Source of the DNA: an uncultured bacterium
GTDB lineage: Bacteria; Methylomirabilota; Methylomirabilia; Methylomirabilales; CSP1-5
Reading direction: 5' to 3'
Assembly (NCBI GenBank): GCA_964558395.1
Contig: CAZLDS010000009.1
Location: forward strand, 6,494-70,493
DNA: 64,000 nt
Shown here: in pieces, positions 1-64,000 of the stretch
How the letters are laid out: every line of letters begins with the position of its first letter
Position numbering within the stretch: the first letter of the stretch is position 1
The notes under the pieces: model-generated
Database searches by the model: none
What the model saw: the letters and a program-made list of their open reading frames with translations, nothing else
Told to the model about the DNA's origin: nothing
Position numbers and translations under genes: made by a program

Positions 1-9
1 AGAATTCTT

Positions 10-1521
10 TTGGGGGGCGTAGCTGCTGTTTTGCTCGTGATTGCGAGCGCAGTGAGCCCGGCCAACGCCCAAGAGCTTCTAGGGCCCACGCCTTTGCCGC
101 CACCACCAGGCAAGCTCGAGGTGATCCCCGGCCAGTACATCGTGGAACTCAAGAAGGGTGTAGGGCGGGATGCCTTCATCAACGAGCATCGTGTGGCCGC
201 GTTCCGCCGCTATAGCATCATTAACGGGTTTGCCGCCCGGATGTCCCAGCACGCGGCAGACCGCCTCGCGGCTAACGCTCAGGTCCGCTTGGTAACTCCG
301 GACCTTGTCGTCCATGCCTTCCCCAGAGCGGCTGGCCCTCCCGGGGCCTGCCAACCCTGGCCCGAGTGCAAGAACGGAGGCGACAGTGGGGGCGGAGGAG
401 ATAGCGGGAGCTGTCCAGCCTCGTCGGACGGCATGCCTGCTCAAGAGGTTCCAACAGGTGTCAGCCGCATTGGGGCTGCTCCGGATCCAGCTGACCCCAC
501 CGCGGCAACAGGAGTGGGAGTCCACGTGGCTGTCATCGACACGGGCATCGACCCCTGCCATCCAGACTTGAACGTGCAAGGGGGAGTGTCCTTTGTGGAA
601 ACGGAACCAGATTACAGGGACACCCATGGGCACGGGACCCATGTGGCCGGCATCATCGGGGCCAAGGACAACGCCTTTGGCGTGGTCGGCGTTGCACCGG
701 CGGTAAATCTTTATGCCGTGAAGGTGCTCGACAAGAATGGAGCGGGAGCTTTGGCCGACGTCATCGCGGGCATTGACTGGGCGGTCGCAAATGGAATGCA
801 AGTTGCCAATTTGAGCCTGGGGGCGCTGGGAGACTTGTTCTGCGTCTTATTCGGTCTTTGCGGGATTGGTCCCGAGTGCACTGCTGTGGCCAATGCCGTG
901 AATGCCGGGGTAACAATCGTCGTAGCCGCCGGGAACTCCGCCGATGAGACGCTCTATTACACGCCGGCTCACTGCCCGTATAGCACCACCGTGTCGGCCA
1001 GTGCAGACTCGGATGGCGAGCGGGGAGGTAATGGCAGCATTCTCAGAATCGGGAAGGGGATTAAGGAATACGATGACACCTTTGCTGAAAGCTTCAGCAA
1101 CTGGAGCAACTACTGTTGGGACCGTGATGGGGACAGTATATGCACAAACGCGGATTCGCTTATGGTAAACCTCATGGCACCCGGCGTGAAGATCTTGTCC
1201 ACTTTCCCCACCTCCTCGGTGACCTTAAGCGGCGAGAATTACGCTATCCTCACCGGGACCAGCATGGCCGCTCCCCATGTGACTGGGGCGGCCGCCCTGC
1301 TTATTGAAGCCGTGATCAACGACACCGGGACCCCCCCCACTCCAGCAGAGGTCGAAGCCGCCCTAACAATCGGGGTGACAATCGGGTCGAGAGCTTACAC
1401 GGGGGGCGAATGCATGGGGGTGGATCCACCCGGGTCAACCTACTGGCTTCAGTGTTCTCCGGCATGGCCGGACGATCCTGACTTCGCCTGGGAACCGCTT
1501 CTTGACGCCAGGGACTTCTAG
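10..1521 (+). CDS. Secreted subtilisin-like S8 serine peptidase with I9-type propeptide (5' end may lie outside the window)
   Basis: Catalytic motifs IDTGID, HGTHVAGII and GTSMAAPHVTG; oxyanion AAGN; signal-like N-terminus; YIVELK propeptide. Confidence 0.95.
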   Translation: MGGVAAVLLVIASAVSPANAQELLGPTPLPPPPGKLEVIPGQYIVELKKGVGRDAFINEHRVAAFRRYSIINGFAARMSQHAADRLAANAQVRLVTPDLVVHAFPRAAGPPGACQPWPECKNGGDSGGGGDSGSCPASSDGMPAQEVPTGVSRIGAAPDPADPTAATGVGVHVAVIDTGIDPCHPDLNVQGGVSFVETEPDYRDTHGHGTHVAGIIGAKDNAFGVVGVAPAVNLYAVKVLDKNGAGALADVIAGIDWAVANGMQVANLSLGALGDLFCVLFGLCGIGPECTAVANAVNAGVTIVVAAGNSADETLYYTPAHCPYSTTVSASADSDGERGGNGSILRIGKGIKEYDDTFAESFSNWSNYCWDRDGDSICTNADSLMVNLMAPGVKILSTFPTSSVTLSGENYAILTGTSMAAPHVTGAAALLIEAVINDTGTPPTPAEVEAALTIGVTIGSRAYTGGECMGVDPPGSTYWLQCSPAWPDDPDFAWEPLLDARDF

Positions 1522-1678
1522 TTTCGAAGCCTCGGACTCGGAACGTGCGTTCTCGACGTGTCTCGGTAGCTGCCCTCGCGGCCAGCCTGCTCCAATTGAG
1601 TGTGGAAGCTTTGGCTCAGGGCATTGACTGCCGTCAGCGGGTCGTTCCCCCAGCCCGGCAGCTGAGCGACCATCCCAG

Positions 1679-1715
1679 GTGAAGATTACAACCAGTAATC
1701 CTCACTTTTCTTTCT
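1679..1715 (+). terminator. Probable intrinsic terminator after the S8 peptidase
   Basis: GTGAAGATTAC-aacca-GTAATCCTCAC stem (1 mismatch) followed by TTTTCTTTCT. Confidence 0.55.
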
Positions 1716-1856
1716 CGAGATCGAACATCCACACATCTGTACCCCCCGGCAATCCACCACAGGAGTCACGTTCCGCACGCACTATTAGGGGTATTGGCGG
1801 TCCGTCAGCAGCCGTCTCCGTCCTGCTACGCGGTCCAGCGATATGACCAACACTCC

Positions 1857-1886
1857 TTGACGGCCCCGGAGGAAGCGAGGTATGGT
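1857..1886 (+). promoter_or_regulatory. Sigma70-like promoter
   Basis: TTGACG-N18-TATGGT. Confidence 0.45.
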
Positions 1887-1981
1887 TAGGCCCACTTCAA
1901 AGGAGTGAGCGATGGACCCGGGGTAGGCATAGCGCTTAGCCCACCTCCGGCACAATTGATGGCGTATCCGAAAATCCTGAC

Positions 1982-2020
1982 GCCTTCTCGGGCGGAGCAT
2001 GGCCCGGGAGGGCTTTTTTT
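1982..2020 (+). terminator. Intrinsic terminator
   Basis: 12-bp stem GCCTTCTCGGGC/GCCCGGGAGGGC with two G-U pairs on the + strand, 8-nt loop, then T7. Confidence 0.8.
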
Positions 2021-2265
2021 ATTTCGTAGGAAGCGGCCAGTCCAGCAGATGCACTGGAAGGGGGCGAGCTTATGGCAGCCATAATGGGATTATGCTGACC
2101 AGTGTTTGTCGGCACCGGGGACTGCTATTGGAAACCCTTGAGAAGTTGTTGGACAAAAGAACCGCCGCAGTCGTTGGGGGTTTCAGGAACGATATATGCT
2201 GACCAGCATACTCAACGGTTGGGACGTTACAGCATCATAACCACAATCTCAGACGGAGGTACCTA

Positions 2266-2700
2266 TTGGGGCCGATAATCAGTTTGAATCTGAAGGACAC
2301 ATTCAGAAAACATGTTGGGTGGAAATGGTGGACTCCGATTGCTGCATTAGCAACGTTGGCGATTGCAATCTTCACAGCGCTAACTTTCTTCCGTAACATT
2401 TCAACGCCACTTACAACAAGTACTTCGCCTGTTGTTGTCGCTAGGGCAAGATATCGGCGCATAAAACTTCCAAGCTCGTATGAAGATGCTCTCCGTAGCA
2501 TAGGTTATGCTAATGAAATAGCAGCTGACAAAGAAATAAAGGCCCTGCTACAGAAACTTCCGGAAAAGTCTCGAAAAGATGTAATTGAATCAATATCAAA
2601 TTATATACGTCTTCACGTGCCCTACTACTTGGGGGCCAGTAGGGGTGTAGGGGGAAATTCTCTACAAGGATGGTGGGATATAGAAGTAGAGAATAGGTAA
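2266..2700 (+). CDS. Low-GC hypothetical membrane-anchored protein (island cargo)
   Basis: GGAGG RBS before TTG start; one hydrophobic segment IAALATLAIAIFTALTFF; visibly AT-rich compared with flanks. Confidence 0.6.
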   Translation: MGPIISLNLKDTFRKHVGWKWWTPIAALATLAIAIFTALTFFRNISTPLTTSTSPVVVARARYRRIKLPSSYEDALRSIGYANEIAADKEIKALLQKLPEKSRKDVIESISNYIRLHVPYYLGASRGVGGNSLQGWWDIEVENR

Positions 2701-2734
2701 CGCCCAAGCCATCGCTTGGGGCAAGACACAGAGC

Positions 2735-3408
2735 AATCCGGTCAAGGGAGTCAAGCTCTTCCGAGAGAACAACGAGAGGATACGCTATCTCACCCACGAC
2801 GAGGAAGCCAGACTGTTTGCGGTGCTCCCCGATAAATATAAGCCTGTGGTGGTACTGGCCTTGCACACGGGCCTGAGGATGGGCGAGTTGCGGGGCCTCC
2901 GGTGGCGGACGTGGATTTTGAGGCGGGCGTAATTACGGTGGTCGAAGCCAAGGGGGGAGGGATTCAACGGGTCCCGATGAATGGGGTAGCGAGACGAACC
3001 TTAGAAATGCTGCCCCGAAACAGCCCTTACGTGTTGCCTGGCCTTCCCTCGCACCTGAGCGAGCGGTTTAGGGAGCTGGCGGAGAAAGCAGGCGTCAAGG
3101 ATTTCCGGTTTCACGATCTGCGCCATACGTTCTGCTCCCGGCTGGTCATGGCCGGAGTAGATATTCGCACGGTCCAGGTATTGGCAAGACACAAGGAGAT
3201 CCGAATGACGCTCCGCTACGCCCACCTCTCCGAGGATCATACGAGGCAGGCTATCGAGCGTTTGATTCCCGAGGGAAGTGGCACCGGTACTAGCACCGCC
3301 ATTTCAGAGATTCCGGAAGTGGCCGAAATAAAAGAGATGCAGGGCAATGGCGGAGGCGTGTGGGAATCGAACCCACCGGCCCACTTTTGGCAGGCCCACC
3401 GGTTTTGA
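2735..3408 (+). pseudogene. Tyrosine integrase remnant (N-terminally truncated, frameshifted)
   Basis: NPVKGVKLFRENNERIRYL...LALHTGLRMGEL in one frame; 1-nt shift near 2903; then FRFHDLRHTFCSRL...LARHKEIRMTLRYAH; runs into the tRNA-Sec 3' end. Confidence 0.9.
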
Positions 3409-3442
3409 AGACCGGGAGAGCCACCAGACCCAATCCGCCTCC
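3348..3442 (-). tRNA. selC: tRNA-Sec (anticodon UCA)
   Basis: Reverse complement GGAGGCGG...CCGGTCTTCAAAACCGG, long variable arm, GGTTCGATTCCC...GCCTCCGCCA; 95 nt; selB nearby. Confidence 0.96.
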
Positions 3443-3465
3443 GGGATAAAAGAAAGCAGCATAAA

Positions 3466-3494
3466 AGTGTAGCAGTCACCCCCCCCTTCCGCAA
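3466..3494 (-). promoter_or_regulatory. Probable sigma70 promoter of selC
   Basis: TTGCGG-N17-TACACT on the minus strand about 25 nt upstream of the tRNA. Confidence 0.45.
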
Positions 3495-3552
3495 GTCTCT
3501 TGAGAGCGGCTGTGCAAGGAATAGCATTTGTCATATCTCATGCTGAGGGAAC

Positions 3553-4335
3553 GTGTCAGTGACTGGCTTACCCGAGGAGTGCCAGCTGCGTATTTTGGTG
3601 GTGGACGACCAAGAGGAGAACTTGGACCTCTGAGAGGCCTTCCTGAGCGTGCACGACTACGAGGTGGTTCGGGCCCGGAATGGACAGGAAGCCTTTACGC
3701 AGGTCGCCCAGGGCCCTCCGGACCTGATCCTCCTCGATACCCATATGCCGCCGCCTGACGGCTTTCAGGTCTGCAAGCAACTCAAACAAAACGAGGAGAC
3801 CCGCCTGATCCCGATCATCATCGTGACAGCCTCCGGAGAACTGGAGAGCCGGACTCGAGGGATCGAGGCCGGGGCGGATGACCTCTCACGAAGCCGGTCC
3901 ACCGGGTGGAGCTGGATGCCCGCGTTCGGTCCCTCCTCAAACTGAAGCAATTCACCGATGAGCTCGAGAATTCCGAGACGGTCCTCATCAGTCTCGCCCT
4001 GGCTGTTGATCATGCGTACGCACCCCGAGGTCGGTGAGCGGATCTGCCAACCCCTGCGGTCGATGCAGCTCGTCCTTCCTATCATTCGCCACCACCACGA
4101 GCGGGGGGATGGCACTGGCTATCCCGACGGCCTCAAAGGCGTCTCACCGCCAGAATCCTCCAGATGGTGGATGTCTTTGATGCCCTCATCACGGATCGAC
4201 CCTATCGGGCCGGTCTCGCCACTGCCGAGGCCGCGAAGGTCCTCCGGGAAGAAACCACCAAGGTAGTACGACCCAAAGCTGCTGGCCGAATTTATTACCC
4301 TTCTCAGCGCGGATGGGGGATCTTTGAAGGGGGGG
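3553..4335 (+). pseudogene. Response regulator with HD-GYP (c-di-GMP phosphodiesterase) domain, degraded
   Basis: RILVVDD...PDLILLD..MP receiver with in-frame TGA at 3631; frameshift near 3882; HD core deleted; HHHERGDGTGYPDGLKG and VDVFDALITDRPYR in other frames; end approximate. Confidence 0.88.
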
Positions 4336-6720
4336 TCAGCGCCCCTCGTGGGGTAGCAGGGCTTCCTCCGGGGTAAGGGCAATCCCCGAGATTTCATCGA
4401 CGTTGCTGATAAATTTAAACTCGAGGTCCCGCCGAACCTCGTCGGGAAGATCCTCGAGGTCTTTGGCATTCCGATCGGGGAGAATCACAGTCTTCAACCC
4501 AGCTCGCTTGGCCGCCAACGCCTTTTCCTTGATGCCGCCCACTTGGAGGACCTGCCCCCGAAGAGTGATCTCTCCGGTCATCCCGACTCCGCTCTGAACA
4601 GGTCGTCCCTGCACGAGGGAAAGAAGGGCAGTATACATCGTAATCCCGGCCGAGGGTCCGTCTTTTGGGATCGCCGCGGCAGGGACATGCACGTGAACGT
4701 CCTGTTTCAGGAAGAAATCCTCGGGAAGGCCCAGCGCCTGGGACCGGCTCCGGACGGCGCTCAAGGCCGCCTCTGCTGATTCCTTCATCACCTCACCCAA
4801 GTGGCCGGTCAGGATGAGGTTCCCCTTCCCGGGCATCCGCGTCGCCTCGACAAAGATGATGTCACCCCCGGCGGCTGTCCAGGCGAGTCCAATAGCCACC
4901 CCCGGTTGAGCGGTGCGTTCTGCCACCTCCGAGAAGAACTTGACAGGGCCGAGAAGGGGGTGCAGATCTTCCGCCGTGATGTTCGCCGGATCGGTCCGCC
5001 CCTCCGATACCTCCTTCGCCACTGCGCGACAGATGGCGGCAATCTCCCTCTCCACGTTTCGCACTCCGGCCTCGCGTGTGTAGGACCTGATGATGGTTCG
5101 GAGGGCGTCGTCGGTGATGGTGAGCTGCGACGCCGTGAGGCCATGGGCATCGAGCTCCTTTGGGATCAGATAGCGCTTCGCAATGTGGAGCTTTTCCGAC
5201 TCGGTGTACCCTGGAAGCTCGAGGACCTCCATCCGGTCCCGCAGCGCCGGAGGAACAGGATCGAGGATATTGGCCGTCGCAATGAACATCACCCGGGACA
5301 GGTCGAATGGAATCTCCAAATAGTGGTCCGAAAAGCTCGCGTTTTGTTCCGGGTCCAGGACCTCGAGCAACGCGGAGGACGGGTCGCCACGAAAATCGGC
5401 CCCGATCTTGTCCACCTCATCCAACATGAAGACGGGATTATTACTGCCAGCCTTTCGGATACCCTGGATAATCCGGCCGGGGAGGGCGCCGACGTAGGTC
5501 CGGCGGTGGCCCCGGATTTCTGCCTCGTCTCGGATCCCCCCGAGGGACATCCGGATGAACTTTCGGCCCAACGCTGACGCGATCGAGTGGCCCAGGGAGG
5601 TCTTGCCGACCCCCGGTGGCCCGACGAAACACAGGATCGGTCCCTTCATGTCCTTCTTCAGCTTGCGAACCGCCAGGTACTCCAAGATCCGCTTTTTCAC
5701 CTTTTCCAGGTCGTAGTGATCCTGGTTCAGAATCTGCTCCGCCGCAGCGATGTCCAGGCGGTCCTCCGTGCTCTTGAGCCAGGGCAGCTCGAGGAGCCAG
5801 TCGAGATAGGTCCGAACCACGCTGTATTCTGCCGCGGCAGGTGGCATCCGGGAGAACCGACCGAGTTCCCGGAGCGCCACCTCTCGAACCTCATCGGGAA
5901 GGGGTGTTTCATCGATCCGTCGGCGAATTTCCTCCGCCTCCTGGGTCCGCTCGTCGCCCTCCCCCAACTCCTCTTGGATGGCTCTGAGTTGTTCTCGAAG
6001 GTAATACTCCCGCTGAGCTTTATCCATCCCTGCCTTGACCTGGGTCTGGATTTTATGGCTGAGCTCAAGCGCTTCGAGCTGTCGCGTCATGATTTCGGTG
6101 ATGCGCCTGAGGCGAGGCTTGATCTCCGTGATCTCGAGGACTTCTTGTTTTTCCTCTACGCTCAGGTTGAGGTTCGAGGCGATCATATCCGCCAGCGCCC
6201 CCCCTTCTTCGATGTTCAGGGCGAGGATGCCGAGCTCGGCGGGGAGGTTGGGGGAAAGCTCTACCACCTGCTGGAAGAGCCGGCGCAGATTGACCATCAG
6301 CGCCTCGACCTCCTTATCTCGCTCTCCCTCGTCGGGCTGGGGTTCGACTGTCGCGCGGAAGTACGGATCGGTCTGGGTGATCTGGGCCAGGCGGATCCGC
6401 TCGAGGCCTTGGGCCATGATGCTGATGGTCCCATCGGGGAGCTTGATCATCTTGGCGATGACCGCCGCGGTCCCCACCGAAAAGAAATCCTCCGGACGTG
6501 GATCTTCGATCTCTTTGGTCTTCAGGGCGACAACCCCGATGATCCGGTTGCCGATCACCGCCTCTTCAACGAGGCGGATCGTCTTCTCCTGGCCGACCAA
6601 GACGGGAAGAATCACGTAAGGGAAGAGCACACTCCCGCGGAGGGGAAGGATGGGTAGCTCCCCTGGGATCTGGGGACCAGTACCCGTGGGGCGGCTCTCT
6701 GCGGCTTCTTGTGCTGCCAT
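4336..6720 (-). CDS. lon: ATP-dependent Lon protease
   Basis: LPILPLRGSVLFP N-domain, Walker A GPPGVGKTS, PKDGPSAG catalytic Ser, GGIKEK; start ATG 6720 with GGAGG RBS. Confidence 0.97.
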   Translation of the reverse strand: MAAQEAAESRPTGTGPQIPGELPILPLRGSVLFPYVILPVLVGQEKTIRLVEEAVIGNRIIGVVALKTKEIEDPRPEDFFSVGTAAVIAKMIKLPDGTISIMAQGLERIRLAQITQTDPYFRATVEPQPDEGERDKEVEALMVNLRRLFQQVVELSPNLPAELGILALNIEEGGALADMIASNLNLSVEEKQEVLEITEIKPRLRRITEIMTRQLEALELSHKIQTQVKAGMDKAQREYYLREQLRAIQEELGEGDERTQEAEEIRRRIDETPLPDEVREVALRELGRFSRMPPAAAEYSVVRTYLDWLLELPWLKSTEDRLDIAAAEQILNQDHYDLEKVKKRILEYLAVRKLKKDMKGPILCFVGPPGVGKTSLGHSIASALGRKFIRMSLGGIRDEAEIRGHRRTYVGALPGRIIQGIRKAGSNNPVFMLDEVDKIGADFRGDPSSALLEVLDPEQNASFSDHYLEIPFDLSRVMFIATANILDPVPPALRDRMEVLELPGYTESEKLHIAKRYLIPKELDAHGLTASQLTITDDALRTIIRSYTREAGVRNVEREIAAICRAVAKEVSEGRTDPANITAEDLHPLLGPVKFFSEVAERTAQPGVAIGLAWTAAGGDIIFVEATRMPGKGNLILTGHLGEVMKESAEAALSAVRSRSQALGLPEDFFLKQDVHVHVPAAAIPKDGPSAGITMYTALLSLVQGRPVQSGVGMTGEITLRGQVLQVGGIKEKALAAKRAGLKTVILPDRNAKDLEDLPDEVRRDLEFKFISNVDEISGIALTPEEALLPHEGR

Positions 6721-6745
6721 GAATACGCCTCCCGGCGTGGGCCGA

Positions 6746-7189
6746 TCACTCGGTGACGATCTGGACAGTCGTCGCCTTGGGATCTCCTCCCTTGGGGATC
6801 GTGATGCGGAGTAACCCGTCTTGATACACAGCCTCGACCGCGTCCCGGGTTGGGGAAAAGTCGAGGGCCACCCATCGCTCGAAGTGCCCGAATTCAATCT
6901 CCATTTGATGGCAGCGTTGCGCATCAAGGGGAGCGGTGACGCGTCGGCTCCCGGCGATCCGCAGCCGGCGTCCTTCGACGTGAATCTCGATGTCCTTCCG
7001 CTGCGTGCCGGCAATTTCCATAACGATGAGGATTGACGCGTTCGTCTCGTAGACGTCCATCGCTGGCTCGAACCGCGAGCCGCGGGCAAGGGCGGGGCGT
7101 CCCCGCTCGACGAGAGCCTTCATCAATTCAACCATGGAGGAGCGGAGCTCCTCGAAATCTCCCTCTTCTTTCGGGAATCGCACCACCAT
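6746..7189 (-). CDS. Hsp20/alpha-crystallin family protein
   Basis: PAMDVYET...EIEFGHFERWV...AVYQDGLLRITIPK; start ATG 7189 with GAGG RBS; upstream of lon. Confidence 0.9.
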   Translation of the reverse strand: MVVRFPKEEGDFEELRSSMVELMKALVERGRPALARGSRFEPAMDVYETNASILIVMEIAGTQRKDIEIHVEGRRLRIAGSRRVTAPLDAQRCHQMEIEFGHFERWVALDFSPTRDAVEAVYQDGLLRITIPKGGDPKATTVQIVTE

Positions 7190-7323
7190 GTACCTCACGA
7201 AGTGTTCGTTGTCTCCGTGCCTACGATAGCAAAAGGCGGGCGCGGGATCAACCAACTCCGCTGTCTTGTGGCAGGAGGACGGGAAGGGTAGAATGTGGGG
7301 AGGCCCGTGCCAAGGAGGGCGGA

Positions 7324-8286
7324 ATGGAGCGCGGCCACACGGTGGTCAAGGGGATCCGGGTTGGGCATGCCAGCGATTTTAAGGCGTGCACGGGGTGCAC
7401 CGTCGTCCTCTGTGAAGAAGGGGCTGTTGGAGGCGTGGACGTCAGGGGCTTGGCCTCTGGGACTAGGGAGCTTGATCCCCTGGCTCCCCATCATCTCGTC
7501 GACAAGATCCACGGCGTGCTCCTGGCGGGGGGATCGGCCTTTGGGCTCGAGGCGGCCGCTGGCGTTATGCGCTACCTGGAGGAACGAGACATCGGCTTTG
7601 ATGTGGGCATCACCAAGGTTCCCATTGTTCCCGGTGCGATCCTCTTTGATCTGGGGATTGGCGACTTCCGCACGCGTCCCGATGCGGCCATGGGCTATAG
7701 GGCGTGCGAGGCGGCTGTCCATGAAGGGGTCGAGGAGGGAAGCGTTGGGGTCGGAACGGGGGCGACCGTGGGAAAGCTTTTCGGGATCCGACATGCCATG
7801 AAGGGGGGGGTGGGGACCGCGAGTGTGGAGTTGTCCGGGGGACTTCGGGTGTGGGGGTTGGCTGCCGTAAACGCTTTTGGTGATGTGCGCGATCCTGCGA
7901 CGGGCGCCATTATCGCAGGCGTGCGGGATCCGGCGACGGGGAAGCCTGCAGATACGTTCCTGCAAATGAAACAGGGACACCTCCGGCGAGCCTTCCATAG
8001 CCAGAGCACGACGCTAGGGGTGATTGTGACAAATGCCCGCCTGGGCAAGGGTGAGGCCATCCTGGTGGCCCGCATGGGGCAGGGAGGACTCGCCCGAACC
8101 ATCTCCCCTGTTCACACCGCTTTTGACGGCGATGTCATCTTTGCGTTAGCAACCGGAGAGGTGGAGGGAGACGTCAATCTCGTGGGGCAAGCCGGGGCTG
8201 AAATGGTAGGTGCCGCTGTCCTGCGGGCCATCGAGAGCGCGACAAGTCTTGGGGGGGTACCTGCCTATCGAGATGTACACCGTTGA
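7324..8286 (+). CDS. P1 (DmpA/S58-like) family peptidase
   Basis: GIRVGH, TGCTV, GTRELD, GGSAFGL, EGSVGVGTG, HTAFDGD motifs. Confidence 0.9.
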   Translation: MERGHTVVKGIRVGHASDFKACTGCTVVLCEEGAVGGVDVRGLASGTRELDPLAPHHLVDKIHGVLLAGGSAFGLEAAAGVMRYLEERDIGFDVGITKVPIVPGAILFDLGIGDFRTRPDAAMGYRACEAAVHEGVEEGSVGVGTGATVGKLFGIRHAMKGGVGTASVELSGGLRVWGLAAVNAFGDVRDPATGAIIAGVRDPATGKPADTFLQMKQGHLRRAFHSQSTTLGVIVTNARLGKGEAILVARMGQGGLARTISPVHTAFDGDVIFALATGEVEGDVNLVGQAGAEMVGAAVLRAIESATSLGGVPAYRDVHR

Positions 8287-8326
8287 CATGGCTTGTACAC
8301 TAGCGTCAACGGATCTATCGTGCCAG

Positions 8327-8533
8327 CTAAGCCTTCTTCTCCTCGGTTCTTTCCTCGGGCCCTTTCGTCTCCTTCGGCGTGACGTCGATGGGCTCCTTCC
8401 CCGTCGTGGCGTCTTTGAAGCCTCGAATGGCCTTGCCGAGACCACTACCGATCTCGGGGAGACGGTTCGCCCCGAAGACGATCAAGACGATGAAAAGAAT
8501 AACCAGCAGCTCTGGAACGCCAAGTCCGAACAT
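8327..8533 (-). CDS. tatA: Twin-arginine translocase subunit TatA/E
   Basis: [40 protein letters not shown] signature. Confidence 0.95.
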
Positions 8534-8716
8534 TGTTCCTCCGTCAGGCCTGCCGCGCCGCTCGAGCCTGTCCTGACCTAAGCATCATATATCCCCGCAT
8601 TTCTGTCAACCCGAAACTGGATTCATGGGCTCTACATCAACGCTATGCGCGGCAGGAAACGGGGCCAGGGTGTCCCATTCCGCCCAGCGGGCGAAAAGTA
8701 AATGTGCTTTGCGCGT

Positions 8717-10630
8717 TTACTTTCCGTACAGCACCCGTTCGTCCCCGGCGCGCCTGGTCAGCTTGATCTGGTCGAAATGTTCTAAGTACGGAATGGCATG
8801 CTTCCGCGTGAGGCCGAGCAGATCCTTAAAGGTGGGAACCGAGATGGAGGCGTGCTGTGCCAGGTAGGCGAGGACCTGACCCTTGACGTGTTCGTACGTC
8901 TCGCGATGGAGATAGAGGTCATTCGTGATCTTAACGAGAGTTCCCTGCTCAACCAGCCGGAAGAACACCCCCTGGGCGCTTCGCCGGTCTGCACCCACCC
9001 CCTTAAAGGCGGCCTCCATCGTCGGAGGCTGAAGTGCCGCCTTGCGGTAGAGGTTCTCGAGGCGCTGGGTGAGGGCAGCCTCTGTCGGCGAGAGTTGGGG
9101 CTGGTGTGTGGTCAGGCGCACTCGGTCTCGGTCTGGGGTGACCTCGCCCGCCTCTGTCAGGTCGCCTAAGATTTGGGCGAACAAGGATGGGGAAACTCCC
9201 CTGCCCAGGCGACTCCGAAGCTCTTCCTTTGAGATCCCTTCCCGCAGGGGCTGCTGGACGTGGAACTGCCTGAGGAGGCTCACGATTGTCTCCCGCAGAT
9301 CCTCATACACCTCCCGATGGAGATAAGTTTCTCCTTCCCGCCCCTTGTGTGTGATGACCTTTCCCTCGCCCAGGAGTTGGTGCATGTGCTCCTCGAGGCT
9401 CTCCGCATCCAAGCTGGCCAAGGACCGGAGGGTAGAGGGAGTAAGGGGAGAGGTGCCGCTACTCTTCAGCAATTCCAGGAGACGGTCTCGAGTGGACCCT
9501 TGCTTCAGGATCTTGAGGTGAGCCACCACTTCCGGCCGCCTCCGTCGCTTCGGGGGAGGACAAGGGTCGAGAATGATCCCTCCCCCTATTGTGGTGGCAG
9601 GGGAGTAGCTGCGGAGGACATACCGATCGTGCAACAGAGCAGCCGTGGGCCGCTCAAGACGGAGATGAACATACGCCTCTTCCCCCGGGTTCACCTTTTC
9701 GCGGTCCAAGACAATCACGCGGGCCAGGATCTCAGTCGTCCCCAGATGGAAGCGGACTCGGGTGCGGTTGACCAGAGACTTTGGAGCGTCCGGCAGCAGC
9801 GCGAGGGTGGCCTCCAGCGACGTGCTGACCCGGAGGGAATCGGGTAGGCACAAGAGATCGCCGCGCTCGATCTGCTCGGTCTCGAGTCCGGGAAGGTTGA
9901 CGGCTACGCGCTGGCCGCCCGACGCGCGTTCCACGTTCTCGTTATGGACTTGGAGCCTCCGGACCCGGGAGTGCAGGTCCTTCGGGAGAACCGCGACTTC
10001 GTCGCCGACGGCGAGAGACCCTGTCCAGAGGGTTCCGGTCACGACGGTGCCGAAGCCCCGGATCGTGAAGACCCGGTCGATCGGGAGGCGGGCGACCCCG
10101 TCCCCCCGCCTCGGATGAGATTCGGCACTGAGGTGGGCAAGCGCGTCGCGCAATTCACCGAGGCCCTCGCCATTGATGGCAGAGACCGGGAGGATCGGTG
10201 CCTCCTCAAGGAACGTTCCTCTGAGAAAGGTGCGGATCTCCTCTTGAACAAGATCGAGCCACTCCGGGTCCACCAGATCCTTCTTGGTGAGGGCGACGAG
10301 GCCCCGCCGGATGCCCAAGAGCTCGCAGATGTGGAGGTGTTCCCGGGTCTGGGGCATCACCCCTTCGTCGGCCGCGATGACCAGGATGACCAGATCGATC
10401 CCTCCGACACCCGCGAGCATGGTTTTGACGAACCGTTCGTGACCGGGGACATCCACAATCCCGAGCGTGGTTCCTTCGGCGAGGCGCAGAAAGGCAAAGC
10501 CGAGCTCGATGGAGATGCCGCGTTCTTTCTCCTCTTTGAGCCGGTCGGTGTCGATACCGGTCAGCGCCGTGACCAGGGCCGTCTTGCCGTGGTCAATGTG
10601 GCCGGCAGTTCCAATGGTGATGTGCTTCAT
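8717..10630 (-). CDS. selB: Selenocysteine-specific translation elongation factor
   Basis: [28 protein letters not shown]; C-terminal winged helix [13 protein letters not shown]. Confidence 0.97.
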
Positions 10631-10791
10631 GGAAGGCTTCCAACGCTCAATGGCTTGGCAGCAAATACACAGAACCCTGGAAAATTATACGGGGCCTCCC
10701 TTGAAACCTCAACAGGATTCCCGGCCGCGCATTCGGGCGGCAGAGTGGGTGCGAGGGGCAGCGGGTCGAGGTGCTCTGAAGGGAAAGCGGT

Positions 10792-11256
10792 TTATGGGAC
10801 GGAGGGACCGGCGCCGCGCTTGTAGAGGAGGATCTTGCGCCGGAACGCGAGGACCGTCTCCCCCCGCTGGTTCGTGGCCCGGGTCTCGACAGAGATGACC
10901 CCCCGGTCCGGCTTGGTTTTCGACTCCGACTTGTCGAGAACCGTGGTTTCTGCGTACAGCGTGTCCCCGTGAAAGACCGGTGCGTGGTGGGTGATCGCTT
11001 CATAGTCTAGGTTGGCGACGGCGCGGAGGCTCACGTCCCTGACACTTAACCCCACCGCGACCGAGAAGACCAACAACCCGTTGACCAGCCGTTGGCCGTG
11101 CTGCGTCTGGGCCGCGTAATGGGCGTCGATATGCAACGGGTTTTGATTGAGGGTCAGCCAGGAAAACCACATGTCGTCGGCCTCGGTGATCGTCCGCCCC
11201 GGGAAGTGCTTGTAGGTGCGCCCCTGTTCCAGGTCCTCGAAATACCGTCCACTCAT
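10792..11256 (-). CDS. MaoC-family dehydratase
   Basis: [31 protein letters not shown]. Confidence 0.92.
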
Positions 11257-11272
11257 TCGGGGTCCCCCTGGC

Positions 11273-12466
11273 TTAAATCACCCTTTCCCGCCTGAGGGCG
11301 AGGAGTTCGGCCTCGCTCAGCCCAAGCCATTCTTTCAGGATCTCCTCGGTATGCTGCCCCAAGAGCGGGGGAGGAAGCATCTCGTGCTCCTGGTCACTGG
11401 CCAGCTTTACCGGGTTTCCGAGGACGGTGAGTGGGCTGCCGGTTCCGGGGTGTTTCAGGGTCAGCAGCATGTCTCGGACGGCCACCTGCGGGAGGCTCAG
11501 GACCTGGTCGATGCTGTTCACCGGGGCGGCGGGAATCTGGCGCGGCTCAAAGAGAGCCATCCACTCCTCGACCGTTCGTCCCTTCAGCACCTCTTCGAGC
11601 ATGGGAACGAGCAGATCGCGATGCGTCACCCGGTTCTCATTGGTGCCAAAGCGATCATCCCGTATGAGATCCGGGCGCTCGATCGCCTCGCAAAAGGGGG
11701 GCCACAGATGGTTCACTCCCCACAGGGCCACGACGAGATAGCCATTGCGGGTTTCAAAGGCCTGATACGGGACCACGTTGGGATGCGCGGACCCGACCGG
11801 TTCGGGTCGCTCTCGCGAGGCGAGATAGTACTGGGCGTGGTAATTCAAGAGACTCAACTGGACATCGAACATCGCGATGTCGATCTGCTGCCCGTACCCG
11901 GTCTTCTCGCGCCGGTAAAGCGCCGCGGCGACGCCGAACGCGCCGGCCATGCCCGCGGCCAGGTCGCCGATCGGCACGCCCATCTTGACCGGAGGCCGTC
12001 CTGGCTCTCCGGTGATGCTCATGGTACCGGCCATGGCTTGGGCGGTCAGGTCGAAAGCCGGCGCGTCTTTCAGTGGCCCCCACGCGCCGTAGCCAGAGAT
12101 CGAGCACGCGATGATGCGGGGATTCACACGCTTGAGGGTTGCGTACTCGAGGCCAAGCCGCTGCATAATCCCGGGGCGGAAATTCTCGACGACGACATCG
12201 GCGGACTCGACCAGACGCAGGAAGAGCGCGCGTCCCTTCTCCGTCTTGAGATTGAGGGTCACGCTCTTTTTGCCGACATTTTCCGCGATGAAGACGGCGC
12301 TCAGGCCTTCCTGGTGATGGAGGCTGGTCCGCCGAGCCACATCCCCTTCTTGCGGCTCCTCGATTTTGATGACCTCGGCCCCCAAGAAGGCGAGGAGCAT
12401 GGTCCCGTACGGACCGGAAATGATGCGCGTGAGATCCAGTATTTTCACTCCGCTGAAGGTCTTCAT
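11273..12466 (-). CDS. CaiB/BaiF family III CoA-transferase
   Basis: ILDLTRIISGP, GAEVIKIE, ADVVVENFRPG, PPPLLGQHT. Confidence 0.95.
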   Translation of the reverse strand: MKTFSGVKILDLTRIISGPYGTMLLAFLGAEVIKIEEPQEGDVARRTSLHHQEGLSAVFIAENVGKKSVTLNLKTEKGRALFLRLVESADVVVENFRPGIMQRLGLEYATLKRVNPRIIACSISGYGAWGPLKDAPAFDLTAQAMAGTMSITGEPGRPPVKMGVPIGDLAAGMAGAFGVAAALYRREKTGYGQQIDIAMFDVQLSLLNYHAQYYLASRERPEPVGSAHPNVVPYQAFETRNGYLVVALWGVNHLWPPFCEAIERPDLIRDDRFGTNENRVTHRDLLVPMLEEVLKGRTVEEWMALFEPRQIPAAPVNSIDQVLSLPQVAVRDMLLTLKHPGTGSPLTVLGNPVKLASDQEHEMLPPPLLGQHTEEILKEWLGLSEAELLALRRERVI

Positions 12467-12577
12467 TCACTTTCCCTCAGGCCGGGTCGGTTCACTCTCT
12501 ATGCTCTTAAGGACGCTGGGAGAAGCCTGTGACGACGTGCCTTTTCCAGCGACTTGGGGCAAATATGGCCCGCCGGT

Positions 12578-14317
12578 TTACTCGGCGAGGGCGGCAGGCT
12601 CCTGGGGCAGGGATTGGAGAAAGCTCGAACGGATTTCATAAATCTCCGGCTTCGCCTGGATTTTGGCGTAGACGAGGTTGCCTTCCGTCTTTCCGAGGAG
12701 CACGGTGCCCAGAGATTCTCCGTCGGTCTTTGCGAGCGTGAAGGCGACCTCGGGCCTATCGAGACCGTAGCGGGTAAGGTCGGTCGAGGCCTTCGTCACC
12801 AGTTTCTCCCATTTGAGATTCTTAATATCGTTTAAAAGATCGGTCACGGCCGCATATTTCGCCTTTCCTTGTCTGGGCTTCGTGAGTTCCCACTGCTCTT
12901 TCCTTTTCTCCAACTGGATCTCTTGGCCATCTCTGTCGAGTATCATCTTTCCCACATCCCATGTCTCGAAGCTCAAGAGTCCCCGAAAGCGGAGGTCAAA
13001 AGGCCCCTGGTCGAGTTGTTCGTAGAGCTTCGCATCCACCAAATACACGGATGGACGGTCGCCCACACGGGCGTATGCCCCCTCTGTCTTCGATGCGCTG
13101 TTCAGGGCCAAGCTGGTGAGGGGTGTGCCGGCCTGGTCCGAGAAACGGATTGTCACCGGGGGCGTGTCAAGGCCATAGAGTTTCAGGGTCTTGGGGGCAT
13201 CAGCCACGAACTCTTTGATCCGGGCGCGATCGAGCTCCCACAGCAAATCCTCGACCATCCGCTGGTCCGCCAACGCTTCCTCCGGTTTCACGATCTTCCA
13301 GCGTCCGTCGACTTTCTTGAGCACTGCGTGCCCCTTCGGGCTCTGAAGTTCAAACTGCTCGACCTTTTCCTGGTTGAGGGCCAGGAGGGTTCGGTCTCTG
13401 AGATCTGCCACGTGTGAGGGGAGGGCCTTCCCAAAGGCCTCCTTGAGCTCGAGCACCCCTGCGTCCCCGTGTCGGCGGGCATACACCGCTCCCCCTTTTT
13501 TCTTCGACCCGAGGAGGAGGGTCGTTTCAGCTCCCCCTTCCAGGGTGAGTCTGATCTCTCCCCGGGGTGGCTGCAGTCCTATCTTCTTCAGATTCACATT
13601 GGCGGGGGGTTCTTCCAAAAAAGCCTCGATCTGCTCTTCTGTGAGGGACCGGATGAGGTCCGCGACCTTTCCCGAATCCGCCTTCACTTCGATGGGTGAC
13701 GTGATCCGCCACTCCTTTTCCGCCTGCCGCTCGAGGCGAAGACGGAGGGCATCCGTCCTAAGACTGACGGCCCTGACCTTCTCCTGGTCGAAGAAGAGCG
13801 GGATCTTGCTTCGGAAGGCGAAAGGTTTCTTTTCCAAGGATGTCTTTACCGTAGCGGGGGCAAGGAGGACCGTACGCTCTCCTGGTCGGTGCGTGTACAC
13901 GGAGGAGCCGGCAGGGGTCGTATTGCCGACCTCCAGGGTGAAAGGCTTGTCTTGCTTTGTGAGATGAACGGTGAGGACAATGGCGGGGTCCTGCAACCCA
14001 AAATCGCCGAGGGTCTCCTCTTTGACGTCCAGGGTTCTCTCAATCTTGGCCCGGGTGATATTGCCCAACAGCGCGGTGATTTCCTTTTCATCCCCGCGGT
14101 CCTCCACCGGCTGAGTCATCCGCCATTGCCCTTCCCCTTTGCGCACGGTGATGACCGTGTCGCCGCGCCGGATACTGAATGCGGTAATCTCGTCTGGGGT
14201 AAAGGAGGCAAGCTTGGTTTTGGCCTCTTTCTCGGCCTCCCGCAGCTCCAGAAAATAGTAGGCGAGGCTCAACAACGCGAGGGTGCCGGCGAGGACGAGG
14301 GTGGTGCGAAACCTCAC
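12578..14317 (-). CDS. DUF4340-type repeat protein, membrane-anchored (Gld-like ABC accessory)
   Basis: N-terminal TM; three repeats with FGL/IGL/YGL-xxP motifs; overlaps the GldG-like gene. Confidence 0.8.
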   Translation of the reverse strand: MRFRTTLVLAGTLALLSLAYYFLELREAEKEAKTKLASFTPDEITAFSIRRGDTVITVRKGEGQWRMTQPVEDRGDEKEITALLGNITRAKIERTLDVKEETLGDFGLQDPAIVLTVHLTKQDKPFTLEVGNTTPAGSSVYTHRPGERTVLLAPATVKTSLEKKPFAFRSKIPLFFDQEKVRAVSLRTDALRLRLERQAEKEWRITSPIEVKADSGKVADLIRSLTEEQIEAFLEEPPANVNLKKIGLQPPRGEIRLTLEGGAETTLLLGSKKKGGAVYARRHGDAGVLELKEAFGKALPSHVADLRDRTLLALNQEKVEQFELQSPKGHAVLKKVDGRWKIVKPEEALADQRMVEDLLWELDRARIKEFVADAPKTLKLYGLDTPPVTIRFSDQAGTPLTSLALNSASKTEGAYARVGDRPSVYLVDAKLYEQLDQGPFDLRFRGLLSFETWDVGKMILDRDGQEIQLEKRKEQWELTKPRQGKAKYAAVTDLLNDIKNLKWEKLVTKASTDLTRYGLDRPEVAFTLAKTDGESLGTVLLGKTEGNLVYAKIQAKPEIYEIRSSFLQSLPQEPAALAE

Positions 14318-15759
14318 GGGGACCGCCTCCGGCGAAGGAAGACAGTGATCCAGGCCCCGAGGATCGCGAATGGTGGGATAATAACTGTCGTCCAGAAGGC
14401 GAGCCAGCCCTGGTTCGCGGTGAGGACCAGTGGAGTAAACTTGGCCTGCCGGGGCCGGATGGCGATCAGCTCTTCCTCTTCGGCCAGCCAGCTCACGGAA
14501 TTGAGAAAGATATCCCGATTCCCTGACAGGTTTAGATGGGAATTCGTGATAAACCCGGAGGTCCCGTAGGCCACAATCCGTCCCTTCTTTCGGTTCGCAG
14601 TTGCCGCTTCACGGTTCGCGGCCTTTTCGGCTTTCGCGCCCTCGGTCGTCGGTCGTCCGTCGTCGGTCGTCACTTTGATCGTTGCCACCGCGCCTACCGG
14701 CACCGGACCCGGCCGGTCTTTCTTTGGGTCCAGCGAGGCCTCGCCGCGCTCAAGGGCTTTCCTATCGGCTTCAGCCCAGCTTCCGGCGCTGGTCCGTCCC
14801 AGCACCTGCACGGTGACCCCTGGGGGCGGTGCCTTGGCCGCGTCTACGGTCCGTGCAAAGGGGAAGAAGGCCGCCATGGTGAAATCCTTCGTAATGGGGT
14901 GCGGCTCGTACTCGGTGATGACTGGGAGCAGGTAGTCACCCCCAAAGGCCCGGCTGAGGCGGTCCACGATCACATCATCTCCCATGAGAATACCGTACTG
15001 TTTGAGGACCGTCGCCAGTTCAGGTGCGGTGAAAGGATCGAGAAGGACGAGCAGCTTCCCGCCCCGTTTGGTATACGCCTCGATCGCCTGAAGCTCCGTC
15101 GGCAGAAGGTCCGACTGCGGACCGGCAATAATCATTACCGCCGCATCCTCGGAAACCTCTTTTTCTCGAAGCAGCAAGAGGGGCTTGACCTCGTAATCGA
15201 CATCGGTCAGCGCCTGCTTTGCCTGGGAGAGGCCCTGGCGCTCTGTGTTCTCTAGATCGGCCTCGCCATGGCCCGTGAGGAAGTAGACCACCCGCTTCTT
15301 CTGCCGGCGGAGCTTGACCAAGGCGTTGGTCATCTTCTCTTCGTTCGCTCCCTGTACCTTCTCTTCTCGGCCGCCGGCCTCGAGCACTATGGTCCCATAG
15401 GTCGTAATCCCATACCGTTTGGCCAACGCGGGATGCCGGTCTGGGTCCACGAACTCGAAGCGGAACTTCGGGGAGACGTGGGCATACTGATCCAAGAGGT
15501 CCTGGGCGGCTTCCTTTTGCGGTTCATCGGTTTGATAAAAGGCGACGGCGTTGACGTCTTTTTCCAGCGACCTCAGGAGGTTAATAGACTGACTGGAGAG
15601 GCTGTGGCGTCTCCCTTGGGTCAAGTCCACCCGGACGTTGTGGCGAATGGCGAGAGCTTCGACCACGACCACGACCGCGAGGAATAAGAACAGGGCGGCC
15701 GCGGTGTTTAGGCCGTATCTTGTCCCCCGGTGACTGAGCAGATGCTTTATCCTTTCCAC
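14314..15759 (-). CDS. GldG-family ABC transporter auxiliary protein
   Basis: DLTQGRRHSLS, FVDPDRHP, VYFLTGHGE, IAGPQSDL, GNRDIFLNSVSWL; N- and C-terminal TM. Confidence 0.9.
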   Translation of the reverse strand: MERIKHLLSHRGTRYGLNTAAALFLFLAVVVVVEALAIRHNVRVDLTQGRRHSLSSQSINLLRSLEKDVNAVAFYQTDEPQKEAAQDLLDQYAHVSPKFRFEFVDPDRHPALAKRYGITTYGTIVLEAGGREEKVQGANEEKMTNALVKLRRQKKRVVYFLTGHGEADLENTERQGLSQAKQALTDVDYEVKPLLLLREKEVSEDAAVMIIAGPQSDLLPTELQAIEAYTKRGGKLLVLLDPFTAPELATVLKQYGILMGDDVIVDRLSRAFGGDYLLPVITEYEPHPITKDFTMAAFFPFARTVDAAKAPPPGVTVQVLGRTSAGSWAEADRKALERGEASLDPKKDRPGPVPVGAVATIKVTTDDGRPTTEGAKAEKAANREAATANRKKGRIVAYGTSGFITNSHLNLSGNRDIFLNSVSWLAEEEELIAIRPRQAKFTPLVLTANQGWLAFWTTVIIPPFAILGAWITVFLRRRRSP

Positions 15760-16517
15760 CGTCGCATCTCCATGGATTTGAGTGTGGCAAAGAGGAAGAA
15801 GCTCGTCACCGCCACGTAGTAAACGAGATCTCTCGTTTCGAACACTCCGCGCGAAAAACTCCCCTGGTGTTCAACCATCGAGAGATACCTGAAGAAGAGC
15901 GCCCAGTCGCCCTCGGCAAGCTGCGCCGCCCAGCCGATGACCCAGAACAGGAGGAGCGCACCGAAGGCCAGTGACGCCGCCACAATCTGGTTCTCCGTGA
16001 GGGAAGAGCAGAGAAGCCCCAGGGCGATAAAGGCCATGGCCAACAAAAGGAGCCCCAAGTATCCGGTCAGGATGGGATACAACTCGGGCTCACTCCACAG
16101 GGCAAGGAGAAATGGGTAGATGGCTGTGACCAAAAGGAGCAGCCCACAGAGGGCCGTGGCGGCCAAAAACTTTCCCAACAAAACCTCCCCATCCCGTACT
16201 GGATAGGTGAGTAACAGTTCCAATGTGCCCTGCTTCCGCTCTTCGGCGAAGAGGCGCATGGTGATAAGGGGCATCACGAAGAGTAGGATCACACTCATAT
16301 TGATGAAGAGAGGTCGGAGGATGCCGTCGGTGACGTTGAGGCCAGCGGCGACCCCCGGATTCATCGAGGCTTGCAGGCTGACGAAGCTGAAATAGGTCAG
16401 GATCGTGTAGAAGAAATACCCGCAGATGACGAGAAAGATCGTAAAGACGGCATACGCAATCGGAGATGCGAAGTAGGCACGCATCTCTCGCTTAAAGATG
16501 GCCAGTATCCCTTTCAT
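15747..16517 (-). CDS. ABC-2 type permease (GldF-like)
   Basis: IFKREMRAYFASP, TMRLFAEERKQGTLELLLTYP, SSLTENQIVA. Confidence 0.92.
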   Translation of the reverse strand: MKGILAIFKREMRAYFASPIAYAVFTIFLVICGYFFYTILTYFSFVSLQASMNPGVAAGLNVTDGILRPLFINMSVILLFVMPLITMRLFAEERKQGTLELLLTYPVRDGEVLLGKFLAATALCGLLLLVTAIYPFLLALWSEPELYPILTGYLGLLLLAMAFIALGLLCSSLTENQIVAASLAFGALLLFWVIGWAAQLAEGDWALFFRYLSMVEHQGSFSRGVFETRDLVYYVAVTSFFLFATLKSMEMRRWKG

Positions 16518-16519
16518 CG

Positions 16520-16630
16520 TCTCTCCAGTCCGAGGTCCGAGGTCCTGGGCTAATGCCTTGCCCCCAGTTCAGGGTTCATAGTTCATGGTTCAGAGAAATT
16601 CGAAATTCCAAATACGAAATTCCAAATACC
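16520..16630. repeat. Degenerate heptamer tandem repeats
   Basis: GTCCGAG x2, (A/G)GTTCAN x4, AAATTCG/AAATTCC/AAATACG run. Confidence 0.6.
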
Positions 16631-16633
16631 CAG

Positions 16634-17590
16634 TCATCGGTCAACGATCGTCGAATCTGTTTCCTCAGTGACCAGATAGATAAAGATGTCCTCCAGGGTC
16701 ATGTCCACCGGTCGCAGCTCCAGGAGCCCCCAGCCGCTGCTGCAGACAACCCGGGCCAGCTCTTGCCGGAGGTCCCGGTCCTTTTCGGTTTCGACGAGGT
16801 AGCGGCAGAGCCCTCCGGCCCCGTCCGTCATCTCGACCCGGAGAACCCCCGTCGTCTCGTGGAGCCGGTCAGCGATCTGGTCTGGCGGCCCCTCGATCTG
16901 GAGAAGCACCTGGGTGGAACGCTGGAGGCGACGGGTCAAGCTTTCCGGGGTGTCCACCGCAACAATTCGGCCTCCGTTGATAATGATCACCCGCTGACAG
17001 ACCATGCTGACCTCGGGGAGAATGTGCGTGGACAGGATCACGGTCCGTTCTCCTTGCATGTCGCGGATCAGACTACGGATCTCGATGATCTGTCTGGGGT
17101 CGAGCCCGATGGTTGGCTCATCCAAAATGAGGATCGGCGGATCACTCACCAGGGCCTGGGCGAGCCCCACGCGTTGGCGAAAACCCTTCGAGAGCTTGCC
17201 GATGATCCGGTCTCGGGCATCCTGCAGCAGGCAGCGTTCGATCACGTCGCCCACCTTCTGTCGTCGGGTGAGGCGGGAAAGCCCTTTGGCCTCGGCAACG
17301 AAGTTCAAATACTGGGTCACAGTGAGGTCCGTGTATAGGGGGACATGTTCTGGCAGGTAGCCGATCCGTCTCCGGACCTCCAGGGCCTGAGCGTGGATGT
17401 CGTACCCGCCGACCTTTGCCGTGCCGGAAGTGGGGGGCATGAAGCAGGAGAGGACACGCATGGTCGTGGTCTTCCCGGCCCCGTTGGGACCGAGAAACCC
17501 AACGACCTCACCCTGCTCAACGGTGAAGGTGAGGTTATCGATGGCGGCCTTGTTGCCGTAAACCTTGGTGAGCTCCTGTACCTCTATCAT
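16634..17590 (-). CDS. ABC transporter ATP-binding protein (GldA-like)
   Basis: GPNGAGKTT, LSKGFRQRVG, ILDEPT, STHIL; start ATG 17590. Confidence 0.95.
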   Translation of the reverse strand: MIEVQELTKVYGNKAAIDNLTFTVEQGEVVGFLGPNGAGKTTTMRVLSCFMPPTSGTAKVGGYDIHAQALEVRRRIGYLPEHVPLYTDLTVTQYLNFVAEAKGLSRLTRRQKVGDVIERCLLQDARDRIIGKLSKGFRQRVGLAQALVSDPPILILDEPTIGLDPRQIIEIRSLIRDMQGERTVILSTHILPEVSMVCQRVIIINGGRIVAVDTPESLTRRLQRSTQVLLQIEGPPDQIADRLHETTGVLRVEMTDGAGGLCRYLVETEKDRDLRQELARVVCSSGWGLLELRPVDMTLEDIFIYLVTEETDSTIVDR

Positions 17591-17699
17591 GGCGTCTCCA
17601 AAATTATAATGCCCTCTCCGCCAATTACAACCCCCAAAGAAGCGGCACCTGCGCGCCCCTCGCTGTCCGCCCCACAATTATCGGGCCTGGAAGGGCTCG

Positions 17700-18126
17700 G
17701 GGGCTCGAGGAGTGGGGATGGCGCACGTTCGGTCCCTCGCTCGAGGCCTGTGGCCAACGGGTCCTGTCGCCTGGCAGCCCCACCGTCCTCGCTCCACCCA
17801 TCCCCCGGTGGGGCCCTTCCGCTGCGGGCGGTGGGGCGCCCCGCCTGGCGCCACCCGTTGGCCGCACCCCGCAGGTCTCGGCAGCCAACCTCAACTCCTC
17901 CTCGCCATAACCCCCGGGCAGCACGTGAAGGCCCCGAGCGACATGCCGGGAGCGGCGGGGCCCCTCGGCGAGCGGCGGCCTGGGAAACCGAGGCGCGATC
18001 CGTGCTTCGTCTCTCTGCACGGAGCGTGAACACGGAGGGACCCAGGCTGTAAGCCGCCGAACAGGGTCGCCGCGGGAGGCCTCGAGCGAGGGACCGAACG
18101 TGCGCCATCCCCACTCCTCGAGCCCC
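17700..18126. mobile_element. 427-bp non-coding element with perfect 50-bp terminal inverted repeats (MITE-like or structured RNA)
   Basis: 17700-17749 is the exact reverse complement of 18077-18126; nested internal helices; intergenic; the IR is certain but the identity is not. Confidence 0.6.
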
Positions 18127-18144
18127 TAGTTCCAAGGTGAAGGA

Positions 18145-19518
18145 TTATGATTTGGGGGAGAGGTCGATGTCGGTCCAGAGGTTCTGAATGTTCGCCAGCG
18201 TGTCCAGCGTGAGGCACCGCTCCATGAGTAACAGCCGCGACACCTCGGGGAGGATGCGACCGGTGAGCCCGTGGAACTTCTGGATCAGCTCTTCCCGTGT
18301 GATGGGATTCTTGGGGTCCCCTTTGGGGTAATCCACTCGGGTCTCGTGTCGCTTTCCGGACGACATCTCGATGGTGACGATCGCTGGCCACCTGTCGGGA
18401 TAGACCTGATCGAGGTGGGGGTCATATTGGAGCTCGACCGCAGACATGAGCTGGCGGACGGTCCGGTCTTTGATGTCCTCTTCGGTGAAGTCGTCCAGCC
18501 CGACTCTGCCTTTGAGGAGTGCGGCGGCAATACAATAGGGAACGCTGAACTTCGCCGCATGTGGACTGATGGGGTCCACTTTCTCGAGGAGATCGAGCGC
18601 GGTCGAGTAAAGGCGGACCGTGACCTTTCTGATCTCGGATGGCGTGAGGTTGAACCGGGTTTTCAAATTCAAGGCGGCGTCAATCGTGGAATGGATGTGG
18701 TAGCAGGCCGCGTGGGCCTTGAAGGAGTTTTCCAGGATCCGGAGGGGTCCGTCCCCCAGATCCTTGGTCAGGCGGGCGAGGTCTGGGGTCGTGGACGTGG
18801 CCCGACCTAATCCCTTCTCCCCCTCGAAGATCTGCGAAGCGCCCGTGAGTCCCTGCTGGGCGAGGAGGGCCGCCAGCAGGCCATCGGCTGCCGCTTTGGC
18901 GGGGTGGAGATGCTTGGACATAGCCCCCTCGCTGAGAAATTGCCACAGTCCCGCAGATTGTGTTCCCGCGTTGCCGAGGGCCCACACGATCTGCTCCGGC
19001 GTCAGGTGAAGAAGCCTGCCTACGGCGGCCGCGGCCCCCAAAACCCCACAGGTTGAGGTGGTGTGCCAGAAGTGATAGTGGCTCGGTCCCACCGCTTCAC
19101 CCGCCCGGATTGCCACCTCGTATCCGGCCACGATCGCGGACACGAGTTCGCCTCCTGAGATGCCGTCCCGCTCGGCCACGGCGAGCGCCGCCGGGATGAC
19201 GGGTGCCGCCGGATGGAGCACGGAGGGCTTGTGCAGGTCGTCCATCTCCAGGACATGGGTCGAGGCGGCATTGACGAGGGCGGCGAGGTGGCATGAGGTC
19301 TTGGACCCATCGGGGATCACCGTCGCCTGCGGCTTTCCCCCCAGCCCCTGAGCGACTTGGACAAACATGGAGGTCGGTCGAGTCGTCCCCCCTGCGATGG
19401 CGGAACCCAGCCAATCGAGGAAAGAGAGCCTGGCGAGCTCGACCACGTCGGTGGGGAGCTTCTCAATCGTGATGCCGGTGATAAACTGTGCCAGTCGTTC
19501 CGAGATCGTCTTTGCCAT
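18145..19518 (-). CDS. MmgE/PrpD family protein
   Basis: LDWLGSAIAG, HVLEMDDLH...HP, AGYEV, FWHTTSTCG, PKGDPKNP. Confidence 0.93.
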   Translation of the reverse strand: MAKTISERLAQFITGITIEKLPTDVVELARLSFLDWLGSAIAGGTTRPTSMFVQVAQGLGGKPQATVIPDGSKTSCHLAALVNAASTHVLEMDDLHKPSVLHPAAPVIPAALAVAERDGISGGELVSAIVAGYEVAIRAGEAVGPSHYHFWHTTSTCGVLGAAAAVGRLLHLTPEQIVWALGNAGTQSAGLWQFLSEGAMSKHLHPAKAAADGLLAALLAQQGLTGASQIFEGEKGLGRATSTTPDLARLTKDLGDGPLRILENSFKAHAACYHIHSTIDAALNLKTRFNLTPSEIRKVTVRLYSTALDLLEKVDPISPHAAKFSVPYCIAAALLKGRVGLDDFTEEDIKDRTVRQLMSAVELQYDPHLDQVYPDRWPAIVTIEMSSGKRHETRVDYPKGDPKNPITREELIQKFHGLTGRILPEVSRLLLMERCLTLDTLANIQNLWTDIDLSPKS

Positions 19519-19645
19519 CGCCCTCTCCAGTGACCAGTGGCTGGTGGCTAGTGGTTGGTGATTGAGGGTAAGTCAGAAGAAGGTAACGGCACCGGTCACT
19601 CGCTGCTGATCACTAATGACTGACCACCAACCACCAATCACCGAA

Positions 19646-19768
19646 TTAGGGGTCGGAGCAGTCACGCGTGTAACCACATTGCGGGCAGATGAGCTTGCAG
19701 TGGATATCCCGCATCGGGGTCCCGCATATGTCACAGCGGTACACGTCGGAGTGGACCGACATCTCCAT
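19646..19768 (-). CDS. 40-aa double CxxCG zinc-finger microprotein
   Basis: Manual translation MEMSVHSDVYRCDICGTPMRDIHCKLICPQCGYTRDCSDP; below the ORF-track cutoff. Confidence 0.8.
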   Translation of the reverse strand: MEMSVHSDVYRCDICGTPMRDIHCKLICPQCGYTRDCSDP

Positions 19769-20001
19769 GCCGCTCGCGGATACCGATTCGCTTCATAAAG
19801 CTTCGTGTCCCGACCACATTATCGAGAATTTCTAAGAATCGCAAGCCTTCGTTCGGTTCAGAGTCAAGAGTTCAGGGTTCATGGCAAATAGTCCGGAGCC
19901 CATAAGAATCGAACCGTCTACCCTGAACCTTGCACGACGACCATGAACCGGTTTGGGCGCGTCATAGCGGTGTGTTATGATCGGACGACAGGGAGGTTCT
20001 G

Positions 20002-21027
20002 ATGCCTAGGAAGAGGGCAAGACCCCGCATCGGCATTACCATGGGTGATCCTGCAGGGATCGGGCCGGAGATCATCGTGAAGGCGCTGGCCACGAAGACC
20101 CTCTATCGGCAGGCCATTCCGCTGGTCATTGGTGATGGTGCCACTCTCGATCGGGCTAAAGGCTATGTGGGGATAAAGGTGGCCATCCGGCGGATCGAAT
20201 CGCCAGGCGGGGTCAATGGTCGCTTTGGGCACATCGAGGTCCTGGACCTGAAAAATGTTGACCTCGAGAAGTGTCCTCCGGGGGTCCTGTCGGCCGCAGC
20301 CGGACGCGCCGCGGTCGAGTACGTCTGGAAGGGGATCGAGCTGGCTCAAGCCGGCGAACTGGATGCAGTAGTCACGGCCCCACTGAATAAAGAGGCGATG
20401 CACCTCGCCGGCTATTCCTTGCCCGGTCATACCGAAATCTTTGCGGAGCGGACAGGAACCCGAACGTACGCACTGATGCTTGTGGCGGGAAGGTTCCGTG
20501 TGCTGCATGTCTCCTCCCACGTCTCCCTTCGGGAGGCGTGTGATCGGGTCAAAAAAGAGCGTGTATTGCAAGTGATCCGCTTGGCACACGACGTTGGGGG
20601 GGCATGGAATCTTCACCGGCCGCGGATAGCGGTGGTCGGCTTGAACCCGCACGCGGGAGAGCAGGGGCTCTTTGGGCGCGAAGAACAAGCGGAGATTGAG
20701 CCGGCGGTGCAGGCGGCTCGGGCCGAGGGGATCAATGTTGCAGGTCCCTGGCCTCCGGACACCCTGTTTCATCGTGCGCCTCGAGGCGAGTTCGATTTCG
20801 TCGTCGCGATGTACCACGATCAGGGACATATCCCAGTCAAGCTCCAGAATTTCGATCGCGGCGTGAATGTGACCGTCGGCCTTCCGATCATCCGGACCTC
20901 GGTCGCTCATGGAACCGCCTTTGACATTGCCGGCAAGGGGACAGCCAACCCCCAGAGTCTTCTGGAAGCACTCCGGTTAGCCATCCGGATGGCCCAACAG
21001 CGAGAACCTCGTCCGCAGTCCTCCTGA
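20002..21027 (+). CDS. pdxA: 4-hydroxythreonine-4-phosphate dehydrogenase PdxA / PdxA2 family
   Basis: ITMGDPAGIGPE, TAPLNKEA, PGHTE, GLNPHAGE, AMYHDQGH, GLPIIRTSVAHGTAFDIAG. Confidence 0.93.
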   Translation: MPRKRARPRIGITMGDPAGIGPEIIVKALATKTLYRQAIPLVIGDGATLDRAKGYVGIKVAIRRIESPGGVNGRFGHIEVLDLKNVDLEKCPPGVLSAAAGRAAVEYVWKGIELAQAGELDAVVTAPLNKEAMHLAGYSLPGHTEIFAERTGTRTYALMLVAGRFRVLHVSSHVSLREACDRVKKERVLQVIRLAHDVGGAWNLHRPRIAVVGLNPHAGEQGLFGREEQAEIEPAVQAARAEGINVAGPWPPDTLFHRAPRGEFDFVVAMYHDQGHIPVKLQNFDRGVNVTVGLPIIRTSVAHGTAFDIAGKGTANPQSLLEALRLAIRMAQQREPRPQSS

Positions 21028-21153
21028 TTTCCTGGGTGGATCTGTCATGGCGATGCTCACCTATCGATTTACATTCGCAAAAATGTTCGGAGCAAGACAG
21101 GCGGGGGGAACTCCCGAGTTGGGTTTCGGGGATTCATCTGACTGGAGGTCAAC

Positions 21154-21564
21154 GTGAAGGAGTGGATACTGCCAAGTGTCGGCGCTTTCGTCCTCTGGGG
21201 GTTATGGAGCTTTATTCCGAAAATTACCATCAGGTACATCAGTCCAAAAAGTGCGATCGTGTACGAGGTCGTCGGCGGCATCTGTGTCGCCACGCTCGTT
21301 CTCTATTCGCTGAATTTTCGACCGGACTTGCACCCAAAGGGCGTGGCCCTTGCCATCACAACTGGATTCCTCGGCTTTCTTGGAGCACTGTGCTTCCTCT
21401 TTGCGGTGTCAGAGGGACCCGTGTCTCTTATCGTCACTGTAACGGCGCTGTATCCGGTAATCAGTATCCTGTTGGCCATGTCTATCTTGAAAGAACCCAT
21501 TACCGTAAAACAGGGGATGGGGATTCTTTTCGCCTTAACCGCGATCTATCTTGTTACGACCTAA
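21154..21564 (+). CDS. EamA/DMT-family small transporter
   Basis: Five hydrophobic helices; GPVSLIVTVTALYP...LKEPIT motif. Confidence 0.85.
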   Translation: MKEWILPSVGAFVLWGLWSFIPKITIRYISPKSAIVYEVVGGICVATLVLYSLNFRPDLHPKGVALAITTGFLGFLGALCFLFAVSEGPVSLIVTVTALYPVISILLAMSILKEPITVKQGMGILFALTAIYLVTT

Positions 21565-21590
21565 GAAATCTTCGCATCAGAGGCTTGGTG

Positions 21591-22190
21591 ATGAAACATG
21601 GAAAACAGGGCATTCGGGTCGTAGCGATTTCCGGGAGTGTACGTCCGGGGAATTTCACCTCACATGCCTTAAACCTGGTCGTCGACGAATTCCGGCAACA
21701 TTCCGATGTCGGACTTGAAGTCATCGATCCGGCTACGGTGAAGCTGCCTTTACCTGGCACCGGAAAGGAATCCCCCGCAGCGCAGCGGGTGAAGGCCGCC
21801 GTGGCGCAGGCGACTGGAGTCGTCCTGGCCACACCGGAATACCACGGCAGTTATAGCAGCGTGATCAAGTTGGTCATCGAGAATCTCGGATTTCCTTCGG
21901 TCCTGGGGGGCAAACCGGTGGCGCTGCTCGGGGTCGCTGCGGGAACGATCGGGGCGATCAAAGCGCTGGAACACTTGCGCAGCGTTTGCTCCCACGTCGG
22001 GGCGATCGTCCTGCCGGGCCCCGTTTCTGTCGCCGAAGTCCATAAAGTATTTGATGGGGATGGCCGGTGCATCAACGCGGCGATTGAGAAGCGGATCCGC
22101 GGCGTCGCCCAGAACTTGATTGACTACATTCGTACCAATGTCTGCCCCCGGGTGGCGCTCGAGGAGATAGTCCGGAGGGGTAAGCTGTGA
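21591..22190 (+). CDS. NADPH-dependent FMN reductase
   Basis: ISGSVRPG, ATPEYHGSYSSVIK, GKPVAL. Confidence 0.92.
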   Translation: MKHGKQGIRVVAISGSVRPGNFTSHALNLVVDEFRQHSDVGLEVIDPATVKLPLPGTGKESPAAQRVKAAVAQATGVVLATPEYHGSYSSVIKLVIENLGFPSVLGGKPVALLGVAAGTIGAIKALEHLRSVCSHVGAIVLPGPVSVAEVHKVFDGDGRCINAAIEKRIRGVAQNLIDYIRTNVCPRVALEEIVRRGKL

Positions 22191-22257
22191 TAGACAGATG
22201 ACCCATAGATTCAGATGGGCCGGTCGATATGGATGGATAATGACACGGGGGGGATAA

Positions 22258-23799
22258 ATGATGGACCCGGCCGTTTTTGAGAATCCGTTGCGCGAGGGCT
22301 TGCGCTTGGAACGCGCGGCCGAGCCCTGCGTGGCTGTCATCTTTGGGGCATCGGGAGACTTGACCAAGCGCAAGCTCGTTCCCGCTCTCTACAGTTTGGC
22401 GACACAGCACCTGTTGGCGAGAGGGTTTTCGGTCGTCGGTACTGGGCGGACGCCGATGAATCATGACGCCTTTCGCGCGGCCATGCGGGATGCGGTCAAC
22501 CGGTATTCCGACGCCGGGCCCCCTGATAATGCTCTCTGGGACACTTTCGCCGCCGGCCTGTTCTACACGCCGACTGACACCAAGAAGGCGGAGACTTATG
22601 GCAATCTGAAAGAGCTATTGGGCAAAGTCGACCGTGAACGAGGGACGGCGGGCAATCGATTGTTTTACATCTCAACGCCTCCTACCCTCTACAGCGATAT
22701 CATCCGGCTCCTTGGCGCCACGGGGTTGAATCGCGCTCCAGATGGAGGCTGGACCCGCATCATTATAGAAAAACCATTTGGGGAAGATTTGCAGAGTGCC
22801 CGGGCGCTGAATCGGGAGGTCTTGCAAGTTTTTACAGAAGACCAGGTCTACCGCATCGATCACTACCTGGGGAAGGAAACGGTACAAAATATTATGGTCC
22901 TGCGATTCGCCAACGGGATTTTCGAGCCGATCTGGAATCGGCGCTACATCGACCATGTGCAGATCACGGCGGCCGAGAACCTCGGAGTTGAGGATCGCGG
23001 CGGATACTACGATCATGCGGGGGCATTTCGGGACATGATCGAGAACCACTTGGTCCAGGTCCTGGCACACGTGGCGATGGAGCCCGTCGCGACAATGGAG
23101 GCGAATGCCGTTCGAGATGAAAAGACGAAGGTCGTGCGCGCGATCCGCCCGATCCCTCCCGAAGAGATCGACCAATTTGCCGTCCGAGGCCAGTATGGGG
23201 AAGGCTTGGTCGGGGGGGCGCCGGTCAAGGGGTACCGGCAGGAAAAGAACGTGAACCCGGAATCGAGTACCGAGACCTATGCCGCCGTCAAGTTCTTGAT
23301 TGACAACTGGCGGTGGGCGGAAGTGCCATTCTATCTGCGGTCGGGTAAGCGGTTGCCTAAGCGGGTCACCGAGGTGGCCATCCAATTTCGGCGCGCCCCC
23401 CATCTCTTGTTCAAACACGCGACGAGCGGACCGTTGGAACCCAATGCCCTGATCCTTCACCTTCAGCCGGATGAGGGCATCTCGCTGAACTTCAACGCCA
23501 AGATGCCGGGTCAGGCCGTAAATATTCGGCCAGTCAGGATGGATTTTAAATATGGAACGTCGTTCGGGAAGCGATCCCCCGAGGCCTACGAGCGACTATT
23601 GCTAGATGCGATGTTGGGCGACTCCACCCTGTTTGCCAGGGGTGACACCGTAGAGATCGCCTGGGAGCTGACAACGCCCATTCTGGAGGCCTGGCGGCAG
23701 CCGGCTAGCCATTTCCCCAACTATGAGGCAGGAAGCTGGGGGCCGAAGGAAGTGGATGAGTTCATCGAGCGAGACGGTCGTCGGTGGAGACGGCCATAA
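22258..23799 (+). CDS. zwf: Glucose-6-phosphate 1-dehydrogenase
   Basis: IFGASGDL, EKPFG, RIDHYLGKE, PFYLRSGK. Confidence 0.98.
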   Translation: MMDPAVFENPLREGLRLERAAEPCVAVIFGASGDLTKRKLVPALYSLATQHLLARGFSVVGTGRTPMNHDAFRAAMRDAVNRYSDAGPPDNALWDTFAAGLFYTPTDTKKAETYGNLKELLGKVDRERGTAGNRLFYISTPPTLYSDIIRLLGATGLNRAPDGGWTRIIIEKPFGEDLQSARALNREVLQVFTEDQVYRIDHYLGKETVQNIMVLRFANGIFEPIWNRRYIDHVQITAAENLGVEDRGGYYDHAGAFRDMIENHLVQVLAHVAMEPVATMEANAVRDEKTKVVRAIRPIPPEEIDQFAVRGQYGEGLVGGAPVKGYRQEKNVNPESSTETYAAVKFLIDNWRWAEVPFYLRSGKRLPKRVTEVAIQFRRAPHLLFKHATSGPLEPNALILHLQPDEGISLNFNAKMPGQAVNIRPVRMDFKYGTSFGKRSPEAYERLLLDAMLGDSTLFARGDTVEIAWELTTPILEAWRQPASHFPNYEAGSWGPKEVDEFIERDGRRWRRP

Positions 23800-23836
23800 G
23801 AGAAGGACGGAACACCGCAAAGCGAGACAGGGTACG

Positions 23837-24982
23837 ATGATAAAACCCCAAACCGAATTACAAATCTCGGGAGGCGTAAACGTTCACGCGATCGAGGGCG
23901 AGTTGCGCCACCTCTGGGAACAGATGGCCGAAACCTCCCGGGCAGAAGGCCAGCAACCGGTCATGCGGGTGTGTGCTTTGAATATGGTGGTGTATACGCC
24001 TGGCCAACATGCCGCAGGCGAAGTCAGTCAGGTCATGGCGGAGGTGACAACCCAACATCCCAGCCGCATTTTCGTGATCCATCCCACATCTGGAGCGTCC
24101 GAGTCCCCGCTCGGTGCCTGGGTGACAGCTGTCTGTCACCTTTCCGCCGGCGGTCATAAGCAGGTGTGTTGTGAGCAAATCATGATCACAGCCCAAGAAG
24201 ACGCCGTAGACCGGCTGCCGAGTCTCGTCAGATCGCTGCTGGAGCCAGACCTCCCTGTCGTCCTGTGGTGGCGCGATATGCCCGACTTCGAGAGTCATCT
24301 GTTTGGTGAGTTAGCGCAGGCCTCCGACCGGGTCATTATTGATTCAGCCATGGTGCAGGATTCTGAGCAAGCAACGGCTGCGCTCGGAGCACTCATCAAG
24401 GAAAGACAACAATGGACTGCATTCATCGACCTCAGTTGGTCGCGACTGACTCCGTGGCGTGTTGCGGTTGCCGGGTTCTTCGACACCCCGGATTGTCGTG
24501 CCTGCCTGGGCCGACTCAACCGCGTGGAGATCGAGTGTACACGGGGTCAGGACACTCATCGGTCGATTCCCAGCCAGGCTCTGCTCTTGGCGTGTTGGTT
24601 GGGCAGTCGTTTGCGATGGCGCTGGGCGTCGAAACCCCGGTGGAGTGGAGATCATTCGTATCAGTTGGAATTGGCGTCAGAGAATCGCCCCATTGAGCTC
24701 CAGATCGAGACGAGCGGCTCCGCGAAGGGAAATCCTGGCGAGGTCGGTTCGGTCAGGCTGTTCGCCAAGGGTGAACCGTCGGCACGATTCGTGGTCTCGA
24801 GAAGTGAGGATGACTTGTACTTGCAGACCGATGGGCAACTGGCGGGCACAAAGTTGGCCGCGAAGGCATTCCCCCTGGGCGATCGACACGAGGCGCCGCT
24901 CATCAGCAAGGAGCTTGAGATTCTGGATCATGACGTGATGTTTGAGCAAGCGCTTGCGTTCTTCGCCGCGATTCCCAAATAA
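23837..24982 (+). CDS. opcA: G6PD assembly protein OpcA
   Basis: Follows zwf; HPSRI, CCEQI, LEPDLPVVLWW, VIIDS, DLSWSRLTPWR. Confidence 0.92.
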   Translation: MIKPQTELQISGGVNVHAIEGELRHLWEQMAETSRAEGQQPVMRVCALNMVVYTPGQHAAGEVSQVMAEVTTQHPSRIFVIHPTSGASESPLGAWVTAVCHLSAGGHKQVCCEQIMITAQEDAVDRLPSLVRSLLEPDLPVVLWWRDMPDFESHLFGELAQASDRVIIDSAMVQDSEQATAALGALIKERQQWTAFIDLSWSRLTPWRVAVAGFFDTPDCRACLGRLNRVEIECTRGQDTHRSIPSQALLLACWLGSRLRWRWASKPRWSGDHSYQLELASENRPIELQIETSGSAKGNPGEVGSVRLFAKGEPSARFVVSRSEDDLYLQTDGQLAGTKLAAKAFPLGDRHEAPLISKELEILDHDVMFEQALAFFAAIPK

Positions 24983-25007
24983 GGCATGATCAAGGAGAGC
25001 TGGGGAC

Positions 25008-26027
25008 ATGATCCTGGCAGGTGATGTCGGCGGGACCAAGAGCAACCTCGCCCTCTTTGCCATCGAGGGTGGTCGGCTCTCGCCGATCGTCGAGCAGACG
25101 CTACCCAGCCACGACTACGCAGGACTTGAAGACCTGACCCGTGAATTTCTCCGTCAGGTCACCAGTCAATCGCCATCCGTCCCCATTGATCAGATCTCAG
25201 CTGTGTGTTTTGGCGTGGCGGGCCCCGTGGTCGGCGAACGCTGCGAGACCCCCAACCTGCCTTGGACGATTAGGGTGCAGACACTTCGACAGGCGCTCGG
25301 ATTCCAGGTCGTCACGTTGGTCAACGATTTAGAGGCGACGGGGTATGGCATCCCGTCGCTGGGACGGAATGAGTTCATCACCCTCAACGAAGGATCGCTC
25401 AGCGAGAAGGGGAATGCCGCCCTCATCGCCGCTGGGACCGGACTCGGGGAGGCGATGCTGTACTGGGACAGACAGGACTTCATCCCGATCGCATCAGAGG
25501 GCGGGCACGCTGACTTTGCCCCCCGCACTCCCCTCGAGATCGAGATGCTGCGCTATCTGCTGGCTCGCCTCGGCCGTGTCAGCTACGAAAGGGTGCTTTC
25601 GGGTCCCGGCCTATTTAACATTTACAGCTTTCTGAAGGACGCCGGCCACGGGGAAGAGCCAGCCTGGCTCACTGAACAGTTGCAATACGGCGACCCAAGC
25701 GCTGTTATCGGGAAGGCCGCATTGGCCAACCAAAATGAGCTCTGCGTTAAGGCACTGGATATTTTCGTGTCGATATACGGAGCGGAAGCGGGCAATCTGG
25801 CGCTTAAAGTCAAAGCCGTCGGTGGGGTGTACATCGGTGGCGGTATTGCGCCAAAGATCATCGATAAACTCCGTGATGGGACCTTTATGAAGGCGTTCAC
25901 CGACAAGGGTCGACTTTCTCCGTTACTTGAAGCCATTCCGGTTCGAGTCATTCTTAACCCGAAGACTGCCCTCTATGGCGCGGCGCGATTCGCCGCGTTG
26001 CTTGTCGACGTCTCACGGGGGCAGTGA
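25008..26027 (+). CDS. glk: Glucokinase
   Basis: LAGDVGGTK, GVAGPV, VNDLEA, GTGLG, SEGGH, GGVYIGGGIAP. Confidence 0.96.
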   Translation: MILAGDVGGTKSNLALFAIEGGRLSPIVEQTLPSHDYAGLEDLTREFLRQVTSQSPSVPIDQISAVCFGVAGPVVGERCETPNLPWTIRVQTLRQALGFQVVTLVNDLEATGYGIPSLGRNEFITLNEGSLSEKGNAALIAAGTGLGEAMLYWDRQDFIPIASEGGHADFAPRTPLEIEMLRYLLARLGRVSYERVLSGPGLFNIYSFLKDAGHGEEPAWLTEQLQYGDPSAVIGKAALANQNELCVKALDIFVSIYGAEAGNLALKVKAVGGVYIGGGIAPKIIDKLRDGTFMKAFTDKGRLSPLLEAIPVRVILNPKTALYGAARFAALLVDVSRGQ

Positions 26028-26036
26028 GGTAGCGGA

Positions 26037-26543
26037 GTGGCTGCCGAGAAGGAGCAAACAACGGTCACCGTGATGATTGAAATCCCGAAAGGGAGTCGGA
26101 ATAAATACGAATACGACAAAGAGAAAAGGGTGCTCCGGTTCGATCGGATGTTGTTTTCTGCCGTGCATTATCCCAGTGACTATGGCTTTATTCCAGAGAC
26201 GTTGGCCGAGGATGGAGATCCACTGGACGCCCTTGTGCTGGTGTGGGAACCGACCTTCCCCGGCTGTCTGATTGAGGCGAGACCCGTGGGATTGTTCAAA
26301 ATGTGGGATGAGAAGGGCCCGGACGAGAAAATCCTATGTGTGCCTGTTTCGGATCCCTTATGGAATTACATCGAACGCCTGGCTGATGTGCCGCCACATC
26401 TCCTCAAGGAGATCGAGCACTTTTTCGCCATTTACAAAGACCTGGAGCAGAAAAAAGTTGGGGTCGAAGGGTGGGAGGACCGCCAGGCAGCTCTTAAAGT
26501 CATAGCGGAGTCGATAGAGAGATACAAAAGACGCGTCTTGTAA
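26037..26543 (+). CDS. ppa: Inorganic pyrophosphatase (family I)
   Basis: EIPKGSRNKYE, YPSDYG, DGDPLD, DEKI. Confidence 0.96.
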   Translation: MAAEKEQTTVTVMIEIPKGSRNKYEYDKEKRVLRFDRMLFSAVHYPSDYGFIPETLAEDGDPLDALVLVWEPTFPGCLIEARPVGLFKMWDEKGPDEKILCVPVSDPLWNYIERLADVPPHLLKEIEHFFAIYKDLEQKKVGVEGWEDRQAALKVIAESIERYKRRVL

Positions 26544-26555
26544 GACCACCCCCTC

Positions 26556-29378
26556 TTAGACCTCGAGCCCGTAATTCTTCATCCGCGTTCGAAGCTGCGT
26601 CCGGCTGAGTCCGAGAAGTTTGCTTGCCTTCGACTTGTTGTACTTCGCCTGCTCGAGAGCTTGGAGGATGAGGGTCTTCTCCAGATCTGCCAGAGCAATT
26701 CCGCCAGCAGGGAGTTTGAACGCCTCGCCGCTTAGGGGTTGTGCCCCGGGCTGCTCCCGGAGCAAGAGCGATAGCTCCTGCAGGATCACGACCGCTCCCC
26801 GACAGAGGATCACCGCCCGTTCCATAACATTCTCCAACTCGCGAACGTTGCCCGGCCAATGGTAGTCGTTGAGCAGTTCCCTGGCTTCTGTGGATAGCCT
26901 GGTTACCTCCTTCCCAAGCTCTCGGCTGAACTTTTGGAGGAAGTGGATCGCCAAGGGGAGGAGGTCCTCTTTCCGCTCGCGTAATGGTGGCACGGAGATC
27001 GGGTAGACATTCAGGCGATAGTAAAGGTCCGGCCTGAAACTGCGGTCTGCCACTGCGTTAACCAAGTCGCGGTGTGTGGCCGTAATCAGCCGCACATCGA
27101 CTTTTAGGGTTTGGGTCCCGCCCACTCGCTCAAATTCCTGTTCTTGCAAAACCCGCAGAAGCTTGACCTGGACCTGGAGCGGCAGATCGCCGATCTCATC
27201 GAGAAAGATCGTGCCACCGTTCGCGAGCTCGAAACGTCCGATTTTCCTGGCGATCGCGCCCGTGAAGGCTCCTTTCTCATGGCCGAATAATTCACTCTCG
27301 ATGAGACCGGTGGGCAGCGCGGCGCAGTTCACCTTAATCAGCGGCCTGTCTTTGCGCTTGCTCAGATTGTGAATGGCCCGGGCGATCAGTTCCTTACCCG
27401 TCCCCGTTTCGCCGGTCAACAGCACGGTTGCCCCGGTCGCAGCAACCTGCTCGACTTTTTGTAGGACTTTCTTTATCGCCGGAGACATCCCGATGATTTC
27501 TTCAAAATTGTGTTCAGTTTTAAGTTCTTCCTGCAAATACACATTCTCGAGCTGCAATTTGTTGAGTTCGGCCTCGGCCTGCTTCCGTTCATTGATGTCC
27601 CGCAGAATGACGGTGTAGAATTTTTGCCCAGCCGCTTCTACTTGCGAGATGGTCCCTTCGATGGGAAACTCATGGCCATCGGCGCGTAAGGCAGTGAGGC
27701 TGGCGGGGATCCACCGGTAGGGCTTGGCCTGATCGCCCTGTTCGAGCGCCGTGACATGCTCGGTGAGGACGCGGCGGAGCGGGTCGGACAGGAACCGGCT
27801 CAATGGCTGATCGATCGCCGCTGCGGTGGGGCAGCGGAAGACATGTTCCGCAGCTCTGTTGAATAGTCTGATGCGCTGGTCGACGTTGATAGTGACAACG
27901 GCGTCCATAGCGGACTCTAGGATGCGAGCGAGCCGTTCCTCACTCTCTCGCAACGCCTCCTCGGCCCGCTTCCGGTCGGTGATATCTTGGACGGTCCCCT
28001 CGTAGTAAAGCACCGCGCCGCTTGGATCGCGGACAGCGCGCGCACTTTCCGAGATCCATATCGCACTGCCGTCTCTGCGATAAACCTGCGACTCTAGTCC
28101 CAACACAGCGTTCTGTTCCTGCAACAGACGGATGAAATCGGCACGGCGGGTGGGTTCTACATAGAGTTGTGGTCCGATATCAGTGAGATTCTCGACGAGT
28201 TCCTCGGGAGACTCGTACCCATAGATGCGCGCCAGTGCAGAATTGGCGCTGATGTACCGCCCATCTGGCGTGGTTTGGAAGATCCCCTCGACGGCATGCT
28301 CGAAAATGCTGCGATACTTCTCTTCGGCTTGCCGCAGCGCGGCTTCCGCCCGGGTGCGTTCCACGATTTCCCTTCTCAGAGTCTGGTTGGCGACCGTGAG
28401 TTCGGCCGTCCGTTCATCGACGCGGATCTCTAGTGAGTCGTGCGCCTGTTGGAGTGCCGCCTTGGACCGGGTGCGCTCAATCACCCGCCCGAGTTGCGTG
28501 CCGATGTGACCCATGACGTTCAATAATGGCTCGTCAGGCTCGAGGGCCTCGGCCGAGAAGAACTCGAGGACCGCCACCACTTCGGTTCCCACCAACACCG
28601 GGAAGCCGAAACCGGCCTTGACGCCAATATCCTTGGCCAACTCGGCCCGCGGAAAGTTCGGGTCCTTGGTCACATCGATAATCCACGCGGGCCTTCCAGT
28701 GGCCAAGACCCGCCCCGGCAGGCCCACTCCCGGGGCGAAGTGGGTCACCTCTGTCACCCTGCGGAACGTCTCAAATTGTTCCGGGTTCTCAAGATGCCAG
28801 ATGCCTGCGGGAACGAGTTCTCCGTCAGCGCGGATATACACGTCGCCGACTGGCCATCCTGTATGAGCACAGACCTGATCGAGGGTGTACTGGAGAACCT
28901 TCTCGGGGGTCGATGCCTCATTCGCCGCCACCGCGACTCTTTGGAGCAATTCCACGAACGCGGCCTTCTGATGTAGGGCCGCCTCCGACCGTCTGCGCTC
29001 GGCGACGTCACGTATAGCGCTCGAGATGAGGACTCCCTCCTCGGTCTCGAGGGGACTCAGGCTGATCTCAGCTGGAAACTCGCTCCCATCCTTACGCCGA
29101 GCGAAGAGATCCAGCCCAGAACCCATAGGGCGGACACGAGGATGGGTGGTGTAGGCCACGCGCTGGTGCGTGTGTTCTCCCCGGACGCGTTCGGGTACCA
29201 GGATCTCGACTGTCTCTCCGAGCAATTCCTCCCTGGAGTAGCCAAAAAGCCTCTCCGTTTGCTCGTTAACCAGGACGATATTCCCATACTGGTCGACGAC
29301 GACGACGGCGTCCGGCGCGGACTCGAAGACCTGCCGAAACCTATGCCCTGGCTCCCTTATCTCCTTATCTTTTTTCAT
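26556..29378 (-). CDS. Sigma54-dependent activator, PAS-GAF-PAS-PAS-AAA+-HTH (FhlA-like)
   Basis: [28 protein letters not shown], Fis-type HTH; three PAS/PAC repeats and a GAF domain; start ATG 29378 with GAGG RBS. Confidence 0.95.
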
Positions 29379-29576
29379 GTGACACCTCGGCACCCTCATT
29401 CATGCGCTCGGGCAGCCGGTCAGGGTGCTCAGATTTAACCACAGTGTTCAGAAGTGAACAACCCCTAAAGATTGCTAAAATTTAAGGCCCTCCAAGCCTC
29501 AGGCGAACCGCTTGTTCAATTCTGTACATCCGATTGCTGGCAGGTCGTTCTCGCTCGCATCAGGTTTGGTCAGCAT

Positions 29577-29620
29577 TTTCAATTAGTTATCGGCAACACT
29601 CTTGCTGGCATGGCCCTTGC
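29577..29620 (+). promoter_or_regulatory. Sigma54 promoter (two tandem GG-N10-GC boxes) with upstream IHF-like site
   Basis: TGGCATGGCCCTTGC (29606-29620); CGGCAACACTCTTGC (29591-29605); TTTCAATTAGTTA (29577-29589, 1 mismatch to WATCAANNNNTTR). Confidence 0.7.
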
Positions 29621-29699
29621 GATAGGAAAGGGATGAACGACGCATCACAGGAGGGGGAGGCCGAAAAAAGTGGGACCCGAGAGTGAGGAGGGAGGTGCC

Positions 29700-30185
29700 A
29701 TGAGACAGAGCTTATTACACAGAATCCTTCCAGTGGCCGTGTCTGGCTTCGTGGCTATCTCGGTGGCACCGGCTCTGGCGGAAGAAGCTCCACGAGGGAT
29801 CCGGACAACGAGCGTCGGTCTGGTCTCCGTGCATGATGCAGAGTCGCAAAGAGCTATCGTCAATCTGCGGGGGGATCAGGTCATCATCCCAGGAAACGTG
29901 CCTCCGAAGGACCGCTTCATCTTACAACGGCTCATGAGCGTAGACGATCAATTGATCGTCTTTCTGTATAGCGATCCCAGATTCCAGACGCGCGTTGCCT
30001 ATGTGGAAACGTACAACTTGAATGGCGAACTGCTGGAGATCGCGTGGTACGACCCCACTTCAGGTCTGAAAAGAGTTCGGGACGTCAATCTGGGTAACCA
30101 GGACGCCAAAGGGCCAGCCAGAATTCTGAAAACCCTTGTCCCAAGCGTCGCGAAAGTGATTAGAGAGCAGACGGGGGGAAAATAA
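29700..30185 (+). CDS. Hypothetical exported protein
   Basis: GGAGG RBS; signal peptide ending APALA-EE. Confidence 0.75.
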   Translation: MRQSLLHRILPVAVSGFVAISVAPALAEEAPRGIRTTSVGLVSVHDAESQRAIVNLRGDQVIIPGNVPPKDRFILQRLMSVDDQLIVFLYSDPRFQTRVAYVETYNLNGELLEIAWYDPTSGLKRVRDVNLGNQDAKGPARILKTLVPSVAKVIREQTGGK

Positions 30186-30319
30186 TGACTAACTTTGTCG
30201 CGTTTATCCTGGGCGTCCTATTGGTCTGTCTCATCGTCGCGTGTATCCCGACGCAGGCCAAATTCACGCGACGCCGCTGCGGAACGTGCGGAATCGGCGT
30301 GCTACCCCGATGTGAATGA
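30185..30319 (+). CDS. 44-aa membrane microprotein with CxxC
   Basis: TAATG overlap with the upstream gene; MTNFVAFILGVLLVCLIVACIPTQAKFTRRRCGTCGIGVLPRCE. Confidence 0.55.
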   Translation: MTNFVAFILGVLLVCLIVACIPTQAKFTRRRCGTCGIGVLPRCE

Positions 30320-30377
30320 GGTATTTGACAGGCTTGCGCAGGAGCGTGTTGCAACGTAACAGGGACGGATAAGTCCG

Positions 30378-30887
30378 ATGCCACAGTTTCTCGATGGAAA
30401 TAGGCGGCGCCAGCGCCGCTGGGAAGCACGAGGGAGTCTTGGAGCACATGTTAGAGGGATCCCGAAGGCGTCCGTCGTCGACATCAGCCTGGCCGGGGTC
30501 CTGGTCGAACATGCGGAGACGATACGGCCCGGGACGATCTCGTTTGTGACCCTCTCTCTGCAGGGGCAACGGGGAGTCTTGAAGTGCCGAGTTATCCGAT
30601 CGGTGGGGCACCGATACGAAGTTTGTCCGACGGGAGGGCGAGACATCCTGTATCGGACAGGCCTGGAGTTTCTAACTCCCTCCGAAGCATCCCTGGGACT
30701 CATCGATAAATCCATCGACTTCGTCAACCACAATCCCCGACCGGCTATACTGCCCATCACGAAAAAACAACGGCGATCTTCCTGCGCTTGCCCGGCGGCA
30801 CCGGCCCCTGAGCCTGCCATCGGGGTGGGGCGGGCTCAGGACAAAAAATACTTGACAAAGGCGAATAGGTGTATATACTCGCAATAA
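30378..30887 (+). CDS. PilZ-domain (c-di-GMP binding) protein
   Basis: RRRQRR (RxxxR) and DISLAG (DxSxxG), ending TGLEF. Confidence 0.85.
   Translation: MPQFLDGNRRRQRRWEARGSLGAHVRGIPKASVVDISLAGVLVEHAETIRPGTISFVTLSLQGQRGVLKCRVIRSVGHRYEVCPTGGRDILYRTGLEFLTPSEASLGLIDKSIDFVNHNPRPAILPITKKQRRSSCACPAAPAPEPAIGVGRAQDKKYLTKANRCIYSQ
30852..30879 (+). promoter_or_regulatory. Sigma70 promoter of marR with overlapping putative operator
   Basis: TTGACA-N16-TATACT; GTGTATATAC overlaps the -10 box. Confidence 0.7.
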
Positions 30888-30975
30888 CGAATCAAGGGAT
30901 CTGTGAAGGATGGAACGAATGTTGAGCACGAGGGCGAAGGTGGCAAAGCCGAGGCGCGATAGAAGAGAGGGGCAA

Positions 30976-31413
30976 ATGGGAAAGTTGGCAGAGGAGGGGC
31001 CGGAATGTGTCTGCTTCAACATTCGCAAGGCGGCGCGCGCGGTTACCCAATTGTATGACGAGGTATTCCGGCCGACTGGACTACGAGCCACGCAGCTCTC
31101 CATGTTGACGGTCACGAATCGGCTGGGACCCATCACCGTGACTCGACTGGCGGAGGTGACAGTGACGGACCGCACCACATTGACACGAAACCTCAAGCTG
31201 CTCCAGAAGCGGGGCCTCATCCGGATCGAGCCAGGGAACGACCGGCGTGAGCGCGAGGTCACCCTGACGGACCGCGGCCGCACCGCGCTGGCTCGAGCGT
31301 ACCCGTTGTGGAGGGAGGTTCAGTCCCAGGTGGCCCGAGGTCTAGGGCCTGCGAGGTTGCGTCGCCTGTTGTCGGATCTGAGGGATACCGTAACCCTGAC
31401 ACAGGCGGGCTAA
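30976..31413 (+). CDS. MarR-family transcriptional regulator
   Basis: CVCFNIRKAARAVTQLYD, DRTTLTRNL, DRRER..LT..G; alternative start 30910. Confidence 0.93.
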   Translation: MGKLAEEGPECVCFNIRKAARAVTQLYDEVFRPTGLRATQLSMLTVTNRLGPITVTRLAEVTVTDRTTLTRNLKLLQKRGLIRIEPGNDRREREVTLTDRGRTALARAYPLWREVQSQVARGLGPARLRRLLSDLRDTVTLTQAG

Positions 31414-31475
31414 TTTTTTTGGCAGATATACGTGCATATACATATAAATTCTCCGAGTGTGGAAAGGAGACGGTG

Positions 31476-32819
31476 ATGGTACAGCTCAGCGAGCACCCGA
31501 CCGTGAGACAGTTCTACGAGAACGGCGCCTCGCGGATGCCTTCGACGCCCGCTGCAAGACTCGATGCGGACCAGCTCCGGAGGATCTGCCGGAAGGCGGG
31601 CGCGGACGACGTTGGCTTTGTCGAGATCGAGCGACCGGAGATCGCCGACCAGCGCGACGATATCCTGAGGTACTTTCCCCACACCAAGACCCTGATCAGT
31701 TTCGTCTGCCGGCTGACTCGCGAGCCCATTCGCAGTCCGGGCCGCTCCGTGGCCAACGTCGAGTTCCACCATACCGGGGACCACGTCAACGAGGTGGCCC
31801 ATACAATCGTTGCCATGCTTGAACGGCAAGGGGTTCGCGCCATCAACCCGGCCATGGGGTTTCCCATGGAGATGGACCGGTTCCCCGGCAAGATCTGGGT
31901 CGTCTCGCATAAGCCCGTGGCGGTTGCAGCCGGACTGGGTCACATGGGGATTCACCGGAACGTGATCCATCCAAGGTTTGGAAATTTCATCCTGCTGGGT
32001 ACGGTTCTGATGGAAGCAGAGGTTACTCGGTACGATCACCCCATCGACTACAATCCGTGCCTGGAGTGCAAGTTGTGCGTGTCCGCCTGTCCCGTTGGGG
32101 CCATAGGTGCCGATGGCTACTTCAATTTTTCGTCGTGTTACACACATAACTATCGCGAGTTCATGGGGGGATTTACGGACTGGGTGGAAAACGTTGCCGA
32201 CAGCCGGGATGCGTGGGATTACCGAAAGAAGGTGAGCGGGCCCGAATCGGTGTCCATGTGGCAGAGCCTCTCGTACGGCGCCAACTATAAAGCCGCGTAC
32301 TGCATGGCCGTGTGCCCCGCCGGAGAGGATGTCATCGGTCCGTTCCTCACGGATAGGAAACGCCATTTGGAGGACGTTGTCCGACCGCTACAGAACAAGA
32401 CGGAAACGGTCTATGTCGTTCCGGGATCCGATGCGGAAGCCCATGTGACCCGTCGGTTTCCCCACAAGAATCCCAAGCAGGTTGGGAACGGGCTCCGGCC
32501 GCAGTCAATTCGCGGATTCCTCGACGGATTCTCCCTGGTATTCCAGCGCCACGAGTCCGAGGGTCTCGATGCCACTTACCATTTCACGTTCACGGGTGAG
32601 GAGGAAGCAAAGGGGAGCGTGGTCATCCGCAATAAGACGCTCCAAGTGCACAATGGTCACGTCGGAACGGCGGATATCCATATCACCGCCGATAGCCGCA
32701 CCTGGCTCCAATTTCTGGCGAAGGAGAAAAACATTGTATGGGCTCTTCTCCTGGGAAAGATCCGCGTCAAGGGCCCCATCCGCTTGTTGAGGGCCTTCGG
32801 TCGCTGCTTCCCCTCGTAG
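31476..32819 (+). CDS. QueG/reductive-dehalogenase-like 4Fe-4S protein fused to a C-terminal SCP2 domain
   Basis: GADDVG, SHKPVAVAAGLG..G, HPRFG, CLECKLCVSACPVGAI, CMAVCP; C-terminal YHFTFTG...ADIHITAD...GKIRVKG. Confidence 0.85.
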   Translation: MVQLSEHPTVRQFYENGASRMPSTPAARLDADQLRRICRKAGADDVGFVEIERPEIADQRDDILRYFPHTKTLISFVCRLTREPIRSPGRSVANVEFHHTGDHVNEVAHTIVAMLERQGVRAINPAMGFPMEMDRFPGKIWVVSHKPVAVAAGLGHMGIHRNVIHPRFGNFILLGTVLMEAEVTRYDHPIDYNPCLECKLCVSACPVGAIGADGYFNFSSCYTHNYREFMGGFTDWVENVADSRDAWDYRKKVSGPESVSMWQSLSYGANYKAAYCMAVCPAGEDVIGPFLTDRKRHLEDVVRPLQNKTETVYVVPGSDAEAHVTRRFPHKNPKQVGNGLRPQSIRGFLDGFSLVFQRHESEGLDATYHFTFTGEEEAKGSVVIRNKTLQVHNGHVGTADIHITADSRTWLQFLAKEKNIVWALLLGKIRVKGPIRLLRAFGRCFPS

Positions 32820-32966
32820 TCTGAAGTCGGTGGACGTTGGGGAGGGAAGGCACCGGGTGCAGGAGAACAATCCACACATATGATCGGTTCAGGGCGCGTC
32901 AACCGATTTGGCAGTCTCGTTTCCGCGGAATCCTGTGATCCCTTCATGAGATAAGGAGGAACAATC

Positions 32967-33740
32967 ATGTCGGAGCCGACGTACACTATTTCCCCTCACA
33001 GCAGGGAGTTTGAGCCGAGTCCGCGGTGGGTGCGCGTCTATTTCAACAACCAGCTCATTGCTGATAGCAAAAACATGATGTTGCTCCGTGAAACCAACCA
33101 TCTGCCAATCTACTATTTCCCGAAACAAGATGTGCGGATGGACTGTCTGCAACCGAGTGACCATAGGACGCATTCTGATCACAAGGGCGACGGCGTCTTT
33201 TGGCACGTACAGGTCGGCAGCAAGATCGCGCAGGATGCCGCCTTCACCTTTCGGAACTCGCCGAGTAACGGCCCGAAGCTGGTAGACTTTGTTGCGTTCG
33301 CATGGGACAAGATGGATGCCTGGTTCGAAGAGAACGAGGAGGTCTTTTTTTACGCGCGCGATCCGTATAAACGGGTCGATGTAGTACAGAGCTCTCGTCA
33401 TATCAAGGTTGCGGTCGACGACATCACCATAGGAGAGACCAAACGGCCCTCGCTGTTGTTCGAGACGGGTTTGCCGACGCGGTACTACATGCCGAAACAC
33501 GACGTGCGCATGGACTTGCTGGAACGATCAGGAACAGTGTCGCGTTGCCCGTATAAAGGCGAGGCGAATCTCTACTCGATCAAGATCGGCGAAACACGGC
33601 ACGAGGGCCTCGCATGGATTTACCGCTATCCGACGGTGGAGTGTGCAAAAATCCAAGGACTGGTTGGCTTCCTCAACGAAAAGATTGACATGTACGAGGA
33701 TGGCAAAATGTTGCCTCGACCAAAGACAATTTGGTCATGA
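32967..33740 (+). CDS. Tandem DUF427-domain protein
   Basis: IYYFPKQDV..., RDPYKRVD, LFETGLPTRYY, CPYKGEA. Confidence 0.88.
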   Translation: MSEPTYTISPHSREFEPSPRWVRVYFNNQLIADSKNMMLLRETNHLPIYYFPKQDVRMDCLQPSDHRTHSDHKGDGVFWHVQVGSKIAQDAAFTFRNSPSNGPKLVDFVAFAWDKMDAWFEENEEVFFYARDPYKRVDVVQSSRHIKVAVDDITIGETKRPSLLFETGLPTRYYMPKHDVRMDLLERSGTVSRCPYKGEANLYSIKIGETRHEGLAWIYRYPTVECAKIQGLVGFLNEKIDMYEDGKMLPRPKTIWS

Positions 33741-33803
33741 GGGGTAGTATTTGCCGGGGCTCGAGCGAACGGGCAAAGAGTCGGAAAAGGGAGGAGCGCG
33801 AAC

Positions 33804-34574
33804 ATGACATACGACAATCTGCTCTATGAGATTGCTGATGGGGTTGCCACGATTACTGTGAATCGGCCCAAGGTGTTGAATGCCCTGAACCGTGCCACCA
33901 TAAGGGAGCTGGAAGCGGCCTTGACGGCGGCGCGGGACGACGCCAGCGTCCGGGTCGTGATCCTCACCGGTGCGGGCGACAAAGCGTTTATCGCCGGGGC
34001 TGATGTCAGCGAGCTTCACGAGTTGCCCGCAAGCGGGGCTTTGTGGGGGCGGCACGCCCTTCCCACGTTGATTCTGGGCCTCGGCAAGCCCGTGATCGCC
34101 GCCGTGAATGGCTACTGCTTCGGCGGCGGCTTCGAGCTGGTCTATGCTTGCACCCCGGCCTACGCGGCCGAAGGGGCCAAGTTCGCGCAGCCCGAGGTTA
34201 ACCTGGGCCTCAACCCCTTATGGGGCGCCACCCAGCAGCTGCCATCCCTCGTAGGAAAAAAGAAGGCCATGGAACTGTTGCTCTTCGGGGAGATGTTCGA
34301 TGCCGCCGAGGCCCTGCAACTGGGGATCGTCAACGGCGTGGTGTCGGGCAAAGAGTTGATGTCTGCAGTGCGGTCGGTGGCCACCGACCTGGCAACCAAG
34401 GCGCCGATAGCCATGAAAGTCATCATGGAGTGCGTCCGGCAGGCTGGCGACGTGACCCTGGAGCAAGGGATGGATTTTGAAGCCAAGAACTTTGGGGTCT
34501 TGCGGGACACCGAGGACTTCGTTGAGGGCACAAAGGCCTTCCTGGAAAAGCGCCGGCCCCAGTTTCGCGGTTGA
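33804..34574 (+). CDS. Enoyl-CoA hydratase/isomerase (crotonase family)
   Basis: NRPKVLNALN, AFIAGAD, KPVIAAVNG, GGGFE, QPEVNLG, AFLEKRRP. Confidence 0.95.
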   Translation: MTYDNLLYEIADGVATITVNRPKVLNALNRATIRELEAALTAARDDASVRVVILTGAGDKAFIAGADVSELHELPASGALWGRHALPTLILGLGKPVIAAVNGYCFGGGFELVYACTPAYAAEGAKFAQPEVNLGLNPLWGATQQLPSLVGKKKAMELLLFGEMFDAAEALQLGIVNGVVSGKELMSAVRSVATDLATKAPIAMKVIMECVRQAGDVTLEQGMDFEAKNFGVLRDTEDFVEGTKAFLEKRRPQFRG

Positions 34575-34693
34575 TGACTCCCGCAAGGGCTCCCGCTGTA
34601 ACCTTTGTGGGCCATTCTGCATCTAACGGGATGCGGGAAGACACAGAACCAGGTAGAGGGAATCACAGACATCGAGCAAGACGGGAGGAAACC

Positions 34694-34858
34694 GTGAAAC
34701 TCTGGTACGTGATGTTTATCCTCAGTTTCATCACAATATACGGGACCTTGGGCCTCTTGGTCTTGGGGAGCGTGGTGTACGAGAAGGTCAGGACCTCGAG
34801 GGACAACCATCGTCCAAAACCGCTCGGGAGAGGCACGCCCGGCCCATGTGCATGTTGA
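34694..34858 (+). CDS. 54-aa single-TM small protein
   Basis: GGAGG RBS with GTG start; hydrophobic stretch LWYVMFILSFITIYGTLGLLVLGSVVY. Confidence 0.5.
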   Translation: MKLWYVMFILSFITIYGTLGLLVLGSVVYEKVRTSRDNHRPKPLGRGTPGPCAC

Positions 34859-34911
34859 AGATCATATAGGCGAACCGATCTCTTTTTTGTGAATAGAGGG
34901 AGGAACATCCT

Positions 34912-34980
34912 ATGGGGATGACCATAGTGCTGTGGCTACTCGCGGTGCTGCTGATCGCCTCATGGGTCGGCGAGAGCTAA
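34912..34980 (+). CDS. 22-aa hydrophobic peptide
   Basis: GGGAGG RBS; MGMTIVLWLLAVLLIASWVGES. Confidence 0.4.
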   Translation: MGMTIVLWLLAVLLIASWVGES

Positions 34981-35017
34981 CGGAAAGGACGCGCTCTAAA
35001 ATCAGGAGGAGAGAATC

Positions 35018-35359
35018 ATGGCAAGTGACACCACGTATGTGACGCTGACGAAAGATAGCTTCGATAGCGAAGTACTGAAGAGTACCGAGCCAGTGTTGGT
35101 GGATTTTTGGGCAGAGTGGTGCGGCCCGTGTCATCAGATTGCCGCGACCATTGAAGAACTGGCGGCGGAGTTCGAAGGCCGCGCCAAAGTGGGCAAGCTG
35201 AATGTAGACGACAATGCGCCCCTAGCCGCCCAGTATGGCATTTGGTCGATCCCGTCGCTGCTCCTCTTCAAGGATGGTCAGGTGGTGGATCAGGTCATCG
35301 GCGTGGTGCCAAAGCGGGTGCTGGCTGACAAGCTTGATGGCCTCCTGCGCCCAGCGTAA
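35018..35359 (+). CDS. trxA: Thioredoxin
   Basis: [23 protein letters not shown]. Confidence 0.96.
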
Positions 35360-35558
35360 AGCATGGAGCAGGATAGATATTCTGCAAATGGGGCCGTGAT
35401 CTATCGGCTTTCGAAGGCGTGGCCTTTTCTCATGCCAAGCATCGATCCCTGGTCATTGGCGGGACACCCCGACCGGTCGAGCGGAGGGTATTGATATACT
35501 ATAGTGACTGCTCGGGATGCCCTCAGCAATGGAGTCCACCAAAGGAGGCTGAACCTTA

Positions 35559-36593
35559 ATGACTGAAGCGACGGAGCGTTTAGTGAGACTTTTGGCGGGC
35601 GGGCAGGTGCAGCCCGGCGGCAATGGAGACTTGGGTCGGCCTGTTCGTCCGGACAGGGACGAAGATCCGCTCGACGCGTATTCCCGTGCCGTCGTCGGGG
35701 TGGTGGAGAAGGTCGGTCCTGCGGTGGTCAGTATCGGGGTGAAGAAGCGCGTCCGCTCGCCGCGCTTCGGTCAGGAGGGGGCGGGGTCGGGTGTCATCCT
35801 CGCCTCGGACGGCTTCGTGCTCACAAACCACCACGTGGTCGAGGGGGCGGAAGATGTCCAGGTGCACCTCACGGACGGGCGGAGCTTCTCGGCCCACCTG
35901 GTGGGGAGCGATCCGGCAACCGACCTGGCTGTCGTCCGCGCCGAGGCGAGCAACCTGCCGGCGGCAGAGTTGGGGAGTTCTGATTCGCTGCGGGTGGGTC
36001 AGTTGGTCATCGCGATCGGCAATCCGCTCGGATTCCAAAGCACGGTCTCGACCGGGGTCATTTCCGCCCTTGGTCGGGCCCTCCGCAGCCAGTCCGGCCG
36101 GCTGATCGAGAATGTGATTCAGACGGATGTAGCACTGAATCCGGGGAACTCCGGGGGGCCGCTGGTGGACAGCCGGGGACATGTGATCGGCATCAATACG
36201 GCGATGATCTTCATGGCCCAGGGCATCAGTTTCGCAGTCCCGGTAAATACAGTGAAGTGGGTGGTAGGCGAGTTGGTTAGACGCGGGAAAGTCCGGCGCG
36301 CCTATCTGGGGATTGCCGGACAGGTCCGACCGATTGGTCGCCGGGTCCAGCGCCATTTGGACTTGCAGATTTCCATGGGTGTTGAAGTCGTTTTGGTGGA
36401 GGACCGGGGCCCGGCGAATCAGGCCGGAGTCCGCGAGGGGGACCTGATCCTCAGTGTGAACGGAAAGAGTGTCGGCAGCGTGGACGACGTCCATCGTCTT
36501 CTGACGGGCTGGCCAGCCGGCTCGCCCCTCGGCCTGACGATTCTCCGAAACGGCGATCGTCTCCACGTGCAAGTCATCCCCGGCGAAATGTAA
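35559..36593 (+). CDS. HtrA/DegP-like trypsin protease with one PDZ domain, no evident signal peptide
   Basis: GSGV, LTNHHVV, DLAVV, NPGNSGGPL, C-terminal PDZ. Confidence 0.93.
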   Translation: MTEATERLVRLLAGGQVQPGGNGDLGRPVRPDRDEDPLDAYSRAVVGVVEKVGPAVVSIGVKKRVRSPRFGQEGAGSGVILASDGFVLTNHHVVEGAEDVQVHLTDGRSFSAHLVGSDPATDLAVVRAEASNLPAAELGSSDSLRVGQLVIAIGNPLGFQSTVSTGVISALGRALRSQSGRLIENVIQTDVALNPGNSGGPLVDSRGHVIGINTAMIFMAQGISFAVPVNTVKWVVGELVRRGKVRRAYLGIAGQVRPIGRRVQRHLDLQISMGVEVVLVEDRGPANQAGVREGDLILSVNGKSVGSVDDVHRLLTGWPAGSPLGLTILRNGDRLHVQVIPGEM

Positions 36594-36620
36594 CTGGTGT
36601 CGTGGCGCGGGCGGGGGACT

Positions 36621-37559
36621 GTGGGGAAACGGTACGTCGAACTGATCGTGACCGCCACGCCCGAGACGGTGGAGGCGTGCGCTGATTTCCTCTTTGGCGA
36701 GGGGGCCCTTGGCCTCGTCTTGGAGGATCCCTCCGACGGCGCAGCGGAAATCCTCATCCGCGCGAGCTTCCCTGGACGCTCGCCCATTGATCCAATCCTC
36801 AATCGACTGACGGCATATCAGCAGGCTCTCGCGGCGCTCGACTTTCCCGGTGCAGTGGGGCGGATTGAGGTCCGCGAGATACCTCCCGCCGACTGGGCGC
36901 AAAGTTGGAAGGCGCACTTCAAGCCTCTTGCCGTCGGCAAACGCCTGATCATTGCTCCGCCCTGGGATGGCGGCCCGTTTCCGGAGGATCGATTGCTGAT
37001 CCGGATCAACCCTGGGATGAGTTTCGGTACGGGCCATCACGCCACAACGCGGATGTGTCTCGAAGCACTCGAGGCCTTCATCGCGCAGTGGGCGGAGACC
37101 AGGGGACCCGAAGTGCTAGACGTGGGGACGGGGGCCGGGATCCTGGCGATTGCTGGAGCAGTGCTCGGGGCGGAGTCCGTCGTCGCCATCGATACCGACC
37201 CCGAGGCGTGCGAGGCGGCAGCACGCAACGTGTCCCTCAACAAGGTGCAGGACCGGCTCCGGATCTCCCATGCAGGGGTTGAGAGTATCGATCCTGAGAC
37301 GCGGTTCGACTTGGCCGTTGCGAACCTCGATGCGAAGACCCTCAGTGCACTTTTGACGCCCCTCTCGACCCTTCTTCGCCCCCAGGGTCGGCTGATCGCT
37401 TCAGGACTCCTGGCAGAGGAGGAGGAGGCAGTCGCCGCCACGGCCCGAGCCTGCCGGCTTGACGTCACGGCGACCCAATCGGATGGCGAGTGGGTCTGTC
37501 TGCTGTTGAGGTCCAGCCGGTCGGAAAGTGTCCCCCCCGAAAAAGCAAGCGCCGCCTGA
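36621..37559 (+). CDS. prmA: Ribosomal protein L11 methyltransferase
   Basis: DWAQSWKAHF, INPGMSFGTGHHATT, LDVGTGAGILAI. Confidence 0.93.
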   Translation: MGKRYVELIVTATPETVEACADFLFGEGALGLVLEDPSDGAAEILIRASFPGRSPIDPILNRLTAYQQALAALDFPGAVGRIEVREIPPADWAQSWKAHFKPLAVGKRLIIAPPWDGGPFPEDRLLIRINPGMSFGTGHHATTRMCLEALEAFIAQWAETRGPEVLDVGTGAGILAIAGAVLGAESVVAIDTDPEACEAAARNVSLNKVQDRLRISHAGVESIDPETRFDLAVANLDAKTLSALLTPLSTLLRPQGRLIASGLLAEEEEAVAATARACRLDVTATQSDGEWVCLLLRSSRSESVPPEKASAA

Positions 37560-37603
37560 CGCGTGGTCAAGCGGCGCTTGCGGCAAGTATCAAAGGGACT
37601 CGC

Positions 37604-38071
37604 TTACTTTGCCTCACCGGCCTTGACGTCGATCGCGACCTTCTTCGCGGCGAGGGCCTTTTTCAGAGGCACCGTGACCTCCAGGAAGCCCTTGTCATAC
37701 CGGGCATTGATCTTCTCGGTGTCGGCCCCCTCGGGGAGCATCACGGTCCGTTCGAACCGGCCATGGGCGATCTCACGCAGATAGTAGCCTGCTTCCTTCT
37801 TCTCTTCAGTGGTCTTTCGCTCGCCCTTGATCGTCAGCCGATTCTCAACCACGGACACGTCGACGTCCTTCGGATCGATCCCGGGCAGCTCGGCGCGGAC
37901 ATGGAACTGGCCGTCTTCAGCATAAGCCTCAATGGCCGGGACAAACCTTTCATTGATCTCCGGCCGCGGCCACCAATCGCGCCCAGTGAAAAAGCGATCG
38001 AAGAGCCGATCGAGATCCCGGTGAAGCGTGGTCATCCCCTCAAACGGATACCATCGACGAACGGGTAACAT
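37604..38071 (-). CDS. Hsp20/alpha-crystallin small heat shock protein
   Basis: AELPGIDPKDV, GRFERTVMLP, ARYDKGFLEVTVP. Confidence 0.95.
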   Translation of the reverse strand: MLPVRRWYPFEGMTTLHRDLDRLFDRFFTGRDWWPRPEINERFVPAIEAYAEDGQFHVRAELPGIDPKDVDVSVVENRLTIKGERKTTEEKKEAGYYLREIAHGRFERTVMLPEGADTEKINARYDKGFLEVTVPLKKALAAKKVAIDVKAGEAK

Positions 38072-38143
38072 CGCCTCATCACCTCCTCTGTCTCATTTCG
38101 ACCGCGTACACCTCCGCGCGGCCGTCCGCTTCTTTCACCTAAT

Positions 38144-38208
38144 AGTATAGTCGAATTTCAAATTTTGTCAAGTTGTGTGAAGATAATCTTAGTAGTATAG
38201 ACTAAGAT
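38144..38208 (-). promoter_or_regulatory. hsp20 promoter and HAIR-like inverted repeat
   Basis: TTGACA-N16-TATACT (38171 to 38144); ATCTTAGT-N7-ACTAAGAT (38186-38208). Confidence 0.6.
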
Positions 38209-38285
38209 ATCATACAAAACCTTTTTTTTCAATGGATTATGGTGCATGGTGAATGACTTCTCCGTAGGCTAGGAGGGCACGGGGA

Positions 38286-41200
38286 CTAGAGGAGTTTCTC
38301 GGGCCTTTTGAGGGGCGGCTCAGGGGCAACAGGGAGGCCAAGCCTGCGGCGAGTGAACATCTTCAGATCGTCGAGCATGGCGTAGAGACAGGGGATCAGT
38401 ATGAGCGTTAGAATGGTGGCAAAGCTGAGCCCCCAGACAACTGAGATGGCCATGGGCGAGAGGAACTTGGCCTGGCCGGTCGAGAAGAAGGCGAGTGGGA
38501 TCAAGCCTCCCACCGTGGTGAGCGTGGTCAGCAGCACCGGGCGCAAGCGGGCCGTTCCGGACGCGAGGATTGCTTCGTCTCGGGACATCCCGGCTTCTCG
38601 TGATCGGTTAATAAAGTCGACCAGGATCAGGGAGTCGTTCACGACTACGCCGACCAGCGCCACCAAACCCATCACCGAGAGGAAGCTCAACGGCTCGTTC
38701 ATGAGCAGATGGCCGATCACGACCCCGTCCAAGGCGAACGGAATAGCGGCCATCACCATCAAGGGCTGGATGAACGATCGAAAGAGCGACCCCAGGATGA
38801 AGTAAATCAGCATAAAGGCGATGAGAGAAACCTTCGGCAGCGCAGCGAGGGACTCTTCCGCTTCCTGCCGCTCGCCCTTGATCACGACACGGTAGCCCGG
38901 GAACTGGCTCCCCACATCGGCGAACTTTTTCTTCAGCTGTTGGGTGACCTGGAAGGCATTTGCCTTCCGGGTGTCCACGTCGGCCAAGACGGTAATGGTT
39001 CTCTTTTGGTCGTCACGCCGGATCTTGCTGGTGCCGATCCCTGTTTCCAAGCGGGCGACGTCGCGCAGGAATACCTTCTCCCCGGAGGGCAGGGTGAGTT
39101 TCATCCCCGCCACCGTCTCCAGGCTACGGCGCGATGCTTGCGGGAAGCGAACAACGATCGGCACGTCCTCGTCCCGCCGCTGGATCGTGGAGGCCTCCAC
39201 CCCGAGCAACGCCTGCTGGACCTGGCGCGCAATCTGCCCCAAGTCCAGGCCGAGCGCGCGGGCTTCAGGCAAGAGGGTGATCTGGAGTTCCTCTTTCCCT
39301 TCCGTGAAATCGTCACGTACGTCTTCGACGCCTGGAATGCCCCCGAGGAACGCCTTAACGTCAGCGGCTAATTGACGGAGGACGGGGATATCGTTGCCTA
39401 CGACCCGGGCCTCGATGGCCGGGCCCCCCGGGCCGGCCTGTGTCTTGAGGAACTGAATTTTCGTCATCCCAGGAATCCCCGCCATACCCGCACGGAGATC
39501 GACAATCACGTCATCGGTGCTCCGTTCGCGATCCTCCTCGAGCTCGACTAGCAATTGCCCCAGATTCGGACCCCGCTCCGCCCGGTTGACGTCCAGAAAA
39601 GCGACGCCCACGTTGGTCGCGACCGATCGCAACTCTCCCGGGGGCAGATTCAACACAACCTGCTCCGCCCGCTTGGCCACCTCCAGCGTATCCTCAATCT
39701 TCGCCCCCGACCAGGTTTCAAAGTTGACGAGGAACTGCGAGGATTCGAACTGCCGGAAGAGGACGAAGGGGATTCGGTACCAGGCCGTGGCCGCGAGGAG
39801 AATGGTGGCGCACAGGAGGAATACCGTGGTCACAGCACGCCACCGGAGTGTCGTCTGGAGCAGGCGGTGGTAGACGTCGCGGAGCTCTGTCAACCAGGGG
39901 AGTTCACGGCGGCGAACGCCTTGGGCATAGGTAGGGGTGATGACGTCCGAGAGGTGAGAGGGGAGGACCACCAGCGCCTCGAGGAGGGACGCGAGGAGGG
40001 CGAAGCTGACTACGATCGGGATGTGAGACATAAAAACGCCCATGGTTCCCGGGATGAGGAGGAGGGGAAGAAAGGCGGCAACCGTCGTCGTCACGGTGGC
40101 CACGACCGGCCAGGCGACCTCCGTCGTCCCTTGAACCGCTGCTTGCTGGGGGTCCATGCCCTCTTCAACGTGGCGGTAGACGTTTTCGGTCACCACGATC
40201 GCGTCGTCGACGAGCAGCCCGAGTACGAGAATCAGGCTAAAGAGTGAGACCATATTGAGGCTGATCCCGTATATCGACATGAAGACGAGGCCACCGAGCA
40301 TCGCGAAGGGGATGCCCAGCCCCGTCAGAAAGGCGAGCCGAGGCCGCACGAAGATCCAGAGGGTCATGAGGACGATGGTCAGCCCGATGGCGCCGCTCAG
40401 GCGGAGCGTGTTGAGGCGGTTGCGGATGAAGACTGAGAAGTCGTTGAAGACGCCGATGGTCACCGTCTCGGGTAACTGTTTCCGGACGGCGTCGACCAGG
40501 GCACGCACCGAGGCCGCGATGTCGATGGCGTCTCCGGTGCGCTCCTTGGTGACCACCAGGTTGATACCCGGACGCCCTCCCCAGCGGCCGATCGTGACGG
40601 GCTCTTCGAAGGTCTCCCGGACCGTCGCCACGTCCCCCACAGTGAGGGGGGTTCCGGTGGCGACACTCCGCAGAATGATCTGCTCGACCTCCGGGGCTCC
40701 CGCCACCTCGCCCAGCGTGCGGACGAGGATCTCGCCGCGGGCGGTCTTCATGGTCCCCCCAGGCACGTTCCGATTATGAGCGGCGATGGCCGCCCGAACA
40801 TCGTCCAGGCTCAATCGGTATTGGTCGAGTCGCGCGGGGTCCACCTCGACCCAGATCTGCCGCTCGCGCGTCCCCAGTATCTGAACCGCGGCGACCCCTG
40901 GGATGCGGCGCAGGTCGTCCTTGAGATCTTTGGCCATGTCCCGGAGCGTCGCCTCGTCAATATCACCCGCGAGTGAGACGGTGATCACCGGGAACGTCGA
41001 CTTGACTTCGCGGACCTCGGGGTCTTCGGCCCCGACCGGCAGGTTGGTGACGTTGTCCAGGGCGGCGCGGACGTCGCTGAGAGCCCGGTTCATGTCGGCC
41101 TCCGGTTGAAATTTGAGCGTGATCTCGGACCGCCCCTCCTGTGAGACCGACAAGAGTTCGTCCAAATCGTCGAGGTCCGCGACCTCCTCCTCGATCGGGG

Positions 41201-41396
41201 CCGTGATGAGCTTCTCCACTTCCTCCGGGGAGGCCCCCTGGAACGTGGTGACAATCTGAATGGCCTTGCGGGAGAATTCTGGGAACAGCTCCCGGTGCAT
41301 GTTGAAATAGGTCACCAGGCCCGTCCCCAGGACGAAAAGGGTAAGCAGGTTCACCAGCACGCGGTTGCCGACGGAGAATTCGATCAGGCGTCTCAT
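38286..41396 (-). CDS. RND efflux permease (AcrB/AcrD/AcrF family)
   Basis: GASPEEVE, GLLVDDAIVVTEN, GVVVNDSLIL, RLRPVLLT; 1036 aa. Confidence 0.96.
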   Translation of the reverse strand: MRRLIEFSVGNRVLVNLLTLFVLGTGLVTYFNMHRELFPEFSRKAIQIVTTFQGASPEEVEKLITAPIEEEVADLDDLDELLSVSQEGRSEITLKFQPEADMNRALSDVRAALDNVTNLPVGAEDPEVREVKSTFPVITVSLAGDIDEATLRDMAKDLKDDLRRIPGVAAVQILGTRERQIWVEVDPARLDQYRLSLDDVRAAIAAHNRNVPGGTMKTARGEILVRTLGEVAGAPEVEQIILRSVATGTPLTVGDVATVRETFEEPVTIGRWGGRPGINLVVTKERTGDAIDIAASVRALVDAVRKQLPETVTIGVFNDFSVFIRNRLNTLRLSGAIGLTIVLMTLWIFVRPRLAFLTGLGIPFAMLGGLVFMSIYGISLNMVSLFSLILVLGLLVDDAIVVTENVYRHVEEGMDPQQAAVQGTTEVAWPVVATVTTTVAAFLPLLLIPGTMGVFMSHIPIVVSFALLASLLEALVVLPSHLSDVITPTYAQGVRRRELPWLTELRDVYHRLLQTTLRWRAVTTVFLLCATILLAATAWYRIPFVLFRQFESSQFLVNFETWSGAKIEDTLEVAKRAEQVVLNLPPGELRSVATNVGVAFLDVNRAERGPNLGQLLVELEEDRERSTDDVIVDLRAGMAGIPGMTKIQFLKTQAGPGGPAIEARVVGNDIPVLRQLAADVKAFLGGIPGVEDVRDDFTEGKEELQITLLPEARALGLDLGQIARQVQQALLGVEASTIQRRDEDVPIVVRFPQASRRSLETVAGMKLTLPSGEKVFLRDVARLETGIGTSKIRRDDQKRTITVLADVDTRKANAFQVTQQLKKKFADVGSQFPGYRVVIKGERQEAEESLAALPKVSLIAFMLIYFILGSLFRSFIQPLMVMAAIPFALDGVVIGHLLMNEPLSFLSVMGLVALVGVVVNDSLILVDFINRSREAGMSRDEAILASGTARLRPVLLTTLTTVGGLIPLAFFSTGQAKFLSPMAISVVWGLSFATILTLILIPCLYAMLDDLKMFTRRRLGLPVAPEPPLKRPEKLL

Positions 41397-42643
41397 GGCG
41401 TCAGCTCGCGCGTCTCCACGACCCGAATCGGCGCCCCGTCCCGGAGGAGGCGGTGGCCGTTCACGACCAAGAGATCGCCAGGCTCGAGCCCTTGCGCGAT
41501 CAGATGCCGAGACCCAAAGGTCCGAGCGATCGTCAGTAGACGACGATGGGCGGTCTGCTGCTCGGGGTCAGCCACGAACACGGCCGTGTCTCCGTTCTCG
41601 ATCAGGACACTCGCGCGCGGAATGAGAATGGCGTCGGGGTAGGACCGCAGAGGGATGCTGGCCCGAGCAAACATTCCGGGCAGCAATCGCTTCTCGCGGC
41701 GGTTGTCGATGATGATCTCGACGGGAAACGTCCGGGTCTCGGTATCCGCCCGGGGGCCGATGTGTTCGATCCGACCTTGTACCGGCTCGGGGAGAGCCTT
41801 CACGGTGACGGTCGCCTCCGCCCCGGGACGGAGAAAGCTGACATCGTCTGCAGGAACCCGTACGAGGACCTTCACGGCCGCCACGTCGGCCAGACGGAAG
41901 AGGACCGTCCCGGAAGTGACCTGTTCCCCGAGCGTGACATCTTTCTCGGATATGATTCCCGCAAAGGGAGCCCGCACCTGCGTGTCCGCGAGGGCGTCTC
42001 GCGCCTGGGACAACTCGGCCTCCGCCGACGCGAGATCCGCCTGCGCCCAGGCCAGTTGCGCCTCGGCCTCACGGAGGCCGCTCGCGACCCGCTCGAGCTC
42101 CTCCTGGGTCTGGCGGAAAGCCAGCTCAACCCGCTTCACCTCCACCCAGGCGATTCCCCCCTCGTCGAACAGCGATTTCAGCCTGGTGTATTCGGCCTGC
42201 GCCAGCCCCACTTTGTCTCGGTTAATGCCGATGAGGGCCTTTTGCCGCGCGATCTCCGTCTGTCGGGTATGGACCTGGGCACGGGCGCGAGTCACCAGTG
42301 CCTCCTGTTTGGTGACGTCGATGCGAAAGGGGACGGGATCAATCTCGGCGAGCAAGGTCCCTTCCTCGACCGTGGCACCCAACTCGATCTCCGGGGGGAT
42401 GCGGACCACGGGACCCGCCACCTTGGCGCCCACCGCCGCCTCGCGGACAGCTTGGACGGTCCCCAGGGCTTCCAGCCGGTGGGTGAACTCATGCGGGGCC
42501 ACGCGGGCGACCTCGACTGAGACCGGCACCGGGCCTGATTGCGCGTTTTCCGGCTCATGCACCCCCCGGATGATCAAGACGCCCACAGCGGTCACCAGGA
42601 TCATGGCGAGGATCAACCGGACCGATGGGTTCTGTAGCTTCAT
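41393..42643 (-). CDS. RND membrane fusion protein
   Basis: N-terminal TM, long coiled coil, VRAPFAG, TRTFPV, LLPGMFA. Confidence 0.94.
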   Translation of the reverse strand: MKLQNPSVRLILAMILVTAVGVLIIRGVHEPENAQSGPVPVSVEVARVAPHEFTHRLEALGTVQAVREAAVGAKVAGPVVRIPPEIELGATVEEGTLLAEIDPVPFRIDVTKQEALVTRARAQVHTRQTEIARQKALIGINRDKVGLAQAEYTRLKSLFDEGGIAWVEVKRVELAFRQTQEELERVASGLREAEAQLAWAQADLASAEAELSQARDALADTQVRAPFAGIISEKDVTLGEQVTSGTVLFRLADVAAVKVLVRVPADDVSFLRPGAEATVTVKALPEPVQGRIEHIGPRADTETRTFPVEIIIDNRREKRLLPGMFARASIPLRSYPDAILIPRASVLIENGDTAVFVADPEQQTAHRRLLTIARTFGSRHLIAQGLEPGDLLVVNGHRLLRDGAPIRVVETRELTP

Positions 42644-43242
42644 GGCTGGAGGCTCCTGAGGACTGTCTGAGTCAGGGTTTCGCTCATGGCGTCCAGATCA
42701 AAGGCATGGCGGTCGCACAGCCATTGGAGGACGAGGCCATCGAGGGTGGCGAGGATACTTGCGGCGACCAGGGAGGGGCTGTCGCAATGAAAGGATCCGT
42801 CCCGCACGCCGGCCGCGATGATGGCCGCGACGTCGGCCCTGGCGACCCTGTACGCCTCCCGCAGACGCGTCTGGAGGAGTGCCTGTTGCTCCCCCCGCCC
42901 CCCCTCGGCCCAGAAGTCGAAGAACACCAGAAAGAACGGCTCCCAGCGGCGGAAAGTCTGAAACGCCACCGCGATGAATCGTGCCAGCATCGCGGCCGGC
43001 TGTTGAATGCCCGCGAGCTCTTTCGTGTAAAAGTCCTTCAGCTCGCCCAGCATGTGATCGTGAAGGACGAGGAAGAGTTCGGTCTTACTCTTGAAGTACT
43101 CGTAGACGGTCCCCTTCCCGATGCCGGCCTCTTCTGCCACCGCCTCCATCTTCGCGCGATGGTATCCGTCGCGTGCGAAGACGCGCATGGCCGCCTGGAG
43201 AATTTCTCTCCTCTTTCTATCTTTATCAACGATGATAGCCAT
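42640..43242 (-). CDS. TetR/AcrR-family regulator
   Basis: ILQAAMRVF...VAEEAGIGKGTVYEYFKSK. Confidence 0.95.
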   Translation of the reverse strand: MAIIVDKDRKRREILQAAMRVFARDGYHRAKMEAVAEEAGIGKGTVYEYFKSKTELFLVLHDHMLGELKDFYTKELAGIQQPAAMLARFIAVAFQTFRRWEPFFLVFFDFWAEGGRGEQQALLQTRLREAYRVARADVAAIIAAGVRDGSFHCDSPSLVAASILATLDGLVLQWLCDRHAFDLDAMSETLTQTVLRSLQP

Positions 43243-43261
43243 TTACGCCCCACAAACTTGA

Positions 43262-43320
43262 ATGACCGACCAACCGGTCATCCTCATTTTAAGTATGCAC
43301 CCCTGGTGGGGTGTTGTCAA
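43262..43320 (-). promoter_or_regulatory. TetR operator palindrome and sigma70 promoter
   Basis: ATGACCG-N6-CGGTCAT (43262-43281); TTGACA-N17-CATACT on the minus strand ending at 43320. Confidence 0.7.
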
Positions 43321-43460
43321 CCGTTCGACTCAGGACTCGCTCAGGGCAGGCCCTTCGACGCAAAGTACTGCGCGCTCTTCGCCTGTCCCGAGCTCAGTCG
43401 GGGCGCTCAAGGCAGGCCTTGCGATAGGTCTACCCCGAGCTCAGTCGAGGGGCTTGAGGG
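43321..43460. repeat. REP-like palindromic repeat cluster
   Basis: GCTCAGGGCAGGCC/GCTCAAGGCAGGCC and CCCGAGCTCAGTCG each occur twice; related copy GCCCTGAGCGCGTCGAAGGG at about 60643-60662. Confidence 0.6.
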
Positions 43461-43639
43461 GGGAGCCCCTTCGGGGTAACAGGGGTGAGTGATAGTTCGG
43501 CTTGGGTTTGTGTGGAGGTGCCGGTACAATGCGAAGGGTGTGGGATAGGGATCGGTGGTGGAGAGCTGGAGCAGGAAGAGTGCGATACATCGCAGCGGGA
43601 GCATAATCAAGAGCAAGACTCCCCCAGTGAAAGGAGAAA

Positions 43640-43936
43640 ATGATGGAGGAGCGTCTGAACCGACTCCAGCGAGAGCAGCAATACATGAAATGGGTACTCG
43701 CCGTGGTTTTTGCCGCGGTCGTGGCTTGGGCGTTGTTCGGCCCGGGCGGAACCGGTCACTATCAGATTGTCTCGCCCAGCGACGCTTTTTTCGTCCATCG
43801 CCTGAATACATCCACGGGGGAAATACAGACCCTGGTTTTGGGGCGCCCCGATGTGGAGCGACAGCGATACGAGTTTCAGCAAATTGCCGTGTGGCCGGGG
43901 GGCCACGCGAAATCCGTGGAGAGGGATGAGCGATGA
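43640..43936 (+). CDS. Hypothetical single-TM protein
   Basis: AAGGAG RBS; TM WVLAVVFAAVVAWALF; ATGA overlap with the next gene. Confidence 0.65.
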   Translation: MMEERLNRLQREQQYMKWVLAVVFAAVVAWALFGPGGTGHYQIVSPSDAFFVHRLNTSTGEIQTLVLGRPDVERQRYEFQQIAVWPGGHAKSVERDER

Positions 43937-44529
43937 ACGGCGATCGATCCATCACACATTCACTGATCATGGTGGGATGCATGGTCTGGATAAGTCTGAC
44001 CCTGACGGGAACGGTGAGCGGGGTCGAACCCGGAATGGTGAGCGGAGTCGAACCCGTGAGCAAGGTCGAAACCATTGCGACCGCCAGAACCTCAGAGTCT
44101 GATAGCTACAGCCTCGCCGGGCTTTCGGGAGTCCATGTGGAGGTCTCGGGTGTCATGCCGCAATCCGCGCAACAGGACGTGACTGAGGATACCCTCCAAA
44201 CCGATGTGGAGATGCGACTCCAGAAGGCGGGGATCCGTGTCATGAATCCCGAAGACATTCTCCAAGTACCCGGTACTCCGCATCTGACGCTCAAGGTCAC
44301 GACCCACGAAGACCCCGAGCATTTCTTCTATGCCTTCGGCATTGAACTGGCCCTCGTCCAAGATGTCGTCCTCCTACGCGACACGAAATTAGTCGGTCGT
44401 GGGGCGACATGGAGCATGGGAGCCGTTGGCCTTGTGGGCACACAAAGTCTCCGTGACATCCGCTTCCATGTATGGGAAATGGTAGATCGGTTTGCGAAGG
44501 ACTACCACGCAGCGGAACACAAGCGGTAG
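43933..44529 (+). CDS. Hypothetical exported protein
   Basis: Hydrophobic N-terminus; VSGVEP duplication; plausible globular body. Confidence 0.7.
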   Translation: MNGDRSITHSLIMVGCMVWISLTLTGTVSGVEPGMVSGVEPVSKVETIATARTSESDSYSLAGLSGVHVEVSGVMPQSAQQDVTEDTLQTDVEMRLQKAGIRVMNPEDILQVPGTPHLTLKVTTHEDPEHFFYAFGIELALVQDVVLLRDTKLVGRGATWSMGAVGLVGTQSLRDIRFHVWEMVDRFAKDYHAAEHKR

Positions 44530-44539
44530 GGGAGAGAGA

Positions 44540-44869
44540 GCTGCCGAGGATCCAATCGCCACTACACGAGAAGCTCTCTTCCGAAAGTTGACCTCTGATT
44601 TCACGGATGAACATTGGCGCTGCCTTGAAGTGATGATGGCGCTTTCTCGTGGTACGACAAACGCTGTAGCGCAGAGCCACGTCTTAACGATGATGAGGCA
44701 GATGGGTGGTTTTGAGAGTTATCGTGGCGTACCCGACGAACTGAAGGCCAAGGGATTTATATTGATCGGAGGCATAGATTGCGTACGGAGAATGGAGCTC
44801 ACTAACTTGACTCCGGCATTCATCGACCTCATATGGGAGGAACTCAGAAGGCGAGGCGCCGTGCATTGA
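44540..44869 (+). pseudogene. Start-less hypothetical ORF fragment (probable island cargo)
   Basis: Open protein-like frame, but the only upstream start overlaps the previous gene. Confidence 0.35.
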
Positions 44870-44961
44870 AGGAATGAAGTAAGCGGCCCCGCCGGGTGAG
44901 TCACCAGCCGACGAGGCTTGGTTCCGCCGCAGAACGAGGCTGCGGGCATTTACCCGAGGAA

Positions 44962-45636
44962 ATGCCGATGGATATTCTGGATTTTCTCCCGCAAAACTGG
45001 GCAGCCCTCGGTGCAACACCGTGGGTGTTTGTGTCTCTCGTGGTGTTGTCCTTTTTAGTGGCTCTTCTTGTCGTTCGGTGGCGCTATGAGGGCATCGTCC
45101 AAACTCGTGGGGAGCAGCTGGAAGCATTACAGGACCGTCTCAACGCCAAAGACGAACAGCTCGACGCCAAAGACAAGCAGCTGGCTCATTACAGGGAACG
45201 CCTTCGTCTCACGCCAGCCACTGGAACTGCCTACTCCCGGCTCTCCAACGCCGAGTTACAGCAGCGGGCACTCCAGTTGGTTGCGAATATCCTCAGCTTC
45301 TTGGTTGAGAGAGACTGTGAGTCCACGTCGACCCTATTCCGCCGGTGGCATTCTCGTTATCAAGAACTCTCTGAGGAGGAGCGCCAGCAGGCATGGGTAG
45401 CTGAAACGAACGCAATGATGCAGCAGAGCTTACAAACAAATGCGGAGTACGACAGTCGCTTCAAGGTCGAATCGATTCTTCTTCGGGACGAGCTGCTTTC
45501 CCGTCTGCCACCCTACGCGAAAAATGAGCGCGAGTACAGCACATACGAGCACCCAACCAACCCAATTGGAATGGGCATGGTAGCGGATGACCTTGAGAGA
45601 CTCGCTAAGAGCCTTCCGCGAGAGGAGGGGAAATGA
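44962..45636 (+). CDS. Hypothetical TM plus coiled-coil protein (island cargo)
   Basis: GAGG RBS; TM WVFVSLVVLSFLVALLVV; LNAKDEQLDAKDKQL repeat. Confidence 0.7.
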   Translation: MPMDILDFLPQNWAALGATPWVFVSLVVLSFLVALLVVRWRYEGIVQTRGEQLEALQDRLNAKDEQLDAKDKQLAHYRERLRLTPATGTAYSRLSNAELQQRALQLVANILSFLVERDCESTSTLFRRWHSRYQELSEEERQQAWVAETNAMMQQSLQTNAEYDSRFKVESILLRDELLSRLPPYAKNEREYSTYEHPTNPIGMGMVADDLERLAKSLPREEGK

Positions 45637-45639
45637 GCG

Positions 45640-46738
45640 ATGAGCCACATATATCGACCGAAGGGCTGCAAGGTGTAGTGGGTCAAATGCTATGTCAACG
45701 GCAGGGCGATTCGGCAGAGCATACACACGCGAAAGAAGGGTGAGGCGAAAAAATTCTTGGACATTCGGGAGGGAGCGAAGGCCGAAGGGCGACCGCTCCC
45801 CGTCAGCTTTGACCGGGTAACGCACGCGGAACTCCAGAAAGATTTAGTCCAGCATTACGAGGTAACCCGAAAACAGGAATTGAGCGACGTGTATGGACGG
45901 CTCAAGCCGCTCGAGGAATTTTTCGGAGGGTACAGGGCCGTCAATATCGGTCCGCCGCAATTGAGCGCGTATGCTGCCCAAAGGCAAGAGGAGGGTGTGA
46001 GTAATGCGACCATAAACAGAGAATTGAGTGTCTTGCGAAAAATGCTGCGCCTAGCATACTATAACAAGAAGCCAGTCCGCGTTCCCCGATTCGAGTTATT
46101 GCAGGAAAGCCCTGCCCGGTCCGGCTTTTTTTGAATCCGACCAGTACCAGGCGGTCCGGCCTCACCTTCCGCCCGACCTTCAGACCATCTGTGACCTAGG
46201 GTATTTTTGCGGGTGGCGCGTTAGGAGCGAAATCCTTACGCTGAGCCGTTGTCAGTTGGACCTGAAACAAGGGACGCTGAGATTGAATCCAGGCGAAACG
46301 AAAAACAAAGATGGCAGGGTAGTCTATTTGAACCCCGAGCTACAGGCCGTGCTCCGAGAGCGACTCGCCTGCGTGGATCGGCTCTGCAAAGAGACCGGGA
46401 GTATCATCCCACGGGTGTTCCCCCATCTGACGGGCCGCTTTCGCGGGCAGCGTATCAAGGAGTTTCGCCGGGCGTGGCAGACGGCGTGCAAGAAGGCGGG
46501 GACCCCTTGGTTTCTCCGACACGATTTTAGACGGACGGCGGTCCGCAACATGGAACGGTCCGGCATATCCCGCTCCGTCGCTACCAAAATCACGGGACAT
46601 CGGAGCGAAGCGGTTTACCGCCGCTACGCAATAGTCTCAGACCAAGACCTCCAGGATGCGTCCAGGCGTCTCGGTCATAATTTAGCCATAGTTCGTGGAA
46701 AAGTTCTTGACACCCCCGTGCTAAGTGTAGAAAATTAG
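45640..46738 (+). pseudogene. Phage-type tyrosine integrase, disrupted
   Basis: In-frame TAG at 45676; SNATINRELSVL; frameshift in T7 run near 46130; CGWRVRSE, HDFRRTAVRN, ITGHRSEAVYRRY; ends 7 nt before tRNA-Val. Confidence 0.92.
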
Positions 46739-46745
46739 GCCTCCG

Positions 46746-46820
46746 GGGCGAATAGCTCAGCGGGAGAGCACCTGCCTTACAAGCAGGGGGTCACAGGTTC
46801 AAACCCTGTTTCGCCCACCA
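46746..46820 (+). tRNA. tRNA-Val (UAC)
   Basis: GGGCGAA/TTCGCCC acceptor stem, CCTGC-CTTACAA-GCAGG, GGTTCAAACC, encoded CCA. Confidence 0.97.
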
Positions 46821-46992
46821 GGTTACGGACTCGTCTTTGAGGTCATGGAGAAGTCTTCCCGTAACCTCAGCCAAGGAAAGAAGTTCTGGGCGGAGCCCTC
46901 TCAGGCGACTTAAGAACCACAGACGCGTATGCGGCTTGATGGACCATAACCGTCGTCAAGCTGATTAAATCGTCCAGCAGGGAGGATAAGCC

Positions 46993-47322
46993 ATGGAGAT
47001 TGTCTCACTCATTGTTGCCATTGTGGCGCTCGTGGTCGCGGTCCTGGCGTATGCCAGAACAGGGGGTATCCAAGAGCTGCGGAGTCAGGTGAGTGCCCTG
47101 GGCTCTACCACCGAGTCGCTGCGCGTGAAAACCACGGACACCCTGGACACCCTCCGGGGGAAGACGGCGGACACCTTGGAACGTCTTGAGAGGGCCGTCA
47201 GGGGACCCGGAGAGGGCCCACCACCCCCTGTTCGGGAGGAAAGCAGACCTGTGCCACCGGTGGAGAGACCCGTCGCGGAGCAAAAGAAACCGGACGTGGA
47301 GGATAAAAAAAAAGAGGCGTAA
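46993..47322 (+). CDS. Small membrane-anchored hypothetical protein
   Basis: GGAGG RBS; N-terminal TM; 11-residue repeat LRVKTTDTLDT/LRGKTADTLER. Confidence 0.75.
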   Translation: MEIVSLIVAIVALVVAVLAYARTGGIQELRSQVSALGSTTESLRVKTTDTLDTLRGKTADTLERLERAVRGPGEGPPPPVREESRPVPPVERPVAEQKKPDVEDKKKEA

Positions 47323-47401
47323 GGTCAACAAAGGCGAAAAGACCGGCTGATCGGCCTGGTCCCCGGCGAGGCCGATAGCCCTTGATGCCGGAGGTGGAAA
47401 G

Positions 47402-47938
47402 ATGACCAACGAAGAGCGCGAACATCGCGGCGGGCTGGGCAGGGCGATTCGTTCGATTGTCATTTGGCTGGTGGTCGTCATCGTGGCGGCGGGGGTAGGA
47501 TTCGGGACGGGGTATTTTCTGAGGGACAAAGAGGCGCGAGACCTTGAACAGTTCTCTGCAGAAGAGAAGGCGGAAATGCAGAAGCAGATCGCTTCGCTGG
47601 AGAAGCAGGTCTTGGAGGCCGAAAAGTCACAGCTCGAGCGAGCGCTCGCGCGTGCGAAGTTGAAGGCCGGTCTCGAGGAAGTTTTGGCCTCTCTCACGGG
47701 TGCATTGACCGAAGTCGAGCAGCGAAATTTTGGCAGGGCCAGCCAAAAGATCGAGGCGGCGAAAGGGGCCCTCTCGGCTGCGCCCAACACCGACGAATCT
47801 GTCCAGAAGGCCATCATGGCCAGGCTGGACACCATCCTGACGGGCCTCAAGAATCTTGACGTCAAGGTTCGGGAAGAGATCGCCACCCTGGCGAAGGAGC
47901 TGGAAGAAGGCCCGCTCCCTGGAAGCAAATCAAAGTAG
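47402..47938 (+). CDS. Membrane-anchored coiled-coil hypothetical protein
   Basis: GGAGG RBS; TM IVIWLVVVIVAAGVGFG; helical body. Confidence 0.75.
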   Translation: MTNEEREHRGGLGRAIRSIVIWLVVVIVAAGVGFGTGYFLRDKEARDLEQFSAEEKAEMQKQIASLEKQVLEAEKSQLERALARAKLKAGLEEVLASLTGALTEVEQRNFGRASQKIEAAKGALSAAPNTDESVQKAIMARLDTILTGLKNLDVKVREEIATLAKELEEGPLPGSKSK

Positions 47939-48291
47939 ACAAGTGAAGAAGAGCACCTCTCGAGCGATGCTGCAGCACACGCGCGGCGTGGGTCCGCGTG
48001 CGTCTCCCCCATTGCATCGAACCCGACTGTGATGTGTGTCTTTCAATTGAAGGCCGGGATGGGAGGAGCCCGAACCCATTGCAAGGGGGACCATGAATAC
48101 TCCTTGGCCCCTTTTCGTCCCTTGAAGGGGGTGTGGTCTGGACTTTGGCACGATTCATGTATGGTATGTGGGAGACTTCTTCATGGTACCCAAAGGGGGT
48201 CGACAAGGCTTGTTGGTGCGATTTAGTCTCATCCCGGTGAGGCTGGATGCCTTGACAGGTGGAAGAGAGACAGCACACGTGAGCACCTGTC

Positions 48292-48981
48292 ATGCATAGG
48301 GTTGCGAAGACCCCATTTCAGTTCGTCGGATGCACACAACTCCGGGAGGTCCTGGGGAGCAAGGCCGAGGACGAGCTTCAGCTTATGGATCTCTTGGAGG
48401 AAGTTCCCATCGAATCCATCTACCACCACACGCACCAGTACTTCCTGCGCCATCAATATCTCATGGGCCCGTACCCGAACGATTTTGCCACCTGGACCGC
48501 CACCCAGGTCCGAGATCGCGTGCTGGGGGAACGGCTCGGCGTCATCGACCCATACGAGTTTGAAACCCTGGAGGATCTGCGTGAGGCGCTCATCGTTGTG
48601 ATCGACGACCACCTCTCCCGGTTGCATGGTGTCCCCCGGGTTGAAGACGGAAAGCCATTTTACTTCATGCAGTCCCGCCTGGTAGAGGTCTCCACCGGGA
48701 TCGTCGCTCAGACGCTTCAGGAGTTCCGGGACGGACTCGCCAAGGTGGATGCGAGCGCCATCTACTACCACTTCTACGCGGCTCGGATCCGGGGGAACGG
48801 GCAGCCGGCAGGAGATTTCACGGTCTGGGTCGAACGGGGATTAGAGATGCCAGAGCTGGCCCAACAGCTGTGGACCGTTGACCCGTACATTTTCAGCCTC
48901 GAGCAGCTTCGCGATCGTCTTTTGGAGATTTGTGATACGTTCCTGACCCCAGGAGGGCAGACCGATGCCGATCTGTCTTGA
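48292..48981 (+). CDS. DUF5752-like protein associated with TreT
   Basis: Two internal repeats SIYHHTH..NDFATW and AIYYHF..GDFTVWV; overlaps the treT start. Confidence 0.8.
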   Translation: MHRVAKTPFQFVGCTQLREVLGSKAEDELQLMDLLEEVPIESIYHHTHQYFLRHQYLMGPYPNDFATWTATQVRDRVLGERLGVIDPYEFETLEDLREALIVVIDDHLSRLHGVPRVEDGKPFYFMQSRLVEVSTGIVAQTLQEFRDGLAKVDASAIYYHFYAARIRGNGQPAGDFTVWVERGLEMPELAQQLWTVDPYIFSLEQLRDRLLEICDTFLTPGGQTDADLS

Positions 48982-50197
48982 AGATTATCGGGATGTGGCC
49001 CCTCCGGGGACAGTGGATTTGCTCTATCGCTTGAGCGAAAAGGTCAAGGGGAAGAGCCTCCTCAACGTCAACTCAACCCGGTCCGGGGGCGGGGTGGCGG
49101 AGATTCTGAACCGCCTCGTCCCTTTGCTCGACGAACTAGGGGTGAAGGCGACGTGGGACGTCATCCAAGGTAGTGATGAATTCTTCGCAGTGACCAAAGG
49201 GTTTCACAACGCCCTGCAGGGGAACGGACAAGAAATCAGTGAACGGATGTACGAGGCGTATGTCGAGTGTAATCGCGAAAACGCCAAACGGATGCTTTTT
49301 GATGCAGACATGATCCTGATCCACGATCCTCAGCCGGCCGCCCTCGTTGACTTCGGCCCACGAGTCGGAAAGTGGGTCTGGCGGTGTCATCTCGACATCT
49401 CTGATCCGGCACGGCGCGTGTGGCGGTTCCTGCGAAACTACGTGGTGAAATATGATGCAGCCATCTTCTCCCTGCCCACCTTTGCGCAGAAGCTCCCGAT
49501 TCCTCAGTTCTTGGTTTACCCCTCTATCGATCCGTTGAGCGACAAGAATCGAGAGCTCAGCCGAAGGGAGGTCAACAAAATCCTAGACCGGTTGGGTGTT
49601 CCGCGGGACAAGTCGATCCTTTTGCAGGTCTCCCGTTTTGACCGATTCAAGGATTTCGTGGGGGTAATCCAGGCCTATCGGATTGTCAAGAGGCACAACG
49701 ATTGCCGCCTCATACTGGCGGGGGGTCCGGCGGCCGATGATCCGGAGGGCAAGATGGTCGTGGATGAAGTGAAAGAAGCCGCCGGCCAGGACCCGGATAT
49801 CCTTATCCTCGAGCTTCCCCCGGACTCAAACATCGAGATCAATGCCCTACAACGGGCGGCCACGATCGTCCTTCAAAAATCAATCAAAGAAGGCTTTGGC
49901 TTGACCGTGTCCGAGGCCATGTGGAAGGGGAAACCGGTCATCGGGGGTGACACCGGGGGGATTACAGTCCAGATCCTCTACTATCTCACCGGCTATACCG
50001 TCAGCTCGGTGGAGGGGGCGGCCTTCCGGATCCGGTATCTCCTGAACAACCCGCAGATCGCCCGGAAGATGGGCACGGACGCCAAGGAACACGTCCGGCG
50101 GAATTTCCTCATCACCCGCCATCTGACCGATTATCTGACGCTCATGGCTGCCCTCACCGACGGGGCGGAGAATTTGGACTTCCTTCCCTTTAGCTAG
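48965..50197 (+). CDS. treT: GT4 glycosyltransferase, TreT-type trehalose synthase
   Basis: NSTRSGGGVAEIL, IHDPQP, WRCHLD, QVSRFDRFK, QKSIKEGFGLTVSEAMWK. Confidence 0.88.
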   Translation: MPICLEDYRDVAPPGTVDLLYRLSEKVKGKSLLNVNSTRSGGGVAEILNRLVPLLDELGVKATWDVIQGSDEFFAVTKGFHNALQGNGQEISERMYEAYVECNRENAKRMLFDADMILIHDPQPAALVDFGPRVGKWVWRCHLDISDPARRVWRFLRNYVVKYDAAIFSLPTFAQKLPIPQFLVYPSIDPLSDKNRELSRREVNKILDRLGVPRDKSILLQVSRFDRFKDFVGVIQAYRIVKRHNDCRLILAGGPAADDPEGKMVVDEVKEAAGQDPDILILELPPDSNIEINALQRAATIVLQKSIKEGFGLTVSEAMWKGKPVIGGDTGGITVQILYYLTGYTVSSVEGAAFRIRYLLNNPQIARKMGTDAKEHVRRNFLITRHLTDYLTLMAALTDGAENLDFLPFS

Positions 50198-50500
50198 AAA
50201 CCCCCACATTTTCAGTGAGTTGCACGGCTTCCGTGGTGGGTTGCTGGCAAGTCACTGTCGCATCTATCCAGTTTGAAACATGGGTGACGGCGTCCCGCTC
50301 TTGCTTGGCTTCAGGGAACAGATAGCGTTCGGTGACACTGAGATCACTGTGCCCTAATAGCTTACGGATGGTTACTAAGTCCGCGCCATGTTCCAACGCC
50401 CGTGTAGCAAAGGTACGGCGCAAGTCGTGCGGGTGGAGGTTCACAATTCCCGCTCTCTTACATGCGCGGTCCCACGCTTTGTAAATGTCCTTGATGGGTT
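50190..50500 (-). pseudogene. Tyrosine integrase C-terminal fragment
   Basis: KAWDRACKRAGIVNLHPHDLRRTFATRALEHGADL..IRKLLGHSD...ERY; N-terminal part absent. Confidence 0.9.
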
Positions 50501-50634
50501 TAGACTCAACGCCTTTGGAATCCTCCGCAGAGAGATATTGGATAAAAGCAATAATTGACGTTCAAAGGACTGTACCAATTTGTCCCTTTCGGCCATGATA
50601 GCGATACCATCGCTTCTCACTCGAATCCTATATC

Positions 50635-51276
50635 TCACGGGTCCTCCCGATTCCGTTGGGACTCCACTGGCTCATCGAGATCGGACGAACTAAAGCTAAT
50701 GAGAATCAGAATCGTGTACTCATCGTATCTGGCCTTTCCGACACCTATAGGGACCTTGCCTACAAACGTACCGATCCGGCCTTCAAAGGCATAGATCTCT
50801 ACTTCGACGCGGCCCCGGTTGCGCACCGATTTATACAGGGCGATCTCGGGGAATGGAACCCCGAATACGGGAATCGGAAAGGCGGGGATGCCGAACAGCG
50901 TCGATGATTGGTCAACGCCGAGGACGTACGCGAAGACCTTTAGCTTCAGGTCTGACTCCGTCTGATCGGAGACAACTTTAACTCCATGTTCTTCGAGCCA
51001 GGTCATCACGAATGCCTTTGCAAAGGCCCGATCATCCGTGAGTGCAAACAGCTCGAGGGTAACGCGGCGTCCAATGAATCGCTGAACCTCGAGCTGGGCG
51101 ACTGCCCGCTGCAGCGACCGGACCAGTAACTGCTGTTCAAGGCTGGACCGTGCGGTCGTGGTCGCACGCACCGAGCTGTAACAGCCCGCACTCAAAAGCC
51201 AGCAAGCGATGGACCCCACGAGCAGTAGACTTGGCCCGATCCCAGGGTTTCGCTTACTGCGTAACTTCGTGCGCAT
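50635..51276 (-). CDS. Putative lipoprotein (DUF6655-like, tentative), element cargo
   Basis: Basic N-terminus, hydrophobic core, lipobox LSAG-C; start uncertain. Confidence 0.65.
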   Translation of the reverse strand: MRTKLRSKRNPGIGPSLLLVGSIACWLLSAGCYSSVRATTTARSSLEQQLLVRSLQRAVAQLEVQRFIGRRVTLELFALTDDRAFAKAFVMTWLEEHGVKVVSDQTESDLKLKVFAYVLGVDQSSTLFGIPAFPIPVFGVPFPEIALYKSVRNRGRVEVEIYAFEGRIGTFVGKVPIGVGKARYDEYTILILISFSSSDLDEPVESQRNREDP

Positions 51277-51754
51277 CAGCCACTCGGTAGGCCTGAAAAG
51301 AAAGGTACCCGTTGCCGGTCGATGTGTGTAACTACAGTACCACACCCGATTATACCTCATCCCAACTCTCGGGATAGCCTCCTTTGGTTGTTGCCGGTGT
51401 TACGGGTTTCGCAGACGGCCCTGCTTCATGGAGGTACCGCGACAAACCGCCTGAGAAGTTGGTGCATTCGGTGAAGCAGTTCGGCAGGGTTTGCGTATTC
51501 CTTCTCAAGTAGTGCACTCCGTAATGGTGAATTCATTCGTCAGTTCCTTGAGGCCCCAGTCGGCCCATTTCATACGCTAAATTTTCTGATAGGATAAACC
51601 TTTCATTTGTCGAAACGCTTCAAATAGTTCACGGGCTGACACTGAATCATCCCCATTATAGTAAGCGAGAATTTCCGATAGTGTTCAAGGACTTGTTGTG
51701 GAGATAATCTGTCCTTAACCTTTTGGAAGTTCATCCATCATAATCCCGGCTCTG

Positions 51755-51952
51755 TTAAGCCGATTTTTCGATATAGTCTCGCAAGTCTTGCAGTCTGAAC
51801 CGTAATGTGCCGCCGACCTTGCCATAGGGAATTTTTTTGTCTCGCGTCAGGCGGCGCAGGGTGACCTCGCTACACTTGAGGAAATCCATTGCTTGGCGAA
51901 AGTCCAAGTATTCCCACCTCCAAGGAACCTCATAATTTTCCCTTTTGACCAT
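51755..51952 (-). CDS. Excisionase-like helix-turn-helix protein
   Basis: YLDFRQAMDFLKCSEVTLRRL...IPYGKVGGTLRF..QDLRDYI; strong RBS. Confidence 0.88.
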   Translation of the reverse strand: MVKRENYEVPWRWEYLDFRQAMDFLKCSEVTLRRLTRDKKIPYGKVGGTLRFRLQDLRDYIEKSA

Positions 51953-52205
51953 GCTTCCTCACCTCCCCCCAAAAGAGAACGGGGGGCCAACAGCCTGTGT
52001 AAGGCATCGGCCCCCCGTTCAAAAGGCACTTATTAAGTTTCAAAGATCATACCCCAAGCGACATCGCCGTGTGTCTGAAAAGACGAGAGCCGCCACAATT
52101 TCAACACCTTGTGACGGCTCCCTAAATGGCTACTAAGAGAATTTGGACTTCCTTCCCTTTAGTTGACTTCCCTCGCTAGGTACGATATAGACTGACTCTT
52201 GCTGC

Positions 52206-52283
52206 GGGGCCGTAGTGTAGCCTGGTTAACACGCCGGCCTGTCAAGCCGGAGATCGCGGGTTCAAGTCCCGTCGGCCCCGCCA
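52206..52283 (+). tRNA. tRNA-Asp (GUC)
   Basis: GGGGCCG/CGGCCCC acceptor stem, CCGGC-CTGTCAA-GCCGG, GGTTCAAGTCC, CCA. Confidence 0.97.
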
Positions 52284-52371
52284 CCCAACGCCTGACACCT
52301 GGGTTACCACCTGTCTTTCAATCCGAAATCCCCAATCCGCAATCGGAATTCTCGGAGCTCGGACTTTCAAA

Positions 52372-53247
52372 TTAGTACGACATGGCGAAGCCGGCGGTGA
52401 CGACGCCTGTAAAGTTGTCACCCGCGTTGATCGCTTTCGTGCTGTTCCCGAGGAAAAAGAAGTCCCCCTTCACATAGGCCTCCCACGAGCCGTAGTCGGC
52501 CGGGATAAAAGCCAGAGGCACGCTCGCCTTGATGCCGAGGTCAAAGTAGCCGAACGTGGAATCCTCACCGGTGTTGGGGTTTTCATAGTAATCCCCGAGG
52601 CTTAAACCCAGTGTCAGTGGGAGAGAGAGTGTCACCGGGTATTTCTCGCCCTCAAACACGGTGTAGCTCGGCTCGAGGTCCAGCTGAAAGTACGTCCCGA
52701 GGTCGGGTCCAGTCGCCCCGGCACCCTGGATCTCGAACGCGACCAGGATGTGAGGTGACATGGCAAAGGGCCCCAGCAGGTCGCTATCATCATAGCTGAG
52801 CCCAAACGCGATCTCCTGTGTTGAGCCGAAGGAATCGTTGGGGCTGGTGTAGAGGGTATAGACCGTATCTAGGCTAAAATCTTCAAACAACCCGAAATTC
52901 AGCCCGGCGATAAAGTCGAACTCGTACCACGCCGTCGGATCGGCCGTCCCGGGTGATACCGACTGGATGCTGTTCCAGATCCCCAGCGTCGCACCCGCGC
53001 TCGTGAGTCCACTCGAGCCTTCATACAGGTTAAAGTTGACATCGGCCCACGGCTGGCCAATGAAGCCGTTTTTCGACTGCAGGAGCCCGCGGAAGAAATA
53101 CGCGCTGGTGAAATCCATCCCGGCGTCGAACGAGACCTTGCCCGTGTTGGGTTCCTCGGCTGCGATTGCCGGCGTGCCGCATAAGAGAGTGGCCATCGCC
53201 AGCGCGCTGGCCACGAGAGCTATCCGTCCCCGCGTTTCTTGTCCCAT
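52372..53247 (-). CDS. Outer-membrane beta-barrel/porin-like protein (TorF-like, tentative)
   Basis: Signal peptide ending AIA-AEE; SAYFFRG motif; alternating aromatic/Gly strands; C-terminal Tyr; AGGAGG RBS. Confidence 0.75.
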   Translation of the reverse strand: MGQETRGRIALVASALAMATLLCGTPAIAAEEPNTGKVSFDAGMDFTSAYFFRGLLQSKNGFIGQPWADVNFNLYEGSSGLTSAGATLGIWNSIQSVSPGTADPTAWYEFDFIAGLNFGLFEDFSLDTVYTLYTSPNDSFGSTQEIAFGLSYDDSDLLGPFAMSPHILVAFEIQGAGATGPDLGTYFQLDLEPSYTVFEGEKYPVTLSLPLTLGLSLGDYYENPNTGEDSTFGYFDLGIKASVPLAFIPADYGSWEAYVKGDFFFLGNSTKAINAGDNFTGVVTAGFAMSY

Positions 53248-53289
53248 CTGGCTACCTCCTTTTCTTACGGGTGGCGACGTTCTACGTAG

Positions 53290-53357
53290 AGAAAAAGAAA
53301 AGGGCGCCTCGTATCTGAGGCGCCCTTGCCTCCCCTTCCCCCTGCGCCGTTGCAGGG
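53290..53357 (-). promoter_or_regulatory. ANTAR-target RNA element (twin hexaloop hairpins overlapping an intrinsic terminator)
   Basis: P1 CCCUGC-AACGGC-GCAGGG; P2 GAGGC-AAGGGC-GCCUC (A1/G4 loops); P2 overlaps terminator AAGGGCGCCUC-agauac-GAGGCGCCCUU-UUCUUUUU. Confidence 0.9.
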
Positions 53358-53376
53358 GCGGTGCCTTACTCTGCGG

Positions 53377-53991
53377 TCAACGCTCCGCTCGCGCGGGCTT
53401 CGCAGCCGTCGAAACGTCCGCGACGGCTTCGGCAACCAGAATGGCCTCGGCAATCTGCTGCATGGGGGTCCGGGTCTTCATGCTTTGCCGTTGGATGGAG
53501 TGAAAGGCCTCCGCTTCGGTGATCCCCTGCCGGGCCATGAGCAGCCCTTTGGCCCGTTCGATCTTCTTGCGGGCCTCGAGGGCTGTTCGCATATGCTGGT
53601 TATCCTTCCAGAGCGCCATGAACTCCCGGAACCTGGCGATGGCCAACTCGATGGCTGGCTGCAGCTCTTGTCCACGCACCGGCTTGACCAGGCAGGCCAT
53701 CACGCCTGCCTGGGTGGCCTGGCGGATCATCGTGGCGTCGAGCTGGCGGGCCAGGAGGATGACGGGGGTCGGGGCCTGCTTCAAGATATGCGTTGCCGCG
53801 GCCATTCCGTTCGCTCCCTCCAAGTCCGCCGCCAGAAAGAGCAAGTCCGGTTGGAGCGTCTGGACGAGCTGCAATCCCTCGTCGATATCCCTCGCCTCCC
53901 CAACCACCGCGTAACCCAGCTCCCTCAGCGTCTCCTTGAGGAAGGTCCGCGCATACGCGCTGTCCTCGATGAGCAGCAGGCGATAGGACAC
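53377..53991 (-). CDS. Pseudo-receiver/ANTAR antitermination regulator
   Basis: ANTAR motif RKKIERAKGLLM..QGITEAEAF..IQRQSM; receiver fold LLLIED...PDLLFLAA...LVKP with the phospho-Asp replaced by Ala. Confidence 0.93.
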   Translation of the reverse strand: MSYRLLLIEDSAYARTFLKETLRELGYAVVGEARDIDEGLQLVQTLQPDLLFLAADLEGANGMAAATHILKQAPTPVILLARQLDATMIRQATQAGVMACLVKPVRGQELQPAIELAIARFREFMALWKDNQHMRTALEARKKIERAKGLLMARQGITEAEAFHSIQRQSMKTRTPMQQIAEAILVAEAVADVSTAAKPARAER

Positions 53992-53995
53992 GGTC

Positions 53996-55612
53996 TTACT
54001 TCCCCGAACCCTTGGCTGGCGCCGGGGGGGGGTGGGTCGCTTCCTGGGCCCCAGGGATCTGACCCGCCACCTTCTTGAGGATTCCTTCCGGATCCATCTT
54101 GGCGAAGTCGAGGAACTCTCTGAGGAGGGGGAGCGCTGCCCCGGCACTGAGGAAGGCATTCACCACCCGACCGATGCCGGATCCATCCTGGCCTGGTCCC
54201 TCGCCGTTCCCTCCACCCCAGCCGTGCACGTCCAACACCTTGATGCTGTCGATCTGTCGGGCCGGCGCCATCATCTCGCCTAGCATCTGCGGAGCCTGGT
54301 CGATAAAGCGCAGCAGGACATCCCGCTGAATGACTTTCTCTTCCAGGTTGTTCTCGCTCTGCACCATTTTGAGGCGGGCGGCTGCGTCCGCCTCTCCCTC
54401 CCGCTGCTTGGAGAGGGCCAGCCGTTCAATGGCGCGTGCCTTTTGCTCGGCGACCTCGTGTTCCCGGAGGGCCTGGATGAGGGCGATCGCCTTCTGTCGC
54501 TCGGCCGCCGCTCGCTCCGCCACCGTGATCACCTCCTGGGCCGCCTGCTCCTTGCTGGCGTCGGCCTCCAAGCGGCGCTTTTCCTCTTCGATCCGCTGCC
54601 GCTCCTTAACCAGAATCGCGATTTCTTTGGCGCGCTTGGTCTCCTCGACCACGCGCTCCTTGTCGATCTCGGCGGTCTCTCGAAGCTCCGTCTGTTGCAT
54701 CAGATAGGCCTCACGGCGGATCTCTGCCTCGCGGATCGTTTTTTCCTGGGCGATCTCTGCCTCGCGGACTGCCCGCTGCTTGGCGATCTCCGCCTCTCGA
54801 GACCGTCGCTCCTGCTCGTACCGGTACTCTTCCGTATCGGCTTTTTGCAGAGCCCGGTTCGTCTCCACCTGGCGAATCTGCTCGGCCTCGGCGAATTCCC
54901 GGTCCTGGTCGAGCGACAGCTTGAGCTTGACCGCCTCCACGTCTTTCCGCTTGATGGCCACCTCGGTGTTCCGTTCAATCTCGTTCCGCTCCCGGTTGCG
55001 TTGCGAGACCTGGGCGGAAATCTGGCGGAGGCCCTCCGCGTCAAAGATGTTGTTGGGATCGAGCTGAGCGCGGTCGGTCTGGTCGAGGTGAAAGAGCGAG
55101 ACATCCTCGAGGCCGAGCCCGTTGAGCATCAACGGTTCCTGCAGGTCCCCCATGACGGCCAGGGCGAACCCACGGCGGTTCTCGTGCATCTGTTCCATCT
55201 CCATCCGCGCTGCCGCCGATCGCAGTGCCGACACCAACTTCTCCTCCACCAGTGACTGGATCCCCTCGGCGCTGAAGGACTTATCCCCCAAGCTGCGGGA
55301 GGCCCGTTCGATGCTCTCGGCGTCGGCGGTGATCTTCACGTAGAACTCGGTCCCGATGTCGACCCGCAGCCGGTCCTTGGTGATAAAGGCCTCCTTCTTC
55401 GCCTTGAAGACTTGAAGCTTGAACGTCTCGAGGGAGATCCACTGAATGCTTTGGACCCAGGGGAGCACCACGGCACCGCCGTCGATGACCACCTTCTTGC
55501 CGCCCAAGCCGGTCCGGATGAAGGCCATATTGACCGGCGTCTTCACGTACCAGGCGGTGAACGCCGCGATGGCAATCCCTGCTAGGATTAAAAGTAAAAT
55601 AATCCATCCCAT
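53996..55612 (-). CDS. Flotillin (SPFH/band-7 family) protein
   Basis: N-terminal TM, AFIRTGLGG, ITKDRLRVD, NNIFDAEG, EA-rich coiled coil, IDSIKV. Confidence 0.93.
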   Translation of the reverse strand: MGWIILLLILAGIAIAAFTAWYVKTPVNMAFIRTGLGGKKVVIDGGAVVLPWVQSIQWISLETFKLQVFKAKKEAFITKDRLRVDIGTEFYVKITADAESIERASRSLGDKSFSAEGIQSLVEEKLVSALRSAAARMEMEQMHENRRGFALAVMGDLQEPLMLNGLGLEDVSLFHLDQTDRAQLDPNNIFDAEGLRQISAQVSQRNRERNEIERNTEVAIKRKDVEAVKLKLSLDQDREFAEAEQIRQVETNRALQKADTEEYRYEQERRSREAEIAKQRAVREAEIAQEKTIREAEIRREAYLMQQTELRETAEIDKERVVEETKRAKEIAILVKERQRIEEEKRRLEADASKEQAAQEVITVAERAAAERQKAIALIQALREHEVAEQKARAIERLALSKQREGEADAAARLKMVQSENNLEEKVIQRDVLLRFIDQAPQMLGEMMAPARQIDSIKVLDVHGWGGGNGEGPGQDGSGIGRVVNAFLSAGAALPLLREFLDFAKMDPEGILKKVAGQIPGAQEATHPPPAPAKGSGK

Positions 55613-55642
55613 TGTCGCTCCTCCTCGCTTTCCCCCTCGGGA

Positions 55643-57505
55643 TCAGCGCTCCGCCGTGACCACGGCCTCTTCGATGCCGTACATGTACAGCAGGTTCTCC
55701 ACCGTTTCCCGGAACTGGTCCGGGTTCCCCTTCTTGAAAGAGAAGGAATCGTCGCTAAAACGTGGGGTGTGTTCATACATCTCATTAAAGTCCCGAGGCG
55801 TGTTGGGATAGTCGTGACAGAGGCGCTGCCACATGTCCCGCAAAACTCGCCTGTCCACGCCCCGCACCACGATGCGGAACGGCTGTTCCTTGGTGGCCGG
55901 CCCCGCCGTAGCGACGGGAGCGGCAGCCGCCCGGAACGGCTCGGCCCGGCCGGCACCAGGTGGCGTGCGGGACACGCCAGGACGGGGTGGGATCCGCGTC
56001 CCTCCTCCGGCGGGGATGAAAGCCGCGGCAGGACGGCGCGTGACCTCTTCCGGTGCGGGCTCGGGCTTCCTTCCCCCGGGAGCTGCGGCCATCCCAGGCG
56101 CAGTGGCGCCCAGTCGCATGCGGCCTGAGGACGCGATCTGGAAGTCGGGATACGCTAACAATCCGTGCTCGTTAATGTCCAGACCCTCCATCTCCTCCTC
56201 GGCGGGAACCCGAATGCCCAGGAGGCCCTTGAGGAGTCCCCAGCCGACAAGAGAAGCCGGGAAGATGAACGCGCCCACTGCGAGCACCCCGATCAACTGT
56301 GCTTGGAAGAGCCCCGACCCGCCGCCAAAGAAGAGTCCGTTGCCGGTGGTACCGGGGCTAAATACGTCCTGGGCGAACAGGCCGACCGCGATGGTGCCCC
56401 AGGCGCCGCAGGTCAGGTGAGCGGAAACCGCCCCAACCGGGTCGTCCAGCCTGATGCGATCGAAAAACAGCACCGAGAGGACCACGAGGATCCCAGCCAC
56501 AAGGCCAATCGCCAGCGAGCTCCCCAGGCTGACAAAGGCACAGGGGGCCGTGATGGCGACCAGGCCGGCCACGCCGCCGTTCAGCCCCATCGTCAGATCC
56601 GGCTTGCCCAAGAGGACCCACGCTGTGAAGGTGGCGGCAATCACCCCCGCGGCCGCGGCGGTGTTTGTGGTGGCGGCGATGTGGCCGATAGCCCCCGCAT
56701 CCGCCGCCATGGTACTGCCCGGGTTAAACCCGAACCACCCGAACCACAGTATAAAGACGCCCAGTGTGGCCGAGGTGAGGCTGTGGCCGGGAATCGGGTT
56801 GATGCGCCCATCCTTTGTAAATTTGCCGATGCGGGGCCCCAGCATGATGGCCCCAGCAAGTGCCGCCCACCCGCCGACCGAGTGGACCACGGTCGAGCCG
56901 GCAAAGTCCCACATCCCGCGTTCGGCAAGCCAACCGCCCCCCCAGATCCAGTGGCCCGTGATCGGATAGAGCAGGCCTGCCATGAGAAAGGAAAAGAGGA
57001 AGAAGCTACTGAACTTGATCCGCTCGGCGACGGCTCCCGAGACGATCGTCGCCGCGGTACCGGCAAAGACCATCTGGAAAAGGAATTTCGCTTCCAAGGG
57101 CACGCCGGTCCAGCTAATGGCGCTATAGACGCCTTGGTAGGCATCTCCGGTGGCCGGGCTGTTGTCCGCGCCGCTCAGAAACCACAGTCCTTTCAGGCCC
57201 ATAAACCACGAGCCGTCTCCAAACATGATGCCCCAGCCCACGACCAGAAAGCCGATGGCTGTGATGGCGTACACCACAAAATTCTTCGCGAGAATATTGA
57301 CGGTGTTCTTGGCGCGGGAAAAACCCGACTCGAGCAGGGCGAACCCCGCGGCCATGAACATGACGAGAAAAGCGGTGAGCAGGGTCCACACGGTGTCAAT
57401 GGCCACCTTGGATGCGGCCTCTTCGGCGGCAAAGGCGACCCCTGGGAGAAGAATCATCTTGCATGCTACCAGTCCAACGGTGCGTGCCCCTTTCCTCCAA
57501 GTCAC
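55643..57505 (-). CDS. amtB: Ammonium transporter (Amt) with about 165-aa C-terminal extension
   Basis: MAAGFALLESG, SGAVAER, DFAGSTVVH, WFGWFGFN, DDPVGAVSAH, EGLDINEHG..AYP; start GTG 57505 with GGGAGG RBS. Confidence 0.95.
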   Translation of the reverse strand: MTWRKGARTVGLVACKMILLPGVAFAAEEAASKVAIDTVWTLLTAFLVMFMAAGFALLESGFSRAKNTVNILAKNFVVYAITAIGFLVVGWGIMFGDGSWFMGLKGLWFLSGADNSPATGDAYQGVYSAISWTGVPLEAKFLFQMVFAGTAATIVSGAVAERIKFSSFFLFSFLMAGLLYPITGHWIWGGGWLAERGMWDFAGSTVVHSVGGWAALAGAIMLGPRIGKFTKDGRINPIPGHSLTSATLGVFILWFGWFGFNPGSTMAADAGAIGHIAATTNTAAAAGVIAATFTAWVLLGKPDLTMGLNGGVAGLVAITAPCAFVSLGSSLAIGLVAGILVVLSVLFFDRIRLDDPVGAVSAHLTCGAWGTIAVGLFAQDVFSPGTTGNGLFFGGGSGLFQAQLIGVLAVGAFIFPASLVGWGLLKGLLGIRVPAEEEMEGLDINEHGLLAYPDFQIASSGRMRLGATAPGMAAAPGGRKPEPAPEEVTRRPAAAFIPAGGGTRIPPRPGVSRTPPGAGRAEPFRAAAAPVATAGPATKEQPFRIVVRGVDRRVLRDMWQRLCHDYPNTPRDFNEMYEHTPRFSDDSFSFKKGNPDQFRETVENLLYMYGIEEAVVTAER

Positions 57506-57590
57506 GTTTTGTCCCTCCCTTCCGAGACGTCTTTGGGGGAAAATACAGGTCTCCAGCTGTCGCGTTTTACCAAGGATTTGTAAATGGATG

Positions 57591-57741
57591 AGCATGCAGC
57601 ATGCCAGTCGAGGTACGGAATCGTAACCCGCTGACAATGCAGGGAAAGTTGACCAAAGGGGGGGAGCACGATGGGAGGTTCATCGCTTAAAAAGAGGGCA
57701 GAAAGTTGGCCTCTGGGCGCGGGCTGCTTACGGCATAAGCA
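57591..57741 (-). promoter_or_regulatory. Sigma54 promoter of the amt operon with NtrC-like upstream sites
   Basis: TGGCATGCTGCATGCT (57606 to 57591, GG-N10-GC); palindrome TGCTTA-N5-TAAGCA (57725-57741); CGC-N11-GCA (57684-57700). Confidence 0.7.
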
Positions 57742-57802
57742 ATTTAGCCGGTTTGCCTTGACAGGGCAGGCGCTGAGGGATATAGGCTGTCAACTATCGC
57801 CA

Positions 57803-57890
57803 GATTTCGGATTGCGAATTTCGAATTTCGGATTGAAAGGCAAGCGTATGTTTGGAAAATCCGAAATCCGCAATCCCAAATTCGAAATAT
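57803..57890. repeat. Inverted pair of heptamer tandem-repeat arrays
   Basis: ATTTCGG-ATTGCGA-ATTTCGA-ATTTCGG facing AATCCGA-AATCCGC-AATCCCA-AATTCGA. Confidence 0.75.
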
Positions 57891-57916
57891 CCCCGTTCAT
57901 CGGATAGGGGGATGCA

Positions 57917-59287
57917 TTGACCCAGGAGAAGGTCCTCGCGGAAACAGAGATCCGAAGAGAGGTCCTCCGCCTGGCACTGCCCGTCGCCGTTGCCAACCTC
58001 CTCCACCGAATGGTGACTGCGGTGGATGTCTTTCTGGTCGGCGGACTCGGCGCGCCGGCCCTGGCGGCGGTCGGGCTCGGCCAGCTGCTAATCTTCATCA
58101 GCTTGACCATCGTGTGGGGGATCAGCACGGGAACCATGGTCACCGTCGCTCAGCATTGGGGAGCGGCCCGGCGGGTGGACGCTGGACGCATAGCCGTGCA
58201 CGGCCTCCTCGCAACGCTCGTCTTCACGATCCCACTGGCGCTGATCGGCATAATCTTCGCCGCGGACGCCGCGCGATTCCTGGGGGCGTCGGCCGCGGTA
58301 CAGATCCTGGTGACCGAGTACTGCCAATGGGTCTTTCTGGCGTTCCCCGTCACCGGCTTCGCGTATGTCCTCATCGCCACGATGCAAGCGGCCGGTGATA
58401 CACGAACGCCGATGTGGATTGTCCTGATCCTGAACCTGGTGCACATCGGCCTGGCCGTTCCCTTGATCTACGGATATCTGGGTCTCCCCAGCCTTGGGGT
58501 TCAAGGGGCCGCGATCGCGGTCGCATGCGCCGAGATCGTGGGGGTCGGGCTCCTGTGGTGGCAGGGATGGGCCAAAGGGTATCTGGCCAAAGGGAGGTGG
58601 GATACGACCTGTATGCGCCCTATCGTCAGGGTGGGCTGGCCCGTTGCGATTGATCGGATGGTATGGCAGGCGGGGCAGGTGGTCTATTCCAAGATCCTCC
58701 TCATCTACGGGACCGCGGCGTTCGCCACACACCATTTGGGAGTGAACATCGAATCGCTCTCCTTTATGCCGGGGTTGGCGCTGGGCGTGGGGGCCGCGAC
58801 CTTCGTCGGGCAAAGCGTGGGGGCCGGGGATTTCCTCCGCGCCCGCATGGGGATGGCGGAGACCAACCGGTTGGGGATGATGTTCATGGGCGCCATGGGT
58901 GTCCTCTTTTTCCTCTGTGCAGAGCCCCTGATCCGTCTGTTTACGACAGACCCGGCATTGATCCGCCTTGGCGGCATCTTTCTGCGGATTGCTGCCGTGA
59001 GTCAGATCCCCCTCGCAGTGACGCTCGTGCTTCAGGGAGCGCTCCGGGGGGCAGGAGATACTCCGTATATCCTGCGGGTGACGACTCTCGGCATCTGGGG
59101 GGTTCGGGTCCCTGTCGCCGCGGCCGCGGCGTGGATGGGCCTCAGTGTCGCCTATGTCTGGTGGGCTTTCCTCCTAGACTGGCTGGTCCGCATGGTCGTC
59201 CTGCAGCGGCGTTGTCGTTCCACGCAGTGGGAGAGAAAACACGCAGAGATCGTTCCGATCGCCCCCAGTCCGATCGATGGCGATTGA
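57917..59287 (+). CDS. MATE-family efflux transporter
   Basis: LRLALP, LAAVG, AAGDTRTP, LGVQGAAIA, GALRGAGDT; about 12 TM. Confidence 0.94.
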   Translation: MTQEKVLAETEIRREVLRLALPVAVANLLHRMVTAVDVFLVGGLGAPALAAVGLGQLLIFISLTIVWGISTGTMVTVAQHWGAARRVDAGRIAVHGLLATLVFTIPLALIGIIFAADAARFLGASAAVQILVTEYCQWVFLAFPVTGFAYVLIATMQAAGDTRTPMWIVLILNLVHIGLAVPLIYGYLGLPSLGVQGAAIAVACAEIVGVGLLWWQGWAKGYLAKGRWDTTCMRPIVRVGWPVAIDRMVWQAGQVVYSKILLIYGTAAFATHHLGVNIESLSFMPGLALGVGAATFVGQSVGAGDFLRARMGMAETNRLGMMFMGAMGVLFFLCAEPLIRLFTTDPALIRLGGIFLRIAAVSQIPLAVTLVLQGALRGAGDTPYILRVTTLGIWGVRVPVAAAAAWMGLSVAYVWWAFLLDWLVRMVVLQRRCRSTQWERKHAEIVPIAPSPIDGD

Positions 59288-60098
59288 GGAGTCCGATCGA
59301 AGGACGAGAGTCTTCCGGATGAGAGAGAACCACAGAGAGATCGTCGCCAGAGAATTTGGCAAGCAGGCGCACCGCATTGGAGACCCCGATCATACCGTGG
59401 CGAGCCCGGTGCACCTGGGCTGGATGGTGGAGAATCTCGACCTGGAGTCACACTGGGCCGTGCTGGATGTAGCGGCCGGCACCGGGCTGCTCGGCCGGGC
59501 GATTGCTCCCTACGTGAAACACGTGATCGCAGTGGACGCGACCTCCGAAATGTTGCGCGAGGGGAGACGTCAGGCGGAACACGACGGCCTCGCCAACATT
59601 GTCTTTGAGCCGGGGCGTGCCGAGGCATTACCGTATCCGAACGATGCGTTTGATCTAGTCGTCAGTCGCTTTGCAATGCATCACTTTGAGGATCCACGCC
59701 TGCCGATGGCCCAGATGGTGCGCGTCTGTCGCCCCGGCGGAACCGTCGCCGTGATGGATTTGGTTGCCCCTCAGAACGAGATCGTGGCGCGGGCATATAA
59801 CCGCGTGGAACGCATGCGCGATCCCGCGCATTCGCGGGCGCTCTCGTTCGAGGAGTTGCGCACACTGGTCGGGAATGCAGGGTTGGACCTCGTGTATACC
59901 GTCTCCCGTGACGTCGAAGTCCGTGTCGATCGCTGGTGCGAATTGACGCAGACGGCACCCGACGTCCGCCGGGCCATTGTTGAGGCACTGACCCAAGAGC
60001 TCGAAGGTGCACCCACCTCGGGCATGCGCCCGTTTTACCGGGATAATGCGCTGATGTTTGTGCACACATGGGTTATCGTCGTTGGAGGGAAACCATGA
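59277..60098 (+). CDS. Class I SAM-dependent methyltransferase (UbiE-like)
   Basis: VLDVAAGTG, AEALPYPNDAFDLV, RVCRPGG; start may be 59319. Confidence 0.9.
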   Translation: MAIEESDRRTRVFRMRENHREIVAREFGKQAHRIGDPDHTVASPVHLGWMVENLDLESHWAVLDVAAGTGLLGRAIAPYVKHVIAVDATSEMLREGRRQAEHDGLANIVFEPGRAEALPYPNDAFDLVVSRFAMHHFEDPRLPMAQMVRVCRPGGTVAVMDLVAPQNEIVARAYNRVERMRDPAHSRALSFEELRTLVGNAGLDLVYTVSRDVEVRVDRWCELTQTAPDVRRAIVEALTQELEGAPTSGMRPFYRDNALMFVHTWVIVVGGKP

Positions 60099-60607
60099 AG
60101 ACATTCACCTCTCTGTTAGAAGAGGCGCTCGAGGGCTGGAGCGACGCCCGCCAGGGCTTGAGTGCGGAAGCCGAGAATATGCCAGCCAGACAGTTCGAAT
60201 TTCGCCCCACACCCACCGTCCGCAGCGTCAGAGAAGTCATCGTCCACATTCTTGAAGTGGCCATGATGATGACGGGTGAGCTGACGCGCGTGGACACAAA
60301 CTTTCACCGGGCGCCCTGGCCAAAGCTGCTCGGCATGTATGCGCGGCCGGCCCATCGGGTCAAGACCAAGGCCGATGTGGTGAAACTGCTCAAATCACAG
60401 TTCACGCAGGCCGAGAAGCAGTTTCGCAAGGCCGGTGAGCTGCACATGTTGCAGTTGATTGAGCGATTTGATGGAGAACTCGGGACGCGGCTGGCGTGGC
60501 TGCACCATGGGATTGCCCACGAAATGTATCACACGGGGCAATTGACCGTGTATCAGCGACTCATGGGGATCGAGCCCGCCCTCACAAAAAGGATCAGGGG
60601 AGGCTAG
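60095..60607 (+). CDS. DinB-family protein
   Basis: FRPTPTVRSVREVIVHI and HEMYHTGQL histidine motifs. Confidence 0.9.
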   Translation: MKTFTSLLEEALEGWSDARQGLSAEAENMPARQFEFRPTPTVRSVREVIVHILEVAMMMTGELTRVDTNFHRAPWPKLLGMYARPAHRVKTKADVVKLLKSQFTQAEKQFRKAGELHMLQLIERFDGELGTRLAWLHHGIAHEMYHTGQLTVYQRLMGIEPALTKRIRGG

Positions 60608-60696
60608 CGATGAGCGTGCCGAATCGCTGGTGGTGAGCCTCTGCCCTGAGCGCGTCGAAGGGCTGTCGAACCAGTAAATAGTCGAGAGGGCGACCA

Positions 60697-60835
60697 AAAT
60701 TTTGAAATTCGAATTTCGAATTTGGTAGGTCACCGGACTTCCGACGTCGGACCTGGGACGTTACAGCGAATTGCGGATTTCGGTTTTTTGAACTTCGGAC
60801 ATCGGACTTCGGACATCGTATCTCGGACCCTGGAC
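60697..60835. repeat. Heptamer tandem-repeat cluster between convergent genes
   Basis: AATTTTG/AAATTCG/AATTTCG and ACTTCGG/ACATCGG runs. Confidence 0.7.
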
Positions 60836-60836
60836 G

Positions 60837-61712
60837 TTATCCCCCGAGGAAGAGGCGGCCGACCTCGGGATCTCTGAGTAGGTCGCTGCCTTTGCCGGCC
60901 ATGGCGATTTCGCCCGAGACGAGCACATAGCCGATATCGGCGAACTCGAGCCCCTTCTTGGCGTTCTGTTCGACCATGACGATGGTCTTGCCGTGTCTGT
61001 GCTCCAGGTCGTCGAGCGCCTGGAAGACCATCTCGATGTACCGTGGCTCGAGGCCGATCGAGGGTTCATCCACCAGGAGGATCTGAGGATCCATGACCAG
61101 GGCCCGGGCGATTTCGAGCAGCCGCCGCTCGCCGCCCGAGAGGACCCCTGCCCGCAGGCGGCGCCGCTCCGCCAGCTGGGGATACTTTTCAAAGATGTTT
61201 TCCGCCGCCTCTCGCGCGTGGCGGGGAGTGTCCATCAGATATCCGCCCATCCACACGTTCTCCTCGACCGTCATGTCGGGAAACACGGAATTGTGCTGCA
61301 GCACATAGGCGATCCCGGCGGTCTTGAGCTTTTCGTTGGAACTGAGCCGGGTGATATCCTGTCCCCTGACTGTGATGGTCCCGCCCATGAGATTCGTGAA
61401 TCCGTAGATCGAGTGGAGGACCGTTGATTTGCCGGCGCCATTGGGGCCGATCAGGCACAAGGACTGGTTTGCGCCGACCTGCAGGTCGATCCCGTGGAGG
61501 ATCTCCATCTTCCCGTAACCGGCGACGAGGCCGTCGATCCTCAATATGGGGTCGGGCGCGGCGAGTTCCGTGATCTGTTCCCGCGTGGGTCCCTCCTCGA
61601 CGATACGGTCCGTGTCGGCAGGCATATCCTCGGGAAGGGACGCGGTCTCGCCGCGAGCGCCGCCGCGGCCGCGCCTTTGTGTGTCTTTATCGGCTGGGCC
61701 CTTTCCGTCCAT
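60837..61712 (-). CDS. livF: Branched-chain amino acid-type ABC ATPase (LivF-like) with N-terminal extension
   Basis: GPNGAGKST, LSGGERR, LVDEPSIGL, VEQN; ATG overlaps the livG stop. Confidence 0.9.
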   Translation of the reverse strand: MDGKGPADKDTQRRGRGGARGETASLPEDMPADTDRIVEEGPTREQITELAAPDPILRIDGLVAGYGKMEILHGIDLQVGANQSLCLIGPNGAGKSTVLHSIYGFTNLMGGTITVRGQDITRLSSNEKLKTAGIAYVLQHNSVFPDMTVEENVWMGGYLMDTPRHAREAAENIFEKYPQLAERRRLRAGVLSGGERRLLEIARALVMDPQILLVDEPSIGLEPRYIEMVFQALDDLEHRHGKTIVMVEQNAKKGLEFADIGYVLVSGEIAMAGKGSDLLRDPEVGRLFLGG

Positions 61713-62455
61713 CACCCGGCTCCGAGATACGCGTCGATCACGCGCTGATCGGTGCGGATCTGGTCGGGCGGGCCCTCGGCCAACAGCTGGCCGTGGGCCA
61801 GGCAGTAGATATGCGCGGCCAGATCCATGATCACCCGCATGTTGTGCTCGATGACGAACAAGGTAATTCCGATCTCGGAATTGATGTGCTTGAGCCGATC
61901 CATCAGGCTGTTGATCAGGACCGGATTGATCCCCGCCGTTGGCTCGTCGAGCAGGAGCACTTTCGGTTGGTTCATTAACGCCATCGCGAGTTCCAGGAGC
62001 TTCTGCTGGCCGAACGACAGCTCGCCCGCCCACAAGAAGCGTTTCGAGTAGAGCCCGACAAAGTCGAGGAGCCCTTCCGCCCGTTCGGTCACCGCCAGCG
62101 AGTGTTTCGCAAACATGGTGCGCAGCCCCTCATGGGTATGAGGGATGCTAATCTCCATGTTTTCCATGCAGCTCATTTTCCCATAGATGCGCGTCTGCTG
62201 GAAGGTGCGCAACAGCCCCATACGCGCGATGTCGGCCACCCGCAGTCGCGAAACCTCGCGCCCCTCGAACGTCACGGAGCCGCTGTCGATCGGATGGAAG
62301 CCGACAATCGAGTTGAATAGCGTGGTCTTCCCCGACCCGTTGGGCCCGATGAGGCCGGTGATACTCCCCCGAGGGACATTCAGGGTGATGTTGTTGTTGG
62401 CGATGACGCCCCCGAACGATTTGGTCACGGCGTTGACTTCGAGGATCGCGGTCAT
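61712..62455 (-). CDS. livG: ABC ATPase (LivG-like)
   Basis: GPNGSGKTT, RTFQ, LSFGQQK, LDEPTAG, VIDAYLG. Confidence 0.92.
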   Translation of the reverse strand: MTAILEVNAVTKSFGGVIANNNITLNVPRGSITGLIGPNGSGKTTLFNSIVGFHPIDSGSVTFEGREVSRLRVADIARMGLLRTFQQTRIYGKMSCMENMEISIPHTHEGLRTMFAKHSLAVTERAEGLLDFVGLYSKRFLWAGELSFGQQKLLELAMALMNQPKVLLLDEPTAGINPVLINSLMDRLKHINSEIGITLFVIEHNMRVIMDLAAHIYCLAHGQLLAEGPPDQIRTDQRVIDAYLGAG

Positions 62456-63507
62456 CAGCTGTCCCCCAGAGACACGGGTGCCGTCCGGGCCTCAACATCC
62501 ACCGTCTCGCCGAATTTCTCTGGCCACTTCGCGCGCAGCCACCCCATGATGCCGAGCGGGAAGAAAACGACAATAATGACAATCAACAGCCCCAGGGCCA
62601 CCCGCTGCCAGCCAAACAGGTAGGTCCAGAAGACCTCTTGTGTGATATGAAAGACCGTCGCCCCAATCACCGGGCCCCAAATCGTCCCCTTGCCTCCGAG
62701 GATCGCCATGAGCACCATCCAGACGCCAAAGGTGGCACCGGGAAACGCCACGTCCCGGTCGATAAAGTTGTTGAGATGCCCAAACGCGCCGCCCGCCAGA
62801 GCGAGGAAGAACGCCGCGACGCACCACGCCACGGTCTTGTACCGGGTAGTATGGATCCCCATCGCCTCGGCCTTGTCCTCGTCGTCGCGGATGGCGTTGA
62901 TGGCCAGGCCGAAACGGCCCGCGTAAAGCCACTTCAGCGCGAAAAAGCAGATTACAGCCAGCAGGAACAGGAAATAATAAAAGAAGACTCCGCGCATGTT
63001 CGCTTCGCCCGGAAATATTGGGGCGAGCATGCCGGAACCTGCGCCGATATATTCCCATCCGCTGGCAATCTCGCCCGCGGCGACCCCGAGACCAAGAGTG
63101 GCGATGGCGAAGTAGTGGCCCCGGAGCCCGAGGATACCTGATCCGAGCACCGCCGCGACGGCCACCGCCACGATCACGGCGAGTACCAAACCGAGGGTGA
63201 ATCCGGTGAAATACTGTGACTTTGTCAGCGTCTGCACCTCCTTAGTGACTGTGGCATACTCTGCGATGTGGCGGTACAGCCCGCGCTGCACCACGGCGGG
63301 AACGTAGCACCCGATCCCGAAAAATAGGATGTTGCCGAACGAGTTATAGCCCATCTGCCCGCCGCAAAGATCCCACGTGAGGGAAAAGAGGATCATCATC
63401 CAGAGGAGCGAAAGCTGGACCATGTATCCCGGGGCGATAAGAGGGGCGGCCAATCCGGCCAGGCCGATCAGGGCGTAGGGCAGCAGATTCCGGGTGCGAT
63501 CCGTCAT
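62455..63507 (-). CDS. livM: ABC permease (LivM-like)
   Basis: LRGHYFAIATL, AIRDDEDKAEAMGI, ILGGKGTIWGP. Confidence 0.92.
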   Translation of the reverse strand: MTDRTRNLLPYALIGLAGLAAPLIAPGYMVQLSLLWMMILFSLTWDLCGGQMGYNSFGNILFFGIGCYVPAVVQRGLYRHIAEYATVTKEVQTLTKSQYFTGFTLGLVLAVIVAVAVAAVLGSGILGLRGHYFAIATLGLGVAAGEIASGWEYIGAGSGMLAPIFPGEANMRGVFFYYFLFLLAVICFFALKWLYAGRFGLAINAIRDDEDKAEAMGIHTTRYKTVAWCVAAFFLALAGGAFGHLNNFIDRDVAFPGATFGVWMVLMAILGGKGTIWGPVIGATVFHITQEVFWTYLFGWQRVALGLLIVIIVVFFPLGIMGWLRAKWPEKFGETVDVEARTAPVSLGDS

Positions 63508-64000
63508 TTGAGGTACTTCCGCTGGCGGCTCAACTGGAAATTCCGCACCAAAAGAATGACAACCAGGAGAGAAAAGACGAAGGCGGCCTGATATTCAGTG
63601 CCCAGGATAAAGCCGGCAAAATTCTCGGCCGCGCCCAACCCGAGGCTGGCAAAGATCACGCCCACGATGCTGCCCAGCCCGGCGACGATCACGATCATAA
63701 ACGAGCGTAGGGTATAAGCCAGCCCCAGGTACGGGTGGATGACCCAGGTCATGACCACCAGGCTGCCAGCCGCACCGCAGATGGCTGCGTTCACCGCAAA
63801 GGTCATGGCATAGACGCGGTCGGTGTTGACGCCCATGATCCGGGCGGCGCGGGCGTTTTGTGCGGTAGCTCGGATCGCTTGCCCAAGACGGGACTTCTTG
63901 AGAAAAAGAAACAAGGCCGCGCCGATAATCAAGGCGGCGACGAACCCGACCACCTTGATCTCGGCTACGGTGATCATCCCGTCAGCAAAGAACCGCGTGC
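63504..64000 (-). CDS. livH: ABC permease (LivH-like), 5' part outside the window
   Basis: SRLGQAIRATAQN..AARIMGVN, AGLGS. Confidence 0.88.
   Translation of the reverse strand, partial: TRFFADGMITVAEIKVVGFVAALIIGAALFLFLKKSRLGQAIRATAQNARAARIMGVNTDRVYAMTFAVNAAICGAAGSLVVMTWVIHPYLGLAYTLRSFMIVIVAGLGSIVGVIFASLGLGAAENFAGFILGTEYQAAFVFSLLVVILLVRNFQLSRQRKYLK

Follow-up and report, generated by a model that had tools for sequence, protein, structure and literature searches.

Antitermination of nitrogen genes by ANTAR proteins is already established. In Geobacter sulfurreducens, according to the portion of Ueki & Lovley 2010 (PMC2995071) drawn on here, the receiver-ANTAR protein GnfR is made from an RpoN-dependent nitrogen promoter, needs phosphorylation by GnfK for RNA binding and acts at a site, CAGGCAA(N)GGCGCC, that overlaps an intrinsic terminator, its targets being nitrogen genes including glnK and amtB. 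The ANTAR substrate of Ramesh et al. 2012, in the part of that paper used here (PMC3369931), consists of twin hexaloop hairpins, the second set against a terminator, each hexaloop having A as its first and G as its fourth nucleotide; such dual-hairpin RNAs are linked to PII, Amt, urea, nitrate/nitrite and GS genes. The Asp-independent ANTAR proteins AmiR and NasT, as far as the sources used here describe them, have a receiver-like domain that is not phosphorylated and are each held by a partner protein.

The locus considered here belongs to an NC10 bacterium (Methylomirabilota), a group of nitrite-dependent methane oxidisers. On the minus strand of the window (the whole 64,000-nucleotide stretch of DNA that was analysed), a promoter is followed in order by amt (its product bearing an additional tail), genes for a flotillin and a receiver-ANTAR protein, an RNA with two hexaloops and a terminator, and a TorF-like porin gene (Table 1). 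ORF reading, Pfam and RNA folding recovered every element that the original prediction had named, each in its place, and the unit is as tight as it had claimed, with gaps by ORF coordinates of 30 nt between amt and flotillin and of 4 nt between flotillin and the ANTAR gene. Neither PII nor a histidine kinase was found beside the operon among the seven Pfam-scanned proteins between 50.6 and 59.3 kb, as had been stated, and no kinase was seen among the other ORFs of the 49-62 kb region read by eye; the genome's two PII genes are both on another contig (C11). The predicted anatomy is thus correct; the operon is nevertheless made of two separable modules rather than a single sensing machine.

Table 1. 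Features of the operon, numbered from the first letter of the window
Feature	Position	Strand	Description and basis
Dyad TGCTTA-N5-TAAGCA	57725..57741	minus	Read from sequence; ~120 nt upstream of -24 element
Sigma-54-type -24/-12 promoter	57591..57606	minus	TGGCAT-N5-ATGCT; 1 mismatch to TGGCAY-N5-TTGCW
amt	55643..57505	minus	620 aa; GTG start; signal-like N-terminus; full Amt domain
Amt tail linker	55892..56155	minus	Pro/Arg/Ala-rich; orthologue alignments
Amt C-terminal domain (CTD)	55646..55891	minus	~82 aa; ferredoxin-like fold predicted by AF2 model
Flotillin gene	53996..55612	minus	538 aa; Pfam PF01145 + PF15975
Receiver-ANTAR gene	53377..53991	minus	204 aa; GTG start; Pfam PF00072 + PF03861
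Hairpin P1	53339..53358	minus	7-bp stem, hexaloop AACGGC; fold + covariation
Hairpin P2	53317..53332	minus	5-bp stem, hexaloop AAGGGC; fold of truncated RNA
Intrinsic terminator	53290..53327	minus	11-bp stem, 6-nt loop, T-run; -23.5 kcal/mol, z = -5.07
Outer-membrane beta-barrel gene	52372..53247	minus	291 aa; signal peptide; TorF/Gcw_chp-like

Promoter, ANTAR regulator and RNA

The GG-N10-GC promoter claimed upstream of amt (TGGCATGCTGCATGCT, 57606..57591) is present and conserved over six loci, though the motif by itself occurs at chance level within the window (3 matches against 2.9 expected). Five orthologous loci, the window's among them, have it 107 to 119 nt ahead of the start codon, and the sixth (L022) has it farther upstream; the form TGGCATG-N4-[ACG]TGCT is kept in the window, L019, L020, L021, L026 and L022, with a spacer that varies. 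The genome encodes RpoN together with over 20 activators of sigma-54, and the promoter is presumably under nitrogen-limitation control. Farther upstream, the dyad is a candidate sigma-54 activator binding site, and a related TGC-N11-GCA dyad occupies the same position in L019 and L020.

The regulator matches Response_reg (PF00072, 6e-19) and ANTAR (PF03861, 6e-20); its closest solved relative is Rv1626 (1s8n; E 1e-37, against 7e-7 for AmiR). An ungapped alignment to Rv1626 and CheY places Ala opposite the phospho-acceptor Asp at the end of beta-3, bearing out the 'pseudo-receiver' of the original prediction. The conserved Thr (Thr87) is also replaced by Ala; the conserved Lys and the acidic pair (ED) are retained. 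This Asp-less clade spans the phylum: the acceptor is missing in all 30 of the best phylum homologues, and the best 120 database homologues have 30 Ala, 2 Gly and 88 Asp at this position, the Ala/Gly proteins all being among the 51 highest-ranked. The one other ANTAR regulator of this genome retains all three residues, Asp, Thr and Lys, and a histidine kinase gene precedes it. For the clade no cognate kinase was found upstream (the gene directly upstream could be identified for 26 of the 30 loci, and none is a kinase), nor does the operon contain an AmiC/NasS-type ligand-binding partner gene, the neighbours being flotillin, Amt, GS or porin. Several regulator homologues are annotated 'NasT' by JGI.

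For the best phylum homologues, the regulator gene is the distal gene of an amt or glnA operon in 24 of 30 loci, directly preceded by amt in 13, by amt-flotillin in 4 and by glnA in 7. The linkage of amt to this ANTAR clade is thus broader than had been noted, whereas the phyletic patterns do not support the role assigned to tail and flotillin, both of which are absent from 26 of the 30 loci. Clade regulators are followed by covarying dual-hairpin terminators, which would gate genes for porin, PII-amt, nirA or the transport of nitrate or urea.

The twin hexaloop hairpins, the second overlapping the terminator, were confirmed by folding. The loop and 3' arm of P2 double as the 5' arm of the terminator (which starts at 53327, its stem running to 53300 before the T-run), making P2 and terminator mutually exclusive: the truncated, nascent RNA folds as two hexaloop hairpins and the full RNA as P1 plus terminator (-44.9 kcal/mol, z = -4.65). 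Both loops begin with A and carry G as the fourth nucleotide, as the published substrate demands; the fourth nucleotide is G in the P2 loop of all 10 aligned relatives, and some relatives' copies have G at position 1. The GGCAAGGGCGCC core is identical to the published GnfR site CAGGCAANGGCGCC, as given in the portion of PMC2995071 used here, and the window counterpart of the GnfR site consensus is GAGGCAAGGGCGCC. In an alignment of 21 sequences, which was fitted to the RNA model and hence favours the structure, 83.9% of cells are paired and 9 of 12 pairs show double changes, a level reached by none of 500 shuffles. Outside the seed, matches to the model precede PII-amt, porin, nirA and two transporter-related genes, read as a nitrate/nitrite MFS and a urea-binding protein; in L022, L023, L031 and L032 the direct targets include PII genes. 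A search of the genome found no such element beyond that of the window.

The porin starts 43 nt downstream of the T-run. Its family match is weak (33 bits for TIGR02001 of NCBIfam, whose cut-off is 47; 18 bits for PF09694, whose cut-off is 24), and Gcw_chp is carried in part by its look-alike clusters in the Atlas. A scan for sigma-70-like promoters between T-run and porin start gave no match. In one relative (G032), however, the porin stands behind a bare terminator without a regulator, so another route to its expression is possible.

The Amt transporter, its tail and the flotillin

The amt GTG start is preceded by a GGGAGGG ribosome-binding site, and the product matches Ammonium_transp (PF00909, 5e-118) over profile positions 1-399 of 399 and exceeds the TIGR00836 cut-off. 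It is the sole ammonium transporter of the genome (single PF00909 match genome-wide), and its His, Asp, Trp and Phe positions, which we take from mapping to E. coli numbering to be pore residues, are invariant across 16 orthologues; this argues that the protein works as a transporter and is no sensor set apart for that task. The window locus has no PII gene with which Amt could pair as with glnK; a PII gene adjoins amt in five relatives (L022, L023, L024, L063, L064), and in distant relatives one sits directly upstream.

The extra C-terminal part that had been noticed comprises about 165 residues past the Amt domain, which match nothing in Pfam or NCBIfam. The linker has short motifs common to the orthologues (RRPAAAF, GG..RTPPRP, R.PPG..EP), and the terminal domain (CTD) is predicted to have a beta-alpha-(alpha)-beta-beta-alpha-beta topology (pLDDT 87, pTM 0.77), for which no fold match among PDB structures was obtained at E<=1e-3. 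A PII-like domain was considered and rejected (hhalign probability 0.13%; PII-like chains in Foldseek only at E>0.1, with TM ~0.45). An HMM search with the CTD gave 80 representative proteins, and in 10 of 10 longer proteins scanned it lies near the C-terminal end of an Amt protein.

The flotillin has an N-terminal hydrophobic segment, an SPFH/Band_7 domain (PF01145, 1e-13), a coiled coil and a Flot domain (PF15975, 9e-18), and scores far under the cut-off of the FloT equivalog model. Among 251 Methylomirabilota genomes the CTD is found in 8, and orthologues of the flotillin (at least 65% identity) are limited to these same 8; the two genes adjoin in 8 of 9 loci, as they do in 5 more metagenome loci, some from lineages at just 36% Amt identity. 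Tail and flotillin occur without the ANTAR regulator in 5 of 9 loci (4 of 8 genomes), and genome-wide searches of G032, G035, G045 and G228 found no orthologue of it. In G032 the regulator gene has apparently been cleanly deleted, with flotillin, terminator and porin retained. The full four-gene order, whose conservation in relatives had been proposed as a test, is present in just 3 of 9 genome loci. Judged by this co-occurrence, tail and flotillin are an obligate pair of their own, a new Amt-flotillin module; a literature search turned up no account of such a pair in bacteria.

Control of the regulator

We lean, by a modest balance of probability, towards a sigma-54-driven, phosphorylation-independent feed-forward antitermination circuit that stands beside a new Amt-flotillin pair. 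A single sigma-54 promoter would feed both modules. In the first, the tail would anchor the trimeric Amt on an assembly of flotillin, and this assembly would organise or restrain Amt in the membrane; the contact between tail and flotillin is suggested by their co-occurrence. In the second, the terminator directly behind the ANTAR gene would halt transcription until enough ANTAR protein sits on nascent P1/P2, whereupon the terminator could not form and read-through would follow. Since read-through would need enough ANTAR protein, the porin would be expressed only after sustained promoter activity, a feed-forward delay resembling the GnfM to GnfR cascade of Geobacter, minus the kinase. The regulator is here assumed to be constitutively active and dose-dependent; by analogy with AmiR and NasT, it may likewise have a partner protein.

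Such a partner could be general to the phylum. A nitrogen-status protein or metabolite, with PII (GlnB/GlnK), glutamine synthetase, the Amt core and 2-oxoglutarate/glutamine as candidates, might switch the regulator in the manner of AmiC/AmiR or NasS/NasT, both precedents for partner switching in the sources used here, with tail and flotillin as bystanders. The phylum-wide occurrence of the clade in amt/glnA/PII clusters and the PII genes among its direct targets are consistent with this, and in Bacillus TnrA is bound both by GlnK-AmtB and by feedback-inhibited GS. However, the operons contain no gene for a binding protein of AmiC/NasS type, and shared NtrC-type control would explain the adjacency to amt and glnA equally well. 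We regard this general partner as possible but somewhat doubtful.

It is unlikely, in our view, that the Methylomirabilota Amt itself plays for the Asp-less ANTAR protein the sensory role that AmiC plays for AmiR, with tail and flotillin as a platform holding the regulator in the window's lineage. If true, the state of membrane transport would decide read-through of nitrogen-scavenging operons, and the transporter-gated RNA antiterminator would be a signalling route so far undescribed.

The original prediction went further, proposing that Amt is a transceptor whose flotillin-scaffolded tail holds or releases the ANTAR protein according to ammonium flux and so gates the porin. Presumed co-transcription of the four closely spaced genes fits this model; a regulator with neither phospho-site nor kinase makes a protein partner plausible, and the known Asp-independent ANTAR proteins, as the sources used here describe them, have theirs encoded next door, where the clade regulators have amt in 13 and amt-flotillin in 4 of 30 loci. 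Against it, the phyletic patterns separate the proposed switch from its regulator in both directions: tail and flotillin persist in the genomes that lack the regulator, including the clean deletion that spared flotillin, terminator and porin, and the regulator is mostly found without them, seven times behind glnA. The invariant residues of the sole Amt likewise point to a transporter rather than a dedicated sensor, and we hold this model to be quite improbable. Finally, phosphorylation of another receiver residue by an orphan kinase, for instance the Asp at +2 (AAD), is very hard to credit: this Asp is present in the window protein and its nearest relatives (AADLEG, AVDLKE, AVDLQG) and ED and Lys are retained, but Gly stands at +2 in the majority of the clade (AVGLPD) and even in one 80%-identical homologue, Thr87 is missing too in the window protein, and no linked kinase was identified among the upstream genes of 26 of the 30 loci.

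Comparison with known systems

The window resembles the GnfK/GnfR system, as presented in the portion of PMC2995071 used here, in that a receiver-ANTAR gene follows an RpoN-type promoter, the RNA site overlaps an intrinsic terminator and the targets are nitrogen genes. It differs in that the acceptor is Ala with no linked kinase, and in that the regulator gene lies within the amt operon, directly ahead of its own target. The RNA does not differ in kind from the substrate in the consulted part of Ramesh et al. 2012 (PMC3369931), and NC10 matches may already be in the supplementary hit tables of that study. With AmiR and NasT the regulator shares a receiver-like domain that is not phosphorylated; unlike AmiC/AmiR and NasS/NasT, as described in the sources used here, it has no ligand-binding partner gene, and its nearest solved relative is the phosphorylatable PdtaR/Rv1626. 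A regulator clade that has lost the phospho-acceptor, has no AmiC/NasS-type gene and stands last in amt/glnA operons was not found in the literature searched. It makes one ask by what route other than phosphorylation nitrogen status acts on an RNA-binding regulator, and the control of nitrogen uptake in NC10 bacteria is of ecological interest.

The window Amt has a C-terminal cytoplasmic extension in common with Amt-signalling fusions, of which the Kuenenia Amt-histidine kinase sensor is reportedly an example, but its extension contains no kinase or known signalling domain. SPFH proteins are known to pair with clients, as in HflK/C-FtsH and NfeD-flotillin; here too the gene for a flotillin accompanies that of a single membrane client, and the two strictly co-occur. 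The link here is a module of two bacterial genes, one of them encoding a dedicated fused tail, and is known from co-occurrence. A flotillin co-inherited with an Amt that has a new fused domain was not found in the literature searched. The pair is a rare case of a bacterial flotillin with an identifiable, genetically defined client, through which the function of flotillins can be tested. A parallel exists in plants: Arabidopsis AMT1;3 shows partial co-localisation with Flot1, on which its removal in response to ammonium partly depends (review, PMC8644385).

Operon anatomy and promoter

The genome to which the window belongs is an NC10/Methylomirabilales genome of 3.27 Mb (98% complete), and between 57.7 and 52.4 kb the minus strand of the window carries amt, a flotillin gene, a receiver-ANTAR gene, an RNA spacer and a beta-barrel gene, in that order. 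The ORFs, Pfam scans, folds and promoter scan confirm the gene order, gaps, promoter, RNA and absence of PII and kinase described in the original prediction: no PII or histidine-kinase gene was found among the seven Pfam-scanned proteins of 50.6-59.3 kb or, on reading by eye, among the remaining ORFs of 49-62 kb. The beta-barrel protein bears a likeness to TorF/Gcw_chp porins, with scores under the family cut-offs.

Coordinates of the operon and of neighbouring features in the window
Feature	Position	Strand	Remarks
sigma-54-type promoter TGGCATGCTGCATGCT	57606..57591	-	1 mismatch to the sigma-54 consensus
amt	57505..55643	-	GTG start; 620 aa; full Pfam Amt domain
flotillin gene	55612..53996	-	Band_7 and Flot; 30-nt gap after amt
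receiver-ANTAR gene	53991..53377	-	GTG start; 4-nt gap after flotillin gene
spacer between ANTAR and beta-barrel genes		-	87 nt
beta-barrel gene (porin)	53247..52372	-	291 aa; signal peptide
tRNA-Asp	52206-52283	+	
HTH_17 excisionase-like ORF	51755-51952		
lipoprotein-like ORF	50635-51360		
84-aa ORF	50190-50444		putative integrase C-terminal piece (read by eye)

Although matches to the sigma-54 consensus as good as this promoter are not above chance in the 64 kb, the motif TGGCATG-N4-[ACG]TGCT is kept in six orthologous loci (the window's among them) with differing spacers, and its distance to the start codon is equal in five of the six, the window's included. Besides rpoN, the genome encodes over 20 sigma-54 activators. 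One of its 27 matches to the sigma-54 activator domain lies in the window itself, at about 26997-27497 on the minus strand, inside an open frame of 947 aa; its distance to the operon is about 25 kb.

REP-like inverted repeats of TTCGAAATTCG/CGGATTTCG units are present at 57804-57888, in the divergent spacer between amt and matE, and at 60699-60816, 2.9 kb apart; in the related locus L019, reading by eye showed a similar repeat-like stretch in the most upstream part of the region before amt. At the other end of the operon, three related loci (L019, L021 and L026) share a conserved gene for a putative 410-aa glycosyltransferase, on the opposite strand after the porin gene. Since this gene follows the porin gene in these relatives, the window block 50190-52283 looks like an integration remnant at a tRNA.

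The Amt tail and its flotillin

The Amt protein continues for about 165 residues beyond the Amt domain, with a Pro/Arg-rich linker in which short motifs are conserved, and a domain of 82 aa without match in Pfam or NCBIfam. AlphaFold2 predicts a confident ferredoxin-like fold for this tail domain (pLDDT 87, pTM 0.77), and a Foldseek search of the PDB gave no match at E<=1e-3, only generic ferredoxin-fold matches. A fused PII was considered and rejected, the tail-domain profile having no similarity to the one PII with which it was compared. Searching 1.84 billion representatives with the profile yielded 80 proteins at E<=1e-3. Twenty matches are 300 aa or longer, and the ten of these that were scanned all proved to be Amt proteins matched close to the C-terminal end; those shorter matches that were read look like gene fragments. 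Within the phylum, the domain is restricted to 8 of 251 genomes. One of these, G032, has a second, paralogous tailed Amt (locus L025, contig C41, 7519-9360) without adjoining flotillin gene, whose identity is 43-46% in the transporter part against about 80% in the tail. Measured on this paralogue, the tail is far better conserved than the transporter to which it is attached.

The eight genomes with the tail domain are exactly those that have a flotillin orthologue (at least 65% identity), all remaining flotillin matches in the phylum genomes being at most 44% identical. In eight of nine genome loci, the gene next after the tailed amt is that of the flotillin; the G032 paralogue is the exception. 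A full flotillin gene also comes next in five of eight metagenome loci with a tailed amt; the other three comprise a duplicate contig, a locus cut by a contig edge and one with flotillin fragments only. In some metagenome lineages the Amt is 36% identical versus 62% for the flotillin, and the pair is preceded by PII and followed by glnA. Judged by this distribution, the tailed amt and the flotillin gene are a tightly co-inherited two-gene module, and the Amt trimer most likely attaches to its flotillin through the predicted tail domain. Such docking would parallel the link between AMT1;3 and Flot1 in plants (PMC8644385); no description of a bacterial flotillin-Amt pair was found in the literature.

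The Asp-less regulator and its RNA

The regulator aligns ungapped to Rv1626/PdtaR (E 1e-37) and to CheY, and compared with these it has alanine opposite both the phospho-acceptor Asp and the conserved Thr, with the acidic pair and the Lys kept; calling it a pseudo-receiver was thus right. The Asp is absent in all 30 best homologues from the 251 phylum genomes, which mostly read 'AVGLPDxDG'; one of them, L030, comes from an unpublished genome (G034), and the result is unchanged without it. The best 120 homologues in the global protein collection have 30 Ala, 2 Gly and 88 Asp at the acceptor position. The Asp-less proteins all fall within the top 51 ranks, and the Asp-bearing ones are labelled PdtaR/NasT, their few named sources including Chloroflexi, Actinobacteria and Thermodesulfobacteriota. 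On these alignments, the loss of the Asp is a derived trait shared across a phylum-wide clade and is not peculiar to the window locus. A literature search combining NasT, ANTAR, receiver domain and aspartate found no paper.

Truncated at 53316, the RNA is predicted to fold into two hairpins (P1 and P2) with hexaloops AACGGC and AAGGGC, whereas the full-length RNA is predicted to form the first hairpin and an 11-bp terminator, which takes the second hairpin's loop and 3' arm as its 5' arm (-44.9 kcal/mol, z = -4.65 for this fold). It is an ANTAR substrate as defined by Ramesh et al. 2012 (PMC3369931), namely two hairpins whose hexaloops begin with A and have G in position 4, the second hairpin competing with a terminator. 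Its core, GGCAAGGGCGCC, is that of the GnfR site bound experimentally in Geobacter, CAGGCAA(N)GGCGCC (Ueki & Lovley 2010, PMC2995071).

A covariance model seeded with 10 copies of the RNA and run on the window plus 39 loci (40 sources) gave 21 matches. Those outside the seed precede PII-amt, porin, nirA-like genes, a putative nitrate/nitrite MFS transporter and a putative urea-binding protein gene; except for PII, Amt and porin, these genes were named by eye from their N-termini. In the alignment fitted to the model, from which the covariation statistics derive, 83.9% of cells are paired and double changes occur in 9 of 12 pairs; the observed score was reached by none of 500 shuffles, and slid registers scored far lower. 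Rfam returned no match for the window RNA, the tRNA-Asp alone being above threshold. No further copy was found in the window's genome, either with the covariance model among the 150 candidates scored from about 3600 at first look, or by a pattern scan with nine matches, eight of which were judged chance from their weak hairpins. The same genome also encodes a second, canonical ANTAR two-component pair outside the window (contig C63, 8222-11060). Asp, Thr and Lys are all present in its regulator, whose gene overlaps that of a 739-aa membrane protein with a GAF-like region and histidine-kinase motifs, as read; the model built from window-type RNA found no RNA targets for this regulator.

Two modules under one proposed promoter

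In the 30 loci of the best phylum homologues, the same-strand upstream neighbour of the regulator gene is amt (13 loci), glnA (7, or 6 without G034), flotillin behind amt (4) or a porin-like gene behind glnA or amt-PII (2); four have no recognised neighbour, two of them with less than 450 nt of flank. Same-genus genomes without tail or flotillin have the order glnA-ANTAR-small ORF-RNA-PII-amt. These neighbours and this gene order put the regulator gene at the distal end of classical nitrogen-limitation operons, where its product would gate whatever follows. The small ORF that separates the ANTAR gene from the RNA, found in L031, L032 and the L030 locus of G034, all from genomes of the same genus without tail and flotillin, is Cys-rich (zinc-ribbon-like), and its product is a possible candidate for a partner of the regulator. 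That the regulator is also modulated by PII, GS or the Amt core as a partner seems rather unlikely.

The original prediction made the tail and flotillin the switch that sequesters or releases the regulator and so gates the porin gene. Only three of the nine tailed-Amt loci have the full synteny amt-flotillin-ANTAR-porin; the Asp-less regulator follows flotillin in four, and the porin is present in four. With the window regulator as query, no orthologue was found in four genomes that have tail and flotillin (G032, G035, G045 and G228; 94, 98, 70 and 94% complete). In two of them the ANTAR gene has apparently been deleted. In G032 (L026, contig C95, 4895-5060), about 650 nt are cleanly missing, from just after the regulator start codon to inside P2; the start codon is kept, P1/P2 are gone, and the flotillin end, terminator and porin are intact around the gap. 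In G045 (L023, contig C15, about 2700-2900), all that is left of the ANTAR gene is its 3' end, and the RNA before PII is whole. As the regulator loci without tail or flotillin complete the picture, each module, the tailed Amt with its flotillin and the Asp-less regulator with its RNA, is found without the other. Their separability argues against the tail or flotillin as an obligatory switch of the regulator; a lineage-specific interaction between them may exist.

We lean, with some reserve, towards a sigma-54 promoter driving two separable modules, the second being a dose-dependent antitermination gate. A sigma-54 activator would switch the operon on under nitrogen limitation, leading to the production of Amt, flotillin and regulator; transcripts would stop at the terminator until the regulator had accumulated enough to bind P1/P2, and the porin would then be co-expressed. 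The proposed circuit would thus be a version of the GnfM -> GnfR feed-forward cascade of Geobacter (PMC2995071) that does without a kinase.

Follow-up and report, generated by a model that had tools for sequence, protein, structure and literature searches.

A tethered C-terminal domain of Amt ammonium channels that matches no catalogued family, and its flotillin neighbour in Methylomirabilota

Introduction

What might an ammonium channel do with a long C-terminal extension that resembles no known regulator? The question is raised by an amt gene in the DNA analysed here, a window of 64,000 nucleotides from an uncultured bacterium of the Methylomirabilota (GenBank assembly GCA_964558395.1, contig CAZLDS010000009.1). 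Control of prokaryotic Amt proteins is so far known as plugging by GlnK, and those fusions that have been characterised bear a kinase or a cyclase; Amt-PII fusions also exist. A first-pass annotation, made from the sequence alone, had described the extension as an unrecognised domain on a Pro/Ala/Gly-rich tether. Here we ask whether this domain is real, on which proteins it occurs and what it may bind.

The amt gene and its channel core

A continuous minus-strand open reading frame of 664 aa (57637-55643) encodes an Amt core followed by GLDINEHGLLAYPDF, a linker and a terminal segment, and closes with a TGA stop codon at 55645-55643. PF00909 spans residues 83-496 of this frame (Pfam). There are two candidate starts, TTG at 57637 (664 aa) and GTG at 57505 (620 aa). 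The GTG is probably the true start because a 97% identical homologue begins there, a GGAGG site lies before it and a sigma-54-like motif falls within the longer frame. The gene would then occupy 55643..57505 on the minus strand and encode 620 aa including a signal peptide. A search with the domain as a single sequence returned 24 longer proteins (16 representatives at 50% clustering), 23 of them with PF00909, and in run X1, possibly the source sample, one contig spans 55478-57700 with 10 differences and no gaps. These results exclude a frameshift or stop-codon read-through as the source of the extension. The named close homologues come from Methylomirabilales or NC10, which would place the host there as well.

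The core (56150..57391, minus strand) matches PF00909 (E 5e-118; 394.7 bits, cut-off 23.2) and TIGR00836 (405.3 bits, cut-off 343.3) and is of the Glu-type subfamily (LLESG), not the AmtB type. The pore histidines that the first-pass annotation had called intact are both present, at 56884 in the motif STVVH and at 56419 in VSAH, and the other pore residues are canonical. Assigned by what we take to be their E. coli AmtB equivalents, these comprise the twin histidines H252 and H407, the Phe gate F191 and F304, the Trp/Ser site W232 and S308, and the conserved D244. Such motifs are no proof of transport because Ks-Amt5, as described in an excerpt of PMC11152129, retains all of them yet does not translocate ammonium. 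A single Amt was found in the host genome (97.8% complete), and as the only one it therefore probably has to transport.

The linker and the C-terminal domain

Core and domain are joined by an Ala/Pro/Gly/Arg-rich linker of 84 aa (55895..56146, minus strand; Ala/Pro/Gly 47/84, Arg 10/84) with R-x-P-P motifs (RIPP, RTPP) and EPFR. In a structure model of the full-length protein (pTM 0.73) the core and the domain are confident and the linker stays below pLDDT 50; it is predicted to be a disordered tether. Planctomycete-type carriers have a median linker of 23 aa (n=103 rows), and EP[RK] occurs in 82 of these rows compared with 3.1 in shuffles. In the remaining carriers, the group to which the window belongs, the median is 74.5 aa and R[TKRVI]PP occurs in 44 of 52 rows compared with 3.4 in shuffles, a set that includes near-copies and three misfiled Planctomycete rows.

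The terminal segment is a domain of 83 aa (55646..55894, minus strand) with a predicted beta-alpha-alpha-beta-beta-alpha-beta order. AlphaFold2 run on an alignment of 25 rows gave an ordered model (pLDDT 93.4, pTM 0.83), in keeping with the globular look noted in the first-pass annotation, and the predicted fold is an alpha/beta sandwich that includes one additional helix, helix 2. In comparisons with four relatives, the domain has a dN/dS of 0.12-0.23, between those of the core (0.05-0.07) and the linker (0.26-0.69), values which indicate that the domain is under purifying selection. Trp22 (55831) and Gly56 (55729) are invariant in 99 rows, and Phe6, Cys26 (55819), Phe36, Tyr40, Phe51 and Phe53 are at least 90% conserved in them; in an alignment of 55 rows the Cys is kept in 51. 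It is the only Cys, and the HMA-type CxxC metal-binding motif is absent. As read from the alignment, the conserved residues mostly form the hydrophobic core, and the open face of the sheet is polar and clade-variable.

The domain matches no catalogued Pfam, NCBIfam or PDB family above threshold. Pfam gave no family at cut-off for the terminal segment (best E 0.066) and NCBIfam none; no kinase, cyclase or other recognised transducer family exceeded the cut-off on the tail in Pfam, NCBIfam or searches with family members, and the domain has no recognisable catalytic motif. The tail was thus rightly described at first as lacking PII, kinase, GGDEF and chemoreceptor motifs. Against the sequences of solved structures the domain profile reached at best E 0.008, with designed repeat proteins, and no single stretch was significant alone. 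Foldseek with the domain model gave nothing at E <=0.001 in the PDB or among viral models, and a wide structure search with VIA, in which the absence of a family excludes nothing, gave no chain at Z >=8. Its top match, eIF4E5 (Z 6.4, rmsd 2.8, 77 aligned), was not accepted as a relative. Weak likenesses were seen to a domain of the copper-ATPase ATP7B (Z 5.7, rmsd 2.9, 61 aligned), to aspartate kinase (ACT; Z 5.6, rmsd 3.6, 69 aligned), to CutA1 (Z 5.0, rmsd 3.2, 67 aligned) and, with Foldseek, to SbtB (E 0.15, TM 0.41) and designed ferredoxin folds (TM about 0.5 or below). A hit to NitrOD5, found in a single one of 25 members (E 0.0012), was taken as chance. Atlas proposed DUF6956 (PF22273) for the window domain at 0.79, which we treat as a lead only; Pfam searches that allowed E up to 1 matched it in none of 25 and none of 30 members, and Atlas gave no usable match for a Planctomycete domain.

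ACT, HMA, ferredoxin-like and DUF6956 domains resemble the window domain in size and strand-helix order (Z 5-6). They differ from it in that there is no significant sequence or structure match, helix 2 is extra and CxxC is absent, and the scores lie within the range of chance or of a common arrangement. An Amt with GlnK or PII likewise presents a small, loosely ferredoxin-like alpha/beta domain on the channel's cytoplasmic face. Unlike PII, the window domain has the extra helix and no T-loop-sized insertion, it gives no match to PF00543 and its profile aligns with the PII of the same genome at an hhalign probability of 0.1%; the carriers also retain ordinary PII genes. We read the predicted fold as a common alpha/beta sandwich with one added helix and not as a member of the ACT, HMA or PII families. 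In the literature covered (titles and abstract openings, mostly outside subscription journals) neither the domain nor a bacterial Amt-flotillin pair is described.

Distribution and exchange of the domain

A profile search with the domain found 71 proteins, 69 with PF00909 and the other two fragments, and their named sources include NC10, Tectimicrobiota and Gemmataceae. The domain is present in eight of the 251 genomes of the window's phylum and in seven of 41 close relatives, 36 of which have an Amt. A scan with a Planctomycete-type alignment yielded 68 loci, 66 titled Planctomycetota and two Alcaligenaceae, in which 70 of 71 domain copies are in frame with an Amt core by HMM, the other copy lying at a contig edge. 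At the two loci titled Alcaligenaceae (L037, L052), Amt, tail and PII group within Gemmataceae, which wrong labelling of the record, mis-binning or transfer would each explain. In the family to which one Gemmataceae genome belongs, the domain was matched in 108 of 121 genomes, and all 25 of the remaining matches of that scan that were checked lie in Amt frames. A sample of 401 Planctomycetota genomes, with 13 candidates scored per genome, gave at least two matches and may undercount, and a metagenome scan gave one locus (L147) from 129 candidates.

Two proteins of 163-166 aa carry the domain without an Amt core, so its expected confinement to Amt holds for nearly all copies and fails for these. 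Both have two hydrophobic segments followed by the domain, keep the linker motif and the membrane anchor and are 55% identical to each other. They are encoded at L175:5411-5911 (+) and L176:328-819 (-) in Gemmataceae-family genomes that also have a longer carrier. An NfeD_membrane match on one of them (24.6, cut-off 26) is below the cut-off and was rejected. At L175 an SPFH gene (3863-4732) lies about 680 bp from the stand-alone carrier, with an apparent partial second SPFH copy nearby.

Carriers occur on both sides of the deepest split of an Amt tree, that is, in both deep subfamilies. This tree holds 137 rows left from 185 after near-duplicate removal, 113 with the domain and 24 without; the latter are from Methylomirabilota only and are not a census. 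It implies nine changes of tail state, at least six forced by strong branches. The window protein and an AmtB-type protein of genome G002 are 41% identical in the core and 80% in the domain; compared with a protein of its own subfamily in G019, its core is 76% and its domain 51% identical. Paralogs of one genome show the same pattern (core 40% and domain 70% identical in G002; core 34% and domain 51% at L035). In trees of 22 rows, that of the core splits the two subfamilies cleanly and rejects groups based on the type of domain (p-AU 4e-88), and that of the domain rejects the subfamily split (p-AU 3e-45); these rows were chosen after the trees had been seen, with groups that had not been named beforehand, and the trees are unrooted. 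Because the domain is present on both Amt subfamilies and its tree conflicts with that of the channels, we infer from these unrooted trees that it has moved between channels repeatedly. Tail-less proteins nest beside tailed ones, with near-identical cores with and without the tail, which indicates that loss of the tail or exchange of the core has also been recent.

These patterns bear on whether the tail does anything at all. A functionless extension, produced by read-through or carried along as a neutral hitchhiker, would agree with its being dispensable, given the relatives that have an Amt and lack the domain and the near-identical cores of both states. Against this stand the lower dN/dS of the domain than of the linker, its confident ordered prediction (pLDDT 93), the invariant Trp and Gly, the homologues in other genomes and the near-universal presence in one Gemmataceae family. 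We consider this explanation highly improbable and largely refuted.

A second possibility is that the domain binds itself or the channel, with three copies capping an Amt trimer or dimers cross-linking trimers into patches that a flotillin only stabilises in some lineages. The near-exclusive occurrence on Amt (69/71; 70/71) and the same-genome paralogs with similar tails on different cores would be expected from this, and the two non-Amt carriers keep an anchor and a linker motif. The conserved residues, however, are mostly buried and the open sheet face varies between clades, and in the full-length model, which comes with pTM 0.73 and no PAE and therefore gives no direct measure of docking, the linker is predicted to be disordered. 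We regard self- or channel binding as unlikely.

The promoter and the ANTAR gene

Upstream of amt lies a sigma-54-type promoter-like motif, TGGCA-N7-TGCT (57591..57606, minus strand), assigned by what we take to be the sigma-54 consensus. Such a motif is found upstream in seven of nine amt loci examined, where about 0.03 would be expected per shuffled region. Two genes downstream of amt is a gene for an ANTAR-domain response regulator (53377..54159, minus strand, for the ORF as listed; the true start is probably further in), which is likely the third gene of the operon and is followed by a terminator. The motif and the terminator suggest a nitrogen-regulated amt-flotillin-ANTAR transcript. The ANTAR gene is not generally linked to the domain: the idea that homologues might be found only at Amt/ANTAR loci failed, with an ANTAR gene at three of eight related Methylomirabilota loci and no ANTAR cluster at the Planctomycete loci.

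The gap between the ANTAR and porin genes (53290-53365, minus strand) holds a hairpin with the loop AACGGC followed by the hairpin GAGGC-AAGGGC-GCCTC, which overlaps a strong terminator at 53327-53300 (fold z -5.3). Both hairpins are kept in genomes G012 and G009 and, with no match in Rfam, fit what we take to be the ANTAR dual-hairpin antiterminator pattern, which suggests that the regulator may control the porin gene. Elsewhere in the window, the stretch 43933-52280 contains a tRNA (52206-52280), integrase-like fragments read from the sequence (45757-46738, 50190-50444), lower GC around 50400-52400 and a DUF5752-TreT pair (48292-50197), suggesting an integration hot spot beside that pair.

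With an ANTAR gene so close to amt, the protein might be a transceptor signalling to the ANTAR regulator, its domain sensing a small ligand or redox state or serving as an output module (ACT/HMA-like). The faint structural resemblance to ACT-containing and metal-binding domains (Z 5.2-5.7) and the conserved Cys would suit such a role, as would the core, in which motif mapping places the four N1 ligand positions of ammonium receptors at E103, N119, T197 and S200. The full published N1/N2 signature of these receptors (AmR), QX6EX15NX2D[F/T]X54-60TX2[S/T], is matched by 0 of 185 Amt cores. At the signature positions the window protein shows A, E, N, V, Y, T and S, with Ala for Gln and Val for Asp, and most carriers (88/113) have an AmtB-type core without the Glu. 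The lone Cys without CxxC and the patchy occurrence of the ANTAR gene also speak against sensing, and a disordered linker of this length would be poorly suited to conformational signalling. We therefore hold this reading to be quite unlikely. Excerpts of PMC11152129 and PMC10433425 describe Ks-Amt5 (Amt-histidine kinase) and Sd-Amt1 (Amt-HAMP-GGDEF), which like the window protein are C-terminal cytoplasmic fusions with canonical pore motifs. The window protein differs from them in that it has no catalytic or HAMP domain, departs from the N1/N2 signature and has a linker predicted to be disordered, not helical.

PII genes at carrier loci

The window genome has two PII genes, on another contig. 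At Planctomycete carrier loci the gene immediately downstream encodes PII in 57 of 68 and in 21 of 25 cases (overlapping sets; at least four of the 11 exceptions among the 68 end within 304 bp), and a PII gene is nearby at three of eight related Methylomirabilota loci. The idea that the tail replaces GlnK was ruled out, since PII adjoins most carriers. PII is modified at Tyr51; in the PII proteins beside tailed Planctomycete Amts (L029-L096, L148-L174) a Tyr is found at this usual position in four of 81, and the residue is mostly Phe, Val or Ile.

The domain may then act on the Amt-GlnK switch in all carriers, either by binding the side of a docked PII trimer or by gating access, with the flotillin a lineage-specific operon passenger. 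Besides the adjacency, the grafting of the domain onto cores that are only 34-41% identical would make sense if its partner is one that every Amt has, and PII proteins mostly without the Tyr make extra control plausible. Adjacency of amt and glnK is, however, the prokaryote default according to an excerpt of PMC3831643 and so is not specific. In the window's genus, moreover, PII adjoins four of four full tail-less Glu-type amt genes (L127, L130-L132) and none of five tailed ones, and covariation between domain and GlnK in 60 pairs, a weak test, was not above shuffles (maximum z 7.96, shuffled mean 7.46). Overall, an action through PII is conceivable, if on the unlikely side.

Directly before tailed Amts without a downstream glnK, three loci (L072, L086, L090) have a gene for a PP2C phosphatase-Ser/Thr kinase fusion, and a fourth phosphatase-kinase fragment lies upstream at the edge of L040. 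Control of the tail by phosphorylation is a possibility here.

The flotillin neighbour

The most informative neighbour of amt is a gene that the first-pass annotation did not mention. It encodes a flotillin (Band_7 and Flot; a cluster member is named YqiK) at 53996..55612 on the minus strand and starts 30 bp after the amt stop. A close ortholog of it (>=65% identity) is found in exactly the eight of 251 phylum genomes, and exactly the seven of 41 relatives, that have the domain; 26 other phylum genomes have only flotillin paralogs that are 33-45% identical. In the window and in seven of eight related Methylomirabilota loci it is the next gene after the tail. One of these, in G228, belongs to another order; its Amt is of the other subfamily, with 40% identity in the core and 41% in the domain. 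The metagenome locus L147 shows this gene order again, with 28% identity in the domain, 60% in the flotillin and 31 bp between the two genes; its domain group includes a protein named from Tectimicrobiota. The Methylomirabilota carrier without an adjoining flotillin, at locus L013 of G002, has one elsewhere in the genome. No flotillin was seen beside a tail-less Amt in 40 loci (L097-L136), many with flanks of only 1.5 kb, and no close flotillin in five of five Planctomycete carrier genomes or in 97 Planctomycete loci.

At the syntenic locus of genome G008, domain and flotillin are both missing. The Amt linker there (L136, G008:C51, 3960-5390) runs into sequence like the end of a flotillin gene, the ANTAR gene is also gone and amt is frameshifted. 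This has the look of a single deletion, with amt itself frameshifted. Since the tail is encoded at the 3' end of amt, 30 bp ahead of the flotillin gene, linkage alone would move or delete both together.

Flotillin genes are known behind NfeD genes, in the NfeD-SPFH pairs yqiJ-yqiK and yuaF-floT, and the NfeD domain is an all-beta OB-type barrel. As in these pairs, a flotillin gene in the window directly follows one for a membrane protein whose C-terminal domain is small and soluble; this domain differs in being predicted alpha/beta, and the tail gave no NfeD match. The idea that Amt fills an NfeD slot gained no support: YqiJ_OB is not in the genome, and reading upstream of two unlinked flotillin paralogs showed no NfeD-like ORF. 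Such unlinked paralogs (L145, L146; about 35% identical) sit behind a different conserved gene pair, whose products, judged by reading, are presumably a Tm-1-like ATP-binding protein and one with a TIM barrel.

We tentatively favour the reading that the tethered domain is a docking handle, in the window's lineage for the flotillin encoded downstream, which would make it an interaction module as the first-pass annotation had proposed. A docking module fits better than a conformationally coupled transducer because no catalytic motif is recognisable in the domain, its tether is predicted to be disordered and varies in length, and it sits on either Amt subfamily. Flotillin was chosen as the partner because the gene order is kept across an order boundary, a swap of the core and a domain identity of 28%, with a plant system as analogy. 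In Arabidopsis under high ammonium, AMT1;3 clusters and is internalised with involvement of Flot1 (Wang et al. 2013, as cited in an excerpt of PMC8644385), and human flotillin is described in part of PMC13000311 as a dome over a 30-nm membrane patch. The window shares with AMT1;3-Flot1 the tie between an ammonium transporter and a flotillin; it differs in being bacterial, in a link that is genomic only and in its dedicated fused domain, and no endocytosis is implied.

By the docking reading, each Amt trimer would show three domain handles in the cytoplasm. Under nitrogen limitation amt and the flotillin gene would be co-transcribed from the sigma-54-type promoter, and through the handles Amt would join a flotillin assembly and be clustered or sequestered there, most likely shutting uptake down once ammonium returns. 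In Planctomycetes the same fold, on its linker of 23 aa, would dock a different partner, with GlnK the most likely one. The fullest version, an adaptor grafted repeatedly on either Amt subfamily that hands the channel to a flotillin cage for ammonium-triggered sequestration, as a bacterial counterpart of plant AMT1 clustering control, seems to us rather unlikely as a whole. The main weaknesses of flotillin docking are the physical adjacency of tail and flotillin gene and the absence of this flotillin from most family members. The eight genomes are also kin (three genera), L147 is the one case from outside, and the fold is no guide to function (best Z 6.4). PII binding and self-association are close rivals of it, and these readings are not mutually exclusive.

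Conclusion

The analysis confirms an uncatalogued domain family on a known kind of protein; its mechanism is proposed. The first-pass description of the protein held in the main: the extension is an in-frame, unrecognised domain of 83 aa on an 84-aa tether, and sequence and structure searches found no match to a known domain. The window tail is a different fused module from those characterised so far, non-catalytic and exchanged between two deep Amt subfamilies. The large Planctomycete family in which the domain is near-universal presumably includes cultured members, which makes the proposal testable. Even without the flotillin link, there is a new domain family to catalogue. If that link is physical, a bacterial flotillin would gain a specific cargo and a docking domain, and its selection of clients would be directly testable.
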